A DNA stretch of 64,000 bases from Polyangiaceae bacterium (GCA_965222375.1 CBDCTZ010000016.1:3392001-3456000); one strand, 5' to 3'. Positions 1 through 64,000 are shown, numbered from the stretch's first letter. A program made the numbers and translations. The notes: generated from the letters alone by a model not told the origin.

Positions 1-30
1 CGCCCCGTCGACGGCATACGCTACGAGTAG
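1..30 (+). CDS. 3' end of ABC transporter permease (LolC/E-like), truncated by window edge
   Basis: Reads RPVDGIRYE-stop, typical of LolC/E C-termini, and lies 7 bp upstream of lolD. Confidence 0.6.
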   Translation, partial: RPVDGIRYE

Positions 31-37
31 GCCGTCC

Positions 38-829
38 ATGACCGACCCCACCTCTGCCTATCGCGACAACGTCGCCTCCAAGACCGGAGAAGAGCTCGTC
101 GTCATTAGCGACTTGCACAAAAGCTTCGAGCACATGGGTCGCACCCTGCACGTGCTCAAGGGGATCGACCTCACCATCTATTCGGGGCAGATCTTGAGCA
201 TCGTGGGGCCCTCGGGCGCCGGCAAGAGCACGCTCTTGCACTGTATCGGGACGTTGGACCTGCCGACCACGGGCAGCATCCAGCTTGGGGGTGAAGAGCT
301 CACCACCATGAGCCAGTCGCGCCTGGCGGCGGTTCGCAACAAGGACATCGGGTTCGTCTTTCAGTTTCACCACTTGCTGCCCGAGTTCACGGCGCGTGAA
401 AACGTGATGTTGCCCGGCCTGATCCAAGGGCGCTCCCGCAAAGAGATGCAGGAGCGGGCCGGCTCCCTGCTCACCGGCGTCGGGCTCGGGGACCGGGCGA
501 CCCACCGACCGGGTGAGCTTTCGGGTGGCGAGCAGCAGCGCGTTGCCGTTGCGCGAGCCTTGGCCTTGGGGCCGCGGCTGGTGCTGGCGGATGAGCCCAC
601 GGGCAATCTGGATAGCGCCACGAGTGGAGCCATTCACGAATTGTTCTTCAAGATCACCGAGGACTTTGGCACGACCATCGTCGTGGTGACTCACAACCCG
701 AGCTTTGCCGAGAGCATGCCCCGGGTCGTGCGCATGAAGGACGGCCGCGTCGAAAAGGACGACAAGGGCCACCAGAGCGACGAGCGGGCGGCCCGGGCGA
801 GTGACGCCAGCGTTGCCGAAAGCGCCTGA
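38..829 (+). CDS. lolD: Lipoprotein-releasing ABC transporter ATP-binding protein
   Basis: Walker A GPSGAGKS, LolD motif GFVFQFHHLL, LSGGEQQR signature, ADEPTGNLD. Confidence 0.88.
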   Translation: MTDPTSAYRDNVASKTGEELVVISDLHKSFEHMGRTLHVLKGIDLTIYSGQILSIVGPSGAGKSTLLHCIGTLDLPTTGSIQLGGEELTTMSQSRLAAVRNKDIGFVFQFHHLLPEFTARENVMLPGLIQGRSRKEMQERAGSLLTGVGLGDRATHRPGELSGGEQQRVAVARALALGPRLVLADEPTGNLDSATSGAIHELFFKITEDFGTTIVVVTHNPSFAESMPRVVRMKDGRVEKDDKGHQSDERAARASDASVAESA

Positions 830-832
830 GCG

Positions 833-867
833 CGCCCGCGATTTCCGTGCGGGAATCGCCGCGGGCG
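833..867. other. Intergenic GC-rich hairpin after lolD
   Basis: GCCCGCG-ATTTCC-GTGC-GGGAAT-CGC-CGCGGGC imperfect stem; no U-tract. Confidence 0.4.
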
Positions 868-906
868 ACGACTCTCGGCTAGCGTTGCTGGGCGGCCTGG
901 CGCATC

Positions 907-1413
907 ATGAGTCGCATGAACGTTCGCCTGCTGCCCTGCCCATCTTGTCTACGGCACGTACGCGCCTCTGAACAGAATTGCCCATTTTGCGCCGTGGGCG
1001 TGGAGTTTCCGGATGCAGCGCCACTCCGGGCGACCTGGGCGGAGACGCGCCTTTCCCGAAGTGCGAGGGTGGCTTTGGGCGCGGCGTTGGCTGCGACTGG
1101 TGCGTCGGGTTGTGGCGGTAGCCCTGCTCCGGTGCCCGTGTACGGCGCTCCGGCGCCCGAGCCTCCTCCTGAGGAGTCGATGCCCCTGGAGCCCGAAGAG
1201 CCAACGGATCCGGGTGATGGCGAGTTCGCCACACCGCCAGACGGAGAGCTGACTCCCGGGCCCGATGCCGGTGCGATGCGTCCGAAATACGGCGCGCCAC
1301 CAATGCCGCCGGATGAAGGCGCCAACCGCCCCAAGTATGGCGCGCCCCCGCCGCCGGACGATCCCGGCACCATGAAGCCGCTCTACGGAGTGCCTCAAGC
1401 GCCGCGCAAGTAA
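907..1413 (+). CDS. Small Zn-ribbon lipoprotein with four YG[AV]P repeats
   Basis: CPSC...CPFC, hydrophobic stretch ending in lipobox-like ASGC, Pro-rich tail with PVYGAP, PKYGAP (x2) and PLYGVP. Confidence 0.75.
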   Translation: MSRMNVRLLPCPSCLRHVRASEQNCPFCAVGVEFPDAAPLRATWAETRLSRSARVALGAALAATGASGCGGSPAPVPVYGAPAPEPPPEESMPLEPEEPTDPGDGEFATPPDGELTPGPDAGAMRPKYGAPPMPPDEGANRPKYGAPPPPDDPGTMKPLYGVPQAPRK

Positions 1414-1422
1414 CGCCTGGGC

Positions 1423-2454
1423 TCAATGCAGCGGCAAAAGGTGCACTGGGTCGCCAGCTTGCACCTTCAATCGCTCTGCGGCATCCCGGCACAACCGGAT
1501 GCGACCGTCAGCTAGCTCGTGGATCGGGGACGCCACCGCGCGGTAGTAGGGTGGCCCGTTGTGGTCCCGACCGACCAGCGCCAGATGTCCCTCGGGCGCG
1601 TCGTCGAGGAGCTGTCCGAGCTGGGTTGCCCGGGCGGCCTGAATCAAGGTGACGTCGTCAGTGTCTGCTACGAAGTGGGGCCCACCATCGAAGGGGTCCA
1701 CGCGATCTGCGTAGCGAAAGCCGATGCGGCGCAGCATCTTCTCGACGCCCTTGGTTTGGGCGCCGACCTCGCCGATGACGCTTTGGGCTTCCTGGCTGAG
1801 CACCGAGGCGTAGATCAAGCCGCTGGGAAACAGGTCTCGAATGAAAGACTTGTTCTCGCTGGATAGGCGATCCGCCTCGGCGTAGCTGATGCCGGTGAAG
1901 TGTCTGCCCAACGCCTCCCACAGGTGACTCGTTCCGTCTTCCTCGAGGGGTGGCAGTAGCTCGGCGAGGATCTCGTTCTGAAACAACTTGCGGTGCATGG
2001 CGATGAACAGGAAGCGCACATAGGAGATCTGAAGTCCCAGCTTTTCTTTGGAGGCGCGACACTCGGGGGCCACCACCAGTCCGCCAATCTCCGTCGGCCC
2101 TTGGTAGGAAAAACCGAGGCGCAGCGCCGGGTGGTGAAAGTGCTTGTCCAGCAGTCTGGAGTATTTCTCTTCGTCGATGACGTCCAGGTAGATGTAGGGC
2201 GCGTCGCGCCGGCCGAGGCGCGCGACGATCATGCTGGTGCCGACGGCACGCTCTTGCTCGTGATCCCAAATCAGGAAGACGTATTTGCGGTGGGTTACGT
2301 TGTGGATCTTACCCGAGAAGCTCCGCTCGCTGTGCTCGAGCAACGACCGGACGTAGGACGGATCGTTGGGTAAGTTGACGCTGTTCAGGTAGTGCGCGAG
2401 TCGGAGGAGCTCGTCCTCGTCCTGAAGAAGCGCGCCGCGGATCTCGAAGCGCAT
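1423..2454 (-). CDS. astA: Arginine N-succinyltransferase
   Basis: NLPND, TEIGGL, LAEL...SHLWEALGRHFTG, DPFDGGP motifs; start placed at ATG 2454. Confidence 0.85.
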   Translation of the reverse strand: MRFEIRGALLQDEDELLRLAHYLNSVNLPNDPSYVRSLLEHSERSFSGKIHNVTHRKYVFLIWDHEQERAVGTSMIVARLGRRDAPYIYLDVIDEEKYSRLLDKHFHHPALRLGFSYQGPTEIGGLVVAPECRASKEKLGLQISYVRFLFIAMHRKLFQNEILAELLPPLEEDGTSHLWEALGRHFTGISYAEADRLSSENKSFIRDLFPSGLIYASVLSQEAQSVIGEVGAQTKGVEKMLRRIGFRYADRVDPFDGGPHFVADTDDVTLIQAARATQLGQLLDDAPEGHLALVGRDHNGPPYYRAVASPIHELADGRIRLCRDAAERLKVQAGDPVHLLPLH

Positions 2455-2564
2455 AGGACCATCGTTTCTAGCATGCGCGCCCTGAAGCGTGGGGCCGGGC
2501 GACGGCATTGTCTCGCCAAAGATGCCGGCCGCCGCGAGAAAGCCGTGCTATGCGACGTGGCGGA

Positions 2565-3407
2565 ATGACCTTTCAGATCTTTTCTGGGACCAAGAGCTAC
2601 ATCACGGATCCGGCCCTCGAAGCCGCCGTCAACGCGGCGCTGGCGTTGGAACGGCCCCTCTTGGTCAAAGGCGAACCCGGCACCGGAAAAACGCTGCTGG
2701 CAGCGGCGGTCGCGGATGCTCTGGAACACCCCTTGATTCACTGGCCCGTCAAGTCGACCACCCGCGCCCAAGACGGTTTGTACGTGTACGACACTGTGCA
2801 GCGCCTGTATGACGCGCGCTTCGGCGACGCAGGGCCCGAGGGCGTGCGTGATATCAAGCGATACATCAAGCACGGCCCTCTGGGCAGAGCTCTGGCGTCG
2901 GAGCAGCGAGTCGTTCTGCTGATTGACGAGGTGGACAAGGCCGATCTCGAGTTCCCCAACGATCTGTTGCACGAGCTCGATCGAATGCGGTTTTACATTT
3001 CAGAAACCCGAGAAGAGCTCGTTGCCAAGCATCGGCCAATCGTGATCATCACCAGCAACAACGAAAAGGAATTGCCGGATGCGTTCTTGCGCCGTTGCGT
3101 CTTTCACTTCATTGACTTTCCGGATCCGGAGTTGATGAAGCGCATCGTGCGCGTGCACCATCCCGAGGTGGACGACAGCTTGGTGGACCAAGCGATTGGC
3201 GCGTTCTTCGACGTGCGCGGAGTGCCGCGGCTACGCAAGAAGCCAAGTACCAGTGAGTTGATCGACTGGATTGCGGTCTTGGCGCAATCTGGCGTCGGAG
3301 AGGACCGGATCCGAAACGAACTTCCCTTCGGCAGTGTCTTGATCAAGAAGGAACAAGACCAGGCCGTGCTCGCAGAGCATCGCTCTGGGCGTGCTCGCCG
3401 CTGGTAG
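2565..3407 (+). CDS. MoxR-family AAA+ ATPase (CoxD-like)
   Basis: GEPGTGKT, LIDEVDKADLEFPNDLL, ITSNNEKELPDAFLRRC. Confidence 0.88.
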   Translation: MTFQIFSGTKSYITDPALEAAVNAALALERPLLVKGEPGTGKTLLAAAVADALEHPLIHWPVKSTTRAQDGLYVYDTVQRLYDARFGDAGPEGVRDIKRYIKHGPLGRALASEQRVVLLIDEVDKADLEFPNDLLHELDRMRFYISETREELVAKHRPIVIITSNNEKELPDAFLRRCVFHFIDFPDPELMKRIVRVHHPEVDDSLVDQAIGAFFDVRGVPRLRKKPSTSELIDWIAVLAQSGVGEDRIRNELPFGSVLIKKEQDQAVLAEHRSGRARRW

Positions 3408-3486
3408 GGCGCGAAGGGGTCTTCTCCCGTACCTCTGGCGGGGCAGGTATCACGGCCGCGGTGGCGGTCGTGATACAAACGATGTC

Positions 3487-4695
3487 GTGACCCAAGAAAA
3501 GTGGCCGTTCCCTCGTGCCGAGTCCCTCCCCACCTACGCGTTTGTTGCCACCGATAGCGTGAAGGCGCGCGCGATCGCGGCTGGCGCGGAGCTGATTGAC
3601 CTCGGGCTCGGTAATCCAGATCGCCCGACGCCGGGGCCGATCATAGCGCAGCTGCACGCCGCGGCGGATGTGGGCAAGAACCACCGCTACCACCCGGGGC
3701 GCGGTTTGCCCGAGCTGCGCCAAGCCATCGCGGCTTGGTACCACCGGAGGCATCACGTCAGCTTCGACCCGGACGAGGAAGTCATCGTCACGATGGGGGC
3801 GAAGGAAGGCATCAGCCACCTCTGCCTCGCCATGCTCGACCGTGGTGATCACGCGGTGGTGCCGGATCCTTGCTACCCCATCCACAAGGGCGCGCCACTG
3901 ATCGCCGGCGCAGAGGTCGCAGGCTATTCTGTGGACGCCGACATCGAGCCGGCGAAGGCTGTCTCCGACGCTCTCAGGCGGGTGCAGGCTGCGGGGGGCA
4001 AGCCGAAGCTGATCATCGCGAACTACCCGCAGAACCCCACCGGGCGCGTGATCGACAAGCCGGCACTCAAAGAACTACTCAGGGTCGTCAAGGACGCGGG
4101 CGCACTCCTGCTCCACGACCTGGCTTATGCAGACTTGGACTTCGCCAATCGTCACGCCCCGAGCATCTTCGACTGTGGAGCGGATGCTGCGGACGTGCGG
4201 AAGTACGCGGTGGAGGTGTTCAGCATGTCCAAGAGCTACAACATGCCGGGGTGGCGCATCGCGTACATGGTGGGCAACGAGCGCATGGTCGGCGCTCTGT
4301 CTCATATGAAGACGTACATGGACTACGGCACCTTCATCCCGCTCCAGTACGCGGCGGCATGGGCCCTGGAGCACGGCGACGGGATCGTGGACGAGATCCG
4401 CGACTTGTATCGCGCGCGGGCATCGGCGCTGGTGGCCGGTCTTCGGTCAGCGGGCTGGGGAGACGTGCCCGAGCCGAGCGGCACCATGTTCGTCTGGGCC
4501 CGGCTGCCGAAGAAGCTCGCCGAGCTGTCGTCTCTGGACGCGACTTGTCAGTTGATCGAGCACGCTCATGTGGCGCTCTCGCCTGGGAGCGGTTTCGGAG
4601 ACGGCGGCGAGGGCTACCTGCGCTTCGCGCTGATCGAAGATCCGCCCCGCATCGAAGAAGCTTGCGCTCGAATTGGGCGCTTCTTGAAGAGCTAG
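3487..4695 (+). CDS. PLP-dependent class I/II aminotransferase, AlaC-like
   Basis: DLGLGNPD, GAKEG, NYPQNPTG, HDLAY, SMSKSYNMPGWR, DYGTF; start placed at GTG 3487. Confidence 0.85.
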   Translation: MTQEKWPFPRAESLPTYAFVATDSVKARAIAAGAELIDLGLGNPDRPTPGPIIAQLHAAADVGKNHRYHPGRGLPELRQAIAAWYHRRHHVSFDPDEEVIVTMGAKEGISHLCLAMLDRGDHAVVPDPCYPIHKGAPLIAGAEVAGYSVDADIEPAKAVSDALRRVQAAGGKPKLIIANYPQNPTGRVIDKPALKELLRVVKDAGALLLHDLAYADLDFANRHAPSIFDCGADAADVRKYAVEVFSMSKSYNMPGWRIAYMVGNERMVGALSHMKTYMDYGTFIPLQYAAAWALEHGDGIVDEIRDLYRARASALVAGLRSAGWGDVPEPSGTMFVWARLPKKLAELSSLDATCQLIEHAHVALSPGSGFGDGGEGYLRFALIEDPPRIEEACARIGRFLKS

Positions 4696-4700
4696 CCCGC

Positions 4701-5783
4701 TCAGTTCGTCGCGTTCGGCGTCAGCGTGTGCGTCGCGATGAAGTCTGCGCCGCACTGATCCGTGTCGGTGCCGTTCGGGCTTCGAGCCAGCGCCTGGCTG
4801 GACGTGGGGGTTGGCGCTAGAGACGTCGCCGTGGCCCCGGTGTCGTCTTTGAAGCCGTCGCTGTTGGGGGTGCCGTAGATCACCGTGTCGACTACGGCGT
4901 TCGTCGAATTCACGAGCCGGACCGCATCCGCGCTACCGCTGGCGTTGCCCATGTTCATGGCGGTTTGCTTCTTGTATTGGGCGAAAGCCACGTCCTTGCC
5001 GCCGATGACCACGTAGCCCAAAGCGCCGATGCTGGCGCCGTTTGGCAGCGTGAACATGGTCGAATAGGTGGAGGTCGCTCGCTCCAGGCTCCAGCCTGCG
5101 ATGGACACCGCGCAGTTGTTCGGGTTGTACAACTCGACCCACTCCTTGCCCGAGTCGCCGCTCGGCGGGTTGGGAACCAATTCGTTGATCAGAATGGGAC
5201 TCGATGGGCAGCCACCCGTGCCGCCGGTGCCGCCAGTAGCCACGCCACCCGTGCCTGCTGTGCCGCCAGTAGCCACGCCGCCGGTTCCTGCCGTGCCGCC
5301 AGTAGCCACGCCACCCGTGCCTGCTGTGCCGCCAGTAGCCACGCCGCCGGTTCCTGCCGTGCCGCCGGTTCCTGCCGTACCGCCCGTTGCCGCGCCGCCC
5401 GTACCGCCCGTTGCCGCGCCGCCCGTGCCGCCGGTTGCCGCCCCTCCGCTACCGGATGCTCCGCTGGCGCCCGACGCGCCGGCACTGCCTCCGGCACCCG
5501 ACGCACCTGCTGAGCCACCGCCGGCTCCCGCAGAGCCACCGCTGGCTCCCGCAGAGCCACCGCTGGCACCTGCTGTGCCGCCGCTGGACGTGCCGCCGCT
5601 GGACGCTCCGCCCGTGGACGCTCCGCCCGTCGCGGTCGAACCCCCCGTGGTCACGAAGCCACCGGTGCCGCTGCTGCCGCCGAAACCCGTCGTGCCTCCG
5701 CCACCGCTGGAAGAGTCGTCGTCGGAGGAACACGCGGCGGCCAGGGCCGCCATCACGAAAAGCCCAAGGGAGTAGGTGCGCAT
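4701..5783 (-). CDS. Lipoprotein with Gly/Thr-rich linker and C-terminal lamin-tail-like domain
   Basis: Lipobox LAAAC, GGT repeats, ILINELVPNP...EWVELYN...SIAGWSL. Confidence 0.8.
   Translation of the reverse strand: MRTYSLGLFVMAALAAACSSDDDSSSGGGGTTGFGGSSGTGGFVTTGGSTATGGASTGGASSGGTSSGGTAGASGGSAGASGGSAGAGGGSAGASGAGGSAGASGASGASGSGGAATGGTGGAATGGTGGAATGGTAGTGGTAGTGGVATGGTAGTGGVATGGTAGTGGVATGGTAGTGGVATGGTGGTGGCPSSPILINELVPNPPSGDSGKEWVELYNPNNCAVSIAGWSLERATSTYSTMFTLPNGASIGALGYVVIGGKDVAFAQYKKQTAMNMGNASGSADAVRLVNSTNAVVDTVIYGTPNSDGFKDDTGATATSLAPTPTSSQALARSPNGTDTDQCGADFIATHTLTPNATN
5232..5363. repeat. Coding tandem repeat, 4 x 33 bp (two identical 66-bp units)
   Basis: 5232-5297 is identical to 5298-5363; encodes (GGTAGTGGVAT)4. 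Confidence 0.9.
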
Positions 5784-5835
5784 GCCGTAGCGCTACGGCC
5801 TGTCGCGGCGAGACGCAAGGGCGTCCGTCAGTGCC

Positions 5836-8800
5836 TCAGCCTTCCAGCAGCCGCTGAATGCTCTCGGGTACGGAGCCGTACTGCTCCGCCAGCGCCAGCA
5901 AGGCGGCGTTGTGGGGTAGTTCGGTGAGGAACAGGCGTGCATAGGGGGTGCCCGTCAAGCCCTCCAGGCGTCGCTGCAGAGGGGTCAGCCCTCGCACGAT
6001 CGCCCGTTTGGCCTCGGCTTCATCGCCCAGTTCCATCATGGCGTCGTGCAGCGCCACGTAGACCGGGGATTCGTTCAGCAGGCTTGGTGCCCCGGCTTCC
6101 AGCAGCTCTGCGCCTTCCTTGGCCAAGTCCAGGGCGCGGGATGGATTTTCCGTGCGCCGTTCTGCCTCCGACCACATGCCCAGGGCTACTGCCAGAATGT
6201 CGCGGTTCTGCGTGGCACGATACCCCTCTGCGGCGGTGGCCAACAGGGCACGGGCTTTCTGAGACGCCGCTTTGGATCGCGTGCGCAGGTGCTCACAGCC
6301 TCGATAGAACAACAGGCCCAAGTTGGCGCGGTCCGGTGCTGCCCAATAACCAGTGGCGGCCGCGTCTGCGTCCGAGCGGGATTCCGCCAGGTGGGAGTCC
6401 AACACCTTCTCTGTGCCAAAAGTCGCAGTCCAGCCCAACAGATTCATCTGAGCATGTCGGGATGCGCCAGAACTGCCGATGGCGTCTGCCAGAGACACGC
6501 CCGTGCTCAATGCGCCCCTAGCTTCTTGGCGGGCGCCGATGGTCGTCAACGCGAACCCCAGGTTGGTCATGAGCATCGCCTCGCGCTCTTTGAGGCCTGC
6601 GTCCCGGGCGGCGGCGACGGCGTTTCTCCGGGCGTCCAGCGCTGCGATGAGTTCACCGCGGGTTTGACGCACGATGGCTAGGGTCTGCCAACCGTCCACG
6701 GCGGCCGTAGTCACGTGGTGCTCTTCCGCCAGCTCCAGGAGCCGCGCGGCTTCCGCTTCAGCGTCCGCGAAAGCGCCCGCGAAGGCCAGGCGGGCGGCCA
6801 GGACAGCGGAGCAGCGCGCTTCTTCGTCGCGCAAACCCAAGCTGGCCGCTCGGTCGCGGGCTTCCGCCAATCGCTCGCTGATGTCGTGACCGGTGCCTCG
6901 GGCGTCGTCGAACCTCGCCCGCGCGCCACGAGCGCGCACTTCGCTCGCTTCGTCGTAGACATTTTCTTCCAGCGCTGAGACCGCGGTTTCTCGATCCGCG
7001 GCGCGGGGATCGAGGCGGCTGTAAGCTTCATCGAGATAGGCCGCCCGCTGGAAGGCCGTGGCCTTGTCTTCGGAGTGGAGCAATGCCCGTTCGGCCATGC
7101 TGAGGGCGTCGGATAGGGCGTTGGCCGCCAAAGAGCGTTGCGCGGCTCGGGACCAGTGCTCCGCGGCCTCGGACGGCTGCTCGCCCAAATCGAAGTGGCC
7201 CGCGACCGTCGCCGCGTCCTCGCCCATGCTGGCAAGCCAACGCGCGGTCAGGACGTGCAGCTCTTGTCGCTCGCGTTCTCCGAGGGACTTGTAGGCGACT
7301 TCTCGAACCAAGGCGTGCTTGAAGAGCCATTCGCGAGTGCCCGGAAAGCGCGATACGTCCTGCTCGACCAAGACCTCGCTGGCAGCCAGCTCCTTCATCA
7401 ATCCTTCAGCACGAGCCAAGCCCAGTGCCTCCAGGCCCGTGTCCCAGACCGTCAGACCAAACACCGACAGCCTGCCGACCGCATCCCGGCATTCTTCGTC
7501 TAGGGCGTCCAAGCTGGCTTGAATCACAGACTCGATGGTCGGTGCGTGCAGCTTGCCGCGGCTGCTGGCCGTCACTCGGGCGAGCTCTTCAGCGAAAAGT
7601 GGCAGACCGCTGGCTTGTTCCGCAATGCGCTCCACGGCTTCGTCAGTGGCCGCATCTCCGAGCACGGAGCGAACAATGGCGCGGACGGCCTTGCGGGAAA
7701 TGGGGCGCAGCTCCAGGGAGACGTGGTCTCGACCACCGAAGCGCTCGCTCTCTTCTTGCCAAAACGCGGGCCTCACCAGGGCCATCACCATCAGCGGCCT
7801 CATGTTGGTGCGACCCAGAAGATGGTCCAACCAGCCGATGCTCTCCGGGTCGGCCCATTGCAGATCCTCGGTGACGATGATCGTCGGCTGCCCTGCAGTG
7901 ACCTGCGCAACCAAGTCCGTCATGGCTAGCCACAGCACGTCGCGAGCACCGCGCGGATCCAAGCCTTCTGGCAACACCTCGTTGGCCAGCAGCCGCGCCA
8001 GGATCTCGCGATTCTTGCTGGTGAGGTCGCTCACCGTCGAGGGGCCCAGGCGGGAGACGATGGCCTGCTCGGCTTCTTGGGAGGTCGCACCTTTGGGTAG
8101 GCTGATGATGGCGCGTAGGATGTCTGCTGCCGCACCGAGGGCGTGGCCACGGCCATACGCCTCACTGCGTTGCACGATCACGAATGGCGCCTGCTTGCCT
8201 GCGGCGAGGCGGGCGATCACCTCGCGCCGTAGTCGCGTCTTGCCGATCCCCGGCGGCCCGGTGATGGTCACCAGGACCGGGGTCGCGTCGGAGCAGGCTC
8301 GCTCGAAGGCGTTGGCGACCTGCGCGAGTTCCGCCTCTCTGCCGACGAAGGGCGCTCCGCCGACTCGGTCTGCGCGGGGACCTCGCACTTGTTCACCGAC
8401 CACAGCGGCGCCGTCGTCGCGAGTCTTGAACTCGTAGCGGCCTCGACCCAACTCGCTGGTCGTCACGTCGGCAAGAACCACCCCAGGGGACGCTTCTCGA
8501 GCCATCGCCGAAGCTCGGTCCACGACTTCGCCGACGGGATGTGCGCCGCCGGAACGATTGGTCAAGCTCATGCGCGCTCGGCCACTCGCCACCCCGACCT
8601 GCGCGCCGGCCCGCGCCAAGCGCCGACCCAAGTCCAGGGCAGCGACCGCCTCCATTCCCGTGGCCCGGGTGGCGCCGAGGTGGGCGACCAGGGCTTCCGG
8701 CCCGAGGGGGACGGCGTCGGCGCCTCGTTCCTTCAAGTGGTCCAGGGCGCGATCTCGCGCCGAGCCGTTTTCGAAACGAAGCGCGACGATGCTGGTCACG

Positions 8801-9741
8801 AGGCGCGAGGCACTCGAGCCCAGGCGGGAACTCATTACGGGTTCACTCGGGGTCAGAGCTCGTGGTGGCGCATCCGAGGCGTCCCGCAACGCTTGACGCA
8901 ACACACCGCTGACTTCCTGCATGTCGTGGGGCCGATGGTCGGGATCCGTTGCCAGCATGCGGTGGACCAGGTCGTCCAACACGGCGGGTATGTCGCGGCG
9001 CAGCTCGGAGAGCCGGGGCGCGGGGGTCGTGACCAAGCGCGCCAGGGTCGCAATCTTGGTTGGCCCAACGTGGGGTGGGCGGCCCGTGAGTAGCTCGAAG
9101 AGTGTCGCGCCCAAGGAGTAGACGTCGCAGCGCACGTCGATGGGAGCGTCCCCGCGGGCCTGCTCGGGAGCCATGTAGGCGGGGGTGCCAACGACGTCCC
9201 CGCTACGGCTGATCTTGACGTCAGACTTCGCAGCGACGCCGAAATCCACGAGCTTGGGTGCCACCGTCGTCGCCGGAACGTTGGCGCCATCTTCCTCGCA
9301 CAAGAAGATGTTGCCCGGTTTGATGTCACGGTGGACGACGCCCAGGTCGTGGGCTGCCTCCAAGGCCTCGGAGACCCGCGTGGCCAGTTCCACGGACTGG
9401 CGGAGGGTCAGGGGAGCGTGCTTCTGGCGCATGCTGACGTCCTCGCCGTCCAGCCACTCCATGGCGACGTAGGGCTGGCCGGTTTCGTCCAGAACGCCGG
9501 ATGCCACCATGCGCACGATGCCCGGATGTTTGAGTTCTCCCAGAAGCTCGGCTTCGCGACGCAGACGCTCTTCCTCTTCAGGGACGTCTCCGGCCTCCGC
9601 TTGCAGGACTTTGAGGGCAACCGGGCCTTGGCTGACCTGGTCATAGGCTCGATACACGACGCCCGCCCCGCCGCGGCCCACCTCTCGCTCGACGACGAAT
9701 CTACCGCCCATGCGGCGGCCAGGTTGGAAGCTCGAACTCAC
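5836..9741 (-). CDS. Ser/Thr kinase - degenerate cyclase-like - STAND/AAA ATPase - TPR-like protein
   Basis: GRGGAG, VALK, HRDIKPGN, DFG, APE; FVGREAEL, GPPGIGKT, EDLQWAD; helical repeat C-terminus. Confidence 0.88.
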   Translation of the reverse strand: MSSSFQPGRRMGGRFVVEREVGRGGAGVVYRAYDQVSQGPVALKVLQAEAGDVPEEEERLRREAELLGELKHPGIVRMVASGVLDETGQPYVAMEWLDGEDVSMRQKHAPLTLRQSVELATRVSEALEAAHDLGVVHRDIKPGNIFLCEEDGANVPATTVAPKLVDFGVAAKSDVKISRSGDVVGTPAYMAPEQARGDAPIDVRCDVYSLGATLFELLTGRPPHVGPTKIATLARLVTTPAPRLSELRRDIPAVLDDLVHRMLATDPDHRPHDMQEVSGVLRQALRDASDAPPRALTPSEPVMSSRLGSSASRLVTSIVALRFENGSARDRALDHLKERGADAVPLGPEALVAHLGATRATGMEAVAALDLGRRLARAGAQVGVASGRARMSLTNRSGGAHPVGEVVDRASAMAREASPGVVLADVTTSELGRGRYEFKTRDDGAAVVGEQVRGPRADRVGGAPFVGREAELAQVANAFERACSDATPVLVTITGPPGIGKTRLRREVIARLAAGKQAPFVIVQRSEAYGRGHALGAAADILRAIISLPKGATSQEAEQAIVSRLGPSTVSDLTSKNREILARLLANEVLPEGLDPRGARDVLWLAMTDLVAQVTAGQPTIIVTEDLQWADPESIGWLDHLLGRTNMRPLMVMALVRPAFWQEESERFGGRDHVSLELRPISRKAVRAIVRSVLGDAATDEAVERIAEQASGLPLFAEELARVTASSRGKLHAPTIESVIQASLDALDEECRDAVGRLSVFGLTVWDTGLEALGLARAEGLMKELAASEVLVEQDVSRFPGTREWLFKHALVREVAYKSLGERERQELHVLTARWLASMGEDAATVAGHFDLGEQPSEAAEHWSRAAQRSLAANALSDALSMAERALLHSEDKATAFQRAAYLDEAYSRLDPRAADRETAVSALEENVYDEASEVRARGARARFDDARGTGHDISERLAEARDRAASLGLRDEEARCSAVLAARLAFAGAFADAEAEAARLLELAEEHHVTTAAVDGWQTLAIVRQTRGELIAALDARRNAVAAARDAGLKEREAMLMTNLGFALTTIGARQEARGALSTGVSLADAIGSSGASRHAQMNLLGWTATFGTEKVLDSHLAESRSDADAAATGYWAAPDRANLGLLFYRGCEHLRTRSKAASQKARALLATAAEGYRATQNRDILAVALGMWSEAERRTENPSRALDLAKEGAELLEAGAPSLLNESPVYVALHDAMMELGDEAEAKRAIVRGLTPLQRRLEGLTGTPYARLFLTELPHNAALLALAEQYGSVPESIQRLLEG

Positions 9742-9882
9742 GGCGGCTCGCCTACGTTACACCGGTCCCGCGGCGTCCTGCACCCGCCCGCAGATCGCGC
9801 GGCAATTTGGCCCTAGCTGCGTCCCCGAGGGCGCCATCGGAAAGCGCCCCGCCGCTCAGAAAGCTCGCGTATGCTACGGCCC

Positions 9883-10221
9883 GTGAGTCAGCTGATGTTG
9901 CTCTCCGGGGGGATCGTCGAACCCGGCGCGGGCCACCCCGGGCGTGTGTCGGCGTTCGTGGCTTTCAACCCGCGGCCGGGGAGTAGCCGAATGTTCAAAG
10001 TCAGTGGCAGCGCCGCCTCTCCCTCCGTGGGTGAGCTGCCGGCACAGACGACCATTGACCTTTCGTACTTCAAGGCCGTCATGCACGAGGAGCTCGACCC
10101 GGTCCTCGACGACATCTCCTCCAAAGGTGGTCACGCTGCGATCGTCTCGCCACGGGCAGAGTGGGTCTGCAACGTCGTTCGCGAGCACCTCGCCGAGTCG
10201 GAGGGCCTCAGCGTTCCGTGA
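9883..10221 (+). CDS. Hypothetical protein
   Basis: Stop lies 1 bp before the next ATG; TATGCT -10 box 7 nt before GTG 9883. Confidence 0.6.
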   Translation: MSQLMLLSGGIVEPGAGHPGRVSAFVAFNPRPGSSRMFKVSGSAASPSVGELPAQTTIDLSYFKAVMHEELDPVLDDISSKGGHAAIVSPRAEWVCNVVREHLAESEGLSVP

Positions 10222-10222
10222 A

Positions 10223-11698
10223 ATGTTAGAGCGCATCGCCGTCCATCAAACTCGTCTGCGCGTGCCCGGCATCGGTCTGGACGCCCGGGGCGTGGCTCTA
10301 GGCTCTCGCGGGTTGGTGCTCATGCCTTCCCTCGATCGGCTGGTGGCGTTCTTGTCCGTCTACACGGAAGAGCAGAGCCTCGGTGGGCTCTCCGACTCCC
10401 TGGCCATCGAGATTGTCCGTTCCAAGTTGGGCACGCGCGAGGTCGCGCTCTCCTTCGACGCGGGCTCGAGTGATCGCATGGACCGGGTGGGCGAAGTGGC
10501 TCGCCTGACCGGGGGGTTCACCTTCACCGGAACCAGTCGCCACTTCGTGCAGTACCGAGACGCCAGCGCGCCCTTTGGTTTCGACGCCCCGGAAATCACG
10601 GCGACGGATAGTGCGCTCGCGCTCTATCATTCCACTTTTTCACAGGTGTACGACATCGAGCGCAGTGTGGAACTTCGCTCCTTGCTGCTGCGACTTGCAC
10701 CCCACGCCGACCCCGGCGCCGCGCTGCCGACGGTTGCTCTGTGGGTGCTCGCTGACCACGGGCTTGGCCCAGCGCTGCTGAGTTATTTTGCGCGTTCGCG
10801 AGTGAAAGCGTCCGTGGGTGTCGCGGAGTGGCCGCCGGAAACCAGCTTCGATGAGGAGCCGGTACGCCGTTACCTCTTCAAGATCGAGGAAATGCCGCCG
10901 CGGCTGCGGCCGCTGTTGGCCGGCACGCCCGGCATGGCGGCGTTCACGGAAGTGACGACCGGGGCTGCTGTGGAGCATGGCTACCACCATCCCGTGGCGC
11001 TCGAAGCGTGTCCGGTTTTCAATACCGAGGGCTTGGTGTTGTTTCGGGGTCGTGGTGAGCCGGCTTTGGAACTGGAGCGCGTGCCTGCCATGGCGGAGCT
11101 ATCCAGCCTGGAGCGCGCGGACCTGGACTTGGAGCGCGGCGTGCGTTTGGCCCAAGCCGCGGGTAGCCCCGACGCTGTGCGGGTGCCCATCCGCCTGCTG
11201 CCGGATCCCGCAGCGCCCGCTGGCGTCGAGGCCGCGCTGATTCCACCGGTGGAACTCGAGCTGCTTCGCCGTCTCGCCTACGCATTGCCGGTCCAGACCC
11301 TCAAGCAGACCCGGATCGCACTAACGGATGTAGGCGCTTTCGTCCTGAGTGACGGTGGCGGTGGCCGCGGCGGCAGCATTCCTCTCGGTCACCTGTTCTG
11401 GCGGTACCACGAACAGATATTCGTTCCCATTGGCTCGCGCCTGGTGCCTGCGATCGAACCTGCCGTACTAGTTACAAGTTTGCAGCTCGCGGCCGACGAT
11501 CTGGTCTTCTTTCGCCCCAACGGCAGCGCCGACCGCATTTCCAGGCAGCACTTCGTTCCCCTGGACAGCGCCCTTCTAGAGGGCCAGCGCTGGGCGCCCG
11601 TCCAAGTCACAGAGCTCGACCAAGTCTTTGCTCAGGAGCTGCCGACGGTTTGGCTGGAAGAGCTCGGGCTCAACCCTCTAAAAGGCGCCGCGACCTGA
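10223..11698 (+). CDS. Hypothetical protein, possibly fvmX7-like (FtsH ternary conflict-system domain)
   Basis: Long operonic ORF with HFVQYRD and AVEHGYHHPVALEAC motifs; family call is from recall and unverified. Confidence 0.6.
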   Translation: MLERIAVHQTRLRVPGIGLDARGVALGSRGLVLMPSLDRLVAFLSVYTEEQSLGGLSDSLAIEIVRSKLGTREVALSFDAGSSDRMDRVGEVARLTGGFTFTGTSRHFVQYRDASAPFGFDAPEITATDSALALYHSTFSQVYDIERSVELRSLLLRLAPHADPGAALPTVALWVLADHGLGPALLSYFARSRVKASVGVAEWPPETSFDEEPVRRYLFKIEEMPPRLRPLLAGTPGMAAFTEVTTGAAVEHGYHHPVALEACPVFNTEGLVLFRGRGEPALELERVPAMAELSSLERADLDLERGVRLAQAAGSPDAVRVPIRLLPDPAAPAGVEAALIPPVELELLRRLAYALPVQTLKQTRIALTDVGAFVLSDGGGGRGGSIPLGHLFWRYHEQIFVPIGSRLVPAIEPAVLVTSLQLAADDLVFFRPNGSADRISRQHFVPLDSALLEGQRWAPVQVTELDQVFAQELPTVWLEELGLNPLKGAAT

Positions 11699-11716
11699 TG
11701 ACGGGTCCTTCGATCC

Positions 11717-12601
11717 ATGCCTGACCCCGTCACAGCCAATGCTCTGGCTGAAAACGTATTGTTGCCTTTGATAGAGGGCGGCAAATTGTGCCCGCTGGAG
11801 CCCATCGGTCCGACTCGCGCGGCGGCGTTTGCCCACGCCGAAGCCCTCACCGTGTCCGGCGGCGCCATGGACTCCGTGCGTGCGCATCGGGTCCGGGCGG
11901 CGCGCCGGGTGGCGGGGATCGACGCGCTCGGGGATTTGAGCGCAGGGGAGTGGCTTCTCGCTTGTGCGCTGAATGACCTGGTCCAGGTGACGAATCCAAC
12001 GTTGACCGGGTGGTTCGACAAGGACCGACCCCGCAAACTCGCCGAACTCGTTGCCGCTCAGGTCAACTCAGCAGGGCCCCCTCGCCGGATCAGCGAGGCC
12101 CTGGCGCGCTTCGCCACCTTTGGCCGCATCCTCACCGTGGGTCGGGTCGACACCACCGTGACCTGGTGGGTGGGGAGCGAAACCTTTCGCGGACTCGAGC
12201 CTCCGGCCCGGCTGCTGCGCTGGCGGGGATTGCGACGGGTGCGTACCAAGCAGCAGCGAGTCAGTATCGGAAACATGGCTCCAGAAGGCTTCGATGGGCG
12301 CGGCTACGAGGACGCCCTGGGCTTGTTCTTGCGAGCCAACCCGTTGACGGATCTCGCAACAGCGGCTCGCAAGCGTGCGCCCTTTGCGTGGAGTGGCGCT
12401 TCCCTGGCACTGATCAGTACGGGCCTGGGGCGCAACTTGGCGCGGCGAGCCATTTACCGCGCTCAGGACGTTCCCCAGACCCTCCAAGCACTCTCCCGCG
12501 CCTGCGCCCAGGTGCAGCACACACCCGCTCAAGAGCTGGTCGACGGGTTTTACTCGGAGCTGGGAGCTGTCGAACGCGCTCAAGCCGAGGGCGCTTCCTA
12601 G
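11717..12601 (+). CDS. Hypothetical protein, possibly fvmX6-like
   Basis: VLLPLIEGG...RVDTTVTWWVGSETFRG..PPARLLRW..LRRV; family call is from recall and unverified. Confidence 0.6.
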   Translation: MPDPVTANALAENVLLPLIEGGKLCPLEPIGPTRAAAFAHAEALTVSGGAMDSVRAHRVRAARRVAGIDALGDLSAGEWLLACALNDLVQVTNPTLTGWFDKDRPRKLAELVAAQVNSAGPPRRISEALARFATFGRILTVGRVDTTVTWWVGSETFRGLEPPARLLRWRGLRRVRTKQQRVSIGNMAPEGFDGRGYEDALGLFLRANPLTDLATAARKRAPFAWSGASLALISTGLGRNLARRAIYRAQDVPQTLQALSRACAQVQHTPAQELVDGFYSELGAVERAQAEGAS

Positions 12602-12696
12602 TCGACGTCCGGATCCGATGCTCGGCAGCGTCCGGAATTGATCGGGCTGAGCGGTGCTGATTGGGCGGATGCTGCGAAACCTGGAGTACTCGCTAC

Positions 12697-12712
12697 CGGC
12701 ATAGGCCTTGCA
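12697..12712 (+). promoter_or_regulatory. Candidate sigma-54 (-24/-12) promoter
   Basis: CGGCAT-AGGCC-TTGCA matches YGGCAY-N5-TTGC with exact GG-N10-GC spacing, just upstream of GTG 12726. Confidence 0.55.
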
Positions 12713-12725
12713 GTCTGTCCTGGGC

Positions 12726-13283
12726 GTGGAGAACACAATCGGACAGTGGTGCGGCATCGGCGCCTTCGCAGCGTTGGGTTTGGTCGCTTGCGGCAATGTG
12801 GAAGATGAGGGGCTGTTCGACCGCGAGCGCCCCGAGGATGCTGGCGGGGTCCCCGAGGCTGGCTCGGGAGCGGTTGGGGCAGGCGGGGGCTCTGGTGGCG
12901 TCGTCCTGCTGGGCGATAGTGGCAGCACCGGGGGAACCGGCGGGCAGTCGGACGCGGGCAGCCCAGTCCCGCAAGGCGGTAGCGCTGGGGCCGGCGGCGC
13001 TGCCGGGCCAGTAACGCCTACGCCGGGCAGTTGCGCCGCAGTGTGTGGAGCGCAATCGCCGGATCAGTCCTGCTACTGCGACGTGGCCTGCAAAGACTAC
13101 GGAGACTGCTGCGGCGACTTCTCTACCCATTGCCCGGCAGGCCCGGGCCCTGGTTGCACCAAGCAACACTGCCAGTCCGAGACCCCGAGTACAGATTCAT
13201 CCGGGTCCAGCTGCTATTGCGATGCCGCCTGCAGCCAGTACGGCGACTGTTGCCCCAACGTAGCGCAAGTCTGCGCGGCATGA
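12726..13283 (+). CDS. Lipoprotein with two somatomedin-B-like domains
   Basis: Lipobox LVAC, Gly linker, two 8-Cys units containing CYCDxxCxxYGDCC. Confidence 0.75.
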   Translation: MENTIGQWCGIGAFAALGLVACGNVEDEGLFDRERPEDAGGVPEAGSGAVGAGGGSGGVVLLGDSGSTGGTGGQSDAGSPVPQGGSAGAGGAAGPVTPTPGSCAAVCGAQSPDQSCYCDVACKDYGDCCGDFSTHCPAGPGPGCTKQHCQSETPSTDSSGSSCYCDAACSQYGDCCPNVAQVCAA

Positions 13284-13437
13284 GCGCACGCGCGGCCCGC
13301 CGTGCCGAGCGTCCGAGCGACCCACATCGAACCGCGATGAACTCTCGATGACGCGCAGGGGGCGCCATCCCCAAAAAAACAAACGTAGGTCTTGAAGAGC
13401 CTGGGCCGACAGGGGCCCGCGCTCAGCTCGGGTTACC

Positions 13438-15789
13438 CTAGCGTCGACCGGTGCCGCGTCTCGGGCGTGCGCGGCGCCGGGCCATGGGGGGCAGTGGAGA
13501 CTGGGTGGCTGGTTCGTCGACGACGAGCTGGAAGCCAGCGGCGAAGAGATCCTGGACGCGCATCTGCTCGCCGACCACGAAAGCGGCGGCGCGGGCGATG
13601 ACCTCGCCGAGTTCGGCTTCGTTGCCGGGCCAGGTGTGCTCCATCAATAGCCGCAGCGCAGAGCCGTCCACGCCGAGGGGCTTGCCGTGCAGTCGCAGCC
13701 CGGTGCGGGCCAGGGTATCGAGAATCAGGCTTCGGATGTCTTCACCCCGGTCGATCAGGCGCGGGAGCGCGAGGCTGCCCTGGGACAGGAAGCGACTCAG
13801 GCCTGGCTGTAGCTTGCCCGCTCCGATCAAGGACTCCAGGGGCTCCAGGCCGGTGGCGATCAGGCCGGGAGGTAGGACCGTGGAGCGGGGGGTTTGCGCG
13901 CTTGCGCGGGCCAGGGCGCGCTGCAGGGTGGTTTGCACCGGTGCCGGAAGGGCGAACACGTCGGCAATGAAGAGCGTTCCGCCGTCCGCCAAGGCGAGGG
14001 GAGAGTGAGAGGCGTCCTCCCAGCGCTCGATGTCGTGTTCACGCCCATGGGTCGCGTCGACGATCACGAACGGGCCGCCAGAGCGGGGCCCCGCGAGATG
14101 TGCGATGGCTGCCCAGGCGACGCCATCGCAGCCTCGGGGTGCTTGCAGGTACAGGGTGGCGCCGATCCGGCCGAAACGCTCCAGAGATTCGAGGGCGGCG
14201 CGGGCCGAAGGGCTAAAAGCGGTAGAGCGGACGCGCCCTGCCAGGCGCTCGGCCATGGCACGATGCCGGCCTTCGTCCAAGCTGATCACATGTTCGAGTC
14301 GATGCACTTCGTCGTCCGCGGAGTCGGCTCGCGCGATGGCGGAGAGTTCTCGCTCCCGAGACCGAGCCAAGGCTGAGGACACGGATAGAAGTGAACTGAT
14401 GCGATCCGTGAGCAGACGAATGCCGCGTGCTTCTTCTAGACTCAGCGGACTGCGTCGACTGGTCTTGGGAAGCAAGATGAAGCCGAGTGGACCGTCATCG
14501 TCGACCACCACGGTCGCCGAAGCCGCGTGCCGACTCTCCAACCAGGACAAGATTGGGCGAACCTCCGGACGGCGCACCTGGAGCTGGCGCAGCACTTCTG
14601 CGCGAAGGGTGCGTTCGGGCTCCTCCAACGCCAGGGTGTAGAGCCGCTCTGGGGCCTCGGCGGGCTTTTCATGCAGGTAGCCAGCGATGTCGACGCTGAG
14701 CACGGCTGGTGGACTGGTGCGCCATAGCTCGGGCCGGGCATTGGGGCTCGGACTGGCTTTGGTGAGGGCGAAGAGCGCTTGGGAGAGCGCTGCCTCGGGT
14801 TCGGGGATCAGGGCTGCACGGCTCGCGGCCCCAACAGCTTCCAGCCAACGCGACTGGTCCGGCCCCAGTGGACGCGCGACCTTGCGGGCAACGACGCCGA
14901 CGACGATGGCCATGGCACAGGCGACCAGCACCACGGCGCCGGCGTGGTGCGGGGCTTTGCGCGCAATGAAGCCTGCAATCAGCATCAAGGGTACGCCCAA
15001 CAACAGCACCGCCAGAGTTCCTCGGAGCGCGCTGGTCACGCTGCTGGGTTGGCGGACGCTTGCCGCCCAAGTGCATGCGGCCCCGGCGCCGAGGGCAAAG
15101 GCCGGCACGATGCGATCCGGAGCGGCGACGTCCAAGAATGCCGCTGGGATGGCAGCGCCCACTGCCGCGAGGGAGAGGGCGAAGGCGCCCGACGCTCGGT
15201 CGTGGGCTCCGAGCTCGTTGCGTCGAAGCAGCTTGATGCGCCAAGCAGCCGCAACGAGCACCAAGAGGCTCGCCGCGCCGGCAGTGGTTGTCGCGTAGTC
15301 GACAGCGAGCGGATCGAGCAGAACGCTCCGCTGCGCGAACAGCGCGCGGGCTCCGGGCAGTGCCGTGGCGATGCCCCAGAGAAGACCTGCGAAGGATGCC
15401 GCGTCGAGGGAGCGCGATGCGCGAGGTACGCTGAGCAGTCCGCCAAAGCTGCCGATGCGCGCTAGTGCGATCAATGCCGCCACCACCACAGTGCCAGTCG
15501 CCAGGTTGGCAGCCGCGTCGAGGCTCGGTCGACCCGTAGCTCCGGAGCGAGCGGCGAGCCACACGGCAGCTCCCCACGCGACCGCTCGTAGGGCGAGCCT
15601 GGCGGTGCGCTCGGTGTGGTCTTCTGCGTCGCGAGGTGCTTCGGTGCGACGCCATACCCAGAACACGAAGATGGGTAGGAGTAACAGCGCGACGGTGGGC
15701 AACTTGCCCGAGTAGCCACGCATCGCAGCGAAGCACACATATGCCACCACCGAGGCGGGCAGCAGCGCTGATGTGATCAGAGGCCTCAC
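13438..15789 (-). CDS. Polytopic membrane protein with degenerate sigma-54-activator-type AAA+ domain
   Basis: About 10 hydrophobic segments, then GPFVIVD, ADGGTLF, LPRLIDRGEDI, WPGN..EL; Walker A and GAFTGA not intact. Confidence 0.75.
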   Translation of the reverse strand: MRPLITSALLPASVVAYVCFAAMRGYSGKLPTVALLLLPIFVFWVWRRTEAPRDAEDHTERTARLALRAVAWGAAVWLAARSGATGRPSLDAAANLATGTVVVAALIALARIGSFGGLLSVPRASRSLDAASFAGLLWGIATALPGARALFAQRSVLLDPLAVDYATTTAGAASLLVLVAAAWRIKLLRRNELGAHDRASGAFALSLAAVGAAIPAAFLDVAAPDRIVPAFALGAGAACTWAASVRQPSSVTSALRGTLAVLLLGVPLMLIAGFIARKAPHHAGAVVLVACAMAIVVGVVARKVARPLGPDQSRWLEAVGAASRAALIPEPEAALSQALFALTKASPSPNARPELWRTSPPAVLSVDIAGYLHEKPAEAPERLYTLALEEPERTLRAEVLRQLQVRRPEVRPILSWLESRHAASATVVVDDDGPLGFILLPKTSRRSPLSLEEARGIRLLTDRISSLLSVSSALARSRERELSAIARADSADDEVHRLEHVISLDEGRHRAMAERLAGRVRSTAFSPSARAALESLERFGRIGATLYLQAPRGCDGVAWAAIAHLAGPRSGGPFVIVDATHGREHDIERWEDASHSPLALADGGTLFIADVFALPAPVQTTLQRALARASAQTPRSTVLPPGLIATGLEPLESLIGAGKLQPGLSRFLSQGSLALPRLIDRGEDIRSLILDTLARTGLRLHGKPLGVDGSALRLLMEHTWPGNEAELGEVIARAAAFVVGEQMRVQDLFAAGFQLVVDEPATQSPLPPMARRRARPRRGTGRR

Positions 15790-15872
15790 GACGAGATCCT
15801 AAGCCAGCCGGCGGCAGACGGGAAAACCCGCGCAGTCTCCCGGCGCACCATCAGGCCGAAAAAGCGCCAGCT

Positions 15873-16907
15873 TCAGGGAGCTTTGGCCTTCTTGGCGGCT
15901 TTTGCTTCCTTGGCGAGCTTCACGAAGCGTTGCTCGGCCCCGGACGGGGTGTAGAGCTGAATTGCCAGCAGCTCTTGCTTTCCACTCGCGGAAAAGGAGT
16001 GTTTCTGCCCTTTGGGGATGTGGAACACCGAACCGGGTTTGACCACATGTTCGGTGCCGGCGAGGGTCATTTTGCCGCTCCCGGACAGTACCGCCAGATG
16101 CTCCCAGCTCTTGTGGTCGTGTTCGGCTACCGATCCGTCGCTGCTAGCGCGCAGGAGCCCGAAGCTTGCTGGCAGCGGTATTTTGGCGCCACCTAGTCCG
16201 ATTCTGGTATGGAACGCGCCGCCCGCCCAAGCATGGTCGTCTACTTTGTCGAACACGAAGCTGAACAACGGAGAGGGGCGTTTCTTCCAGCGCACTTCCC
16301 AGGGCTTGGTTTTCGCTCGCGTTAGCGAGGTGTCCAGGTCGGCCTTGGTGGTGACGACAACCAGCACGGCTTTGGCGCTTTGCTCCCGCGCCTTGAGGAT
16401 GACGCCACAACCGGGTGCCCGAGCCGCTCCCCATGCGCTCAAGGCTTGAGCGCCGCGGCCGTCGTCGCCGCTGAAGAGTAGTTTGCCGTCCAACACCAGT
16501 GCGAAGCATTCCAGCTCGTGGTGTCGAGGCAGAACCAGCGTGGAGCCCTTCGCGACTTCGTGGGTCCAGATCGCGGCGGGGCTGGGCGCCCCCGTCGGTA
16601 TTCCTTTGGCGAGAGCAGCCTCGGGAAGGAACCCCTTGAGCTCGCACTTCTTCTTGGTGCACTTTGCGTCTCGGGCCAACGCGACCTTCGGCGGCGTGGG
16701 CAGTTTCGCGTCTATGGCCGTGGGGCCCTGGGACGGAGCGGGCGTAGCGGCTTCGGGCTCGTCGGAGTCGCCGAAGTCGTCGTCTTCGGCAAAGGGGATG
16801 TAGGGCAGGCTTGCGGGCCCCGGCGCAGGCCATTGGGTATCCGGGGCTGTGCGTGAACATCCGCAAGCGAGCAATGCCAGCAATGCGGAGGTGAGGGCGC
16901 GGTGCAT
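15873..16907 (-). CDS. Cupin-domain lipoprotein
   Basis: Lipobox LACGC; EHDHKSWEHLAVLSGSG and FHIPKGQKHSF cupin motifs; start placed at ATG 16907. Confidence 0.75.
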   Translation of the reverse strand: MHRALTSALLALLACGCSRTAPDTQWPAPGPASLPYIPFAEDDDFGDSDEPEAATPAPSQGPTAIDAKLPTPPKVALARDAKCTKKKCELKGFLPEAALAKGIPTGAPSPAAIWTHEVAKGSTLVLPRHHELECFALVLDGKLLFSGDDGRGAQALSAWGAARAPGCGVILKAREQSAKAVLVVVTTKADLDTSLTRAKTKPWEVRWKKRPSPLFSFVFDKVDDHAWAGGAFHTRIGLGGAKIPLPASFGLLRASSDGSVAEHDHKSWEHLAVLSGSGKMTLAGTEHVVKPGSVFHIPKGQKHSFSASGKQELLAIQLYTPSGAEQRFVKLAKEAKAAKKAKAP

Positions 16908-17135
16908 GGCGAGACAAAACCGAAACTGTCTCTTCGCGTCCAGGCATAGACGAGACATTGCGACAAAAGTCCCGAATTCGTTCAAGAATCCTCCGGGCTG
17001 CGCGGGGACCATGTCAGAGCTTGTGAGTGTTGTGCGCATCCGGGCGCGGCTTGTTATCGTTGCGCGTGGGGCGCCTAGGTGCGCACACTCCGCGGCCGAG
17101 CCCAGTGGCGCGCCCCGAAATTGCTTCGAGACGAC

Positions 17136-18452
17136 ATGAAGAAAAACTACGTCCTCGACACGAACATCCTGCTTCACGATCCCTACGCAATCTTCAAGTT
17201 CGAGGACAACGATCTAATTCTCCCGATCTACGTCATCGAGGAGATCGACCAATTCAAGCGGGACAACGCCGAGCGCGGGCGCAACGCACGCACTGTCTCT
17301 CGCCTGTTGGATGCCTTGCGCGAACGCGGCGGTGGGCTGTCTGACCAGGTCCAGATGAAGGACGGCGGCTCCTTGCGGGTCTACGTTCCCGACCGTCGGC
17401 CCGAAGTCCCCATCGCTCTGGAGCCCTCTTCGGCGGATCACGCGATCATGCAATGTGCGCTCGACATCCGCGACGCCGAACCGGACACCCCCACGATCTT
17501 CGTGACCATGGACGTGAATCTGCGCATCCGCGCAGATGCCCTGGGGCTTCGTACCGAGTCCTACGAAAACCAATCCGTGGATATCGATCGCCTCGACTCG
17601 GGTGTCGTCGAACTCCCAGTCACAGCCGAGGAATTGGACTCTTTCTTCGACTCGGGCTCACTGTCGCGGGATGATGACACGCTCTACGCCAACGCTTGCA
17701 TCGTGCTGCGCGACAACGGCGCCCGTGCGCGAACCGCGCTGGGGCGGTTTCATGCGGAGAAGCACGAAGTGCGCGCTCTGCGCACGCCCCGGGAGGGCGT
17801 GATGGGCATTCGGCCGCGGAACAAGGAGCAGAGTTTCGCGCTGGATCTGCTGATGGACGATTCCGTTCGCCTCGTGACGATGGTGGGCAAGGCGGGCACC
17901 GGCAAGACCTTGCTCGCGCTGGCTGCGGGGCTGAAGCGCACTGCCGAAGATGGCTCCTATGCTCGACTCCTCGTGAGCCGACCGGTCATGCCCATGGGCC
18001 GGGACCTCGGCTACCTGCCTGGTGACGTCGAGGAGAAGCTGAACCCGTGGATGCAGCCGATTTTCGACAATCTGCAGTTCTTGCTCGTGGCAGGCGGAGG
18101 CAAGCGTCGCGGCATTCGCGGCTTTGAGGAGCTCTTCGAAAGCGGACAGCTGCAGGTCGAGCCCTTGACCTACATTCGCGGACGCAGCCTGCCGCAACAA
18201 TACGTGATCGTGGATGAGGCTCAGAATCTGACGCCCCACGAAGTCAAAACAGTCGTGACTCGCTGCGGGGAGGGCACGAAGATCGTGCTCACAGGGGACC
18301 CCTTTCAGATCGACAACCCCTACGTGGACAGCGCGACGAACGGACTGTCAGTGACTGTTGATCGGCTTCGCGGGGAGGCGCTCATTGGGCACATGCTGCT
18401 CGCCAAGGGGGAACGGAGCGAGCTGGCGAACATCGCCGCCAACAAATTGTGA
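17136..18452 (+). CDS. PIN-PhoH fusion protein (PhoH2-type)
   Basis: PIN motifs VLDTNILL, EEID, TMDVNLR; PhoH motifs GKAGTGKT, RGRSL, DEAQN, GDPFQID. Confidence 0.9.
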   Translation: MKKNYVLDTNILLHDPYAIFKFEDNDLILPIYVIEEIDQFKRDNAERGRNARTVSRLLDALRERGGGLSDQVQMKDGGSLRVYVPDRRPEVPIALEPSSADHAIMQCALDIRDAEPDTPTIFVTMDVNLRIRADALGLRTESYENQSVDIDRLDSGVVELPVTAEELDSFFDSGSLSRDDDTLYANACIVLRDNGARARTALGRFHAEKHEVRALRTPREGVMGIRPRNKEQSFALDLLMDDSVRLVTMVGKAGTGKTLLALAAGLKRTAEDGSYARLLVSRPVMPMGRDLGYLPGDVEEKLNPWMQPIFDNLQFLLVAGGGKRRGIRGFEELFESGQLQVEPLTYIRGRSLPQQYVIVDEAQNLTPHEVKTVVTRCGEGTKIVLTGDPFQIDNPYVDSATNGLSVTVDRLRGEALIGHMLLAKGERSELANIAANKL

Positions 18453-19537
18453 TGCGGCGTCGCGATCTCGAAATCCTGTTGGCGCGCGCCGAACGCAGCA
18501 TCGCGTTGCTCGAACGTTGTCGCCCCCTGAATTATCCGGCGGAGCGAGAGGACTTGCTGGCCGAGCTGCGGCGAGGAAACCCCCGTGAGCCGCGATTCCG
18601 CTACTCGGGCAGTTCGGGAGCCGCCCAGCTCAGCGATGGCTTGGCAACCCTAGCGGATGCCGCACGCCGCGGTGGAGCCTGGGGGGCCCTCTACTCCGAG
18701 CGGGCTTGGGAGCTGCATTTGGAAGCCGCACTAGTGGCTGTGGTGGGAACACCCAGGGCGAGGGCTCTCTCTCTCTCTCGCTTCGGAACGACGCAAGGGC
18801 CTGAGGTGGAGGCTGCCAGGCGGCTGGCAAACAGCTGGGCTCAGCTGTCGGTTTCCAAAGAGATTGCGCCGGTGTACGTGAGCGACGACTCGGAGCAGCC
18901 CAGGAGCCTCGTGAGTGCGATGCGGCGCGCCGTCGGGGAGCGGCGTATTGGATTTCGGATTGTGACCAGCCCTGAACTGACGAGCTCAGCGGCCACTGGG
19001 GATGGGGTCATAGTGGTGCGCGCGGGAATGAAGATGAGTGAGCTGTGCGGGAAGCGTGTCGTCATGCACGAAGTGCTGGGGCACGCGCTGCCACGGCATC
19101 GCGCCGTCGCAGAAGAAGTGGGGCTATACCGCGTGGGTTCGGCGGGAGGACCGGATGAAGAAGAAGGGCGAGCACTTCTGATCGAGGACCGCCACGAACT
19201 CATGGGCGCTCGGCGCAAGCGTCAACTGGGACTGCGGCATCTTGCGGCGCTCTCGGTGCACGAAGGTGCAACCTGGGTTGACACTGCGCGGCTGTTGCTT
19301 GCCCACGCTGCGGAGCATGCCGAGGCTGTCGACATCGCATCCCGGGCCCATCGCGGCGGTGGGTTGGGTCGAGAGGTCGTCTACCTGGAGTCGTTCTTGC
19401 GCCTGTCGGCCGCATTTGCCGAGGACCCGCACGCTGAACGATGCTTGGAGCGAGGGCGGGTTTCTGTTCGTTGTGGTCGGATTCTCGAGCGCTTGGGGCA
19501 GGCCCCCGAAGTGTTGCCGACAGTTCGTGCCGCATAA
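18449..19537 (+). CDS. DUF1704-type (MATCAP-like) zinc metallopeptidase
   Basis: PLNY..E, PRFRY, HEVLGH (HExxxH) and downstream EEG; 4-bp overlap with phoH. Confidence 0.65.
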   Translation: MMRRRDLEILLARAERSIALLERCRPLNYPAEREDLLAELRRGNPREPRFRYSGSSGAAQLSDGLATLADAARRGGAWGALYSERAWELHLEAALVAVVGTPRARALSLSRFGTTQGPEVEAARRLANSWAQLSVSKEIAPVYVSDDSEQPRSLVSAMRRAVGERRIGFRIVTSPELTSSAATGDGVIVVRAGMKMSELCGKRVVMHEVLGHALPRHRAVAEEVGLYRVGSAGGPDEEEGRALLIEDRHELMGARRKRQLGLRHLAALSVHEGATWVDTARLLLAHAAEHAEAVDIASRAHRGGGLGREVVYLESFLRLSAAFAEDPHAERCLERGRVSVRCGRILERLGQAPEVLPTVRAA

Positions 19538-19604
19538 AGCCCACAGGCTGGGCAGGTCTGATTGCGGAATTTTGCCGCTAGTACTAGTTGTTCCACTCAG
19601 TCCG

Positions 19605-22376
19605 ATGCGCCGTTTGCGGATGATCGTTGCTCTGGTTTTGGCTTTGGCCTGGCCCGGACATCTCTTGGCTCAAGAAGGCGAGCCGGAACCGGGTGACCGT
19701 GGAGCTGGCGCCGTGCCGCGGGGTGGAGCTGGCGCGGTTGCGCGACCCGCCGATGACGATGATGGCAAGGCGCCCAAGAAGCCGGTCATTGTGATGCCCA
19801 AGTTGAAGCGCTTCGTGGACGCTCCTTACCCCAAGGCCGCCCAGGACGCGGGGATCCAGGGTGATGTCGTTCTCTCCCTGACCATCGACGCGAAGGGTGT
19901 CGTCACGGCAGCAGAGGTCACCAAGCCGGCCGGAAATGGATTTGACGAGGCCGCGAAGAAGGCGGCGCTGCAGTTCGAGTTCGAGCCTGCCACTCGCAAC
20001 GGCAAACCCGTCGTCGCCAAGATCCTCTACAAGTACTCCTTCACCCTCAAGGAAGCGCCTCCGCCCAAAGGACCCGAAGCCAAGCCCACAACGGGCAACC
20101 TGGGCGGTAGCTTGCGGATTGCCGAGAACAACGCGCCTCTCGCTGGCGCGGAGGTGGTCGTCACTGGCCCGGGTGGGACGGAGCAGCGGGTCATCACGGA
20201 CGAAAGCGGCGCATGGCTCCTCGAAGGGATCCCTCCGGGCAAGTACCGGGTGCGCGCGTCCTCAGAGGGATTTCAGTCCAGGGAGGCCGAAGAAGAAGTC
20301 GTCGCTGGGGAAGCCACCGAGGTGACCTACCGCCTAGCGGTTCAGGTTGCCGAGGGCACTCTGGAGGTCGTGGTTCAGGGTGAGCGGCCCCCGCGGGAGG
20401 TCACTCGTCGGACCATCGAAAGACGGGAGATCAACCGGATCCCCGGGACCAGCGGCGACGCGCTGCGCTCGATTCAGAGCCTGCCTGGGGTGGCCAGGCC
20501 TCCTGGTCTCGCCGGCTTGCTGATCGTGCGGGGCTCCTCCCCCCAGGACACCCAGACCTTCGTGGACGGCAGCAATGTGCCACTGATCTATCACTTCGGC
20601 GGTCTATCCAGCGTGATCCCGACGGAGCTCCTGGACCGGATCGACTTCTACCCGGGAAACTTCAGCGCCCGATACGGTCGAGTCATGGGCGGCATCGTGG
20701 ATGTGGCACTGCGCGAGCCGGATACCAGCTGCAACGCGCCCTATGGGAAGCCGACCAAAGAAAAAGGCTGCTACCACGCCATGGCGCAGGTCGATTTGAT
20801 TGACGCTCGCGCCATGCTCCAGGGGCCGATTGGGCCTTTGGAGGATTGGAGCTTCGCGCTGGCGGGGCGTCGAAGTTGGATCGACGCTTGGATCACTCCC
20901 GTGCTCGAAGAGGCGGGAGCCGGCGTGACCAGCGCGCCGGTGTATTGGGACTATCAGGCGATTGCCGAGCACCGTCCGTCCAAGAACACTCGGCTGTCGA
21001 TGCGTGCTTTCGGGTCTGACGATCGCCTGGAGATCATCATCAACGACCCGGCTGCAAGCGACCCGGCCCTGGGCGGTAACCTGGTGCTGCGAACGGGGTT
21101 TCACCGGGTTCAGGCAATCTACGAGGGAGCGCTATCACCGGACGTGGACATCAACGCGATGGTCAGCGGTGGGTCCCAGTTGATTCGCTTCTCCATCGGC
21201 AACTTTTTGTTCAATTTGGACGTGTATCCGCTGACGACCCGCAGTGAGCTGGGTTTCAAACTCACCCGTGGCTTCAAGCTCAACGCGGGCATCGATTTCT
21301 TGCTTGCGCCAGCCCAGGTCGAGGTGCGCGCCCCCGCACCGCCGCGACCCGGTGAGCCGGACCCGGGTCCCTTCGCAACGCGGCCGCCCCTCGAAACGAA
21401 AGTCGATCTCACCATCTTCCGGCCGGCCTGGTACTTGGAAGGAGAGCTGACGCCGACCAAGCGGTTGCGCATCGTCCCCGGCGTCCGCGTCGATGCGGCT
21501 CGAGACACGGGGCACGCGGACTTCAGTCCCCGCGTCAACGCTCGCTACGACATCGTGTCGCCCACGGATGGCCAAGACGAGACGGCATTTGCCGGCAAGC
21601 GCAAACTACGTACGACCGTCAAAGGCGGCATCGGCGTGTTTCATCAGCCGCCCCAGTTTCAGGAAACCAACGAGGTGTTTGGTACGCCGGGCCTGCGCTC
21701 GAATCGGTCCATCCACTACTCCCTTGGCGTCGAGCAAGAGCTGACCCGTCAGGTCGAGCTGTCCGTGGAAGGCTTCTACAAGGACTTCACGCAGCTGGTT
21801 TCCCGCACTCCGAGCGCGTCGGGCACCTTCGACTACAACAACGAAGGTCTGGGCACCGCCGTGGGGCTCGAGACCCTGCTCAAGTACAAGCCGGACTCTC
21901 GCTTCTTCGGCTGGTTGGCCTACACCCTATCCCGCAGCGTGCGGCAGAACAGCCCCGACGAGGAAGAGTATCTGTTTCAGTTCGATCAGACGCACAACCT
22001 CATCGTATTGGGAAGCTACCGCTTGGGACGCGGATGGGAGTTCGGCGCACGCTTCCGAGTCGTCTCCGGGCCCTTGGAGACTCCAGTGCTCGGTCCTCCC
22101 GCGCTGCCTTCGCTGTACGCGGCGGACGCCGGCTCCTATACACGGCTGGACGGGGAATCTTTCAGCCGCCGCCTGCCCCTGTTTCACCAGCTGGACATGC
22201 GCGTCGACAAGCGCTGGCAGTTCAAAGAATGGCGCTTGAGCGCCTACCTCGACATTCAGAACGTCTACAATAATCAGGCCGTCGAGGCGCTTGTGTACAA
22301 TTACAACTTCAGCCAAGAAAGCTTCCAAACCGGGCTTCCCATCATCCCCTCGGTGGGGCTCAGGGGTGAGTTCTGA
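19605..22376 (+). CDS. TonB-dependent receptor with N-terminal TonB-C and carboxypeptidase-regulatory-like domains
   Basis: YPKAA...GDVVLSLTID...FEPA; plug GDALRSIQSLPGV, IVRG, YGRVMGG; barrel ending GLRGEF. Confidence 0.88.
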   Translation: MRRLRMIVALVLALAWPGHLLAQEGEPEPGDRGAGAVPRGGAGAVARPADDDDGKAPKKPVIVMPKLKRFVDAPYPKAAQDAGIQGDVVLSLTIDAKGVVTAAEVTKPAGNGFDEAAKKAALQFEFEPATRNGKPVVAKILYKYSFTLKEAPPPKGPEAKPTTGNLGGSLRIAENNAPLAGAEVVVTGPGGTEQRVITDESGAWLLEGIPPGKYRVRASSEGFQSREAEEEVVAGEATEVTYRLAVQVAEGTLEVVVQGERPPREVTRRTIERREINRIPGTSGDALRSIQSLPGVARPPGLAGLLIVRGSSPQDTQTFVDGSNVPLIYHFGGLSSVIPTELLDRIDFYPGNFSARYGRVMGGIVDVALREPDTSCNAPYGKPTKEKGCYHAMAQVDLIDARAMLQGPIGPLEDWSFALAGRRSWIDAWITPVLEEAGAGVTSAPVYWDYQAIAEHRPSKNTRLSMRAFGSDDRLEIIINDPAASDPALGGNLVLRTGFHRVQAIYEGALSPDVDINAMVSGGSQLIRFSIGNFLFNLDVYPLTTRSELGFKLTRGFKLNAGIDFLLAPAQVEVRAPAPPRPGEPDPGPFATRPPLETKVDLTIFRPAWYLEGELTPTKRLRIVPGVRVDAARDTGHADFSPRVNARYDIVSPTDGQDETAFAGKRKLRTTVKGGIGVFHQPPQFQETNEVFGTPGLRSNRSIHYSLGVEQELTRQVELSVEGFYKDFTQLVSRTPSASGTFDYNNEGLGTAVGLETLLKYKPDSRFFGWLAYTLSRSVRQNSPDEEEYLFQFDQTHNLIVLGSYRLGRGWEFGARFRVVSGPLETPVLGPPALPSLYAADAGSYTRLDGESFSRRLPLFHQLDMRVDKRWQFKEWRLSAYLDIQNVYNNQAVEALVYNYNFSQESFQTGLPIIPSVGLRGEF

Positions 22377-23404
22377 TGCGCAGGGATCTCACAATTGTCC
22401 TCGCACTATGCGTCGCTGGCTGTGGCGTCGAGTTCGACCCCCAAAGCGAGGTCCGGTCTCTGCGCGTCTTGGCGGTGCAAAAGTCCGCGCCCTACGCTGC
22501 GCCCGGTGAGGATGTCGACTTGAGCATGCTTTGGTACGACGGTTCCCCAAAGGCGCCCCGCAATGTGCAGGTGGCTTGGATCACCGGGTGTTTCAACCCT
22601 CCCGGAGACTCCTTCTTCGGCTGCGGAGAGGTGTTCGGAGCTTCGGGCGCGGGTTCGAGCGGCGGTGGTGGCTTCGGGCTGCCACCGGGAGTGAGCGTGG
22701 GGTTTGGCGACAGCTTCAGCTTCCAAATGCCCTCGGACGTCATCTCGTCCCGCCCACCGCCGACGGACCCCGCGGTGCCGCGCTACGGCCTCGCCTTCGT
22801 GTTCTTCGCGGCCTGTGCCGGCACTCTGGGTGAGGCGCCGCCTGGGCAGCTGACCTTCCCGTTGGCTTGCTACGACGCTCACGGTGAGCCCTTGGGCTCT
22901 GATGATTTCGTCGCAGGCTACTCCTCGGTGTACGCCTACGACTCGCTGCGCAACGCCAACCCGGTGGTGACGGGCTTTTCTTTTGCGGGGCGGGAGGTAA
23001 CGCCGTCGTGCATCGGTGCCGCCTGCTTGACCACTCCGGTGAAAGCCATCGACTGCGATGCGGGCGACCCTTGCGTGAATGCCTGCGCCGATGATGGCGA
23101 TGAAAGCTGCCCCGACACCACGATGGCGCTGCGCATCGATCGCGCCAGTGCCGAAATCGACGAGGTGAGCAAGATCGCCTATGGGCGGAACTTCACCGAA
23201 CAGATGTGGTTGCGCTATTACGTCGAGCGGGGCTCGGTAAAAAGCGATGTGAAGCTCGTGAACGACGCCATCAAGGGCTGGAACGACGACTTTTCGACAG
23301 AATTCCGCGCTCCGAAGGCAAAGGGGGTCATGAGCATCTGGGCGGCGGTGCATGACAACCGTGGGGGCGTGGAATGGGCGCGCATCGAGGTCGGCATTCG
23401 CTGA
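22376..23404 (+). CDS. Lipoprotein partner of the TonB-dependent receptor
   Basis: Lipobox VAGC, SEVRSLRVLAV, DNRGG..W; 1-bp overlap with the receptor gene. Confidence 0.75.
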   Translation: MRRDLTIVLALCVAGCGVEFDPQSEVRSLRVLAVQKSAPYAAPGEDVDLSMLWYDGSPKAPRNVQVAWITGCFNPPGDSFFGCGEVFGASGAGSSGGGGFGLPPGVSVGFGDSFSFQMPSDVISSRPPPTDPAVPRYGLAFVFFAACAGTLGEAPPGQLTFPLACYDAHGEPLGSDDFVAGYSSVYAYDSLRNANPVVTGFSFAGREVTPSCIGAACLTTPVKAIDCDAGDPCVNACADDGDESCPDTTMALRIDRASAEIDEVSKIAYGRNFTEQMWLRYYVERGSVKSDVKLVNDAIKGWNDDFSTEFRAPKAKGVMSIWAAVHDNRGGVEWARIEVGIR

Positions 23405-23787
23405 CTCGAGCTCTGCTGTTGCTGTGCTGGGCTTCGACCGCCGGCTGCAAGAGCAGGACCGAATCGAGGCCGGCATCCAGCAGGACCGGCGCGCGATCAC
23501 CTCAGGCGCGGCCTGTTGGCTCTGCGAACGCGGCCCCGACGGCCCCGGTTCGGGCTGACGCACACGTGGACCTCACCCGCCGCTCCCGCGACCACGGTGA
23601 TGCGCTGATGCAATCCGCTCAGAAGGACTGCGGCGTGGATGTAGATTGCCGTCACGGTTTGTGTCGCCGGCGCTGCCAGGCCTTCCTACGCGAGCTGGAC
23701 GCGGGACAAGCCAGCACCAACCAAAAGACGCGCGCGTTTCTCGGCTGCGTCGCGCAATGCGCCCGGCCCAGCGCCGCCGGCCCCTAG
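23374..23787 (+). CDS. Small Cys-rich putative lipoprotein
   Basis: LLLLCWASTAGC followed by several Cys; fills the gap between convergent genes; start uncertain. Confidence 0.4.
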   Translation: MGAHRGRHSLTRALLLLCWASTAGCKSRTESRPASSRTGARSPQARPVGSANAAPTAPVRADAHVDLTRRSRDHGDALMQSAQKDCGVDVDCRHGLCRRRCQAFLRELDAGQASTNQKTRAFLGCVAQCARPSAAGP

Positions 23788-25256
23788 CAGCCCGGCGCGT
23801 AGATGTGGAGCGTAGTTTTCAAGCTTGGAGTTTGGCTCGACGGCGTGAGGACGAAACCGAAGCGTCGACTCGCCGTGACGCCGATCTGATTGATGCTGAA
23901 GGACAGTACCGGCGGCGTCTCGCTGCCGAGAGAGAGGCTGGTTCCATTGCGTACGACGCTTCGGACCAGGGTTTGTTGCGGATCCGGTGGGTAGGCCGCG
24001 GTTGTAATGGCCAGACTCGGGTTGAGCAACGCAGATGGGCCAGCTAGCACGCTGTTGGCACTGCCCTTGTTGTAGGTTGCGACGACGACTTTCGCTTTGT
24101 CGTCGAAGGTGTCCGACGTCCCAACCAAGGGCCAGTACAGAACTGCCGCATCGGCTTCGATGGGTCCGCCATCCGGACCTGACACGCGATTGGTGCCCCA
24201 GAGCAGAGACCCCTCATATCCGCTGAGGAAACGGTGGGCGCTGAGAGAAGTCGGTACGTCAAAACTGAAGGCTTGCTCCGCGGATGAGCCTTGGGCGTTA
24301 GCCGTGCCGGCGTCCTTGACGAATCCGAAAGTCGGCGTTTGCTTCCCCGAACTCGTATCTGTCCGGTAGGTGATGATGCGAGTGCCACTGCTGGCGACGA
24401 CCGCCTGGCCGCTGGGCAGACCCGCTGCGGGAAACAAGGTGACTGCCGTTTGGTTCGTCAGCGGTGGAGTGAGCAGGGCCGATGGATAGAGGTTTCCGGC
24501 ATTGTTCTGAACCAGGAAGAAACCGTCTCCAGCGGCAGGGTAGACGGTGTTGTAGCTATCGGTGAAGTCCACCGCTGCGGTGCTGGCGGTCAGCGTCGTC
24601 GCCAAGGGATCCGAGGGCAAGTCTATCCAGGCGATGCTGAGCTTGTTCGAGGCGATCGGGCCCAGCATGATCAAGCGCCTTTCTGTCGCCAACATGCGGG
24701 TGATCGCAAAGGGTGGGGATTGCACGGTGAGGGGCTCTGGCGCCGTCGGGCTTATCACCCGGTAGCCGATTAGGCCGGCTGTCGTGCCGACAAACACATA
24801 GTCGTCCATGCCGGCGACGCAGCGACTGGCGATGCCGCCGCAGCCAATGTCGTTGTCTAGCGTCAGCGAATGGGCTTTGAAACTGAAGCTGGCTGGGTCT
24901 GAGCACTTTTTCTCTGTCGTGTCGCAGCCGCGTGCGGAGCACGCCGCCATGACGGGGCAGATTTCGTAGACACAAGTGCCCGTCGCGCAGCGGCCCTCGA
25001 TACAGCCGCCTTCGGTGGCGCATTGAAGGTCCGCGTCGCAGGCGCCGCCGGAATCCAGGATCTTGCCCCCCGTTCCACCACTGCCGGTTCCAGAACTTCC
25101 GCCGGTGGCGCCGCCAGCCCCACTCACGCCACCACCCTGTCCGCCCACACCCGCTTCGCTCGGAATCAGACTTTCATCCAAATCGAGGCTGCATGCCACG
25201 AACAAGCCCAGCACTCCGGTGGTGCCGGCTAGCGCTGCCCAGGTATGTGCCCTCAT
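23784..25256 (-). CDS. Lipoprotein with Gly linker, Cys-rich module and beta-rich C-terminus
   Basis: Lipobox FVAC, CxxDxxC...CxxGxC pattern; coupled to the upstream TPR gene. Confidence 0.75.
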   Translation of the reverse strand: MRAHTWAALAGTTGVLGLFVACSLDLDESLIPSEAGVGGQGGGVSGAGGATGGSSGTGSGGTGGKILDSGGACDADLQCATEGGCIEGRCATGTCVYEICPVMAACSARGCDTTEKKCSDPASFSFKAHSLTLDNDIGCGGIASRCVAGMDDYVFVGTTAGLIGYRVISPTAPEPLTVQSPPFAITRMLATERRLIMLGPIASNKLSIAWIDLPSDPLATTLTASTAAVDFTDSYNTVYPAAGDGFFLVQNNAGNLYPSALLTPPLTNQTAVTLFPAAGLPSGQAVVASSGTRIITYRTDTSSGKQTPTFGFVKDAGTANAQGSSAEQAFSFDVPTSLSAHRFLSGYEGSLLWGTNRVSGPDGGPIEADAAVLYWPLVGTSDTFDDKAKVVVATYNKGSANSVLAGPSALLNPSLAITTAAYPPDPQQTLVRSVVRNGTSLSLGSETPPVLSFSINQIGVTASRRFGFVLTPSSQTPSLKTTLHIYAPGC

Positions 25257-26245
25257 CAGAACGAGCCCTCCGCAAAGACCCCCGATGGTGTGACCCGTAG
25301 CCCCACTTCACTGGGCGGCTTTTCGGGTCCCGACGACATGGATTGCCAAACCACCAAGCCGATGCCGGCGGCGGTTAGCACTCCCCCTGTGATGAACAAG
25401 ATGTTCGTTTTGGTCTCCAGACCCTTTGCATGGTCCAACGTTTCCTGAGTCGGAGCTGCCTTGTAGGTGTCTTCGGCGTCCTTTGCGGAAATCCCGAGCA
25501 ATGCGCCGCCTGCAAGGGTTGCCACGCCGGCGCCCGTGGCCACGAAGCCCACGGTCGCCCACGCATTCGAAGGTTCCTTCTCTACCCGCACTGGCTGCTT
25601 TTTGGGTTCGGCCAGCGGGACCGGCTCGGCGGCCTTCTTGGGCGGGGCTTTCTCCTCCGGCGTCGCCTTCTTGGTCGTGTCCATTTCCACGGTGCCGCCC
25701 TTTTCGAGGTTCACGGTTCGGGATTCCGTCTGGCCGTCTGCGCGCACGATGGTCACCACATGCGGCCCAGGGCTGCCGTGGAGTCGGGCTGGCGCGGCCG
25801 TTTCCATTTGGTCGTCCAGCTGCACTCGAGTGCTGTCTGGGCCCATCACGACGACCACGCCCGTTTCTTTCTCCAGTTCCGCTAGCCGTTCCCGCGAGCG
25901 CGTGGCCTGGGTGTCGCTCAGCTTGGGCGTGGCGAGCGCTTTGGCGTAAGCGTCTGCGGCGCGAGCCAGTTCTCCCGCAAGCTCCCAAGCTTGGGCAGCG
26001 GTGTAAAGAGCTACTGCGTGGGGGCGCAGCCGGCTGGCCGCCTCGAAGCCGCGCGCCGCTTCCTTGTAGCGCTTGTCCTTCATGGCGTCCTTGGCCTCGT
26101 TGTAGAGCTGCCTAGCCTGCTTCGTGGTGTCGTCGGCGTCGGCGTGAGCCGTGCTCGCCGTCAACGTCGGCACGACGCTGGCGGCGCTAAGGCTGACGCA
26201 GAGGGCGAGCGAGCTCAGACGGGAGTGATTGCGTAATCCAAGCAT
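25256..26245 (-). CDS. Secreted TPR / PEGA-like protein
   Basis: Signal peptide (AHA), TPR helices, PEGA-like beta segment, C-terminal hydrophobic hairpins and terminal beta strand. Confidence 0.75.
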   Translation of the reverse strand: MLGLRNHSRLSSLALCVSLSAASVVPTLTASTAHADADDTTKQARQLYNEAKDAMKDKRYKEAARGFEAASRLRPHAVALYTAAQAWELAGELARAADAYAKALATPKLSDTQATRSRERLAELEKETGVVVVMGPDSTRVQLDDQMETAAPARLHGSPGPHVVTIVRADGQTESRTVNLEKGGTVEMDTTKKATPEEKAPPKKAAEPVPLAEPKKQPVRVEKEPSNAWATVGFVATGAGVATLAGGALLGISAKDAEDTYKAAPTQETLDHAKGLETKTNILFITGGVLTAAGIGLVVWQSMSSGPEKPPSEVGLRVTPSGVFAEGSF

Positions 26246-26359
26246 GGGGCAGGGGTCCTCGAAGGTAGGCGCGCTCGTAGGCGCGCGCCCAGATGTTGGC
26301 ACGATCGAAACCAGGTCGGCAAAACGTGGCTCCCGGCGAGGTGTGAACCATGCTCGCCG

Positions 26360-28102
26360 CTAAAAGGGATTCTCCGGGATATCGAGCTTTGGAGGCTTTT
26401 TGGGCTTCGTCGGCTTGTCCTCCCTGGAGGTCGACGCCGGGGAGGACCCGGACGTCGAGGTCGATGTTTTCACTGGAGCTGGCTCGTCCAGCTTTGCCAG
26501 CATCACCTCGAGTACGTCGGGGGTGTCAGCATCCAAACGCAAGGTGTCCGTGTGGTAGCCGACCGCGCTCGCCTTCAGCATGGAAAACTTGCCTGCCGGC
26601 GGTCGCGGTACTTTCGGTTCTGCGCCAACCAACCGCTTGCCATCCAGCTCGAACGCGACGCGCCCCTTTGGGCTGACGGTTCGAATTATGATGTCGGATT
26701 TCTGGGGGGCTGCCGGTGCCGGTTTGGTTTCTTTCGCCGGCTTGGCCGGGGTCGCAACCGGTGGCGGCGCGACCGCGGCCGGTGCTGGCGGCGGGGGGCT
26801 GTCCTTGCTGGAACGCAGCAAGAAAATGCCAGCGCCGCCCACGGCGAAAACCAAGACGCCGATGCCTATGCCAAATAGTGCGGTGCGGGCAGTGGTGTCT
26901 TGTTGCCGTGCCGGTGGTGGGTGCGGGTACGCGTAGGGCGCCGCTGGAGGCGTGAAAGAGCCGCTGGGCGTCACCAGAGGCTGCACGCTGCGAATGGCGC
27001 TTGCGCTGGGGTTGGAGATTTTGGAGCTGGAAGCCTCGGCTGGCTGGCTGAAGGGCGCTTCGGGAACCTGTGCGCTGTTGCGAGTTCGTTCCCGAATGAG
27101 CGAGGTGCGTTCGTCCACGACGCCGCCCACCCGCTCTCGGGCTAGCTCGGCGACCTGGGTTTCCGTCACGACCGAACCCGAACGAGCCAGATACTCCTCT
27201 AGCGCCCGACGCATGTCGTTGGCTGTGGGATAACGCTCCTCCGGGTCGATACTCATGGCCTTGAGTACGATGGCCTCGAGCTCGGGCGGGTATCCTGGCG
27301 CGACAGATCGGGGCGGAGCGAACTTCCCGGCGAGAAGGGCCTGGAGCGTCGCGACTTGGCTCTCTCCGGAGAATGGCCGGGAGCCAGTCGTGACCTCGTA
27401 AAGGCAGATCCCGAGTGCGAAAACGTCGCTCCGGCGGTCTAGCTTTGCGCCTCCTGCCTGCTCCGGCGCCATGTAGGCGGCTTTGCCTTTGATCTGTCCG
27501 GCGGCCGTAGCTTCGTGGCTACTCCCCAACGCTTTCGCTACGCCAAAGTCCGTCACCTTCACGGTGCCACCGACGCTCACCAAGATGTTCTGAGGTGACA
27601 CATCTCGGTGGACCACGTTCAGAAGTTCGCCGTGTTCGTCTTTCTGCTGGTGCGCAGCGTGCAACCCAGCTGCGGCGTCCGCGATGATGCGAGCCGCCAC
27701 TCGGAACTCCAGGGGGTTGGCGCCGCCCCTTTGGCCTCCTCGCCGCGCGGGTTTGAAGATACGAGCCAGACTCTCGCCATTGACCCATTCCATGGCGATG
27801 TACAGAACGCCGTGGTCTTCGCCAAGATCGAAGATCTCGCAGACATTGGGGTGATGGACGCCGGCGGCAACCCGCGCTTCGTCCAAGAACATCGCCTCGA
27901 AATCTGGGTCACTCGCCAGCGCCGGCAAGATGGTCTTGATCGCGACAACCTTGGAGAAGCCCCGCTGACCATGCTGTTTTGCAGCCCAGACGCGTGCCAT
28001 GCCGCCTTCGGCGATGCCGAGCAGGACTTCGTAACGCCCAAGGCGCACGCCCGGGCGAACCTCGAAGTTGCCAGCAAATCCAGCCTCCAAAGCCGTCATC
28101 AA
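26360..28102 (-). CDS. Transmembrane Ser/Thr protein kinase
   Basis: AEGGMA, VAIK, HRDVSPQN, DFG, GKAAYMAPE; one TM helix; C-terminal ENPF. Confidence 0.92.
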   Translation of the reverse strand: MMTALEAGFAGNFEVRPGVRLGRYEVLLGIAEGGMARVWAAKQHGQRGFSKVVAIKTILPALASDPDFEAMFLDEARVAAGVHHPNVCEIFDLGEDHGVLYIAMEWVNGESLARIFKPARRGGQRGGANPLEFRVAARIIADAAAGLHAAHQQKDEHGELLNVVHRDVSPQNILVSVGGTVKVTDFGVAKALGSSHEATAAGQIKGKAAYMAPEQAGGAKLDRRSDVFALGICLYEVTTGSRPFSGESQVATLQALLAGKFAPPRSVAPGYPPELEAIVLKAMSIDPEERYPTANDMRRALEEYLARSGSVVTETQVAELARERVGGVVDERTSLIRERTRNSAQVPEAPFSQPAEASSSKISNPSASAIRSVQPLVTPSGSFTPPAAPYAYPHPPPARQQDTTARTALFGIGIGVLVFAVGGAGIFLLRSSKDSPPPPAPAAVAPPPVATPAKPAKETKPAPAAPQKSDIIIRTVSPKGRVAFELDGKRLVGAEPKVPRPPAGKFSMLKASAVGYHTDTLRLDADTPDVLEVMLAKLDEPAPVKTSTSTSGSSPASTSREDKPTKPKKPPKLDIPENPF

Positions 28103-28201
28103 GTACCTTTCGGCAGTATATCAGCCCAGCGGCGAAGGGCAGGCATGACCTTCCGTCACACGCTGCGACCTTTCCTTACACTGCGTTTCCTGGGCTTTTT
28201 C

Positions 28202-28435
28202 CTACATGCTGCTCTGAGCTCCGGAGGCCCGCGCCATCACCACGCGATTCCCGTACGCCGGAGGCGGGGCAATCAGCTTGGGTGCGGTGTCATCCGGAGT
28301 GCTGCCGGGGCGAATCTCCGTGCTCGGAGGGGTAACCCGTGGCGGTGGCGATGCGGGCTGTATTGCCGCGCTACCGCCGCAGCCTGTGGCGAGCGAAAAT
28401 GCAAGAGCCGCGCTGAAAAAAAATTTTCGGCTCAT
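28202..28435 (-). CDS. Tiny Pro-rich lipoprotein with PPPAYGNRVV motif
   Basis: Basic N-terminus, hydrophobic core, lipobox ATGC; AT-rich upstream region. Confidence 0.55.
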   Translation of the reverse strand: MSRKFFFSAALAFSLATGCGGSAAIQPASPPPRVTPPSTEIRPGSTPDDTAPKLIAPPPAYGNRVVMARASGAQSSM

Positions 28436-28595
28436 ATTCTAAATATGACACCGAATCGAGATTTCGCCACTGCTTGACGGGGTTTTTCCGTGTCAAAAGG
28501 GGGCTCCGCAACGCTGGCTGCTCGCTTCGATTTGGACACGAGCCCGCGCACGAGTCGCTCAACAAGCGGCGTGAAGTTTTGCTAGGGTCCGTCGC

Positions 28596-29177
28596 GTGGA
28601 TCGGGGGACGCATGTCTTCTGGGGGATCATTACGGCGCTGGTCATTGCCTCCGCCATTTTCGGCTCGCTTGCAGAAGACCGACGGCGCGCGGCGCAAACC
28701 CGCGGAGGAGATCTGCAAACGGGTGACATGGTTCAGCTCTTCCGCGTGACGGATGGCGACACTCTTGTCGTCCGCACGAAGGACGGGGATGAGGCAGTCG
28801 TGCGGCTCTTGGGTATCAAGTGCTTCGAACCGTCTCGCGGCAAGGATCCCATCGCCAAGTTCGGAAGGGCAGCGATCAAAGCCGTCAAGCGCCGCGTCGG
28901 GGACCAGCCGCTTCGGGTCCTGCTCCATTCCACGCCCAAGGATCGCCACGGTCGCACCATTGCCACGCTGATCATCGGGGAGGACGATCTGGCCCGGTAC
29001 CTGATCAGCCAGGGGCATGCACTGGTTTATCCGGTCTACCCCTTCCCGACGATGCCCGTCTATCTGGACGCGCAGTCCAAGGCCCGCGATCAGGGCAACG
29101 GGCTGTGGGCAGATGATGCCGCCAGCCGACGTGCCGACGTGCTGTTGGCCGACTGGGGAAAGCGGGCAGCAGAATGA
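28596..29177 (+). CDS. Thermonuclease (SNase)-like protein, membrane-anchored
   Basis: VTDGDT, VRLLGI, DRHGRTIA, L..GHA, GLW. Confidence 0.8.
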   Translation: MDRGTHVFWGIITALVIASAIFGSLAEDRRRAAQTRGGDLQTGDMVQLFRVTDGDTLVVRTKDGDEAVVRLLGIKCFEPSRGKDPIAKFGRAAIKAVKRRVGDQPLRVLLHSTPKDRHGRTIATLIIGEDDLARYLISQGHALVYPVYPFPTMPVYLDAQSKARDQGNGLWADDAASRRADVLLADWGKRAAE

Positions 29178-30217
29178 TCGCAGTGCTGTTTCGCTTCTTC
29201 AAGCGACGGATTCTCAAGAATCCGGCGGCGCCCTTGCGCGTCGCGGTACTGCTACTGGCCGTGCTCTCCTACGGCACGACGGGCTTTCTCTATTACGAGT
29301 TGGAGGTCAATCCGGACCTCGGCTGGCAAGATGCCATCTGGTACGCCGTCGTGACCATGACGACCGTCGGCTACGGCGACTTCTACCCCCAGACCGTGGG
29401 CGGGCGGTTCGTAGTCGCGGTACCGCTGATGTTCTTCGGCATCGGCCTGCTTGGCTATGTGCTGTCAGTTGCGGCCAGCTTGTTGGTGCAGGCCAAGACC
29501 AAGGAGTTTCGTGGAATGAGCACGCACAAGTTGAACAAGCACCTCGTGGTCATCAACTACCCTGGGCTGGCTCGCATGGAGCGCTTGCTGGCGGAGCTGG
29601 AAGGAGACCCAGAATTTGGCCAGCGGGAAATCGTTTTGGTGGACGAAGACCTGGAAGAGTTGCCTCCAGAGTTGCTCAAGCTCGACGTTGCCTACGTGCG
29701 AGGCAATCCGACTCGAGATGAGACCTTGACTCGTGCGAGCCTAGACAAAGCGACCTATGCGGTCGTGTTCAGCAAGACGCCCGGGGATGCACATTCCGAC
29801 GACCTCAACCTCGCAGTGACTTTGGCGATCGAAGCGCGTTCCAATGCCGTCTATACCGTCGTCGAGTGCGTGGACTACACGACCCAAGAGTTGCTCCGAA
29901 AAGCCGGCTGCGACCGGATCGTGTGCACTTCACGTTTCTCAGCCCACTTCCTAAGCCATGAGCTTCTCAATCCCGGGGTCCAGGAGGTCGTGGAGGAGCT
30001 CACCACTAACTTGCACGGCCAGCAGATCTACGTCACCGCCTACCGTGGCAAGCCCCGCCAGGCCTCGGACATCAGCAAGATCTGCATCGAAGCCGGGCAT
30101 CTGCTGATTGGTCTCCGGCACGGACAGGACACCAGCTTGAATCCGGCCTCGGATCTGGCAGTCGAGGACGGTGACTCTGTGATCAGCATCGGAAAAGCGC
30201 GCCTGTCCCTGGGCTGA
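29174..30217 (+). CDS. Two-TM potassium channel with RCK (TrkA-N) domain
   Basis: Filter TMTTVGYGD followed by a Rossmann RCK domain. Confidence 0.9.
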   Translation: MIAVLFRFFKRRILKNPAAPLRVAVLLLAVLSYGTTGFLYYELEVNPDLGWQDAIWYAVVTMTTVGYGDFYPQTVGGRFVVAVPLMFFGIGLLGYVLSVAASLLVQAKTKEFRGMSTHKLNKHLVVINYPGLARMERLLAELEGDPEFGQREIVLVDEDLEELPPELLKLDVAYVRGNPTRDETLTRASLDKATYAVVFSKTPGDAHSDDLNLAVTLAIEARSNAVYTVVECVDYTTQELLRKAGCDRIVCTSRFSAHFLSHELLNPGVQEVVEELTTNLHGQQIYVTAYRGKPRQASDISKICIEAGHLLIGLRHGQDTSLNPASDLAVEDGDSVISIGKARLSLG

Positions 30218-30278
30218 GTCGCGGTCTTTTTTCGCTGCGTGAATTGCACTTTGTCGAGCTCCGCCTGATGCTCCTTTC

Positions 30279-32003
30279 GTGATTCGATTCTTCATTGCTC
30301 TGGTTGCCAACGCGTTTCGACTACTCCTGCTGCCCTTGATGTGGCTGCGGCGGGTTCGAGCGGTGCCGCAGGGCGGCTGGGTTTGGCTGCGGATCGACGG
30401 GCCGGTGGTGGAGCTAGGGAGAAAACCCCGCCGTTGGGACCGGCGCACGCGCGCATTGTCGCTGCACAGTCTGCGCCAAGATCTGAAGCTTGTCGCCGCG
30501 GATGTCCGCGTTCAGGGGCTCGTGGTGAGCATCGACTCTATGGATGCCGGAACAGCAACCGCGGAGTCCTTGCGTGAGGTGCTCGCCGGGTTCAAGGCCA
30601 GCGGCAAGTCGCTGTGCGTGTACCTCCCCCGTGGAGGCGCGGCAAAGACGTTCTTTGTGGCTAGCATCGCTGACCGCCTCTTCCTCGGTACCGAGGCGCT
30701 GGCCGAACCATCGGGCTATGCGGTGACCACGCCCTACGTCGCTGGATTTCTCGATCGCGCTGGTATCGATCGAGAGGTGATTGCCCGTGGCCGCTACAAG
30801 ACCATGGCGGAACCGACGGTGCGGGAAAACATGAGCGAAGCCCAACGCGAACAAGTGGGCGCGTATCTGGACGCGGTTCACGACAACTTGGTGTCCGCCC
30901 TCTCCGAAGGCCGGGGCCTCGAGCCGCACCAGGTTTGTGAGATCATCGACGAAGGGCTGCTCACGGCTGAAGAAGCCAAGCAGCGAGGCTTGTGCGATGC
31001 CGTGCTGCACCCGGATGAGGTGGCCACCACTCTGGATCCCGATCGTGCGGACGGCGCGGTGATGGTGGAGCTCAAGTCCTACGTTGCTCGGCGGCGCATT
31101 CGATTCCGCCCGCTGCTGAGAAAGCCGACCCTCGCGGTCCTGCCCCTTCAGGGGCCGATCGTCGAGAAGTCTCCGTCACCCTTCTTCCCTGCGGCCGAAG
31201 AGCGGACGATCGTCGAGCGCTGCCGCGAGCTATGGGCGGACGATAGCGTGCCCGGTGTGCTGTTGGCGGTGAATACGGGAGGCGGGGGTGCCCTCGCGTC
31301 GGAGCGCATCCGACGTGCCCTCACCCGACTTGCCGACAGGAAGCCGGTCGTAGCCTATCTGGCGAATATCGCCGCGAGTGGCGGGTACTTGGCGGCCGTA
31401 GCGGCGCCAACCATCGTTGCACGGAAGACGACATTGACCGGGTCGATTGGAGTGATCGCTGCACGTCTGACTCCCGCGCCCCTGCTTCGGCGTCTGAATG
31501 TCAGCGTAGAAGTCGAGAAACGAGGCGCCCGTGCGGACATCCACAGCGGTGCGCGTGTGCTCGACCCTGGTGAGCGAGAGCGCTTCGACAGCTATGTGGA
31601 CGCTTCCTACGACTCTTTCCTGCGCGCGGTGGCCGATGGCCGCCGCATGGACGTCGAGGCGGTCCATGAAGTCGCGCAGGGCCGGGTGTGGAGTGGCAGT
31701 GATGCGCTCGCTCGGGGGCTAGTCGACAAGCTGGGTGGCTTTCAGACGGCGCTGGAGACCCTCCGAGCGGCCGTCGGACCCAAAGCGGTACGGTTCGAAC
31801 CGAAAGTTGTGCCTCTCGAGGGTGCTGGTGGAGCGCTGGCCTCACTATTTACCCGCTACGCGATGCCCTGGGTGCTGTCGCCTCTGGCACGGGGGTTGCT
31901 CGGTTCTGAATCGCACTGGTTACTGCCTGCCCTTGCAAAAGAGCGAGCACTCGCGGCCGCCACGTGGGCGCCGGCGGACGCCCACGCGGCTTTTGACGCC
32001 TGA
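30279..32003 (+). CDS. sppA: Signal peptide peptidase SppA (S49, two-domain)
   Basis: GRYK, AASGGY, TGSIGV, AQGRVWSG, GLVDKLG. Confidence 0.85.
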   Translation: MIRFFIALVANAFRLLLLPLMWLRRVRAVPQGGWVWLRIDGPVVELGRKPRRWDRRTRALSLHSLRQDLKLVAADVRVQGLVVSIDSMDAGTATAESLREVLAGFKASGKSLCVYLPRGGAAKTFFVASIADRLFLGTEALAEPSGYAVTTPYVAGFLDRAGIDREVIARGRYKTMAEPTVRENMSEAQREQVGAYLDAVHDNLVSALSEGRGLEPHQVCEIIDEGLLTAEEAKQRGLCDAVLHPDEVATTLDPDRADGAVMVELKSYVARRRIRFRPLLRKPTLAVLPLQGPIVEKSPSPFFPAAEERTIVERCRELWADDSVPGVLLAVNTGGGGALASERIRRALTRLADRKPVVAYLANIAASGGYLAAVAAPTIVARKTTLTGSIGVIAARLTPAPLLRRLNVSVEVEKRGARADIHSGARVLDPGERERFDSYVDASYDSFLRAVADGRRMDVEAVHEVAQGRVWSGSDALARGLVDKLGGFQTALETLRAAVGPKAVRFEPKVVPLEGAGGALASLFTRYAMPWVLSPLARGLLGSESHWLLPALAKERALAAATWAPADAHAAFDA

Positions 32004-32005
32004 GT

Positions 32006-33337
32006 TCACCGCACCAGCGCACACCCGGCCACGAAACCGTGATTCTTGAGCCAAGGATCCGTGGTCAGGGACGTGGATGATTCTGCGGAGACGTTGAAAC
32101 GCTGCACATCGGCGCTGCTGCCGCCGTCTAGCATGGTGATCTGCACGCCCAGCAAGCTCTGGGCATCCTCGACGATCGCGCCGCCAGGCACGCCGCTTAG
32201 ATCGCCTCCAAGGGATGAACTCGCAGTCGACCACGTCGTCCATAGCTCGGAGAAGGCCGCGTCGAATCGATTGATGACGACTTCGCTGCTGGACAGCAGC
32301 AATAGCCTGCTCAGAAAGTCTCCGCTGGTTGGGCTGAGTAGTGGCGATACGGCTAGGGACTGGAGCACCACTTCTTCGACGCCGTAGCCCTGGCGTACGG
32401 TTGCGCCATCAGCACCAGCGAAACAACCTGCACTGAGAATCAGCAGGCGGCCGGACGTTTCGTCGAGTGCCATGTCCACAGGATTGGCCATCGTCAATGC
32501 CAGGCCTTCCCCAGGAGCAGCGCCGTTCAGATCGGCGATTGTGCCGGTCTTGACGTCAAGAGCCATGAGTAGGGCCGTTTCGGTTGGACATGCAAGCTGG
32601 AAGCTCGGGGGCACAATGGTGGTGCGGTCGGTGCGAGCCAAGGTGAAGTAGAGCCGACCCGTGGCTTGATGAAAGACCGGGGTGTCCGCATCCACGGCGC
32701 CGTCCCCGTCACTGTTCGCAAGATAGCTGCTCAAGTCCAGAGTCGTGTCGACGCTACCCTTGGCGAGATCCAACCTAGCGAGGCGGTTGGAATCGTACGG
32801 GAACACCCACGCTTGGTCTGGCGCCACCACGGAGATGGCGATGGGATTGGTCGGGCTGGTTCCCGTTTCACCGAGCGCTGCCCGATCGACGCTAATCTTC
32901 TGATCCTGGTTGCCCGCGCTGTCCAGGCTGATGACGTCGCTGGTCGTCCGCGATAGCACGAACCCTCGGCCTCCACTTGCCGCCGGAACCGCGTCGCCGT
33001 CCGCAAGGCTGACCCTCCCGGTGACGGTCAGCGTGTCCAGAGCCAGCGCAGTGACCTCCGTCTCGCTGAAGAAGTCCGTGCCTCCGACGAGAAGAGTGCC
33101 CTTACTCTTGGCGGCGTCTGTGCCCGCGTCACCCCCGCTTCCTGCCGACCCGGATGCCCCGGCCGATCCTGAGCTCCCACTGGCCCCGCTGCTGCCACTG
33201 CTGCCGGCGCCGCCATCGATGGAGCCCCCACTGCCGCCGGCGCCTCCACTTGCGGAGCCCACGGGTTCATCTTCTCCGCAGCCTGCTGCGCACGCCAGAA
33301 GGGTGATTGCGGCTAGAGCCGCTGATGTCGTCTTCAT
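32006..33337 (-). CDS. Cobalamin-riboswitch-controlled beta-propeller-like lipoprotein
   Basis: Lipobox AAGC, Gly/Ser linker, repeated NP..(I/M) blades; directly downstream of the riboswitch; alternative start GTG 33361. Confidence 0.75.
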   Translation of the reverse strand: MKTTSAALAAITLLACAAGCGEDEPVGSASGGAGGSGGSIDGGAGSSGSSGASGSSGSAGASGSAGSGGDAGTDAAKSKGTLLVGGTDFFSETEVTALALDTLTVTGRVSLADGDAVPAASGGRGFVLSRTTSDVISLDSAGNQDQKISVDRAALGETGTSPTNPIAISVVAPDQAWVFPYDSNRLARLDLAKGSVDTTLDLSSYLANSDGDGAVDADTPVFHQATGRLYFTLARTDRTTIVPPSFQLACPTETALLMALDVKTGTIADLNGAAPGEGLALTMANPVDMALDETSGRLLILSAGCFAGADGATVRQGYGVEEVVLQSLAVSPLLSPTSGDFLSRLLLLSSSEVVINRFDAAFSELWTTWSTASSSLGGDLSGVPGGAIVEDAQSLLGVQITMLDGGSSADVQRFNVSAESSTSLTTDPWLKNHGFVAGCALVR

Positions 33338-33494
33338 GAAGGTCCTCGAGTCTGCGGACACGTCCCCGGTCCGCGAAAGGAGTCCCGATGGGCAATGGCG
33401 ACGAGGTGCGGCAGTATTGCCGAAACCCGACGCCCCGGCACCCCGCGGAGCTCTGCTCAGGTGCGCGCTCCTTTCCTGGGAGCACGCCGCGCGA

Positions 33495-33665
33495 GGTAGG
33501 TTTCCTGGCTACCGGATCTGCCTCCAGCGAGCCCTTCCCAGGCACTCTGCCCAGTGGATTTGCTCGCCTTTGTCCCCGGTTACAGTGGCGGGGGCCGCGC
33601 CGGATTCTCACCGGCTTCCCATTTCCTCGACGCCATTCCGCAAGATTTCCCGCGGAACGAGGGTT
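33495..33665 (-). ncRNA. Cobalamin (B12) riboswitch
   Basis: Minus strand reads AATGGGAA-GCCGGTGAGAATCCGGCGCGGCCCCCGCCACTGTAA...CCACTGG...GGGAAGG...AGCCAGGAAACCT (B12 box); ends approximate. Confidence 0.92.
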
Positions 33666-33784
33666 GGCTAACATACTGATAAGCAGCGCGTCTAGGGGTT
33701 TGTCCGGCTCGTTGCCCGGATCGGCAACGCTCCGATTGCAGGCGAGCCCCAAATCGAGGACGCTTACGCGGCTTACGACTCCCG

Positions 33785-35479
33785 ATGGCTAACTCTCCGC
33801 GAAATGCTCCGCCGCTCACCCAAGGGATGGTGGTCAACGAGCGCTACGAGATCCGTCAAAGCCTGGGCAAGGGCGGGATGGGAGAAGTTTTCCTTGCGTA
33901 CGATCGCAGCACTCAGCAACCAGTCGCCTTGAAGATCGTGCGCGAGGAATCGCGCATGCCCGGCGACGATGAAGCGTTGCGCCAAGAGTTGCTGCTCGCG
34001 CGTTCCGTCGGCCACCCGAACGTTTGTCGCGTACACGACCTAGCTCCAAGCACTTGGGGGCCCATCCTGGTGATGGAGCACATCGCCGGGCAGACCCTGC
34101 ACACCCATATTCGGCGGCGGAAGGCGCAGGGCGGCTACACCGCCGATGAATTCCGAAAAATCGCCAGCGAAGCTGCCGCAGGCCTTGCCGCAATTCATGC
34201 GCAGGGCCTCGTGCACGGTGACCTCAAGCCCGGCAACGTGATGGTCACCAACGACCGCGCAATCATTCTAGATTTTGGTTTCGCTCAGGAGCGCGCACGA
34301 ATATCCGCTCGGCGCCCGGGGTCGCCACCAGATGGCGGCACTCCCAACTACATGGCGCCCGAGCGGCTCCGTTCCGGCGGTGCGAGCATGGAAGACGACA
34401 TGTACGCGCTGGGGCTCACGTTGTGGGAGATGTGGACCTGCCGCGTGCCCGAGCCCGGCTACCGCCCGCGGGCCAAGCCAATGCGCTCTCAGATCATGTT
34501 TGACGTGCCAGCCGGGCTCTCCGTTGACGAGGTGAAGCAAGTTTTTCGCTGCCTTGCAGAGGATATTGCGATGCGTCCTCAAGCGCGGCATCTACGCTTT
34601 TTCAATCCTACCGCGCTGACGACGAGCCAAATATCCATTCCCCGGGAGCGGTTGTCCCCCGGTGCTCCAATGGGGCGGAGTTCCGCCGAGAGCTTCGTGC
34701 CCGGCGCTCAGGCGCTACTCGTCACCTACGCGAGCAACGCTCAGGAGGCGGCGGGTAGCCTGTATCCGTTGGAAAAGCCGGTGTTCGCCCTGGGGCGGCG
34801 CAGCAACCAGGACATCGAATTCCCCGAAGCTACGGTTTCGGGATCCCATGCTGTGCTCCGCTGGCAGTCCGGATCCTGGGTGCTGGAGGACACTGGCAGC
34901 ACCAACGGTACCTACGCGGACCATAGCTACGAGCGCAAGAAGTCAGTTGCCATGCTGCACGGCGGAGAAGTTCAGCTCGGTGAGTGCCGTGTGAAGCTCG
35001 TGAGCTTCCACGATGGCTCCCCGCAGCATCAGCGCGCGAAGGCATACCTGGAACGTCGAGATGGGCTGACCAGCCTGCTGCAGCGCGAGCACTTCCTTCG
35101 TTGGTTGAGGGACGACCTGGCCTTTGCCGAGTGGGATGGCGTGCCAGTGACTGTTGCCCGCTACCACGTGCGCGGGCCCAACCGGCACGTGAGTGATCGA
35201 CCCACGATTCTGGAGATGCTCGCACTTCGCCGCGCTGCGCAACGAGTGATCGAGTTGACGGAGATGCTGCTACTGAGCGTCGTGCCGGTGACGGCTGGCC
35301 GGGTCGGGCCCTTGAAGTTTGCCGTTGCCATGACTGGGCCGACGATAGACGAGGCACGCAATGTGGTGGAACAAGTCGTTAGTCAGGTTCAAGGCCTCAT
35401 GCCTGAGTCCCTGGATCTCGCGGCGACCCTCGTCAAAGCGGAACCGGGCCAGAGCGCCGAGTCGATGCTCGAGGCGTGA
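33785..35479 (+). CDS. Ser/Thr kinase - FHA - degenerate GGDEF-like protein
   Basis: GKGGMG, HGDLKPGN, DFG, APE; FHA LGR...VSGSH...STNGT; DGLTSLL..R with RVGPLKF in place of RxGGDEF. Confidence 0.85.
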   Translation: MANSPRNAPPLTQGMVVNERYEIRQSLGKGGMGEVFLAYDRSTQQPVALKIVREESRMPGDDEALRQELLLARSVGHPNVCRVHDLAPSTWGPILVMEHIAGQTLHTHIRRRKAQGGYTADEFRKIASEAAAGLAAIHAQGLVHGDLKPGNVMVTNDRAIILDFGFAQERARISARRPGSPPDGGTPNYMAPERLRSGGASMEDDMYALGLTLWEMWTCRVPEPGYRPRAKPMRSQIMFDVPAGLSVDEVKQVFRCLAEDIAMRPQARHLRFFNPTALTTSQISIPRERLSPGAPMGRSSAESFVPGAQALLVTYASNAQEAAGSLYPLEKPVFALGRRSNQDIEFPEATVSGSHAVLRWQSGSWVLEDTGSTNGTYADHSYERKKSVAMLHGGEVQLGECRVKLVSFHDGSPQHQRAKAYLERRDGLTSLLQREHFLRWLRDDLAFAEWDGVPVTVARYHVRGPNRHVSDRPTILEMLALRRAAQRVIELTEMLLLSVVPVTAGRVGPLKFAVAMTGPTIDEARNVVEQVVSQVQGLMPESLDLAATLVKAEPGQSAESMLEA

Positions 35480-35501
35480 CTTTCAACCGGCGTAGCCGAT
35501 C

Positions 35502-36185
35502 ATGGCCGGATCCACACGTCCCAGTTTCCCTTCTCCGAGCGAACCGAGCCTGCGTCGCCTCGGCGTTGGCGGTGGCGGTGGGGGCGGCGACCGACCACTG
35601 CGTGCTCAGCTGGTGGTTGCGCTCATGGTGGGGCTGGTGCTTCTGGCGGTCCCCTTGTACCTGTGGCGTCGCCCTAGCGGCACAGAGAACGCACCCAAGG
35701 ACAGCGGTGCGGATGCGGTGGCATCGGGTGCGTCTTCCGTGGCGCTGCCTCCGGGTGTGGCTCCGGGAGATGCGGCATTGCAGGACGCTCGCGTCAAACT
35801 GGGCGCCGTTCAGCGCGTGAAGTGTGCCGCCGCACCGAATACGAGGGGGCAGGACGGCGAGCTCTGCGATCGCTTGGAGGGGCTCGAGAAGGCCCTGGCT
35901 CGTGGAATACGGGACAACGTGGACTGCGCCCCGCGCACGGGCAAAGAGGGCAACATCAACTACGTGCTCAGCGTGGACTTCCGCGCCAAGAAGCTACACG
36001 TGTTTCCCGGCAAAAGCGGACAGTGGCGCGGACCTCAAGCGCGCAAGGCCGCTGAATGCGTCAAGCGCTCCTTGCCCGCACCCCAGTGGGACAAGATCAA
36101 GCACCAATACCGTTACTACCTGATAGCGATCTTGGCGACGTACCCAGCACCGAGCAGTGTGGGAGGAGGTCCGCTCTTCGAATGA
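35502..36185 (+). CDS. Hypothetical single-TM membrane protein
   Basis: One TM helix (LVVALMVGLVLLAVPLYLW) and a 4-Cys outer domain. Confidence 0.7.
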   Translation: MAGSTRPSFPSPSEPSLRRLGVGGGGGGGDRPLRAQLVVALMVGLVLLAVPLYLWRRPSGTENAPKDSGADAVASGASSVALPPGVAPGDAALQDARVKLGAVQRVKCAAAPNTRGQDGELCDRLEGLEKALARGIRDNVDCAPRTGKEGNINYVLSVDFRAKKLHVFPGKSGQWRGPQARKAAECVKRSLPAPQWDKIKHQYRYYLIAILATYPAPSSVGGGPLFE

Positions 36186-36782
36186 TCAGCGCTCGTCGGG
36201 CAGGTCTGGTAACTCGAGGCGCCCAGAGAAGCGCAGGTCGGATACAAGCCGCGCCAGGCACTTCATGCGCTCGGACTTGTCCATTTGCTCCCGCAGCGCG
36301 CCGAGCTGGCTTGCGAAGCTCGCAAAGTCAGCGTCCGAGAGGAGGCGTTGGAGTTCTTCGCGCAGGCGCTTGGCCAGAGCTGGGGCCTTTCCATCTGTCG
36401 AGATGGCGATGCTCACGGGACCGTGCTCCTGAATCGACACGTGGTGGAATGAGTTGTGGCCCGGCTGATCCACCGCACAAAATGCCCGCCCGAGCTTCCG
36501 AGTCTGGACTCCGAGGCGCTCCTGAAGCTCGGTGTCTCTATCCACGAGCACCGTTAGAAACGCGCTTTCGACCAATTCTTCCGTCACTGGGCTGCGCACC
36601 AATTGCACGCTTCCGCCTGCCTCCAAGGCCCGCATTTCCGCGTCTGGGTGGCTGCAGCAGACCACGACCTCAGCGCCAGCCTGAGCGAGGTTGCGTGCCC
36701 GCATCGCCGCTTCTTGCCCACCGCCGACAACCAGCGCGCGGCGGCCGGCAAGTTGCAGCGCGACCATGAAGCTCTTCCTCAT
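36186..36782 (-). CDS. Precorrin-2 dehydrogenase/sirohydrochlorin ferrochelatase (SirC / CysG N-terminal type)
   Basis: LVVGGG, AVDQP, IAISTDGKAPALAKRLR. Confidence 0.85.
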   Translation of the reverse strand: MRKSFMVALQLAGRRALVVGGGQEAAMRARNLAQAGAEVVVCCSHPDAEMRALEAGGSVQLVRSPVTEELVESAFLTVLVDRDTELQERLGVQTRKLGRAFCAVDQPGHNSFHHVSIQEHGPVSIAISTDGKAPALAKRLREELQRLLSDADFASFASQLGALREQMDKSERMKCLARLVSDLRFSGRLELPDLPDER

Positions 36783-37477
36783 TTCTTCTTCCTAGGGGGT
36801 GGTGGCACTCGCGGGACCACGGGCTTGGTAGTGAACTTCAGCACCCGTTCCGCGTCGCCGATGCGCTGCAAGAACAGCCCCGTGAAGGTGCTGAACAATG
36901 CGTCGCCTGGCGCCGCCGTTCCGGTGCCCGTCGGCCGGCTCACCCAGCGCTTTATCTTCTGCAAGACCTGCGGACTGACCGGGTTTACCAGCACCTTGGC
37001 ATTCAGGTACACGACTGCACCCACGGGGACTTGCGCCCGGGTGCCGACGATCAAGCGTCGCGCCTGGGCACAGCGGCGCAACACGCCGTCCACGGTGATG
37101 GCCGCTGACGATCGCGTGCCACCTGGACGCGTGACTTCGACGAGATACACCTCATCCCAAACGTGCCAGGTGATCTTACAGGTTTGAGCCGTCGTGCTCA
37201 TCGGCTCGCTCCTGCCCCGACGGTAAAGGGTGCCAGTCAGTACAATGGTCGTTGGCAAACCACGACTGAGCTTCTTGCGAATCTTCGCGTCGACGACGTC
37301 TCGAAAGGATACGCTGACGTAGAGGGACGACTTCGCGCTATCCCAACTGAAGCGAGCCGAGCGGGTTGGTGAGTCCTTTGCTTTCGCCTGGGCGAATACC
37401 GACCTCGGCAGCAAGAGCACGACCGCGAAGGCAAGCCAAGCCGCGCGGACCAGGCTCATCCGCGCCGTCGGCGTCAT
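36779..37477 (-). CDS. Secreted protein, DUF4390-like
   Basis: Signal peptide; KLSRGLP, CKITWHVWDEVY; ATGA overlaps on both sides. Confidence 0.6.
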   Translation of the reverse strand: MTPTARMSLVRAAWLAFAVVLLLPRSVFAQAKAKDSPTRSARFSWDSAKSSLYVSVSFRDVVDAKIRKKLSRGLPTTIVLTGTLYRRGRSEPMSTTAQTCKITWHVWDEVYLVEVTRPGGTRSSAAITVDGVLRRCAQARRLIVGTRAQVPVGAVVYLNAKVLVNPVSPQVLQKIKRWVSRPTGTGTAAPGDALFSTFTGLFLQRIGDAERVLKFTTKPVVPRVPPPPRKKK

Positions 37478-39105
37478 GGTCCGCCCTTTCGACGCAGGGG
37501 CACGAAAGACAGGACATTGGAAAACGCGAAGGTGAAACCTCCCGCGCTCGTGTCCATGCGAAAGCCAAGGTTCGCGGTCAGGTCCACCGGCAACAGCTGC
37601 ACCCGTGAGTAACCCCGGGCCGGATCCGAGAGATCTCTCTGATGTGCGACGCCGTACACTCCGGCGCTACCAAAGAAGTCGATGCCGTAGACGGATCGAG
37701 TGCCTCGGTAGAGGGGGATGCGATACTCGCCACCCACCTTGCCGGCGTAGTGCCCATAACGAACCTCGACGATCGCCGTATCCAAGAAGTTGGGTGGCGG
37801 CCTGCGGTCGAAGTTGAGCCCCAGTACGCGCCCAGGCAGAAAGTCGCTGAAGTCGCCTACGTAGTACTGCTCGAAGAAGGGCGCGTCGCCGGCGATGGCA
37901 CCGCCGAAGAGTTCCAAGCGCACCACGTGCTTCCAGGGCAACTGCCACCAGCGCGAAGCGTGCAAGTCGAACTTCTGGTAGCCATAGTCGCTGCCCAGGG
38001 GTGCCAGTGCGCTTTCGGCCGTGAGGGACGCGTACCAGCCCTGGCTGGGCAGGAACGGCGAGTCTCGGGTGTCATGCTGCAGGGTGGCCCGTGCCGTCGA
38101 CAGCACACTGCGGCCGCCCTGGATGTCGAATACGATGGGCTCTCGAGCCAGACCTCGAACGTGAGACGCTGCCCGGGGCAACTTCGTGTCCAGAGACTCT
38201 AGGCGGTAGTGGAGCCAGAGTTGCGTCGCGACTGAGAGATCGCGACCGACACCGAGGTTGCCACCAAAGCGTTTGTAGCGCACTACGGCGTGGTCTGGTA
38301 CGTCCTGCAACTGGGACGGATCGTCGAACAAGACGTCCGCGTTGCCGAAGGAGTCCTTGGCATCGTTGAACAGGAGTTGCCCGCCGACCATCCAGCGACT
38401 GCCGAGGAATGCGGGATCCAGAAAGCGAACACGGAGTGCCAGCTGGTCCTGCGCCAAGCCGACAGCCGTGCCCAGAGTGATTCCGGTGCCCGCAACGTTG
38501 GTTTCTGCGAGGTCTACGCCCGCGTATGCGGTGAGAGGTCGAGAGTTTCCGCGAGTGTCTGCGTCCGCTGAAAGCCCCATCCAAAGGTCGCCGATCACGA
38601 TCGTGTTCCGCTCGACCACCTCGATGAGCAAAACGACTTTGCCTCGGGTCGAGCCCTTCTTGAGGGAGAACTGGACGTCCCGGAAGAAACCAGTGCCCAA
38701 CAAGCGGTAGCGGGTCAGTTCGACTTCGGGGTCGTCGACGCGAATGATGTCCCCGGCTTTGAAGGGCACGTAGCGAAGGACCACCCGAGAGCGTGTGCGC
38801 CTGTTGCCGCGCACCTGAATGCCTTCAAGCTCGTAACGCAGCGTCGATTCGCCGAACCGTGTCTTGCGTGTACTCGAAGGCCGCGCGACGGGTGGAGCGA
38901 CATCCTCCGGGTTGGGTAGGGGCACCTCTACAGCTTCGGGCACGGCGGGCTCCGGACGGGTTCCGCCGCCCCAGGTATCTGGTGCGACGTCCTTGGGCGC
39001 TGTTTGGGGCTCGGGTGCCGGAGCGGGAGGGCCCGGCTCTGGTTGCGCGAACGCGCGGGGAGCAGCAAACAGCACCACGGCGGCTGCGCACGCAAGCGGC
39101 CGCAT
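37474..39105 (-). CDS. Omp85 (BamA/TamA-family) outer-membrane protein with one POTRA domain
   Basis: IQVRGNRRTR...RLLGTGFF..V...VVER, ETN..GTG, DTRDS.F.P..G; start placed at ATG 39105. Confidence 0.8.
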   Translation of the reverse strand: MRPLACAAAVVLFAAPRAFAQPEPGPPAPAPEPQTAPKDVAPDTWGGGTRPEPAVPEAVEVPLPNPEDVAPPVARPSSTRKTRFGESTLRYELEGIQVRGNRRTRSRVVLRYVPFKAGDIIRVDDPEVELTRYRLLGTGFFRDVQFSLKKGSTRGKVVLLIEVVERNTIVIGDLWMGLSADADTRGNSRPLTAYAGVDLAETNVAGTGITLGTAVGLAQDQLALRVRFLDPAFLGSRWMVGGQLLFNDAKDSFGNADVLFDDPSQLQDVPDHAVVRYKRFGGNLGVGRDLSVATQLWLHYRLESLDTKLPRAASHVRGLAREPIVFDIQGGRSVLSTARATLQHDTRDSPFLPSQGWYASLTAESALAPLGSDYGYQKFDLHASRWWQLPWKHVVRLELFGGAIAGDAPFFEQYYVGDFSDFLPGRVLGLNFDRRPPPNFLDTAIVEVRYGHYAGKVGGEYRIPLYRGTRSVYGIDFFGSAGVYGVAHQRDLSDPARGYSRVQLLPVDLTANLGFRMDTSAGGFTFAFSNVLSFVPLRRKGGP

Positions 39106-39463
39106 GGGAGGTAAGACGAGCCAGCTGCGGAGGTGATTCATCAAAGAAAATGTCCTCCCCGCTGCTGCCATATTAGCCCGAAAAAGGCAGGTTACGCGCG
39201 AGAGCGTTCCAGAGCTCATTCGGCGTGGTTTCGACCTCGTACGTTGCTGCTGTGAGCTGTCTGGACGATGTCATGATCGGGTCGCCGTGCTCCAATTTGC
39301 GTGGCGTTACCTCTGCCGCTGGCGCAGGACCACGAGCTAGGGCGTGTCCAAAACCGCTGGAAGCTACAGTGATGAATGCCGCCCGAAATCCCACCGCAAT
39401 CCGCCCTTTCGTCCAGTTCCGTCTTAGCACGAGAAATTGCCGAAACGTGCGCTACCATCCCAG

Positions 39464-40480
39464 GTGGTGGACAGAGAGCTGATCGGAGGTCGGTACCGGG
39501 TGCTGCGCATGATGGGCGAAGGCGCAGCGGCCAAAGTGTATGCTGCAGAAAGCCAGCTATTTGGTCGCGTTGCGCTCAAAGTGCTCCACGAACCCTTGGC
39601 GCGTGACGAATCCGTGGTGCAGCGCTTCGTGCACGAAGCGCGCGCAGCAAGCGCGATTCAACACCCCAACGTGGTGCGCGTGTTCGACCTTGGGAAGCAT
39701 GGTGACGTGCCCTTCATGGTCATGGAGCTTTGCGAAGGTGAGACCCTGCGAGAGGTGATTGACGCCAGAGGTGCAGTTGGGCCGCAATACGCTTGCGAGC
39801 TTGGCGCCCAGGTCCTGAGTGCCCTCGAGGCGGCTCATGCTGCGCAGATTGTGCATCGTGACCTGAAGCCGGCCAATGTGATGGTCGTGCATCCCGAACC
39901 CGACCGTCCGGTGATCAAAGTGTTGGATTTCGGGATCGCCAAGCGCCTACTGTTCGGTGACGCTCATGACGACGCTAAAGTGTTTGGGACGCCCAGCTAC
40001 ATGGCGCCGGAGCAAATCCGTTTGCGTCCAGTGGACCACCGCGTGGACATCTACGCGGTGGGCGCTCTGCTGTACGAGCTAATGACCGGCAAGCCGCCGT
40101 TCCGCGGTGCGACCCCTGCCGAGGTCATGACCCAAGTCGTATCTCGGCCACCCATGCCCATGCGGGCTTCAGATCGCGCGCTGCCCAAAGATCTGGACGA
40201 GTTGGTCCGGCGCTGCCTTGCCAAGAGCCCAGGGCGGCGGCCCGGTTCCGCGCGGGAGTTGAGCGAGGCCCTGCAGGCGCACGGTGGTGGACCTATCTCG
40301 GTGCCGCCAGCAGATCGCGCCAGCCACGAGCCCGTACCCCTACTGGTTCGCGGCCGGCCCCCAGAAACCGAAGCCATTCCTTTGCGGCCACGGACGAAGA
40401 AGGCCGGCCGCGCGAGTTCTCCGGCACCGCCACGGCTGGAGCTCGTGGCTGACGGAGAAGACACAGCCGACCCAGACTGA
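39464..40480 (+). CDS. Cytoplasmic Ser/Thr protein kinase
   Basis: GEGAAA, VALK, HRDLKPAN, DFG, GTPSYMAPE. Confidence 0.9.
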   Translation: MVDRELIGGRYRVLRMMGEGAAAKVYAAESQLFGRVALKVLHEPLARDESVVQRFVHEARAASAIQHPNVVRVFDLGKHGDVPFMVMELCEGETLREVIDARGAVGPQYACELGAQVLSALEAAHAAQIVHRDLKPANVMVVHPEPDRPVIKVLDFGIAKRLLFGDAHDDAKVFGTPSYMAPEQIRLRPVDHRVDIYAVGALLYELMTGKPPFRGATPAEVMTQVVSRPPMPMRASDRALPKDLDELVRRCLAKSPGRRPGSARELSEALQAHGGGPISVPPADRASHEPVPLLVRGRPPETEAIPLRPRTKKAGRASSPAPPRLELVADGEDTADPD

Positions 40481-40490
40481 ACCATCTCGC

Positions 40491-42026
40491 TCATGGCGCG
40501 CGTTCGTAGGTTGTCGCCAGCTTTCTCAGGCGGACCGCCAGGCGGCGATTCAAGTCCCGCGGAGAGACCCGCCACGCCCAATTGTTCTCCGACGTGCCAG
40601 GCACGTTCATACGAGCCCGACTGCCCAGCCCGAGGCAATCTTGAAGGGGCACGACGGCCACTGCGGCGATGGACGAGTACGCCAGGCGAATCAGCTGCCA
40701 ATGCGGTGGCTCGCGGCTCGCTCCCAGATAGGCATGCAGGCGTCTTCGTTCGTCCAGGCCGGCTCTGCCGCCGCGCCCTAGGCTGCGATACCAACCCAGC
40801 GAGGTGTCGTTGTCGTGGGTGCCCGTGTAGACGACGGTGTCCCTGGAAAAGCGATGGGGCAGGTATTCGCTGCCTTCGGGATCCCCAAAGGCGAATTGGA
40901 GTACACGCATTCCTGGCAGCCCGAGAGACTCGCGAAGCGCAACGACCTGAGGCGTCACGATGCCCAGGTCCTCAGCCAAGAAGGGCAAGTCGCCGAGCGC
41001 TTTTCGAACCCGCGCGAACAACGCTTCTCCCGGCACAGGGACGAACCGGCCCCCTCGCGCATCTTTCGCCGCAGCCGGTATCTCCCAGCAGCGCGAGAAC
41101 CCGATGAAGTGATCTAGGCGGACGACGTCGAACAGTTCCAAACAGCGTTGAAATCGAGCGACCCACCACGCGAACTTGGCTGCTTGCATCGCCTTCCAGT
41201 CGTACACGGGGTTGCCCCATAGCTGCCCGGTCGCGCTGAACAGATCCGGAGGAACGCCGGCCACGACGCGGCGACTGCCGTCGGCGTTCAGGCGGAATAG
41301 GGATTGGTTTGCCCAGACGTCAGCACCGTCATGGGCGACGAACATCGGTACATCACCCAGCAACGCAATTCCCTTTTCGCGGCAGTATTTGGCTAGGGCT
41401 TGCCACTGAGAATCGAACACGAACTGCACCCATTCGTGGAACGCAATCTCGGACCGGAGTTCTTGCTGAGCCGCTGCGACGGGCTCGGGTTGGCGGCTTC
41501 TCAGACCCCGGCGCCACTGCATCCAGTGCTTTCCGGGATTGCCTGCATGCAGCGCAGAGAAGAGGCAGTGGTCCGGAAGCCAGGCCGACTGGGTTTGCCG
41601 AAAATGCTGCAGGCCCTTCGGTGGTCGGTGGCGCAAAAAGCGGGCGTGGGCGCGTCGGAGTCTCTCTTCCCTGAATTGCTGGCTCTCGAGCAGCTGGGCA
41701 CGTCCAGTCCTGAAGCTCTTTGGAGGAGCGGTCTCTCGCTTCGTCAGCAGGCCGTCGCGCTCCAGTTGCACCAGGCTGATCAGCCACGGACTGCCAGCGA
41801 AGGTGCTCGACGTGTCGTAGGGGGATGCTCCCCAACCCGGCGGGCTCACCGGCAGCGTTTGCCAAACGCTTTGACCCGACGCTGCCAGGAAGTCTGCGAA
41901 GACGAACGCTGCAGGTCCGAGATCTCCGTGGCCGTGGGGGCCAGGGAGGGAAGTCAGATGCGCTAGGACGCCCGCTCGGCGCTGGCGGGTCAGATCGAAG
42001 CCAGGACGCTCAGCTCGGCTCTTCAC
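40491..42026 (-). CDS. malQ: 4-alpha-glucanotransferase (GH77)
   Basis: H.TSLP, WQTLP, AGVPPD.FS.TGQLWGNP, RLDHF, AEDLG, YTGTHDN. Confidence 0.93.
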   Translation of the reverse strand: MKSRAERPGFDLTRQRRAGVLAHLTSLPGPHGHGDLGPAAFVFADFLAASGQSVWQTLPVSPPGWGASPYDTSSTFAGSPWLISLVQLERDGLLTKRETAPPKSFRTGRAQLLESQQFREERLRRAHARFLRHRPPKGLQHFRQTQSAWLPDHCLFSALHAGNPGKHWMQWRRGLRSRQPEPVAAAQQELRSEIAFHEWVQFVFDSQWQALAKYCREKGIALLGDVPMFVAHDGADVWANQSLFRLNADGSRRVVAGVPPDLFSATGQLWGNPVYDWKAMQAAKFAWWVARFQRCLELFDVVRLDHFIGFSRCWEIPAAAKDARGGRFVPVPGEALFARVRKALGDLPFLAEDLGIVTPQVVALRESLGLPGMRVLQFAFGDPEGSEYLPHRFSRDTVVYTGTHDNDTSLGWYRSLGRGGRAGLDERRRLHAYLGASREPPHWQLIRLAYSSIAAVAVVPLQDCLGLGSRARMNVPGTSENNWAWRVSPRDLNRRLAVRLRKLATTYERAP

Positions 42027-42942
42027 GCTTAACCGGACGTAGCAAGGAAGCGACGATGGCTAGGGTCAGCACAGCCGCGATAATCCCCAAACTGGCCAGA
42101 TTGGGCACTTTGTAGACTTCCGCCGCCAACATCTTCACGCCAATGAAAACGAGGATGATCGCGAGGCCGACGTCCAAGTAGTGGAACCGGCTCATCATCC
42201 CGCTGAGCATGAAATAGAGCGCCCGCAGACCCAGAATCGCAAAGATGTTCGAAGTGTAGACGATGTACAGGTCGTCGGAGATCGCGAGTACCGCGGGAAC
42301 GCTGTCCACGGCGAAGACGACGTCCGTGAACTCGACGACGATCAGCACCAGAAACAACGGGGTCGCGTAGCGCACGCCGTCTTTGATCACGAAGAACTTG
42401 TTGTCGACCATCTCCTTGGTTGTGCGTAGGTACTTCCGTGCGAGGCGGAGGGCGATGTTGTTCTCCGGGTCGACCGAGTCGTCCTTCTTCAGTGCGAGCT
42501 TTGCGCCCGTGAATACCAAGAATGCGCCAAAAATATACATCGTGAAGTGGAAGCGATGCAGTAAGGCGGTGCCGGCCAGAATGAACACCGCGCGCATGAC
42601 CACCGCACCGAACACGCCCCAAAACAACACGCCGTGCTGATGTTGTTCTTTCACTTTGAAGTAGGTGAAGATCACCAAGAAGACGAACAGATTGTCGACG
42701 GAGAGAGATTTCTCCACCAGATACGCGACGAGGTAGCTGACGGACTTTTCCGTCCCGAGACGTTGCTGGATCCAGATGGCGAAGAGGAGGGCGACCGCTA
42801 TCCAGATCACACTGCGGATAGAGGCCTCCCGGAAAGAGACGCGGTGTGCGCTGCGGCCGAATATCAGCGTATCGGCCAGCATGGTCACTAGGACTATCCC
42901 GGCAAATACCCCCCAATCGAGCATGGCCGCGCTGCCGAGCAT
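42010..42942 (-). CDS. terC: TerC/Alx-family metal homeostasis membrane protein
   Basis: EKSLSVDNLFVF, E.TD.VFAVDSVPA, SNIFAILGLR; alternative start ATG 42924. Confidence 0.88.
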   Translation of the reverse strand: MLGSAAMLDWGVFAGIVLVTMLADTLIFGRSAHRVSFREASIRSVIWIAVALLFAIWIQQRLGTEKSVSYLVAYLVEKSLSVDNLFVFLVIFTYFKVKEQHQHGVLFWGVFGAVVMRAVFILAGTALLHRFHFTMYIFGAFLVFTGAKLALKKDDSVDPENNIALRLARKYLRTTKEMVDNKFFVIKDGVRYATPLFLVLIVVEFTDVVFAVDSVPAVLAISDDLYIVYTSNIFAILGLRALYFMLSGMMSRFHYLDVGLAIILVFIGVKMLAAEVYKVPNLASLGIIAAVLTLAIVASLLRPVKREEPS

Positions 42943-43055
42943 CGCCGGGGTGCTATCACGCGGCCATCGCCCCGGCTAGCCGAACGCGGGGCCGGACGCC
43001 AATTCGGCGTTCTCCATTGCGCGGCCCGGGGCGCTTGCCATACACCCAGGCGGTA

Positions 43056-46000
43056 GTGGTACCCGCTCGATCGCACCTGCTCTCCGTCTGCCTGCTGCTG
43101 CTGGGCCTCAGCCTGACGTTGCGCTCAGCCCTCGCCGCGCCCCCGGGGGATGCCGGGGTCAGCAGAGATGCTTCGACTCCAAACACCGACGCCGAGGTGC
43201 AGGAGGTCCTGCGGCGCGCGAAGCAGGTGCAGCAGTTGATCGCGGAGACCTTGGACCCAACGGTCGAGCCGGCGTCTCTGTTCAGCGTCGTGCTGACCGA
43301 TGAGCGGGCTGTTGCCGTCGAGGCCCAACGACTGCGTGCACTGCTAGCGCGGGCCAGCACCGCACTCCCGGATGCAGGAGCGCCAGAGTCAGGTGCGCCC
43401 GACGAGAAGAAGGCTGGTGCGGGCGCCAAAGCGGAGCCGGGCAAACCTGGCGTGCCGGACGCTTCCGTGCGCCCGCCGACGCCCGCGTCGGGGCTGAGCG
43501 CCAAAGAGACCAAACTCTGGCGCGCCCGTCTGGAGCTGGATGCCGCCCAGTTGAGGTTTCTGAAACTGCCGAAGCGGGTCCGGGCTGCGAAACTGACTGC
43601 CCATGAAAAGCGTCGAACCGAGGCGAGCAAGCAGGGTACAGGCGTTGACCAAGCTCAGAAGAAGGCAGAGGCGGCTGCAGAGGCCAAGAAGCGAGCTTTG
43701 GAGCAGGCCAAGCGAGCCCGCAGCGAAGCGGCGCGTCTGGTCGCGGAGGAGGAAGCGCGCCTCTTGGGCGTCAAGGAGGACCAGGCTCGCTTCGAAGCCA
43801 CTCTGGCCAAGTCCGAGGCCAAGACTACCAAGCGGGCTGAAGAGGCATTGGCCTGGCGACGCCGAGTGGCGAACCTCGTTTCTGAGCGCAAAGAAGGCAA
43901 GAAGACCCCGGAAGAGGCGGATGCCCTGTATGGCGAGTTGCGCAAGGCCCTTAGAACGGCGCGGGACGAGCTGGCGAGCTCACTTTCCACCCTCGCGAAG
44001 CTAGAGCTGCCGCGAGTCGGTGCAGACCGCCTCGACACAGCGGGTGCCGCGGTGGATCGGAGCAAGGTCGACAAGTTGCGCTCGGAGCTCGCGTCCCAGG
44101 AGTCCAAACTCGAGGCTCGAGAAAAGAAGATGCGCACCGCGAGGGCAAAGGCGCTGCTCGAGCAGGTGGAATCCCTGAATCGGGATCGACTCGCCCTCTA
44201 TCCGCATCTCAGCAGTGCAAAGCGCTCCGCGCTGACTAGCTTCAACGTGCCCGGAATCGATCAGGCTCGTGCAGAGGCACGCCAGGTGACTCTGGTGATG
44301 CGCTACCACGTGCGAGCGTCGTGGAATTGGATCACCAATCTCCGTGATCCGAATCGGGATCGCGCGGGCGAAGTCGTTGCCGGTTTCAGCCTGCTCAAGA
44401 TATTGGTGCTGATCGGAATCTTCTTCTGGTGGCGCCGTCGGGCCCGCTCCATCATCGAAATGTTGCGCGAACGCATGGAGGAGGCACGCCGCGAGTATCG
44501 AGGCGCGCGCTGGCTCACCTACGCGGATCGCGCGGTGAATCTGGTGGACCGGGTCCATAATCCAGTCGCTTGGCTGATCTTCGTGTGGGGAGTTGGCTAC
44601 CTCGCGGGGCCTGGCGTCAGCGACTTGTACGAAGTCGAACTGCTCTGGATCGTTCTGAGCTGGACCCTCGGGGGAAACATCGTCGTGCACGTGATCGATG
44701 TAGGTTTTGGCCACGGGACCAGGATTTCGAGGCAGCGTGGATCGGACGCTTTGCGCTACAAGTCTCTGCGTCTGGTTGGGCGAGTCATCGTTACCGTGGG
44801 TCTGTTCTTGGCGCTCACCAATCACTTGGTTGGGCGTGGGACCATCTACAGTTGGGTCCTCTCTAGCTTCTGGTTCGCTGCTATTCCCATCACACTGGTT
44901 ATCGTTCGCTGGTGGCAACCGGTGGTTTTCGAGCGCCTCAGCCTGCTTCGCAAGAAGAGTGCGTTTGTAGAATGGGTGCTCAATCGAAAGGCAGGCTGGA
45001 CGAGTTTCCCAGCCGCGGCTGCCGGTGGTGCGTACCTCGTGGGTCTGGGCACCGTGCGCACTCTGCGAACCTACGTCAGTACGTTCGAGACGACGCGGAG
45101 AGTGCTTGCCTACTTGTTTCGACGCGAAGCGGCCAAGCAGGCTCGAGAACGCGGCAGCCGCCCCACTAAGCCACTGGCGGCGGCGACCTACGATTCTCTA
45201 GGGCCTCAGGAAGGCACGGATACGCCCGTGCCGGGGGTTGGCGATGCCGAGATTGTGTCAATCAAAGCTGCCATCGACAGTCCCGGTGGCGGCGTGTTTG
45301 CGCTGGTCGGGGAGCGGGGCCGTGGAAAGAGCATGCTGCTCGATCGTATTCTGGGAGAGAAGCCGAGCAGTCTACACATGCACTGCCCGGTGGGCGGCGC
45401 GGGGGCGTTTAGGGAAGAGCTGACTCGGGTCCTCGAGCTTGAGCCCGGCGCCGCTGACGACGCCATCTCCCAGGCGTTGAGTGCTCTGGGGGAGAACAAC
45501 GCGCTGCTGGTCGACGATGCTCACCGCCTGGTGACCCCCACCATTGGCGGATTGGACGACTTCGACCAGATCATCGCATTGGCACGGGAATCGAGCAACA
45601 CGACGACGTGGGTGTTCTGTATCGGGGCCGTGACCTGGCAGTACGTGGAGCGCGCCCGCGGCGCGCGACCGGTTTTCGACGAAGTGATCAAGGTCTCGCG
45701 TTGGAGTGAAGAAAACATCGCCACGATGCTGAAGTTGCGCAGTGCTCGCGCTGACATCAAACCGGTGTTCGATGATCTCGTCGGCGAAGAAGAGGATGAC
45801 GAGGTGCTGCGCCGAGAGCAGTTGGCGCGTACCGAGGCCAGCTACTACCGGTTGTTGTGGGACTACGCTGCGGGCAACCCTGCAGTGGCGGTGCACTTCT
45901 GGCGTGAGTCTCTCGGCGTCGACGATGAAGGCAACGTGCGGGTGCAGCTGTTTCACGCTCCGGACACCACGGATATCGAGCGCCTCCCCGACACGTCCAT

Positions 46001-46220
46001 TTTCGTGTTGCGCGCCGTGATTCAATTGGAGCTTGCGCGGCCCGTGGATATCTTGGCCGCGACCATGTTGCGACCCCGCGAAATCGAGGACGCTCTGCGC
46101 TACACCTTGTTTCGTGGTTACCTGGAAATAGTGGATGAGCGCTACCGTGTGACCTGGACCTGGTTTCGCGCGATCACTCGGGTGCTACAACGACGGCACT
46201 TGATCGCCACTGGGAGCTGA
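43056..46220 (+). CDS. Large membrane protein: signal peptide, coiled coil, multi-TM, P-loop ATPase
   Basis: Long heptad-rich region, about 7 TM segments, Walker A GERGRGKS, Walker B LLVDD, GNP motif; start placed at GTG 43056. Confidence 0.75.
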   Translation: MVPARSHLLSVCLLLLGLSLTLRSALAAPPGDAGVSRDASTPNTDAEVQEVLRRAKQVQQLIAETLDPTVEPASLFSVVLTDERAVAVEAQRLRALLARASTALPDAGAPESGAPDEKKAGAGAKAEPGKPGVPDASVRPPTPASGLSAKETKLWRARLELDAAQLRFLKLPKRVRAAKLTAHEKRRTEASKQGTGVDQAQKKAEAAAEAKKRALEQAKRARSEAARLVAEEEARLLGVKEDQARFEATLAKSEAKTTKRAEEALAWRRRVANLVSERKEGKKTPEEADALYGELRKALRTARDELASSLSTLAKLELPRVGADRLDTAGAAVDRSKVDKLRSELASQESKLEAREKKMRTARAKALLEQVESLNRDRLALYPHLSSAKRSALTSFNVPGIDQARAEARQVTLVMRYHVRASWNWITNLRDPNRDRAGEVVAGFSLLKILVLIGIFFWWRRRARSIIEMLRERMEEARREYRGARWLTYADRAVNLVDRVHNPVAWLIFVWGVGYLAGPGVSDLYEVELLWIVLSWTLGGNIVVHVIDVGFGHGTRISRQRGSDALRYKSLRLVGRVIVTVGLFLALTNHLVGRGTIYSWVLSSFWFAAIPITLVIVRWWQPVVFERLSLLRKKSAFVEWVLNRKAGWTSFPAAAAGGAYLVGLGTVRTLRTYVSTFETTRRVLAYLFRREAAKQARERGSRPTKPLAAATYDSLGPQEGTDTPVPGVGDAEIVSIKAAIDSPGGGVFALVGERGRGKSMLLDRILGEKPSSLHMHCPVGGAGAFREELTRVLELEPGAADDAISQALSALGENNALLVDDAHRLVTPTIGGLDDFDQIIALARESSNTTTWVFCIGAVTWQYVERARGARPVFDEVIKVSRWSEENIATMLKLRSARADIKPVFDDLVGEEEDDEVLRREQLARTEASYYRLLWDYAAGNPAVAVHFWRESLGVDDEGNVRVQLFHAPDTTDIERLPDTSIFVLRAVIQLELARPVDILAATMLRPREIEDALRYTLFRGYLEIVDERYRVTWTWFRAITRVLQRRHLIATGS

Positions 46221-46224
46221 TGAG

Positions 46225-47163
46225 ATGAAACGCCCGATCCTTCGTTCCGCAGCGCTGAGCATCTTCGGCCTGGTCTTCGCGACGCCGGCACTGGCCTACG
46301 CTCAGGATCCTCCCGACGTTTCGCAGATTGTGAGCTTCGTGCGCTGGAGTGGCGTGGCGGTGTCCATTCTGGTGATCGCGGGTGCCACCATCACGCTCAG
46401 ATTCCTGTCTGGAATCGTCGTCCGGCTGAGCGAGCGGTTCACGAATCGTCGGCTTCTGTTCAGCAAGATCGAAAGTTTCACTCGCTTCTTTCTCTACTTC
46501 GCCACCGGCATCGTCGTGGTTGGGCTTTCCTTCCAGATCAATCAGACGGTGCTCACCCTCATTGGCGGCACCTTCGCGGTGGCGGTGGGTTTCGCGATGC
46601 GGGATTTGGTCGCGGCCATGATCGCCGGCGTGACCATCATGTTCGACCGCCCATTCCAGGTGGGTGACCGCGTGCAATATGCCGGCGAATATGGCGATAT
46701 CGTTGCCATAGGCTTGCGTTCCGTCCGAATGCAGACGCTGGACGACAACACGGTGACCATCCCCAACAACAAGATCCTCACGGACGTGACCAGCTGTGGG
46801 AACTACGGCGCCTTGGACATGCAGGTGTCCATCGTCTTCTTCATAGGAATCGATCAAAATATCGAGCTGGCCGAGCGTCTCATTACCGAAGGCATTCTGA
46901 GCAGCCGCTACGTCTTTCTGGAAAAGCCAGTCGTCGTCATCATGAAGCAGGTCATCAAGGACGACTATGTGGCCCTACAAATGGCTGGCAAAGCCTACGT
47001 TCTGGATACGAAGTACGAGAAACTCTTCGAAACGGACGTGACCAAGCGAGTTCTGACCGCTTTTCACACCCATGGCATCTTGCCGCCCGCTGTGCTGCAC
47101 CGCGCGGTCGACACGGCTGTATATGAGAAGCCGCACACCAAGAAGGCGAGAGCAGAGGCATGA
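46225..47163 (+). CDS. MscS-family mechanosensitive channel
   Basis: AVGFA.RD, RPFQVGDRV, IGLRS, IPNN. Confidence 0.88.
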   Translation: MKRPILRSAALSIFGLVFATPALAYAQDPPDVSQIVSFVRWSGVAVSILVIAGATITLRFLSGIVVRLSERFTNRRLLFSKIESFTRFFLYFATGIVVVGLSFQINQTVLTLIGGTFAVAVGFAMRDLVAAMIAGVTIMFDRPFQVGDRVQYAGEYGDIVAIGLRSVRMQTLDDNTVTIPNNKILTDVTSCGNYGALDMQVSIVFFIGIDQNIELAERLITEGILSSRYVFLEKPVVVIMKQVIKDDYVALQMAGKAYVLDTKYEKLFETDVTKRVLTAFHTHGILPPAVLHRAVDTAVYEKPHTKKARAEA

Positions 47164-47774
47164 GGGAGCTGGTCGTTGTTGTTCTGGGCACGCTGTTGCT
47201 GTCGGCTTGTGAGCAGAAGAAGGAAACCCCAAAGCCCCTGCTCATCGAACCAGCCACGACACCAGCCAAGTCGGCAGTAGCGGCGCTGCCCAGGCCGGCA
47301 ACCCACGGCGGTGCTCGCGCGTTGGGCGTTAGTTGGTCCGATGTTCCAGGGCTGACCAAGCTCAGTGGCAAGCGTCCGATGCGCGCCGCCAGCTATCAAG
47401 CGCCCGCCGCGGATGGCGACAAGGAGCCGGGGGACTTGGGCGTGTTCTACTTTGGTGCTGACGAGGGTGGTGGCGTCGAGAGCAACATGAAGCGCTGGGT
47501 TGGGCAGTTTCCGGGGACACCCAAAGAGCGGATACGTCGCAGCCAGCGGACGGAGAATGGTCTCTTGCAGCACATCGTCGAGGTGGACGGCGAAAAATTC
47601 ATGAGCGGCGTGCCTGGAGGCCCAAAGACGCCGAAGGACAAGTACGCGATGATCGCCTTCATCGTCGAAGCCCCCAGTGGTCTCTATTTCTTCAAGCTGA
47701 CCGGGCCCCAGGCCACGGTCGAAAAGGCCAAAGAGCCACTGTTTTCGATGATGAAGACCGTGCAGGTGAAGTAG
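47160..47774 (+). CDS. Hypothetical lipoprotein
   Basis: Lipobox LSAC; GGGVESNMKRWVGQF, FFKLTGP; ATGA overlap with the MscS gene. Confidence 0.72.
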   Translation: MRELVVVVLGTLLLSACEQKKETPKPLLIEPATTPAKSAVAALPRPATHGGARALGVSWSDVPGLTKLSGKRPMRAASYQAPAADGDKEPGDLGVFYFGADEGGGVESNMKRWVGQFPGTPKERIRRSQRTENGLLQHIVEVDGEKFMSGVPGGPKTPKDKYAMIAFIVEAPSGLYFFKLTGPQATVEKAKEPLFSMMKTVQVK

Positions 47775-47784
47775 CCGGCCCCCG

Positions 47785-48927
47785 CTACACCATTTGTTGG
47801 GGCTGCTTGGTGCCTTCCTTCTTGCGTGTGCGCAGGATCCGGATGCCGACATCGAAGCGGATGAACGCCAGCATCACGATGAGGATCAGGCCGACGCCGA
47901 AGCCGGCCAGGACTCGATTGGGCTCTGCCTTGATGAACACCGCACCTTCGCCAATGCGCGGGTGCTCCGCCGAGTCGGCCTTGAGTCCGTGGGACTTCGC
48001 GATCTTCGCGATGTTGCTCACGTGAACGACTGGCGTGCCTCGCTCCGCGAAGCGCAGCATCACGGAATCCAGAAGCCCTTCTCCGCGGGGAGGCTCCAGA
48101 TTGAGCCCGGGGCGGAACTGCTTCTTGCCAACGTGCGTGCCCACCGACGCGGAACCGCCTCCAACGTTGACGTACGCCTTGATCGAGCGGTTGCCTGCGC
48201 GAGCGTCATAGTGCGCCATGCGAAGTTCGATAGAATCCACGAGGGACTTGCCTTCGATCCGTTCGACATTGTTGCGCGCGATGGCCGCCTCGATCAGGGC
48301 TCGCCCTTCTTTGCTCATGCCCAGGCCGCGGTCGTCGATACCGCCCCGGGACGCCGCAGTGGAGCGGTACGAGAAGACCTTGTTTTCGAACAGGGTTCGC
48401 TCCATGTCGAGCCAGGTGTAGTTGGGGTCGTTCGCGCCCCACTCCGAGCCAGACACACTGGCAACCACGATGGCTTGGGCCTCGAGCACGTGCAGGGCGG
48501 CGAAGGTCGACACTGAGAGCGCGGGAAATGACCCCGAAAGGCCCACGGCAACCACATCGCCCCGCTCCACACCGGCGCGTTTCAAGAAGTGCAGGATGAC
48601 GGCCGCGAAGTTGGGGTTGGTGCTGGCACGCTTGGCGCTGATGTAGCCTGTGTTCGATGTGATTGGCGTGAGTGAGAAGCCAATCAAGCCGGTTTGGTGC
48701 GGATCTGCTTCGGGGTCGATGACCAAGCCGCGTTGGATGCGCTCGGCTTTGATTGTGCGCATCGCGTCGTGGGAGAGGCGCGCCGCGCGGATCTTCTCGG
48801 CCTGCCACGACTGCTTCCGAACCACGGGGAAGCGCTCGACGATGACGAGCGCGGCGATTGCCGCGAGTGCGATCATCGCGAGCGCGGAGCGGGAGATCCC
48901 GGGGGGACGCCAATAGACGCGCTTCAT
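47785..48927 (-). CDS. pgsW: Poly-gamma-glutamate system protein
   Basis: TGLIG..TPIT, AKR.STNPNFAA, SGSFP, WGAND; follows pgsC with an ATGA overlap. Confidence 0.82.
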   Translation of the reverse strand: MKRVYWRPPGISRSALAMIALAAIAALVIVERFPVVRKQSWQAEKIRAARLSHDAMRTIKAERIQRGLVIDPEADPHQTGLIGFSLTPITSNTGYISAKRASTNPNFAAVILHFLKRAGVERGDVVAVGLSGSFPALSVSTFAALHVLEAQAIVVASVSGSEWGANDPNYTWLDMERTLFENKVFSYRSTAASRGGIDDRGLGMSKEGRALIEAAIARNNVERIEGKSLVDSIELRMAHYDARAGNRSIKAYVNVGGGSASVGTHVGKKQFRPGLNLEPPRGEGLLDSVMLRFAERGTPVVHVSNIAKIAKSHGLKADSAEHPRIGEGAVFIKAEPNRVLAGFGVGLILIVMLAFIRFDVGIRILRTRKKEGTKQPQQMV

Positions 48928-49379
48928 CCCGAAAGCTCCGCGCCGACGACGACAATTAGGATCAGCCTGACCACCACGGACGCCGTGACCAACGCTGCTA
49001 GGGTTTCGACGATGCCCTGCCGGTCAAGCCAGATGGCGATCAGGCCTGGGATGATGAACCCGATGACCTGGATTTCGGCCCCACCGAAGCCCACGCTACC
49101 GGTCGTCCAGCGTAGGGCCATGCCTACGAGATAGCCGACGAGAATCATCAACACCGTCCGGCGGCGGCCATAGATGATGATGAAGGAGGACAGGGTGTGA
49201 ACAACCGCGAACGTCGCGAACCCAGCCAGCACCGTCAACAGCACATCGATGGGGCGGTTGAGGGATAGCGCCAAGTACCCCGGCACGATCATGCCACCCG
49301 CGGCGATGCCGAACATCTCCGTGAACAGTAGGCTGACAGCCAACCCGATACCCACGGATAAGGGGAGAAGCTCAATCAT
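48924..49379 (-). CDS. pgsC: Poly-gamma-glutamate synthesis membrane subunit (CapC)
   Basis: GGMIVPGY, YGRRR, IGFIIPGLIA. Confidence 0.92.
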   Translation of the reverse strand: MIELLPLSVGIGLAVSLLFTEMFGIAAGGMIVPGYLALSLNRPIDVLLTVLAGFATFAVVHTLSSFIIIYGRRRTVLMILVGYLVGMALRWTTGSVGFGGAEIQVIGFIIPGLIAIWLDRQGIVETLAALVTASVVVRLILIVVVGAELSG

Positions 49380-50568
49380 GATCCACCGGAACTGAGCGAT
49401 TACGAAAGTAGCGAGTCAGGGGCAATCCATCTCCGCCGATGTTGCCCAGACCCATGACCAACGCGGAACCATCTACCAGTGCGACGATTTGCTCGAAGAG
49501 CTCTTCGACGTCGATGTCTTCCGCGAAAACGAAGCGGCCCGAGTCCACGCCGACGCGAATGGCAGCCCGGGCGAAGAGATAGGTGCCGGTACCCATCAGC
49601 ACGTATTTGTCCGCGGGGGTCCAACTCGCGATCTCGGCGCCCAATCGAAGGCTCCGATCTGGCCGGTCCGCACGGCAGTTGAATACCGCGATCTTCGTTT
49701 TCACTCTCGGGTTGCGGGCCAGGGCTAGGTTCCAGAGCTGCTCGCTGGATATGGGGTCGTTTGCCGCGAAACCGTTGACGAAGACGATGTGACGACCAAA
49801 GAACGAAAGCTCGAAGGAAGTCAGCGCGCCTGGGTCCGGCTTGGTCTTGTACATGCCTTGGAGCGCGAGCTCCCGTTCGACACCCAAGTCTTCGCAGACG
49901 GAAAGGGCGAGCGCCACGTTGTCAGGGTGCTCCACGTAAGAGAAACGAGAAAGCTCCTCATCGCTGACTCGCGCGACTTCATCCCGATCGACCGTGACGA
50001 GGCTCGTGCCACGGTCTTCGGCGGCTTGCTTCAGGACCGGTAGCTGACGCTGCTCCGCCGTGAAGAGCTTTCCCTTCACGGGCACCATGCCGCAGAGCGC
50101 TCGTGCCACGTCGACTTCTCCTGGTCCCATCACGTCCAAGTGATCAGGGCGAGTATTGGTGATGACCCCGTGGGTCGCCCGAACCAGCTTCAGCTCGCTC
50201 AGGGAGATCAACTCTGGCGTCAAGGCCATACACTCAACGATGAGCGCTTCAGCGTCGTGAGCCGCGGCTGCCGCCACGATGCGCTTTTGCTCGATCACAT
50301 TGGCGCCCGAGGGGCGGAAGATCGGCAGCTCGCGGCCGTCGGGCAAGATGAAGCGGGCCAGCGTCCCGGTGGTTTTGGCGCAGGTCACCATGCCCGCCTC
50401 TCGCAGCGCCGATGCGATCAGTCGCGTGACGCTGGACTTTCCCCGAGTGCCACTGACGTGCACTCGGATGCGGACCGTATCGAGCTTCTTGCGGTGCGCC
50501 CATAGTTCAGCTGCACCCAGGACGAGCAAAAGGGCGGTGGCGACGATCAGCAGAGTGGTGCCAGACAT
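49372..50568 (-). CDS. pgsB: Poly-gamma-glutamate synthase (CapB)
   Basis: HV.GTRGKSSVTRL, AKTTG, ECMA, DHLDVMG, NGFAAND. Confidence 0.93.
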   Translation of the reverse strand: MSGTTLLIVATALLLVLGAAELWAHRKKLDTVRIRVHVSGTRGKSSVTRLIASALREAGMVTCAKTTGTLARFILPDGRELPIFRPSGANVIEQKRIVAAAAAHDAEALIVECMALTPELISLSELKLVRATHGVITNTRPDHLDVMGPGEVDVARALCGMVPVKGKLFTAEQRQLPVLKQAAEDRGTSLVTVDRDEVARVSDEELSRFSYVEHPDNVALALSVCEDLGVERELALQGMYKTKPDPGALTSFELSFFGRHIVFVNGFAANDPISSEQLWNLALARNPRVKTKIAVFNCRADRPDRSLRLGAEIASWTPADKYVLMGTGTYLFARAAIRVGVDSGRFVFAEDIDVEELFEQIVALVDGSALVMGLGNIGGDGLPLTRYFRNRSVPVDHD

Positions 50569-50657
50569 GGCGGGCGGCTCGGGTATACGCCGAGGCTCGC
50601 CCTGTCCGCAATTCGTAAGCGATTCCCGAACTCAGGACGCCAGTCTGAATCCGTCTG

Positions 50658-52049
50658 TCACCAGGGAAACCACTCTCTCGGCATCTTCTGCCACTCGGTT
50701 GGGCGCCTTGGATCTCCCTCGGGGATGACCAGGGAGCCCACGAAGTCTGCGTGCTCGTAGACGCCACCGATGCTCTTGGCGATTCCGTCCAAGTCCTTCT
50801 CGCTGACCACACCGTTGCTGGTGGCCTTGTAGAACTGCACAGTGATTCGAATCGGAAAGCGGTCATCGCGCACCAGCTTCAACCCGCCACCCTCTTCGAA
50901 GGGGCCTCGGTTTCTGCCGTGTCCCAGTACGGCTTGTTCGACATCACTGCGGGGCCGCGCAGACTTCTTGGCGGGTGCGGCGCCGGCGGAGGGCGCTGCC
51001 ATGTCGGCGGCCATCACCTCGCTGGCCGTGCCTTCGGCTAGGCCGCCCAGAAAGCCGCGCTGTTTGTGTTTCAAGGGGACCTGGATCAGGAACAGCGCGT
51101 CGGCGCCCCGAGCCAGAGCGCTCTTGTCGTCCTGGGTCTTGGGCCCGCCCTTGGCGGCGATCCGTTTCTTGACGTCGCTCTTGCGCTCCGCCGTGAAGGC
51201 TGCCCGCTGACCCTCGTTGTTGAAGTACAGCTCCTGTCCGGCGCCCCGGACGACGCTATCTTCAGGTCGATTCTCGATCACGGTCATGCTCGTGCCCTGG
51301 CGCGTAACCAAAATGGTCAGCACGGCTGGAGAGCCAGGCGCCGATTGGTAGTTGAAGATGACCGGGTTGAACTCTGCCTTTCCCTTCTTGGGAATCGGCA
51401 GAAACACTGCTTGGGCGCTGACCAGGAAGTGCGTATCTCGCTTGGCTAATAGGTTGCCACTGCCCTTGATGCTCCAGGGCTTCGCGGCGAACTTGCGCAG
51501 GTTCTTCAGAACGTCTGTGAGGGGAACGGTTTTCAGCTGCTTCTTGTTGCGATGGTTGCCCACGCGAATGAGGAACTTGTTGGCAGGTACATCTCCGGTT
51601 CGATCGCTGAAGTTCGGAAAGCGCAGTACCGGCATCAGCGCGGTGCGCTCGCCATCAGCACCCGGTTTGCGGTACCGGACCTGCAGCGTCAGGTCCGAGA
51701 TGTTGGGCCCCAGAGACGAGCCCTTTGCGCGCCCGGTATCCTCCCACATCACGTTGAGAACGTTCAGACCGCGCCGCTTCGCTCCGCGAACGACCTGCTG
51801 GTCTCCGGTCATGGCTACCACCTTGTCGACCACTTTGGAGTAGCTTGGATCGCCGATGATGCCCCACTCTCCGTCGTCGGGCATCGGGTTGTCGGCATCT
51901 GGATCGCCAGTGGCGATTTGATTCTCGGTTCCCGAGGCCGCCACCGGTGCTGCGGGCTTGCCACCGGGCGCGTTCGACTGGGGTTGCCCCGAGGCGCACG
52001 CCGCGAGGAGGGCCAAGGTCAAGCCGGTCAGTGAGCTGCGTTTGATCAT
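50658..52049 (-). CDS. Hypothetical lipoprotein (WEDTGR...GPNISD motif)
   Basis: Lipobox LAAC, strong RBS (AGGAG), 463-aa ORF. Confidence 0.8.
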   Translation of the reverse strand: MIKRSSLTGLTLALLAACASGQPQSNAPGGKPAAPVAASGTENQIATGDPDADNPMPDDGEWGIIGDPSYSKVVDKVVAMTGDQQVVRGAKRRGLNVLNVMWEDTGRAKGSSLGPNISDLTLQVRYRKPGADGERTALMPVLRFPNFSDRTGDVPANKFLIRVGNHRNKKQLKTVPLTDVLKNLRKFAAKPWSIKGSGNLLAKRDTHFLVSAQAVFLPIPKKGKAEFNPVIFNYQSAPGSPAVLTILVTRQGTSMTVIENRPEDSVVRGAGQELYFNNEGQRAAFTAERKSDVKKRIAAKGGPKTQDDKSALARGADALFLIQVPLKHKQRGFLGGLAEGTASEVMAADMAAPSAGAAPAKKSARPRSDVEQAVLGHGRNRGPFEEGGGLKLVRDDRFPIRITVQFYKATSNGVVSEKDLDGIAKSIGGVYEHADFVGSLVIPEGDPRRPTEWQKMPREWFPW

Positions 52050-52070
52050 CGTGTTCTCCTAGGATCTTGA

Positions 52071-52096
52071 TACGTCTCACAACCAAAAACGTTTTG
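52071..52096 (-). promoter_or_regulatory. Candidate ECF-sigma promoter
   Basis: Minus strand CAAAAC-N16-CGTA, about 20 nt upstream of the ATG at 52049. Confidence 0.45.
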
Positions 52097-52170
52097 TGTC
52101 GGGGGCTACTTACACCAACGCCGAGCACGCGAGGAGTCGCATGCTCGGCGCTGACCGCGACGCTCGAACT

Positions 52171-55100
52171 CTAGCGCCAACCGAAGTTGCGGACGGGCAC
52201 CAGGCGCGACTGCATTCGGATCTTCGCGACACCGATCGTCGTGCGGGTCCCGTCCAGCGTGAAGGGAATGATCTGGCGCTTCCCGGCGATGTTGACCGTG
52301 ACTTCTCCGCGCACCTGCGCGCCGGTGCCGCCACCGGCGCGTGCGATTTCGATCACATACTCGCCGGTCTTGGCGCCGCGAAGCGACAAGCCCTCACGCT
52401 GCCGACTCTGTACGTCAGTGGCGGTAATGACCGAGCGGGTCGGCGCTCCGAGCCACGAGACGCGATGCCCATCAGGATGGATGATCGCGAGGTCGAGGTC
52501 CGCATCGCCGCTCCATTTGGCTTCCACACGGAAGTCGCCGGACAGCTTGTCGCTACGCTTGTCAATCCGTGGGATGAGCCGCTCCGCGACGCGCTGCACG
52601 CGCCTTTCAGCACCCGAAAGCATGTCGTTGGCCATTCTGCTGAGTCCAGTCTGGCGGGCACAGCTGACCGCTTCTGCAAGGAGCTTGGCATCTCCACTTC
52701 GGATTTGGGCGATTGCCAAGGCGTGGCGACAGCCAACGTCGGGGCGACCCGCCCAACGATGCAGACGCGCCAGCCGCCGCTGGGCAGGCACATCGTCGGG
52801 CCGAACGTCCACAACACTACCGAGAATGCGAATGGCGAGTTCTCGGTCCCCAGTTCGCGATGCCAGATCTGCCCGAGCCGTCAACGCATCCGCGTCCAGG
52901 GGCTCCTTTTGGCTCCAGCGTTCCGCAGTCGTGAATGCCTTCTCCACGTCGCCTGCGAGCATCAGGAGCGAGTAGAGCTTCTTCACTGCAGCACGACGGT
53001 TGGGGTTCTGCTCCACGTCCCGCTCAGCGACGGCAATGACAGACGGAAGGGCGGTGGTGGGAATCGCGTTGCTACTGGCTTCGAAGCTGCCCTTGCGTTC
53101 CCAGATCCGGCGCATGGGGATCATGCGTCGACCACGAGGACGTCGCCAGGGACGTCGGTTACTGCTACGCCGATCCAGTTCGAAGGCACTGCTGTCTCGA
53201 GGTTTGGACTTGGCTTCCTTCTTGGACTTCTCCGCGAAGACGGGCTCCTCTGCTGGAGTCGCCGCCGCTGGCGGGCGCGGCGTCGGCGCTGGCTTCTTCA
53301 TGGGCCGGCTGAAGCCGCCGGGCTTGCTGTCCGATGCGGCCGATTGGCCTAGCCCGAAGCCGCTGTCGCCAAAGTCGTCTCGAGTGGACAGCGTTACTGG
53401 GCCGCGAGCCCTCTTGCCACCGCCCCGGGGCGCCAAATCGCCTACCGGATCTTCTTGATCCTCCAGCTCATCGAGGCCCGTAGCCACGGAGCCTTCCGCC
53501 GCCTCCTCGCCAGTCCATTGGTGGCTGGTGCGGGTGTTGTCTAGACCGAAAGCGCGGAACATGGCCTTGCTCTCCAGCACCAGAAGTGAGGTGTAGCGGC
53601 TCGCCACGTCGAACTCGCTGGAGAGCTTGATGGCCTCCTTCTTCGCCTCAGCAACAGTCTCGCGCTCCAAGTCGGCGATGCGTGTTGCGGCGAACAGCCG
53701 CGGAACGAAAGCATTACCCTTGGCGGTGCTTGCAAGCAGGCGGATGGGGTAGCGTTGTTCGAAGCGCTCCTTGCCGACCCGGCCCCGAAGAACCACGGTT
53801 CCGTCGAGTTCGTTCGCCTTCATTCGCGCCACCACTAGCTGCTCGCCGCCGGCGACGATGGTGTCGAGGCGTTTGGGTGCCACGGCGGTGAGAGCGGCAG
53901 GTAGCTCCACCGTAACGTCTTGCAGGGTGGTCCCGTAGGACGCGCCGAGCACGGCGAACGCGACTTCCGCGGTCGTCTGGCCGGGCACGTAGGGCAACAC
54001 CACGCCGCCGCCACCACGGGATAGGGCGCTGAGGGAATCCAAGTCCGAGTCCGCGCCAATGGCGACTGCCGTGACCGTACCGGAACCTGGCGGTACTGCG
54101 TCTTGTACGGCGCGCGTCACGTAAGCCGGTCGGATTGGACCCACCGTCGGCGTTCCGTCGCCGATGTATACGATGCGCACTGAGCCCTCTCCGCCCTGCG
54201 CAGCTCTACGAGCCGCAGCAAGTGCAGCGGTCGGGTCCGAGGCGCCCTCAGGGCTCGAACCCTCGAGGAAGCGTCTTGCTTCCAAGGCGGCTTGGGAGCT
54301 TGGCACGCGGGGGCCGCCGGTCATCGTGCGGCAAGAGGTATCGCAAGCGAGAACCGTGAATCGGTCGCCGCGGTCGAGTTCGCGCACAGTCTTTTCTGCC
54401 ACGGCAATCGCGCGACGATAGCTCTCGCCGTACATCGAGCGGCTGGCGTCTACGACGATGGCGAAGGTGCGCTTCACGTTCTCTCGGGCGCGCGGCAGCT
54501 TCGGTCGCAACGCCAACGCAACGTAGGCGTCCGAAGGGTCCGTCGCCTCTGCCGCTTCGAGGGCGGCCTTGGACTTGTCCGCGGTTTTGGCGAGCGCCGG
54601 AGCCTTGCCCGACACGGGTTTCGCCTGGGCTTTGACGCTCGGGCGGTACGCCCACGCGGAAAGTTCGGCGTCCCTGTTTGGTAGCGCAAGCTCCAGGGTC
54701 AAGTCGCCACTGGGTACGAAGTTCGTCGCTTTCATGTCCAGGCGCTGGGCCTTGCCCGACTTCGAGGAAGCCAGCTCGTAGCCGCTGCTCTTGACCCCAA
54801 AGCCCTGGTCGTGGCCCCGAACTTCCGCGTCTACGCTAAAGCGTTCGACCTTCGTCGAACCACTCGGGTCGTGGGGTAGGGGATAGCTGTAGCGGCGTAC
54901 GCCACCCGTGGGCTTGAGCATTTGGGTGTACGCGAGCACCACGCGCCGCGAGCCGCGCTTTGGGATCGGATAGATGCGCAGCTCGAAACGGCCGCCGCGC
55001 TGCCACTCGAGCAGGGCCGGGTCTTTCCACGGGCCGGGTACCCAGACAATCTCTTCACGGATCTGCCGACGCAGCTTGGGAGCCGCGTTCACGATGGCTC

Positions 55101-56631
55101 CGCGCCAAATCGAAGCTGCACGATCGCGGTCGACGAAGGCGCCTTCCTCTAGCTTGCCGTCGACCTCGAGGGCCAACCGCTCAATCTTGGCATCCGGCGG
55201 GATCGGGAACCGGTAGATCCCCTCCAATACCTCGTCCGTGTTGTTGGTGAAGGTCTCGTCGACCTCTGTGCGGGCCATGACTCCGGCAATGCGCACCTTC
55301 ACCGAGTGGGAGGTGAGGGTGACGGCGCCGGAACGCTCGGTCTTGTCTCCGGGCTTTTTGGCCTTGAGTTCGCCCAAGCCGCGTGCTGGCACATCTTCGG
55401 CCTCGCTTTCCGCCGACGCGGCTTCGCTCCAGGCGAGGGCTTCACCCAGGGAGGGTGCCGGGCTCACGAAGGGTGGAGAGCCAGCGAGCAGGCGCCCCTC
55501 TTCTCCCGCTCGAACCGTGACTTTGCGATCCTCTGCACCGACGAGCTCGACCTTGCCGCGGCTCACGTCCACGCTGGCGCTGTCGTCGAGGACTTTGATT
55601 GCCAACTTGGTTCCCAGGACATTCACATGCCCCTTAGGCAGGTCGAAGCGAGCTTGTTTGCCTTCGATCTTGGCGACGTCCGCCACTAGACCGCCTCGGG
55701 TCAACTTGGCGCGGCGGCCGGTGTCATCGGAGAGTTCCAGGCGGGTGGAGTGATCCAAGGTCACCTTCGTGCCGTCGGCCATGGTGAGCTGAGCGCGCGT
55801 CGTGCCATCGGTAACCAAGGCGCGCCCGGCCTCGACGTCGCTTTCAGCAGACACAGCCGTGCACTCATCATCATCGGTGCACACGCTCAGGCCGCTCTTT
55901 TCGCCACTGGCACTCACGATGTGCGAAACCTTGCCGCTCCAACCATCGCCGTCGCCCAAGCTCGGGGCGCCGCCCCGCAACATCACGACGGCCGCCGCCG
56001 CAGCTGCGAGTCCGGCAAGACCACCACCCGCGAGCAGGATCAGTTTGCCGCGCGAGCGGGTGGTCAGCGGCTTGGGGCGCTCATCGATCTTGCTCCCCTC
56101 AGCCGCCCCTTGGGCGGTGGGCACAGGTGCTGGGGCGGGCATCTCCTCGGTTTGCGCTTTGGGGTTTTCACTCTTGAGGGTGTCGTGTCGATCCGCCGTA
56201 ACCGCGGCGGGTTCGTCCATGCGCGCGGTGATGGGCGGCGCAGAGTCGGGCGGCGCGCTGCTGTCTTCGCCGTCTCGGCCCTCAGCGTTCGCGCCCGCCG
56301 CTACCTCCGCAGAGGCAGCCGGCACTGCGCTCGGTGCAGTGGCGTTTTCGGGGGCTGGCGGGGCGGTGACTTGATTGTCGGCGGCGTCTCCGGAACCACC
56401 AATACGACGATCGAGTTCCGCGAGCACGCGCGCCTCGAGATCGTCCTGCGCGATATAGTCGGCTCCAGCCGACGCGACCAGCTCTGCCAGACGCTCTCCC
56501 TCGTAGCGGAGGTCCCGGCAGGCATCACAGTCCGCCACATGGTCGAACAGCTCGTCCGCAGCGGTTCCATCGAGGATCTCGCTGAGGTGGTCTTCCACCT
56601 TGGCGCACAGCGTCGTGTCTTCCTCGGTCAT
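52171..56631 (-). CDS. Giant anti-sigma factor: ZAS zinc finger - TM - FecR - VIT - vWA - TPR-like
   Basis: HVADCDAC (HxxxCxxC), TM helix, FecR (TDGTTRA...VLGT), VIT (ARTEVDETF.N...LEGIYRFP.P), MIDAS DASRS plus DG; start placed at ATG 56631. Confidence 0.85.
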   Translation of the reverse strand: MTEEDTTLCAKVEDHLSEILDGTAADELFDHVADCDACRDLRYEGERLAELVASAGADYIAQDDLEARVLAELDRRIGGSGDAADNQVTAPPAPENATAPSAVPAASAEVAAGANAEGRDGEDSSAPPDSAPPITARMDEPAAVTADRHDTLKSENPKAQTEEMPAPAPVPTAQGAAEGSKIDERPKPLTTRSRGKLILLAGGGLAGLAAAAAAVVMLRGGAPSLGDGDGWSGKVSHIVSASGEKSGLSVCTDDDECTAVSAESDVEAGRALVTDGTTRAQLTMADGTKVTLDHSTRLELSDDTGRRAKLTRGGLVADVAKIEGKQARFDLPKGHVNVLGTKLAIKVLDDSASVDVSRGKVELVGAEDRKVTVRAGEEGRLLAGSPPFVSPAPSLGEALAWSEAASAESEAEDVPARGLGELKAKKPGDKTERSGAVTLTSHSVKVRIAGVMARTEVDETFTNNTDEVLEGIYRFPIPPDAKIERLALEVDGKLEEGAFVDRDRAASIWRGAIVNAAPKLRRQIREEIVWVPGPWKDPALLEWQRGGRFELRIYPIPKRGSRRVVLAYTQMLKPTGGVRRYSYPLPHDPSGSTKVERFSVDAEVRGHDQGFGVKSSGYELASSKSGKAQRLDMKATNFVPSGDLTLELALPNRDAELSAWAYRPSVKAQAKPVSGKAPALAKTADKSKAALEAAEATDPSDAYVALALRPKLPRARENVKRTFAIVVDASRSMYGESYRRAIAVAEKTVRELDRGDRFTVLACDTSCRTMTGGPRVPSSQAALEARRFLEGSSPEGASDPTAALAAARRAAQGGEGSVRIVYIGDGTPTVGPIRPAYVTRAVQDAVPPGSGTVTAVAIGADSDLDSLSALSRGGGGVVLPYVPGQTTAEVAFAVLGASYGTTLQDVTVELPAALTAVAPKRLDTIVAGGEQLVVARMKANELDGTVVLRGRVGKERFEQRYPIRLLASTAKGNAFVPRLFAATRIADLERETVAEAKKEAIKLSSEFDVASRYTSLLVLESKAMFRAFGLDNTRTSHQWTGEEAAEGSVATGLDELEDQEDPVGDLAPRGGGKRARGPVTLSTRDDFGDSGFGLGQSAASDSKPGGFSRPMKKPAPTPRPPAAATPAEEPVFAEKSKKEAKSKPRDSSAFELDRRSSNRRPWRRPRGRRMIPMRRIWERKGSFEASSNAIPTTALPSVIAVAERDVEQNPNRRAAVKKLYSLLMLAGDVEKAFTTAERWSQKEPLDADALTARADLASRTGDRELAIRILGSVVDVRPDDVPAQRRLARLHRWAGRPDVGCRHALAIAQIRSGDAKLLAEAVSCARQTGLSRMANDMLSGAERRVQRVAERLIPRIDKRSDKLSGDFRVEAKWSGDADLDLAIIHPDGHRVSWLGAPTRSVITATDVQSRQREGLSLRGAKTGEYVIEIARAGGGTGAQVRGEVTVNIAGKRQIIPFTLDGTRTTIGVAKIRMQSRLVPVRNFGWR

Positions 56632-56635
56632 CGTC

Positions 56636-57229
56636 TTACTCCTTACTCCTGGCGACATCCCGCAATTTGCAGAGCGCCCTCGAGACTCGTTTTCGCGCGG
56701 CGGCCTCTTCGATGCCGCACGCCTGTCCCACTTCCCGAAATGACAGCTCGCTGCCGTAGCGCAGCCAAAGGGCTTCTCGTTCACTGGGCCGGACTTGTTC
56801 CAGCATGGCGCGGGCCTTTTCGGCCCGTTGCCTCAAGACGACGAGTTCCTCGGTTGTGTCCGCGCGCGAAGCGTCTACGACGAGCCGTAGCCGCGAGCGC
56901 TGTCGGGAAGATTTTTCAATGTGTCGTGCGCACTTGCGGCGAGCGATGGTCAAGAGCCATGCTTTGAGTGAGCCTTCCGCGCGGTATCCGGCGAAGCCGG
57001 CGTGCGCATCCAGAAGCGTCTCCTGAGTCAGATCGTCGGCCTCCGAGCTAGAGCCCGTTAGCGCCATACACAGTCGGCCGATCGCCGCCCCATGCTGCTT
57101 GGCACAGAGAGACAGCGCCTCTCTATGCCTGCCGTCGGCGATGGCGCCGATGATGGCCTGGTCTTCGGGTGACACCTGCGGTCGTTCACTCCGTGCCGCG
57201 CTCGTTCCTGCTTCCGCCGAATGCCCCAT
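56636..57229 (-). CDS. ECF RNA polymerase sigma factor
   Basis: ADDLTQE, WLLTIAR, region 4 LSFREV...ARKRVSRA; RBS GAGAGGA. Confidence 0.9.
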   Translation of the reverse strand: MGHSAEAGTSAARSERPQVSPEDQAIIGAIADGRHREALSLCAKQHGAAIGRLCMALTGSSSEADDLTQETLLDAHAGFAGYRAEGSLKAWLLTIARRKCARHIEKSSRQRSRLRLVVDASRADTTEELVVLRQRAEKARAMLEQVRPSEREALWLRYGSELSFREVGQACGIEEAAARKRVSRALCKLRDVARSKE

Positions 57230-57466
57230 GTGTCCTCTCTTCCCCTGTGGCTGAGTGTCGCCGATCCGTGACCGCATTTTTTTCGCCCAATGGACAACGC
57301 TGGGTCGCGGCGGGCCTTGCAGCTCGTTCCTGGGTCGCTAATAAAGATAATAAATTCGAATAGTTACGAGGCAACTTCCCGGACTGGGGGTGACCTGCAT
57401 CGGGACCGCTATCGGTCCCGGACTTTTGGCCCGGTCCGCGGGGCACGTGCCACGATCCGATCCGCC

Positions 57467-57871
57467 ATGCACAACGAAGCCGTCGTAGTTCTGGAGCGAG
57501 GTACCGCTCTGCCGCCTTGGATGGACGCCGAGCTGGGCGCCGAGTCCAGCATCTTCGTCCGCGCCGAGGGCGCTGGGGAGGCGCCTTCAGCTTTCGCGAC
57601 CCGCGTCACTGAGGGCATCGAACGCGGCGAACTGCCCCGACGGGCGCGCATGTGTGTGCTGGTGGTGGGGGATGACTCGGGCCGCGAGCGGACCCTAGCC
57701 CGAGGGGCGATGCTGATTTCTTTATGGGAATTGGGTCGCGTCATTGTGTTGAGCGAGTCCACCAATCTCGCCCTAGAGCAACTTGCGGCGATGTACGACG
57801 CAGAGCTTCGGATTGAGACACGGAAGTCCGAAGATCACGAAGAGCCCATCAGCGTACGCCGCGTAGCCTGA
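57467..57871 (+). CDS. Hypothetical protein
   Basis: Globular-looking ORF after an AT-rich promoter region. Confidence 0.55.
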   Translation: MHNEAVVVLERGTALPPWMDAELGAESSIFVRAEGAGEAPSAFATRVTEGIERGELPRRARMCVLVVGDDSGRERTLARGAMLISLWELGRVIVLSESTNLALEQLAAMYDAELRIETRKSEDHEEPISVRRVA

Positions 57872-57930
57872 ACCCGCGTCAGCCCCTTTAGCCAACACCT
57901 AACCAGTCGGAAGGCGACCGGGGCCGGGGC

Positions 57931-59223
57931 CTGACGGCTCCCCACGAATTTCTTCGGAGAATCGTGCGGGTACGAATGGATTGACGACCACACAGGCCTT
58001 TGATCTTCTGGAGTTAACCACAACGTCCAAAGGGAGACCTGTGCAGTCACTGGCTAAAGTACCCAAACTCTTTGGTGATTCGCTACGCGGAATTCATTCG
58101 GCTCGAGTGAAGCTCGTTTTTGCTTTGGTTGCGGGACTGTTACGGGGCGGCCGCGCCACCGTGATCAGCATCGGTCGGGGTGTGTGAAGTACGGCGACCG
58201 AAAAACACCGCATCAAGCGGGCGGATCGTGCGCTTTCGAATCGCCATTTGCAGGCAGAGCTTGTGACTTGGGGGGCCGCGCTCGCGTGGAGGGTTTTGCG
58301 TCACTGCGAGCGTCCGGTGATCCTGGTGGACTGGACGAAGCTCTCGGACCGGCACGTCGCCATACGTGCTTCCGTAGCTTTTCAGGGACGCTCAGTTGTG
58401 ATCTTAACGGAGCCGCGTCCGAGCAGGTTGCTTGGCAACCGGAAGATGCAGCAGAGTTTCTTGCGCAAACTCAAGAAGGTCGTGCCCTCGCAGTGCCGTC
58501 CCATCGTCGTGACGGACATTGGGTTCTTGGGGCCGTGGTTTGAGGACGTCCTCAGGGTCGGCTGGGACTTTGTTGGTCGACTACGCGGCGATCTGACCCC
58601 GCGTAGGTGCCGTGAAGAGCCTTGCCAGGTCGTGGCCTATCAGAAAAAAATTGCTACCCATCAGCCGGAGGATCACGGCCAACACTTGCTGAGACTCAAA
58701 GCGCCATACGAAGCAAGGATTGTAACCTATGACGGTCGCAGTCGGCGGGCCTCGCGTCGGCGTCGAACGCTTCCTCGAAAGAACAGCGACCGCAAAAACG
58801 TCTTGCGCGCAACGCGTCCCTAGGTCCTAGCGACATCGCTGAAGGCCGAATCGGCGGCACAAATCGTGCGGGCATATGCTCGTCGAATGGAAATCGAGGA
58901 ATCCTTCCGTGACGACAAGAGCTCTCGCTACGGTTGGGCACTCGAGCAGAGCATGACTCGCAAGATCAACCGATTGCGCGTCCTGCTCATGCTTACTGCA
59001 TTCGCCAGCTTCATCGCGCTGCTCGTGGGCGCCGCCGCCGAAGAGCGAGGACTCCAGAGACACTTCCAGGCCAACACGACACGAACTCGACGTGTGCTTT
59101 CCATCATTACTCTCGGCAGACGATGCCTTGAGCGCGATACCCCTCACATATTCAGGGCGCTTGTCGACGGTCTGTCGGCACTCCGCGCGCTGGAGGCCGT
59201 GTGATTTCGTGGGGATCCGTCAG
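57931..59223 (+). mobile_element. IS4-family (IS10-like) insertion sequence, 1293 bp
   Basis: 20-bp terminal inverted repeats, 18/20 identical (CTGACGGmTCCCCACGAAwT); 9-bp flanking repeats GGCCGGGGC and GGCCGGGGG. Confidence 0.9.
58041..59204 (+). pseudogene. IS4-family DDE transposase with two in-frame stops
   Basis: One frame throughout: KHRIKR.DR, LVDW, TD.GF, Y.RRM.IEESFRD.K; TGA at 58185 and TAG at 58821. Confidence 0.88.
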
Positions 59224-59447
59224 GGCCGGGGGAATCTTCCCCCGCGAGCTGTACCCAGCGATGGACCGCACGAGGCACCAGAACACAATTCGCACGCGTG
59301 CCCCCATGGGTCCGGCGCTCTAGGCTCAAACGTGCCCACGCAAAACCATCCCACGAGCACCAACTTGTTCGCGACGCATCAGCCCCTTCGCCAAGCGCTT
59401 CCCAGTCACGCATTATTAGCGACCTTTACAAATCCCGAAACAGGTGC

Positions 59448-60791
59448 ATGTTTGCGGGCATCGTGCCTGCTTGGTTCGACCCCCTGCGGCCCTACGTCGC
59501 GTGGCTCTTTCTGGCCGTTGCCTTGGCGGGAGCGGGATTCACCCTCAATGCCCTGCGCCCGATCAAGGGCGGGCGGGTTTTGCTCATTCCTGCGTTCCTG
59601 AGCTCGTGGATTGTGGGCGAAATGGTTGCGCACCAGTTCGTATGGCAGCTGGTGTCGACCCTCGTCTTCGTTTGGCTCGGGGCCCTCGACCATTGGCCGG
59701 GTTGGGTTGCGCTCGGTCTCACGACAATCTCGTGGGTGGCCCTCGTCGTGATGTGGGTGAGCGCACGGCGCGCCGAGAGCGTGGTGCGGGGCGCGCTGGC
59801 GGACTTCCAGCCCTTTGACGATTGGCCGCGGGTGCCGTGGACCAAGTTGGTGACACCGCTGCTGATGGGGCGGCGTGGCGTGAATCGAACCCGCGGCGTC
59901 GAGTACCACCGGATTGGCAAGAAGCGGTTGTTGCTCGACGTGTATCAGCCCGCTCAGCCGGGTAGTCGCCGCCCCGCCGTGCTGCAGATCCACGGTGGCG
60001 GCTGGGTGCTCGGGAGCCGGCGCGATCAAGGGCTCCCGTTGCTGTACCATCTGGCCAGTCAAGGTTGGGTCGGGTTCAATGTCGACTACCGGCTCAGTCC
60101 GCGGGCGACCTTCCCGGATCACCTAGTCGACATCAAACGCGCTTTGGCGTGGATTAGGGAACACGCCGATGAATACGGCGTCGACCCGGACTTCCTGGTG
60201 GTGACCGGCGGCTCGGCTGGGGGCCATTTGACCGCGTTGATGGCACTGACCCAGAACGATCCGAGCTACCAACCCGGCTTCGAGAGCGCAGATACGCGAG
60301 TCCAAGCGGCGGTGCCCTTCTACGGGGTGTATTGCTTCGTCGATCGATTGAAGCTGTATGGGCCCGAGTTTTTCTCGATGCTGATCGAGCCGCTGGTGAT
60401 GAAAGCGAAGCTGGCGGATGAGCCGGAAAAGTTCCACCGTGCCTCTCCCCTCGACCAGGTGAACGGGGATGCGCCGCCGTTCTTCATCGTCCATGGGGAC
60501 CGCGATACCCTTGCGCCGGTGCAGTACGCTCGAGAACTCGTGCGATTGCTTCGCGAGCGCTCCAGCGCCGCCGTCGCATACGCGGAGCTGCCCGGCGCCC
60601 AGCATGCCTTCGACATCTTCTACTCGCCGCGCAGCGTCCGCGTGGTGGAGGGGGTCGAACGGTTTCTCAGTCGCATCCATCAGAACCGTGAAGGCAAGCA
60701 CGCGGATGCCGAGCCGCAGGGGCAGCGCGGGAGTAGCGCCCCAGCGCCGCCAAGTGACGCGACCCAAACCCAACAAGAGAGCACGGTTTGA
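59448..60791 (+). CDS. Membrane-anchored alpha/beta-hydrolase (HSL-like esterase)
   Basis: HGGG, GGSAGG, HGDRD, HAFD; N-terminal TM helices. Confidence 0.88.
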   Translation: MFAGIVPAWFDPLRPYVAWLFLAVALAGAGFTLNALRPIKGGRVLLIPAFLSSWIVGEMVAHQFVWQLVSTLVFVWLGALDHWPGWVALGLTTISWVALVVMWVSARRAESVVRGALADFQPFDDWPRVPWTKLVTPLLMGRRGVNRTRGVEYHRIGKKRLLLDVYQPAQPGSRRPAVLQIHGGGWVLGSRRDQGLPLLYHLASQGWVGFNVDYRLSPRATFPDHLVDIKRALAWIREHADEYGVDPDFLVVTGGSAGGHLTALMALTQNDPSYQPGFESADTRVQAAVPFYGVYCFVDRLKLYGPEFFSMLIEPLVMKAKLADEPEKFHRASPLDQVNGDAPPFFIVHGDRDTLAPVQYARELVRLLRERSSAAVAYAELPGAQHAFDIFYSPRSVRVVEGVERFLSRIHQNREGKHADAEPQGQRGSSAPAPPSDATQTQQESTV

Positions 60792-60821
60792 CCCGGTGCC
60801 GCCCACAAGGCGAGCCGAGAG

Positions 60822-61727
60822 CTACTCGGTGCTGCTCCTCCAACCGCTAGGGCCCAACCAGAAAGTGGCTCCGAAGTAGCCGGCCTCTTTTAGGTAGCGC
60901 CCGGTCAAGGGTTCGTCGTCGATGAAGCCCTCGAAGCGGCGAAGAAAAGCGATGCCCGATCGAAGCTGAAGGTGAAAGGCCTTGCCAAGGTGCACGGTCA
61001 CATGCGGCCCCACCTTGGCTACGGAGTACGCGAGAAATATTCGGCTCGCCCCGATATTCTCTGCGCCGAGGTGAAAGCGGTCTCCAGTCAGTCCACCTAC
61101 GATCCCCGTGGTGACTCGCTCGGAAGTTTGGAAGCCGAGTTCCACGTGAGCGGGAGCGATTCCGGAGAGCCTCCAACGAGGTGCGAAGTGCCAGTTCAAG
61201 GCCAGCAGGGGCAAGGGTTGGAATTTGCCGGTGCGTCGGTCGTAGCCAACACCAGCGCCAAGGGAAAAATCCTTGCTGAACTCGTAGCTCCCAATACCTC
61301 GGAAGACGAAGACGACGTCGTCCTCGTGCACGTCATCTTCGAAGTCTGACGCCAACCCAGCACCCGCGATGAACATGCTGCGCCAATGCTCACCAAATTT
61401 CTGGATCCACGCGGTGTTCAGCAGCAGCGAATGGAGTCGGTCCACAGGGATGGGTTGGTTTTCGGTCTGGATGTCGACGAAGCGATACTTGATACCCGGT
61501 GCCAGGATCGTGCCCTTCCCCAACTTGAGCCCGTAGTTCAGGCTGAGCTGGGTGTCAGTCACCCCTACTTCGCGACTTTCCTCCCCCGCCACTGCATCCT
61601 TGCCCCGGGTCGGCGGCACGTAGTCCACGCCGGCCACGACCAGGCCCTTCGGCTGGCCCACGGCAGCGCCGGTTGCAAGTAGCGTGGTGGCTGCCAGAGC
61701 AAGCGCTGACGGTTTGCGTGGATACAT
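60822..61727 (-). CDS. Putative outer-membrane beta-barrel protein (DUF6268-like)
   Basis: Signal peptide, amphipathic strands, ASDF and PLP motifs. Confidence 0.6.
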   Translation of the reverse strand: MYPRKPSALALAATTLLATGAAVGQPKGLVVAGVDYVPPTRGKDAVAGEESREVGVTDTQLSLNYGLKLGKGTILAPGIKYRFVDIQTENQPIPVDRLHSLLLNTAWIQKFGEHWRSMFIAGAGLASDFEDDVHEDDVVFVFRGIGSYEFSKDFSLGAGVGYDRRTGKFQPLPLLALNWHFAPRWRLSGIAPAHVELGFQTSERVTTGIVGGLTGDRFHLGAENIGASRIFLAYSVAKVGPHVTVHLGKAFHLQLRSGIAFLRRFEGFIDDEPLTGRYLKEAGYFGATFWLGPSGWRSSTE

Positions 61728-61752
61728 GTCGCGATGCCAAGTGCGCAGCCGA

Positions 61753-64000
61753 TTAGGGATCCACCTTGCCGAATTTGACCCGAAAGAAGAGCGAATACAG
61801 TACCGGTACGACCCCCAAGGTCAGCACGGTCGAAAACAGCAAACCGAAGATGATGCTGATGGCCATGGGTTCCCACATCGGACCACCGCCGTACCACAGC
61901 GGAATCAGACCGAGCACGGTGGTGAAGGTGGTCAGCAGGATAGGGCGGAGGCGGCGTTGAGCCGACTCGATGATCGCGCGGGCTGGCGGGTGACCGTTTT
62001 CTTCAATCTCTATCTTGATGCGATCGATCAGAACGATGGCGTTGTTGATCACGATCCCGGCTAGGGAAATGATCCCGAGCGTTGTCATGAAGCCGACGTA
62101 GGAATCGGCGACTAGCAGCCCGACGGTGACACCGATGAGAGACAGAGGGATCGCCATCAGAACGATGAAGGGCCGACGGATCGAGTTGAACTGCATCACC
62201 AGAAGTAAGATGATGACGAGCGCTGCGATGGGCAGTTTGTCCGCGATGGCTTGGTTGGCGTCGGCGCTGCCTTTGCCATCGCCACCGAGCTCCCAGCGCA
62301 TCGACGGACCCCACTCCTTCGCCTTGCCATCGAGCCAAGGCACGATCTGCGCGTTGACTTCCGCGGCGGTGGTATCGCCCTCCACATCCGCGCGGACCTC
62401 CATGGTCTTGAGGCGATCGCGGCGCAAGATCTTGGCGGGTTCCCAGACGATGTCGACGTCGGCTACCTGCTTGAGGGGCACCGAGCGGGTGCTTTGGGCA
62501 GCGTAGACCTTGAGGGTATCGAGCTTGCCCAGGTCATCTCGGTCAGCGACCTTGGCACGCAGCACGACCGGTATGCTGTCGTCGCCCTCGCGGTAATCCG
62601 TCACCGTGATGCCGCTCAGGGAGGTTTTCAAGGAGGTGGCCACATCGCGGTTGGACAGCCCAGAGCGGCGAACCCGCGCCGGGTCGATCTGCACGATCAG
62701 CTTCTTGATCCGCTGCCCCCAGTTGTCACGAATGTTGGTCACACCCGACGTGTCGGCCAGCTTGTCTTTGACCTCCTGGGCGTGGGCGTACAGGCCTTGC
62801 TCCGTCCGGGCTTGGATCTTGTAGACCACTGGCGCCGTTGCGGGGGCACCTGCCGCCCTCAGTCGCACCGTCGCCACGGTATCTGGGAAGTTGTCGGCCA
62901 CGAACTTGCGCACCTTGGGCATGGCCGCGGACGCCGCGTCGAAGTCCGTTGCGGTCACGATCAAGACACTGAACTCAGGTGCGGATTCGGGACCCGAGTA
63001 GCCCAGATAGAAGCGTGGCCCACCTTCCCCGATGAACGTGGCCCAGTGCTTCAGCCCGCTCTTGCGCTGCTCATTGACCTGGAGCTCTCGGTTGAGAAAG
63101 CCCTCCAGCTTGGCGGTGACCTGCCGAGTGTGCTCGATCGCCGTGCCCGTGGGTAGCTCGAGTTCGACGGTGAAAGACGGATTGTCCGACGCCGGGAAGA
63201 AGAGTTTGCGGACGTAGCCCAGGCCCTGGATCGCCGCGAAGAACGTAGCGGCGACAACCGCGAGGGTCACGACTCGATGCCGGAGCACGGTCAACAGCCC
63301 AGCCCGATACAAGCGATAGAAGCGTGTGTTGTAGGTCCCTTCGCTCGCGACTTTGGGAGCCTTCAGGAGCTTTGCGCAAAACAGCGGAATGACGGTGATG
63401 GACAGAATCCAGGAACAGAGCAGCGTGATCGTGACCACCTTGAACAGGGGTGCGGTGTACTCGCCAACGGTAGACTCCGCGAGGTAGATCGGCAGGAACG
63501 CTGCAGATGTCGTTAGCGATGCGATCAGCAGGGGCAGCGCGAGTTCCACCGATGAACGCACTGCGGCATCCGTGGCGGACTTGCCTTCGCCCATCTGTAC
63601 CAGGGTGGATTCCGCCACTACGACGGCGTTGTCCACCAGCATCCCGAGGGCGATGATCAGTGCCGCCAACGATATCTGGTCCAGCCCGACACCGAAGATG
63701 GACATGACGAATAGCGCCGATGCCATCGCCATGGGGATCAGGGTGGAAACGACCAAGCCCGTTCTGAGGCCCAGGAAGAGCAGCATCGCCAAGAGCACCA
63801 CGCCAATGGCCTGAAGTAGGTTCGAGACGAAGTCGTCGACCTTGGTCTCCACGTCGCCAGGCTGAAAGATGACGATGTCGAAGCTGACGCCAATGGGGTA
63901 ACTTCGTTCGACTTCTTCCAGCCGCTTCTTGACCGCCGTGCCGAGGTCGACGAGGTTGCCGCCCTCTCGCATCGCTACGGCCAGGGCAAGGCCTGGCGTG
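61753..64000 (-). CDS. RND efflux permease (AcrB family), 5'-truncated by window edge
   Basis: GMLVDNAVVV, GIVINNAIVL, RLRPILLT; frame is open to the window end. Confidence 0.92.
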   Translation of the reverse strand, partial: TPGLALAVAMREGGNLVDLGTAVKKRLEEVERSYPIGVSFDIVIFQPGDVETKVDDFVSNLLQAIGVVLLAMLLFLGLRTGLVVSTLIPMAMASALFVMSIFGVGLDQISLAALIIALGMLVDNAVVVAESTLVQMGEGKSATDAAVRSSVELALPLLIASLTTSAAFLPIYLAESTVGEYTAPLFKVVTITLLCSWILSITVIPLFCAKLLKAPKVASEGTYNTRFYRLYRAGLLTVLRHRVVTLAVVAATFFAAIQGLGYVRKLFFPASDNPSFTVELELPTGTAIEHTRQVTAKLEGFLNRELQVNEQRKSGLKHWATFIGEGGPRFYLGYSGPESAPEFSVLIVTATDFDAASAAMPKVRKFVADNFPDTVATVRLRAAGAPATAPVVYKIQARTEQGLYAHAQEVKDKLADTSGVTNIRDNWGQRIKKLIVQIDPARVRRSGLSNRDVATSLKTSLSGITVTDYREGDDSIPVVLRAKVADRDDLGKLDTLKVYAAQSTRSVPLKQVADVDIVWEPAKILRRDRLKTMEVRADVEGDTTAAEVNAQIVPWLDGKAKEWGPSMRWELGGDGKGSADANQAIADKLPIAALVIILLLVMQFNSIRRPFIVLMAIPLSLIGVTVGLLVADSYVGFMTTLGIISLAGIVINNAIVLIDRIKIEIEENGHPPARAIIESAQRRLRPILLTTFTTVLGLIPLWYGGGPMWEPMAISIIFGLLFSTVLTLGVVPVLYSLFFRVKFGKVDP

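Follow-up and report, generated by a model that had tools for sequence, protein, structure and literature searches.

The window examined in this study is the whole 64-kb stretch (64,000 nucleotides) of DNA from a Polyangiaceae bacterium that corresponds to C16:3392001-3456000 of a 10.56-Mb genome, which is held in 16 contigs and has a G+C content of 63.6%. The open reading frame of interest occupies 907..1413 on the plus strand and encodes 168 residues followed by a stop codon. The ORF listing and translation give a protein with a zinc ribbon at the N terminus, an internal lipoprotein-type signal, and a disordered tail that is rich in proline and acidic residues. Because the homologs P0001 and P0002 begin with MNVRL, the true start may be the ATG at position 916 on the plus strand rather than position 907; residues are numbered here from the latter. 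A scan of positions 600-1700 returned no promoter and no terminator sites.

The zinc-ribbon head (residues 8-30; 928..996, plus strand) holds four of the five cysteines, at positions 11 and 14 (CPSC) and 25 and 28 (CPFC). The fifth, Cys69 (nucleotides 1111-1113), lies directly behind a hydrophobic stretch (...ATGASG-C-GG) and is the putative lipobox residue of the internal lipoprotein-type signal (1048..1113, plus strand), in which the n-region RLSRSAR (residues 48-54) is followed by the h-region VALGAALAATGASG (residues 55-68). In an AF2 model of this protein, the pLDDT is ~95 at residues 11-30, two short strands are present at residues 8-10 and 17-19, a helix spans residues 51-65, and the rest is disordered. 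The two strands, together with four cysteines that are invariant among homologs, agree with the two CxxC knuckles on β-hairpins of a zinc ribbon. A comparison with the PDB by Foldseek gave nothing at E ≤ 0.001, the best result being a nonsignificant zinc-finger match with an E value of 0.8.

The protein has only four tyrosines, residues 79, 128, 144, and 160 (nucleotides 1141, 1288, 1336, and 1384), and all are within YG[AV]P motifs. They define four candidate splice sites, each on the plus strand: Val78-Tyr79-Gly80 (site 1; 1138..1146), Lys127-Tyr128-Gly129 (site 2; 1285..1293), Lys143-Tyr144-Gly145 (site 3; 1333..1341), and Leu159-Tyr160-Gly161 (site 4; 1381..1389). The surrounding sequences are PVPVYGAPAP, MRPKYGAPPM, NRPKYGAPPP, and MKPLYGVPQA, respectively, with the last three spaced by exactly 16 residues. 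The motif layout that the earlier note had read from 907..1413, namely CPxC and CPFC, a lipobox-like Cys, and regularly spaced YG[AV]P motifs containing the sole tyrosines, is confirmed by the translation with all coordinates correct. In ORFs of at least 400 residues in the same genome, Tyr is followed by Gly with a frequency of 8.5%, so that the occurrence of Gly after all four tyrosines would be expected by chance with a probability of ~5e-5. At six of their eight positions, the codons of the two RPKYGAPP units differ but are synonymous, and Tandem Repeats Finder reported no DNA repeat at the ORF; the peptide is thus under selection and is not the outcome of a recent DNA duplication.

The gene is the last in a row that comprises lysS, a lolCE-like gene, and a lolD-like gene, and an arginine N-succinyltransferase-like gene converges on it. 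The lolD-like ABC ATPase is encoded at 38..829 on the plus strand, with the lolCE-like permease and lysS upstream of the window (TIGR02211, 273 bits with a cut-off of 308; TIGR02212, 319 bits with a cut-off of 362). The earlier note had left undecided whether a position right behind lolC/E-lolD has meaning. The neighborhood itself is real, but its conservation in relatives was not found: LolD matches were near family members in 0 of 15 loci of nine relatives, and no family member lies beside any of the best-matching LolD orthologs (five, from five genomes, including locus L089). Thus, the lolCE-lolD neighborhood fits a lipoprotein but is unconserved, and it is probably not required.

The protein is covered by no model in Pfam or NCBIfam. 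A word-indexed search identified 28 relatives of 108-208 residues, of which those with names are from Polyangiales or Polyangiaceae metagenome bins. In the alignment of these 28 homologs with the query, the invariant residues are Leu8, Cys11, Cys14, Arg16, His17, Cys25, Pro26, Phe27, Cys28, Cys69, Tyr144, Gly145, and Pro147, and the regions that connect the ribbon, Cys69, and the C-terminal Y-G-x-P are variable and of low complexity. When 1.84 billion representatives were searched with HMMER, 4560 clusters matched at E ≤ 0.001, of which 2176 reached E ≤ 1e-10; the family is thus large, unnamed, and without a Pfam or NCBIfam model. Among the matches listed (150 of the 4560 clusters), all are short proteins, and in most the match begins at or near the N terminus; no longer protein carrying residues 1-75 was found at E ≤ 0.001, which is weak evidence. 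The nearest 30 clusters in the ESM Atlas are all annotated as hypothetical, and those shown are from Myxococcota.

The Tyr-Gly motif is conserved in the family. In 93 distinct members from fetched loci, at least one Tyr-Gly site is present in 91 and the maximum is six; 235 of the 241 tyrosines that follow the lipobox Cys are in Tyr-Gly and 205 of these 235 are in YGxP, although the loci had been fetched with a profile that itself contained the YG motif. For this reason the count was repeated with a profile truncated at the lipobox Cys, which gave eight members in the whole genome of the window and Tyr-Gly at 16 of 16 tail tyrosines; this own-genome control is the only count free of that bias. 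Together with the invariance of Tyr144, Gly145, and Pro147 in the 29 aligned sequences, these results show a conservation of Tyr-Gly among homologs whose lack would have told against the earlier note's reading. The residue that precedes Tyr is, in contrast, free to vary (Leu 75, Ala 49, Arg 22, Val 18, Pro 17, Met 16, Glu 13, Asp 12, Lys 7, and Ile 4 in the 93 members). Spliceotide precursors have one or more X-Tyr-Gly sequences in the core, and all four tyrosines of the window protein are in such a sequence. Excerpts of two papers on splicing describe the conversion of the residue before Tyr into a β-amino acid (PMC11414181; PMC9811515), and therefore an invariant Tyr-Gly with a free preceding residue is what splicing requires.

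The earlier note had placed the modifying enzyme outside the window, and indeed no TIGR04103 match at E ≤ 0.001 lies in C16:3392001-3456000; all 22 such matches in the genome are elsewhere. TIGR04103 ("nif11-class peptide radical SAM maturase 3"), which we take to be the same as InterPro IPR026482, is the family of the PlpX splicease. In the excerpts available, PlpX is described as a member of the rSAM-SPASM subclass IPR026482 that acts at Xaa-Tyr-Gly (PMC11002830; PMC11414181). The search for PlpX-like genes that the earlier note had called for gave three radical SAM/SPASM enzymes with E values of 1e-154 to 1e-130, at C15:1020014-1021303 (430 codons; TIGR04103, 515 bits; TIGR03913, 481 bits), C16:2108413-2109705 (431 codons; 450 and 458 bits, respectively), and C14:1177577-1178788 (404 codons; 435 and 389 bits). 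They are designated the C15, C16, and C14 enzymes. All three are intact and have Radical_SAM (PF04055) and SPASM (PF13186) domains above the cut-offs and a CxxxCxxC motif (CDLTCRHC), the core expected of a splicease. Their scores are below the cut-offs of both TIGR04103 (725 bits) and TIGR03913 (592 bits), including that of the splicease family. TIGR04103 is the best family for two of the three (E values of 1e-154 and 1e-130) and TIGR03913 for the C16 enzyme. Scores that are intermediate between the two families and below both cut-offs suggest that these enzymes constitute a separate clade next to the known spliceases. Relatives of the enzymes are present in 53 of 201 genomes of the phylum.

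The position of the enzymes bears on the chemistry that they may catalyze. They could act at Tyr-Gly without excising tyramine, by forming a cross-link, by bonding to Tyr (C-C or C-O), or through another radical reaction directed at Tyr, and this is the best of the alternatives, although we regard it as unlikely. It would be in keeping with enzymes that are situated between two NCBIfam families, at the cut-off of neither, and about as close to TIGR03913, for whose chemistry our literature search found no description. Related SPASM enzymes also perform many different reactions; no splicease is found among the solved structures, and the closest are SkfB, PqqE, and 5wgg. Against this, the sites have the signature of a splice site, in which Tyr-Gly is invariant, the preceding residue is free, and position +3 is usually Pro; the PlpA2 core PLYGLP, as given in an excerpt of PMC10533398, has the same shape, and TIGR04103 is the top-scoring family for two of the three enzymes.

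The earlier note had also called for paralogous CPxC...YGxP proteins and for an examination of whether homologs in other genomes adjoin such enzymes. A six-frame profile search of the genome identified nine members, the query and eight CxxC...CPFC...YGxP paralogs, six of which directly adjoin the three enzymes. The C15 enzyme is followed by four paralogs in tandem, the first of which begins 6 bases past the enzyme stop codon, one paralog is directly after the C16 enzyme, and the C14 enzyme has one convergent paralog at a distance of 257 bases. The three remaining members are orphans, namely the window copy, C5:544330, and C16:1021468. Profile matches were used for all member calls, as the GC3 gene caller had put Gly-rich paralogs on the wrong strand. 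In the 16 ORFs that flank the three cassettes, no RRE-type protein, leader protease, exporter, or other shared gene was found; the Y protein (RRE) partner of type I spliceases is therefore missing from these cassettes.

The association of enzyme and family extends beyond this genome. In 151 genomes of the order (enzyme threshold, E ≤ 1e-60; the tallies include one unpublished genome, G123), the family is present in 85 and the enzyme in 92; both are present in 85, the family alone in none, the enzyme alone in seven, and neither in 59. Because related genomes are non-independent samples, no statistic is given for this co-occurrence. In five contiguous genomes, all matches were listed, with strong enzymes defined by E ≤ 1e-130 and adjacency by a distance within ~500 bases. 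Each of the 10 strong enzymes in this census has an adjacent member, and 14 of the 54 members are adjacent (2 of 5 in G138, 4 of 5 in G098, 3 of 4 in G045, 2 of 15 in G121, and 3 of 25 in G049). When the genome of the window is included, the totals become 13 of 13 for enzymes with a neighboring member and 20 of 63 for members that are adjacent, the other 43 members being orphans. In another family of the phylum (locus L078), members are on both sides of the enzyme. Homologs in other genomes thus do sit beside such enzymes, and the zinc-ribbon YG family is shown to be tightly coupled to the enzyme in its genomic distribution. With 43 orphans among 63 members, mining by enzyme neighborhood alone would miss most of the putative substrates.

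The zinc ribbon is a candidate for the part of the substrate that the enzyme recognizes. A model of the complex between the C15 enzyme (36-row alignment) and the window orphan (29-row alignment) gave ipSAE values of 0.85, 0.88, and 0.88, as compared with 0.00 for each of three controls. In the calibration of the method, 116 of 157 solved complexes attain the ipSAE mark, as do 2 of 215 mismatched pairs, counts that are rough for the present case in that custom alignments were used. In the complex the partner has a pLDDT of 42, and at least 13% of contacts are common to the runs. Residues Val6, Leu8, Pro10, Cys14, Leu15, Arg16, His17, and Pro26 of the ribbon make confident contacts with enzyme residues 277-282 (FGPYES), 290, 292, 361-362 (YY), 364-365, and 389. 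Of the contacted enzyme positions, Phe277, Gly278, Pro279, Tyr361, Tyr362, and His389 are invariant in 36 enzymes and Tyr280, Glu281, and His292 are nearly so; on the side of the ribbon, Leu8, Arg16, His17, and Pro26 are invariant in the family. The confident contacts are confined to the zinc ribbon, and no Tyr-Gly is placed in the active site, which counts against the reading. The model supports binding of the zinc ribbon to the enzyme, and we propose that the ribbon is the recognition element, or leader, for the radical SAM enzyme.

The three enzyme genes are at least 1.3 Mb from the window copy on the same contig or are on other contigs. The ribbon of the window copy is 50-62% identical to those of the enzyme-adjacent copies, which we count against splicing of the window protein. 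Its nearest paralog is the C5 orphan, with 75% ribbon identity and the same Pro/acidic tail, whereas the enzyme-adjacent copies have tails rich in Gly and Ser. The third orphan, C16:1021468, has 79% ribbon identity to the copy beside the C16 enzyme and shares with it the ending PYGCVWPGECGPI. By these likenesses it clearly pairs with that enzyme-adjacent copy and would represent a direct case for service in trans. The gatB gene adjoins the C5 orphan and also an orphan in a genome of the same genus, suggesting that orphans can hold stable places among housekeeping genes.

These differences invite the reading that the window orphan is an unmodified, proline-rich envelope lipoprotein, in which YGAPP is a structural or partner-binding motif and only the enzyme-adjacent paralogs are substrates. 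We give this a low probability. It is favored by the lack of an enzyme gene within the 64-kb window, by tails that are Pro/acidic in the window and C5 copies where those of the enzyme-adjacent copies are rich in Gly and Ser, and by housekeeping neighbors (lysS-lolCE-lolD in the window; gatB at the C5 locus and in the same-genus genome). However, the orphans retain all of the invariant zinc-ribbon residues and the YG sites, and this retention is hard to explain if they never met the enzyme; 43 of the 63 members in the six genomes are orphans, yet each of the 85 family-positive genomes has the enzyme; and it was with the window orphan itself that the complex model passed. Service of the orphans in trans is the reading that we retain, at the level of a probable interpretation.

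The region between the ribbon and the tail has the characteristics of an export signal. In all 93 members, 10-18 uncharged residues (median 14) form a run that ends in small-small-Cys, and the eight residues that precede this run have a net charge of +1 to +4. The residue after the conserved Cys is Gly in 50 members, Ser in 23, and Ala in 11, and is never Lys. The window copy has the corresponding elements of a lipoprotein signal, RLSRSAR, a 14-residue uncharged run, and ASG-C. The signal is not at the extreme N terminus, being preceded by 47 residues that include the zinc ribbon, and position -3 of the lipobox is Ala, not Leu, Val, or Ile; for these two reasons lipidation is put forward as a prediction. 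Across the family, the lipobox Cys is at positions 52-83 (median 62). Two lspA genes score above the cut-off in the genome. One member, in G138, has a single Tyr-Gly that is followed by an OmpA-family domain (PF00691, 48 bits), which places the tail of that member on the periplasmic side. The ribbon would be lost if signal peptidase II cleaved at Cys69, and such a loss would account for the lack of a leader protease or exporter beside the enzymes. The stretch before the conserved Cys follows the pattern of a lipoprotein signal, and its uncharged run is short for a membrane helix.

An uncleaved membrane anchor or enzyme-binding leader helix, with some other role for the Cys and with the ribbon retained in the cytoplasm or the whole being a type II membrane protein, would accord with the unusual distance of the signal (47 residues) from the N terminus, with the AF2 helix at residues 51-65, and with the leader helix that two-component spliceases bind according to part of PMC11414181, but is very unlikely given a run of 10-18 residues (median 14) that is short for a transmembrane helix, a positive n-region before it and small-small-Cys at its end in each of the 93 members, an OmpA-family domain, which is periplasmic, after the stretch in one of them, and no dedicated exporter or leader protease beside the enzymes. 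Three further identities of the window protein were considered and rejected: an anti-sigma factor, as there is no HxxxCxxC and no neighboring sigma gene; a sactipeptide-type Cys cross-link, as the single Cys lies in a lipobox; and a zinc-ribbon protein of motility similar to GltJ, as there is no match to a Pfam or NCBIfam domain.

Taken as a whole, the gene is best read as encoding an orphan precursor that belongs to a variant, found in myxobacteria, of the spliceotide systems, the protein being spliced in trans, exported, and lipidated to give a keto-amide product, and we consider this joint reading somewhat probable. In the first step, for which the complex model offers support, the zinc ribbon would dock, in the cytoplasm, on one of the three PlpX-like enzymes. 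A tyramine unit would then be excised at up to four sites, Val-Tyr-Gly, the two Lys-Tyr-Gly, and Leu-Tyr-Gly, as suggested by enzyme homology and the invariant X-Tyr-Gly, to leave an α-keto-β-amino amide at each. The features of the signal suggest that the tail would next be exported via Sec, Cys69 lipidated, and the chain cut before Cys69 by signal peptidase II, so that the zinc-ribbon leader would be lost without a dedicated protease or exporter. More speculatively, the product would be a lipid-anchored, disordered chain of ~100 residues that carries electrophilic keto-amide groups, most plausibly a tethered inhibitor of envelope serine or cysteine proteases. Tyramine excision, processing of the window orphan in trans, and a protease-inhibitor product are all steps that we infer. 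All of the evidence is computational, and each check of this kind that the earlier note had proposed favors its interpretation; the genome does contain splicease-like enzymes and YG is conserved, so that neither of the two computational outcomes named there as refuting was obtained.

A more tentative extension, which we consider possible rather than probable, is that the two or three splicease-type enzymes of a myxobacterial genome mark dispersed envelope lipoproteins, ~25 at the maximum, with keto-amides by means of the zinc-ribbon handle, and that Sec, Lgt, signal peptidase II, and Lol serve as exporter and leader peptidase. Such a lipid-tethered "keto-amide lipoproteome" would amount, for instance, to a surface protease shield in predators that themselves secrete proteases. 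If this is correct, backbone splicing would be a housekeeping modification of proteins and not a route to a secreted natural product.

Tyramine splicing has to date, to our knowledge, been described in peptide pathways of the RiPP type. Should the proposed reading hold, it would be applied here to dozens of ordinary-looking, dispersed lipoprotein genes, with the zinc ribbon as a portable recognition handle and the cell's own signal peptidase II as the enzyme that removes the leader. The zinc ribbon and X-Tyr-Gly would then constitute a two-part tag for placing reactive keto-amides in exported proteins, and the family would point to lipid-anchored inhibitors of proteases as an unrecognized class in soil bacteria that are predators.

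Spliceotides and spliceases as such are already known. As cited in portions of later papers, the survey of Scott et al. in 2022 (DOI 10.1016/j.chempr.2022.09.017) predicted 939 splicease systems (PMC10533398), with predictions in 189 genera and 27 confirmed pairs (PMC10849128). A literature search that included bioRxiv found no paper on zinc-ribbon or lipoprotein-type spliceotide precursors or on sets of orphan substrates in myxobacteria, and no mass spectrometry of any family member; the 2022 survey and its supplements were outside this search, and the survey may include the zinc-ribbon type.

The type I systems of Pleurocapsa, PlpX/PlpY/PlpA and PcpXYA, resemble the present one in having an enzyme of the radical SAM/SPASM type from the same sequence neighborhood (TIGR04103 E value of 1e-154), precursors with one or more X-Tyr-Gly, and several precursors per enzyme. 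The engineered PlpA2 splice tag GGPIRPLYGLPI, from Table 1 in the excerpt of PMC10533398, has the RP-x-YG-x-P shape that is seen in MRPKYGAPP and MKPLYGVP of the window protein. In contrast to type I, the myxobacterial enzymes have no adjacent Y protein or RRE and score below the TIGR04103 cut-off. The leader is a four-Cys zinc ribbon with a lipoprotein-type signal, not one of the Nif11 or nitrile-hydratase type, and no Pfam or NCBIfam match to a Nif11 or nitrile-hydratase-like leader is present in the window protein. Most of the substrates proposed here are dispersed, and there is no dedicated protease or exporter.

The binary type II systems of Rheinheimera (RhaX/RhaA, RcsX/RcsA, and RasX/RasA) are similar in that an enzyme and a precursor suffice without a Y protein, with recognition through the precursor's N-terminal portion (PMC11414181 and PMC11626197, in excerpt). 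Two paralogs in the genome of the window end with YG followed by two Cys (PYGCVWPGEC), which recalls the disulfide-bearing cores that the excerpted texts describe for Rheinheimera. In the binary spliceases, the leader helix of the precursor is located in an activating site on the enzyme, as reported in the part of PMC11414181 available; that leader is an α-helix, whereas the modeled contact in the present system is with the β-hairpin of a zinc ribbon. The products also differ, being small secreted peptides in the binary systems, whereas the tails of the present family are 70-120 residues, disordered, and probably lipid-anchored.

The "GDL motif peptide-associated" maturases of TIGR03913 are nearly as close, with scores of 481, 458, and 389 bits for the three enzymes. 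A close homolog (P0037, 76% identical) carries this name at NCBI, and the C-terminal end of the TIGR03913 model resembles the zinc ribbon of the YG family, as seen in a read-through match in G016. However, none of the 201 genomes of the phylum reaches its cut-off of 592, and the neighbors are different: DUF1842/DUF1843 proteins in Chromobacterium, according to an excerpt of PMC12114271, and zinc-ribbon YG genes in the present case. A more distant match is the radical SAM/SPASM family TIGR04133, which ranks third for two of the three enzymes (173 and 153 bits; cut-off, 425). Members of TIGR04133 pair with a "radical SAM-associated putative lipoprotein," which would be a precedent for the combination of a SPASM enzyme with a lipoprotein-type partner.

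In the NCBIfam search, residues 3–37 of the protein encoded by the window gene (907–1413, forward strand) align to positions 423–457 of the model for the GDL motif peptide-associated maturase, TIGR03913 (E = 0.043). This C-terminal end of the model (positions about 423–457) resembles the zinc ribbon of the substrate family. At G016:C4:120923–122260 (locus L080), in another genome searched, the TIGR03913 match crosses the stop codon of the enzyme and extends into the next zinc-ribbon gene, up to position 456. Because of this read-through and the similarity of the model end to the ribbon, some TIGR03913 seed enzymes may, judging from sequence, have the ribbon as a C-terminal fusion. The family member that is convergent with the third and most divergent splicease-like enzyme of the window's own genome (G000:C14:1179045–1179491, reverse strand; L030) has Arg-Tyr in its ribbon (CTRYIK) in place of the Arg-His found in all other members, possibly as a variant of the handle that is matched to its enzyme.

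A member from a further genome (G138:C3:960003–960344; L076:1168–1902; reverse strand) comprises a zinc ribbon, a lipobox, and one Tyr-Gly, followed by a peptidoglycan-binding domain of the OmpA family (48 bits to PF00691). The C15 cassette, which consists of the enzyme and four substrates, is directly followed by a DDE transposase gene (G000:C15:1023792–1025375; L028:11793–13376). Elsewhere in the window, two reverse-strand ORFs are described from translation only: one of 360 residues (4701–5783), in which a lipobox-like signal at the N terminus is followed by ∼180 residues of repeats rich in Gly, Thr, and Ala and then by a globular C-terminal part, and one of 1301 residues (5836–9741), with a Ser/Thr protein kinase-like start and then a long helical-repeat region.

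Three long antisense ORFs (149–195 residues; window 879–1492, reverse strand) overlap the window gene. In the Gly-rich paralogs, the antisense frames have a GC3 above that of the true frame, and simple gene callers are misled by them. Two paralogs on C16 (G000:C16:2109714–2110274, L029, and G000:C16:1021468–1021962, L032) have a Gly/Ser-rich tail with a single terminal Tyr-Gly and then two Cys, and share the ending PYGCVWPGECGPI[HF]A. The Tyr-Gly and two-Cys ends of both tails recall the disulfide-bearing cores of the Rheinheimera spliceotides.
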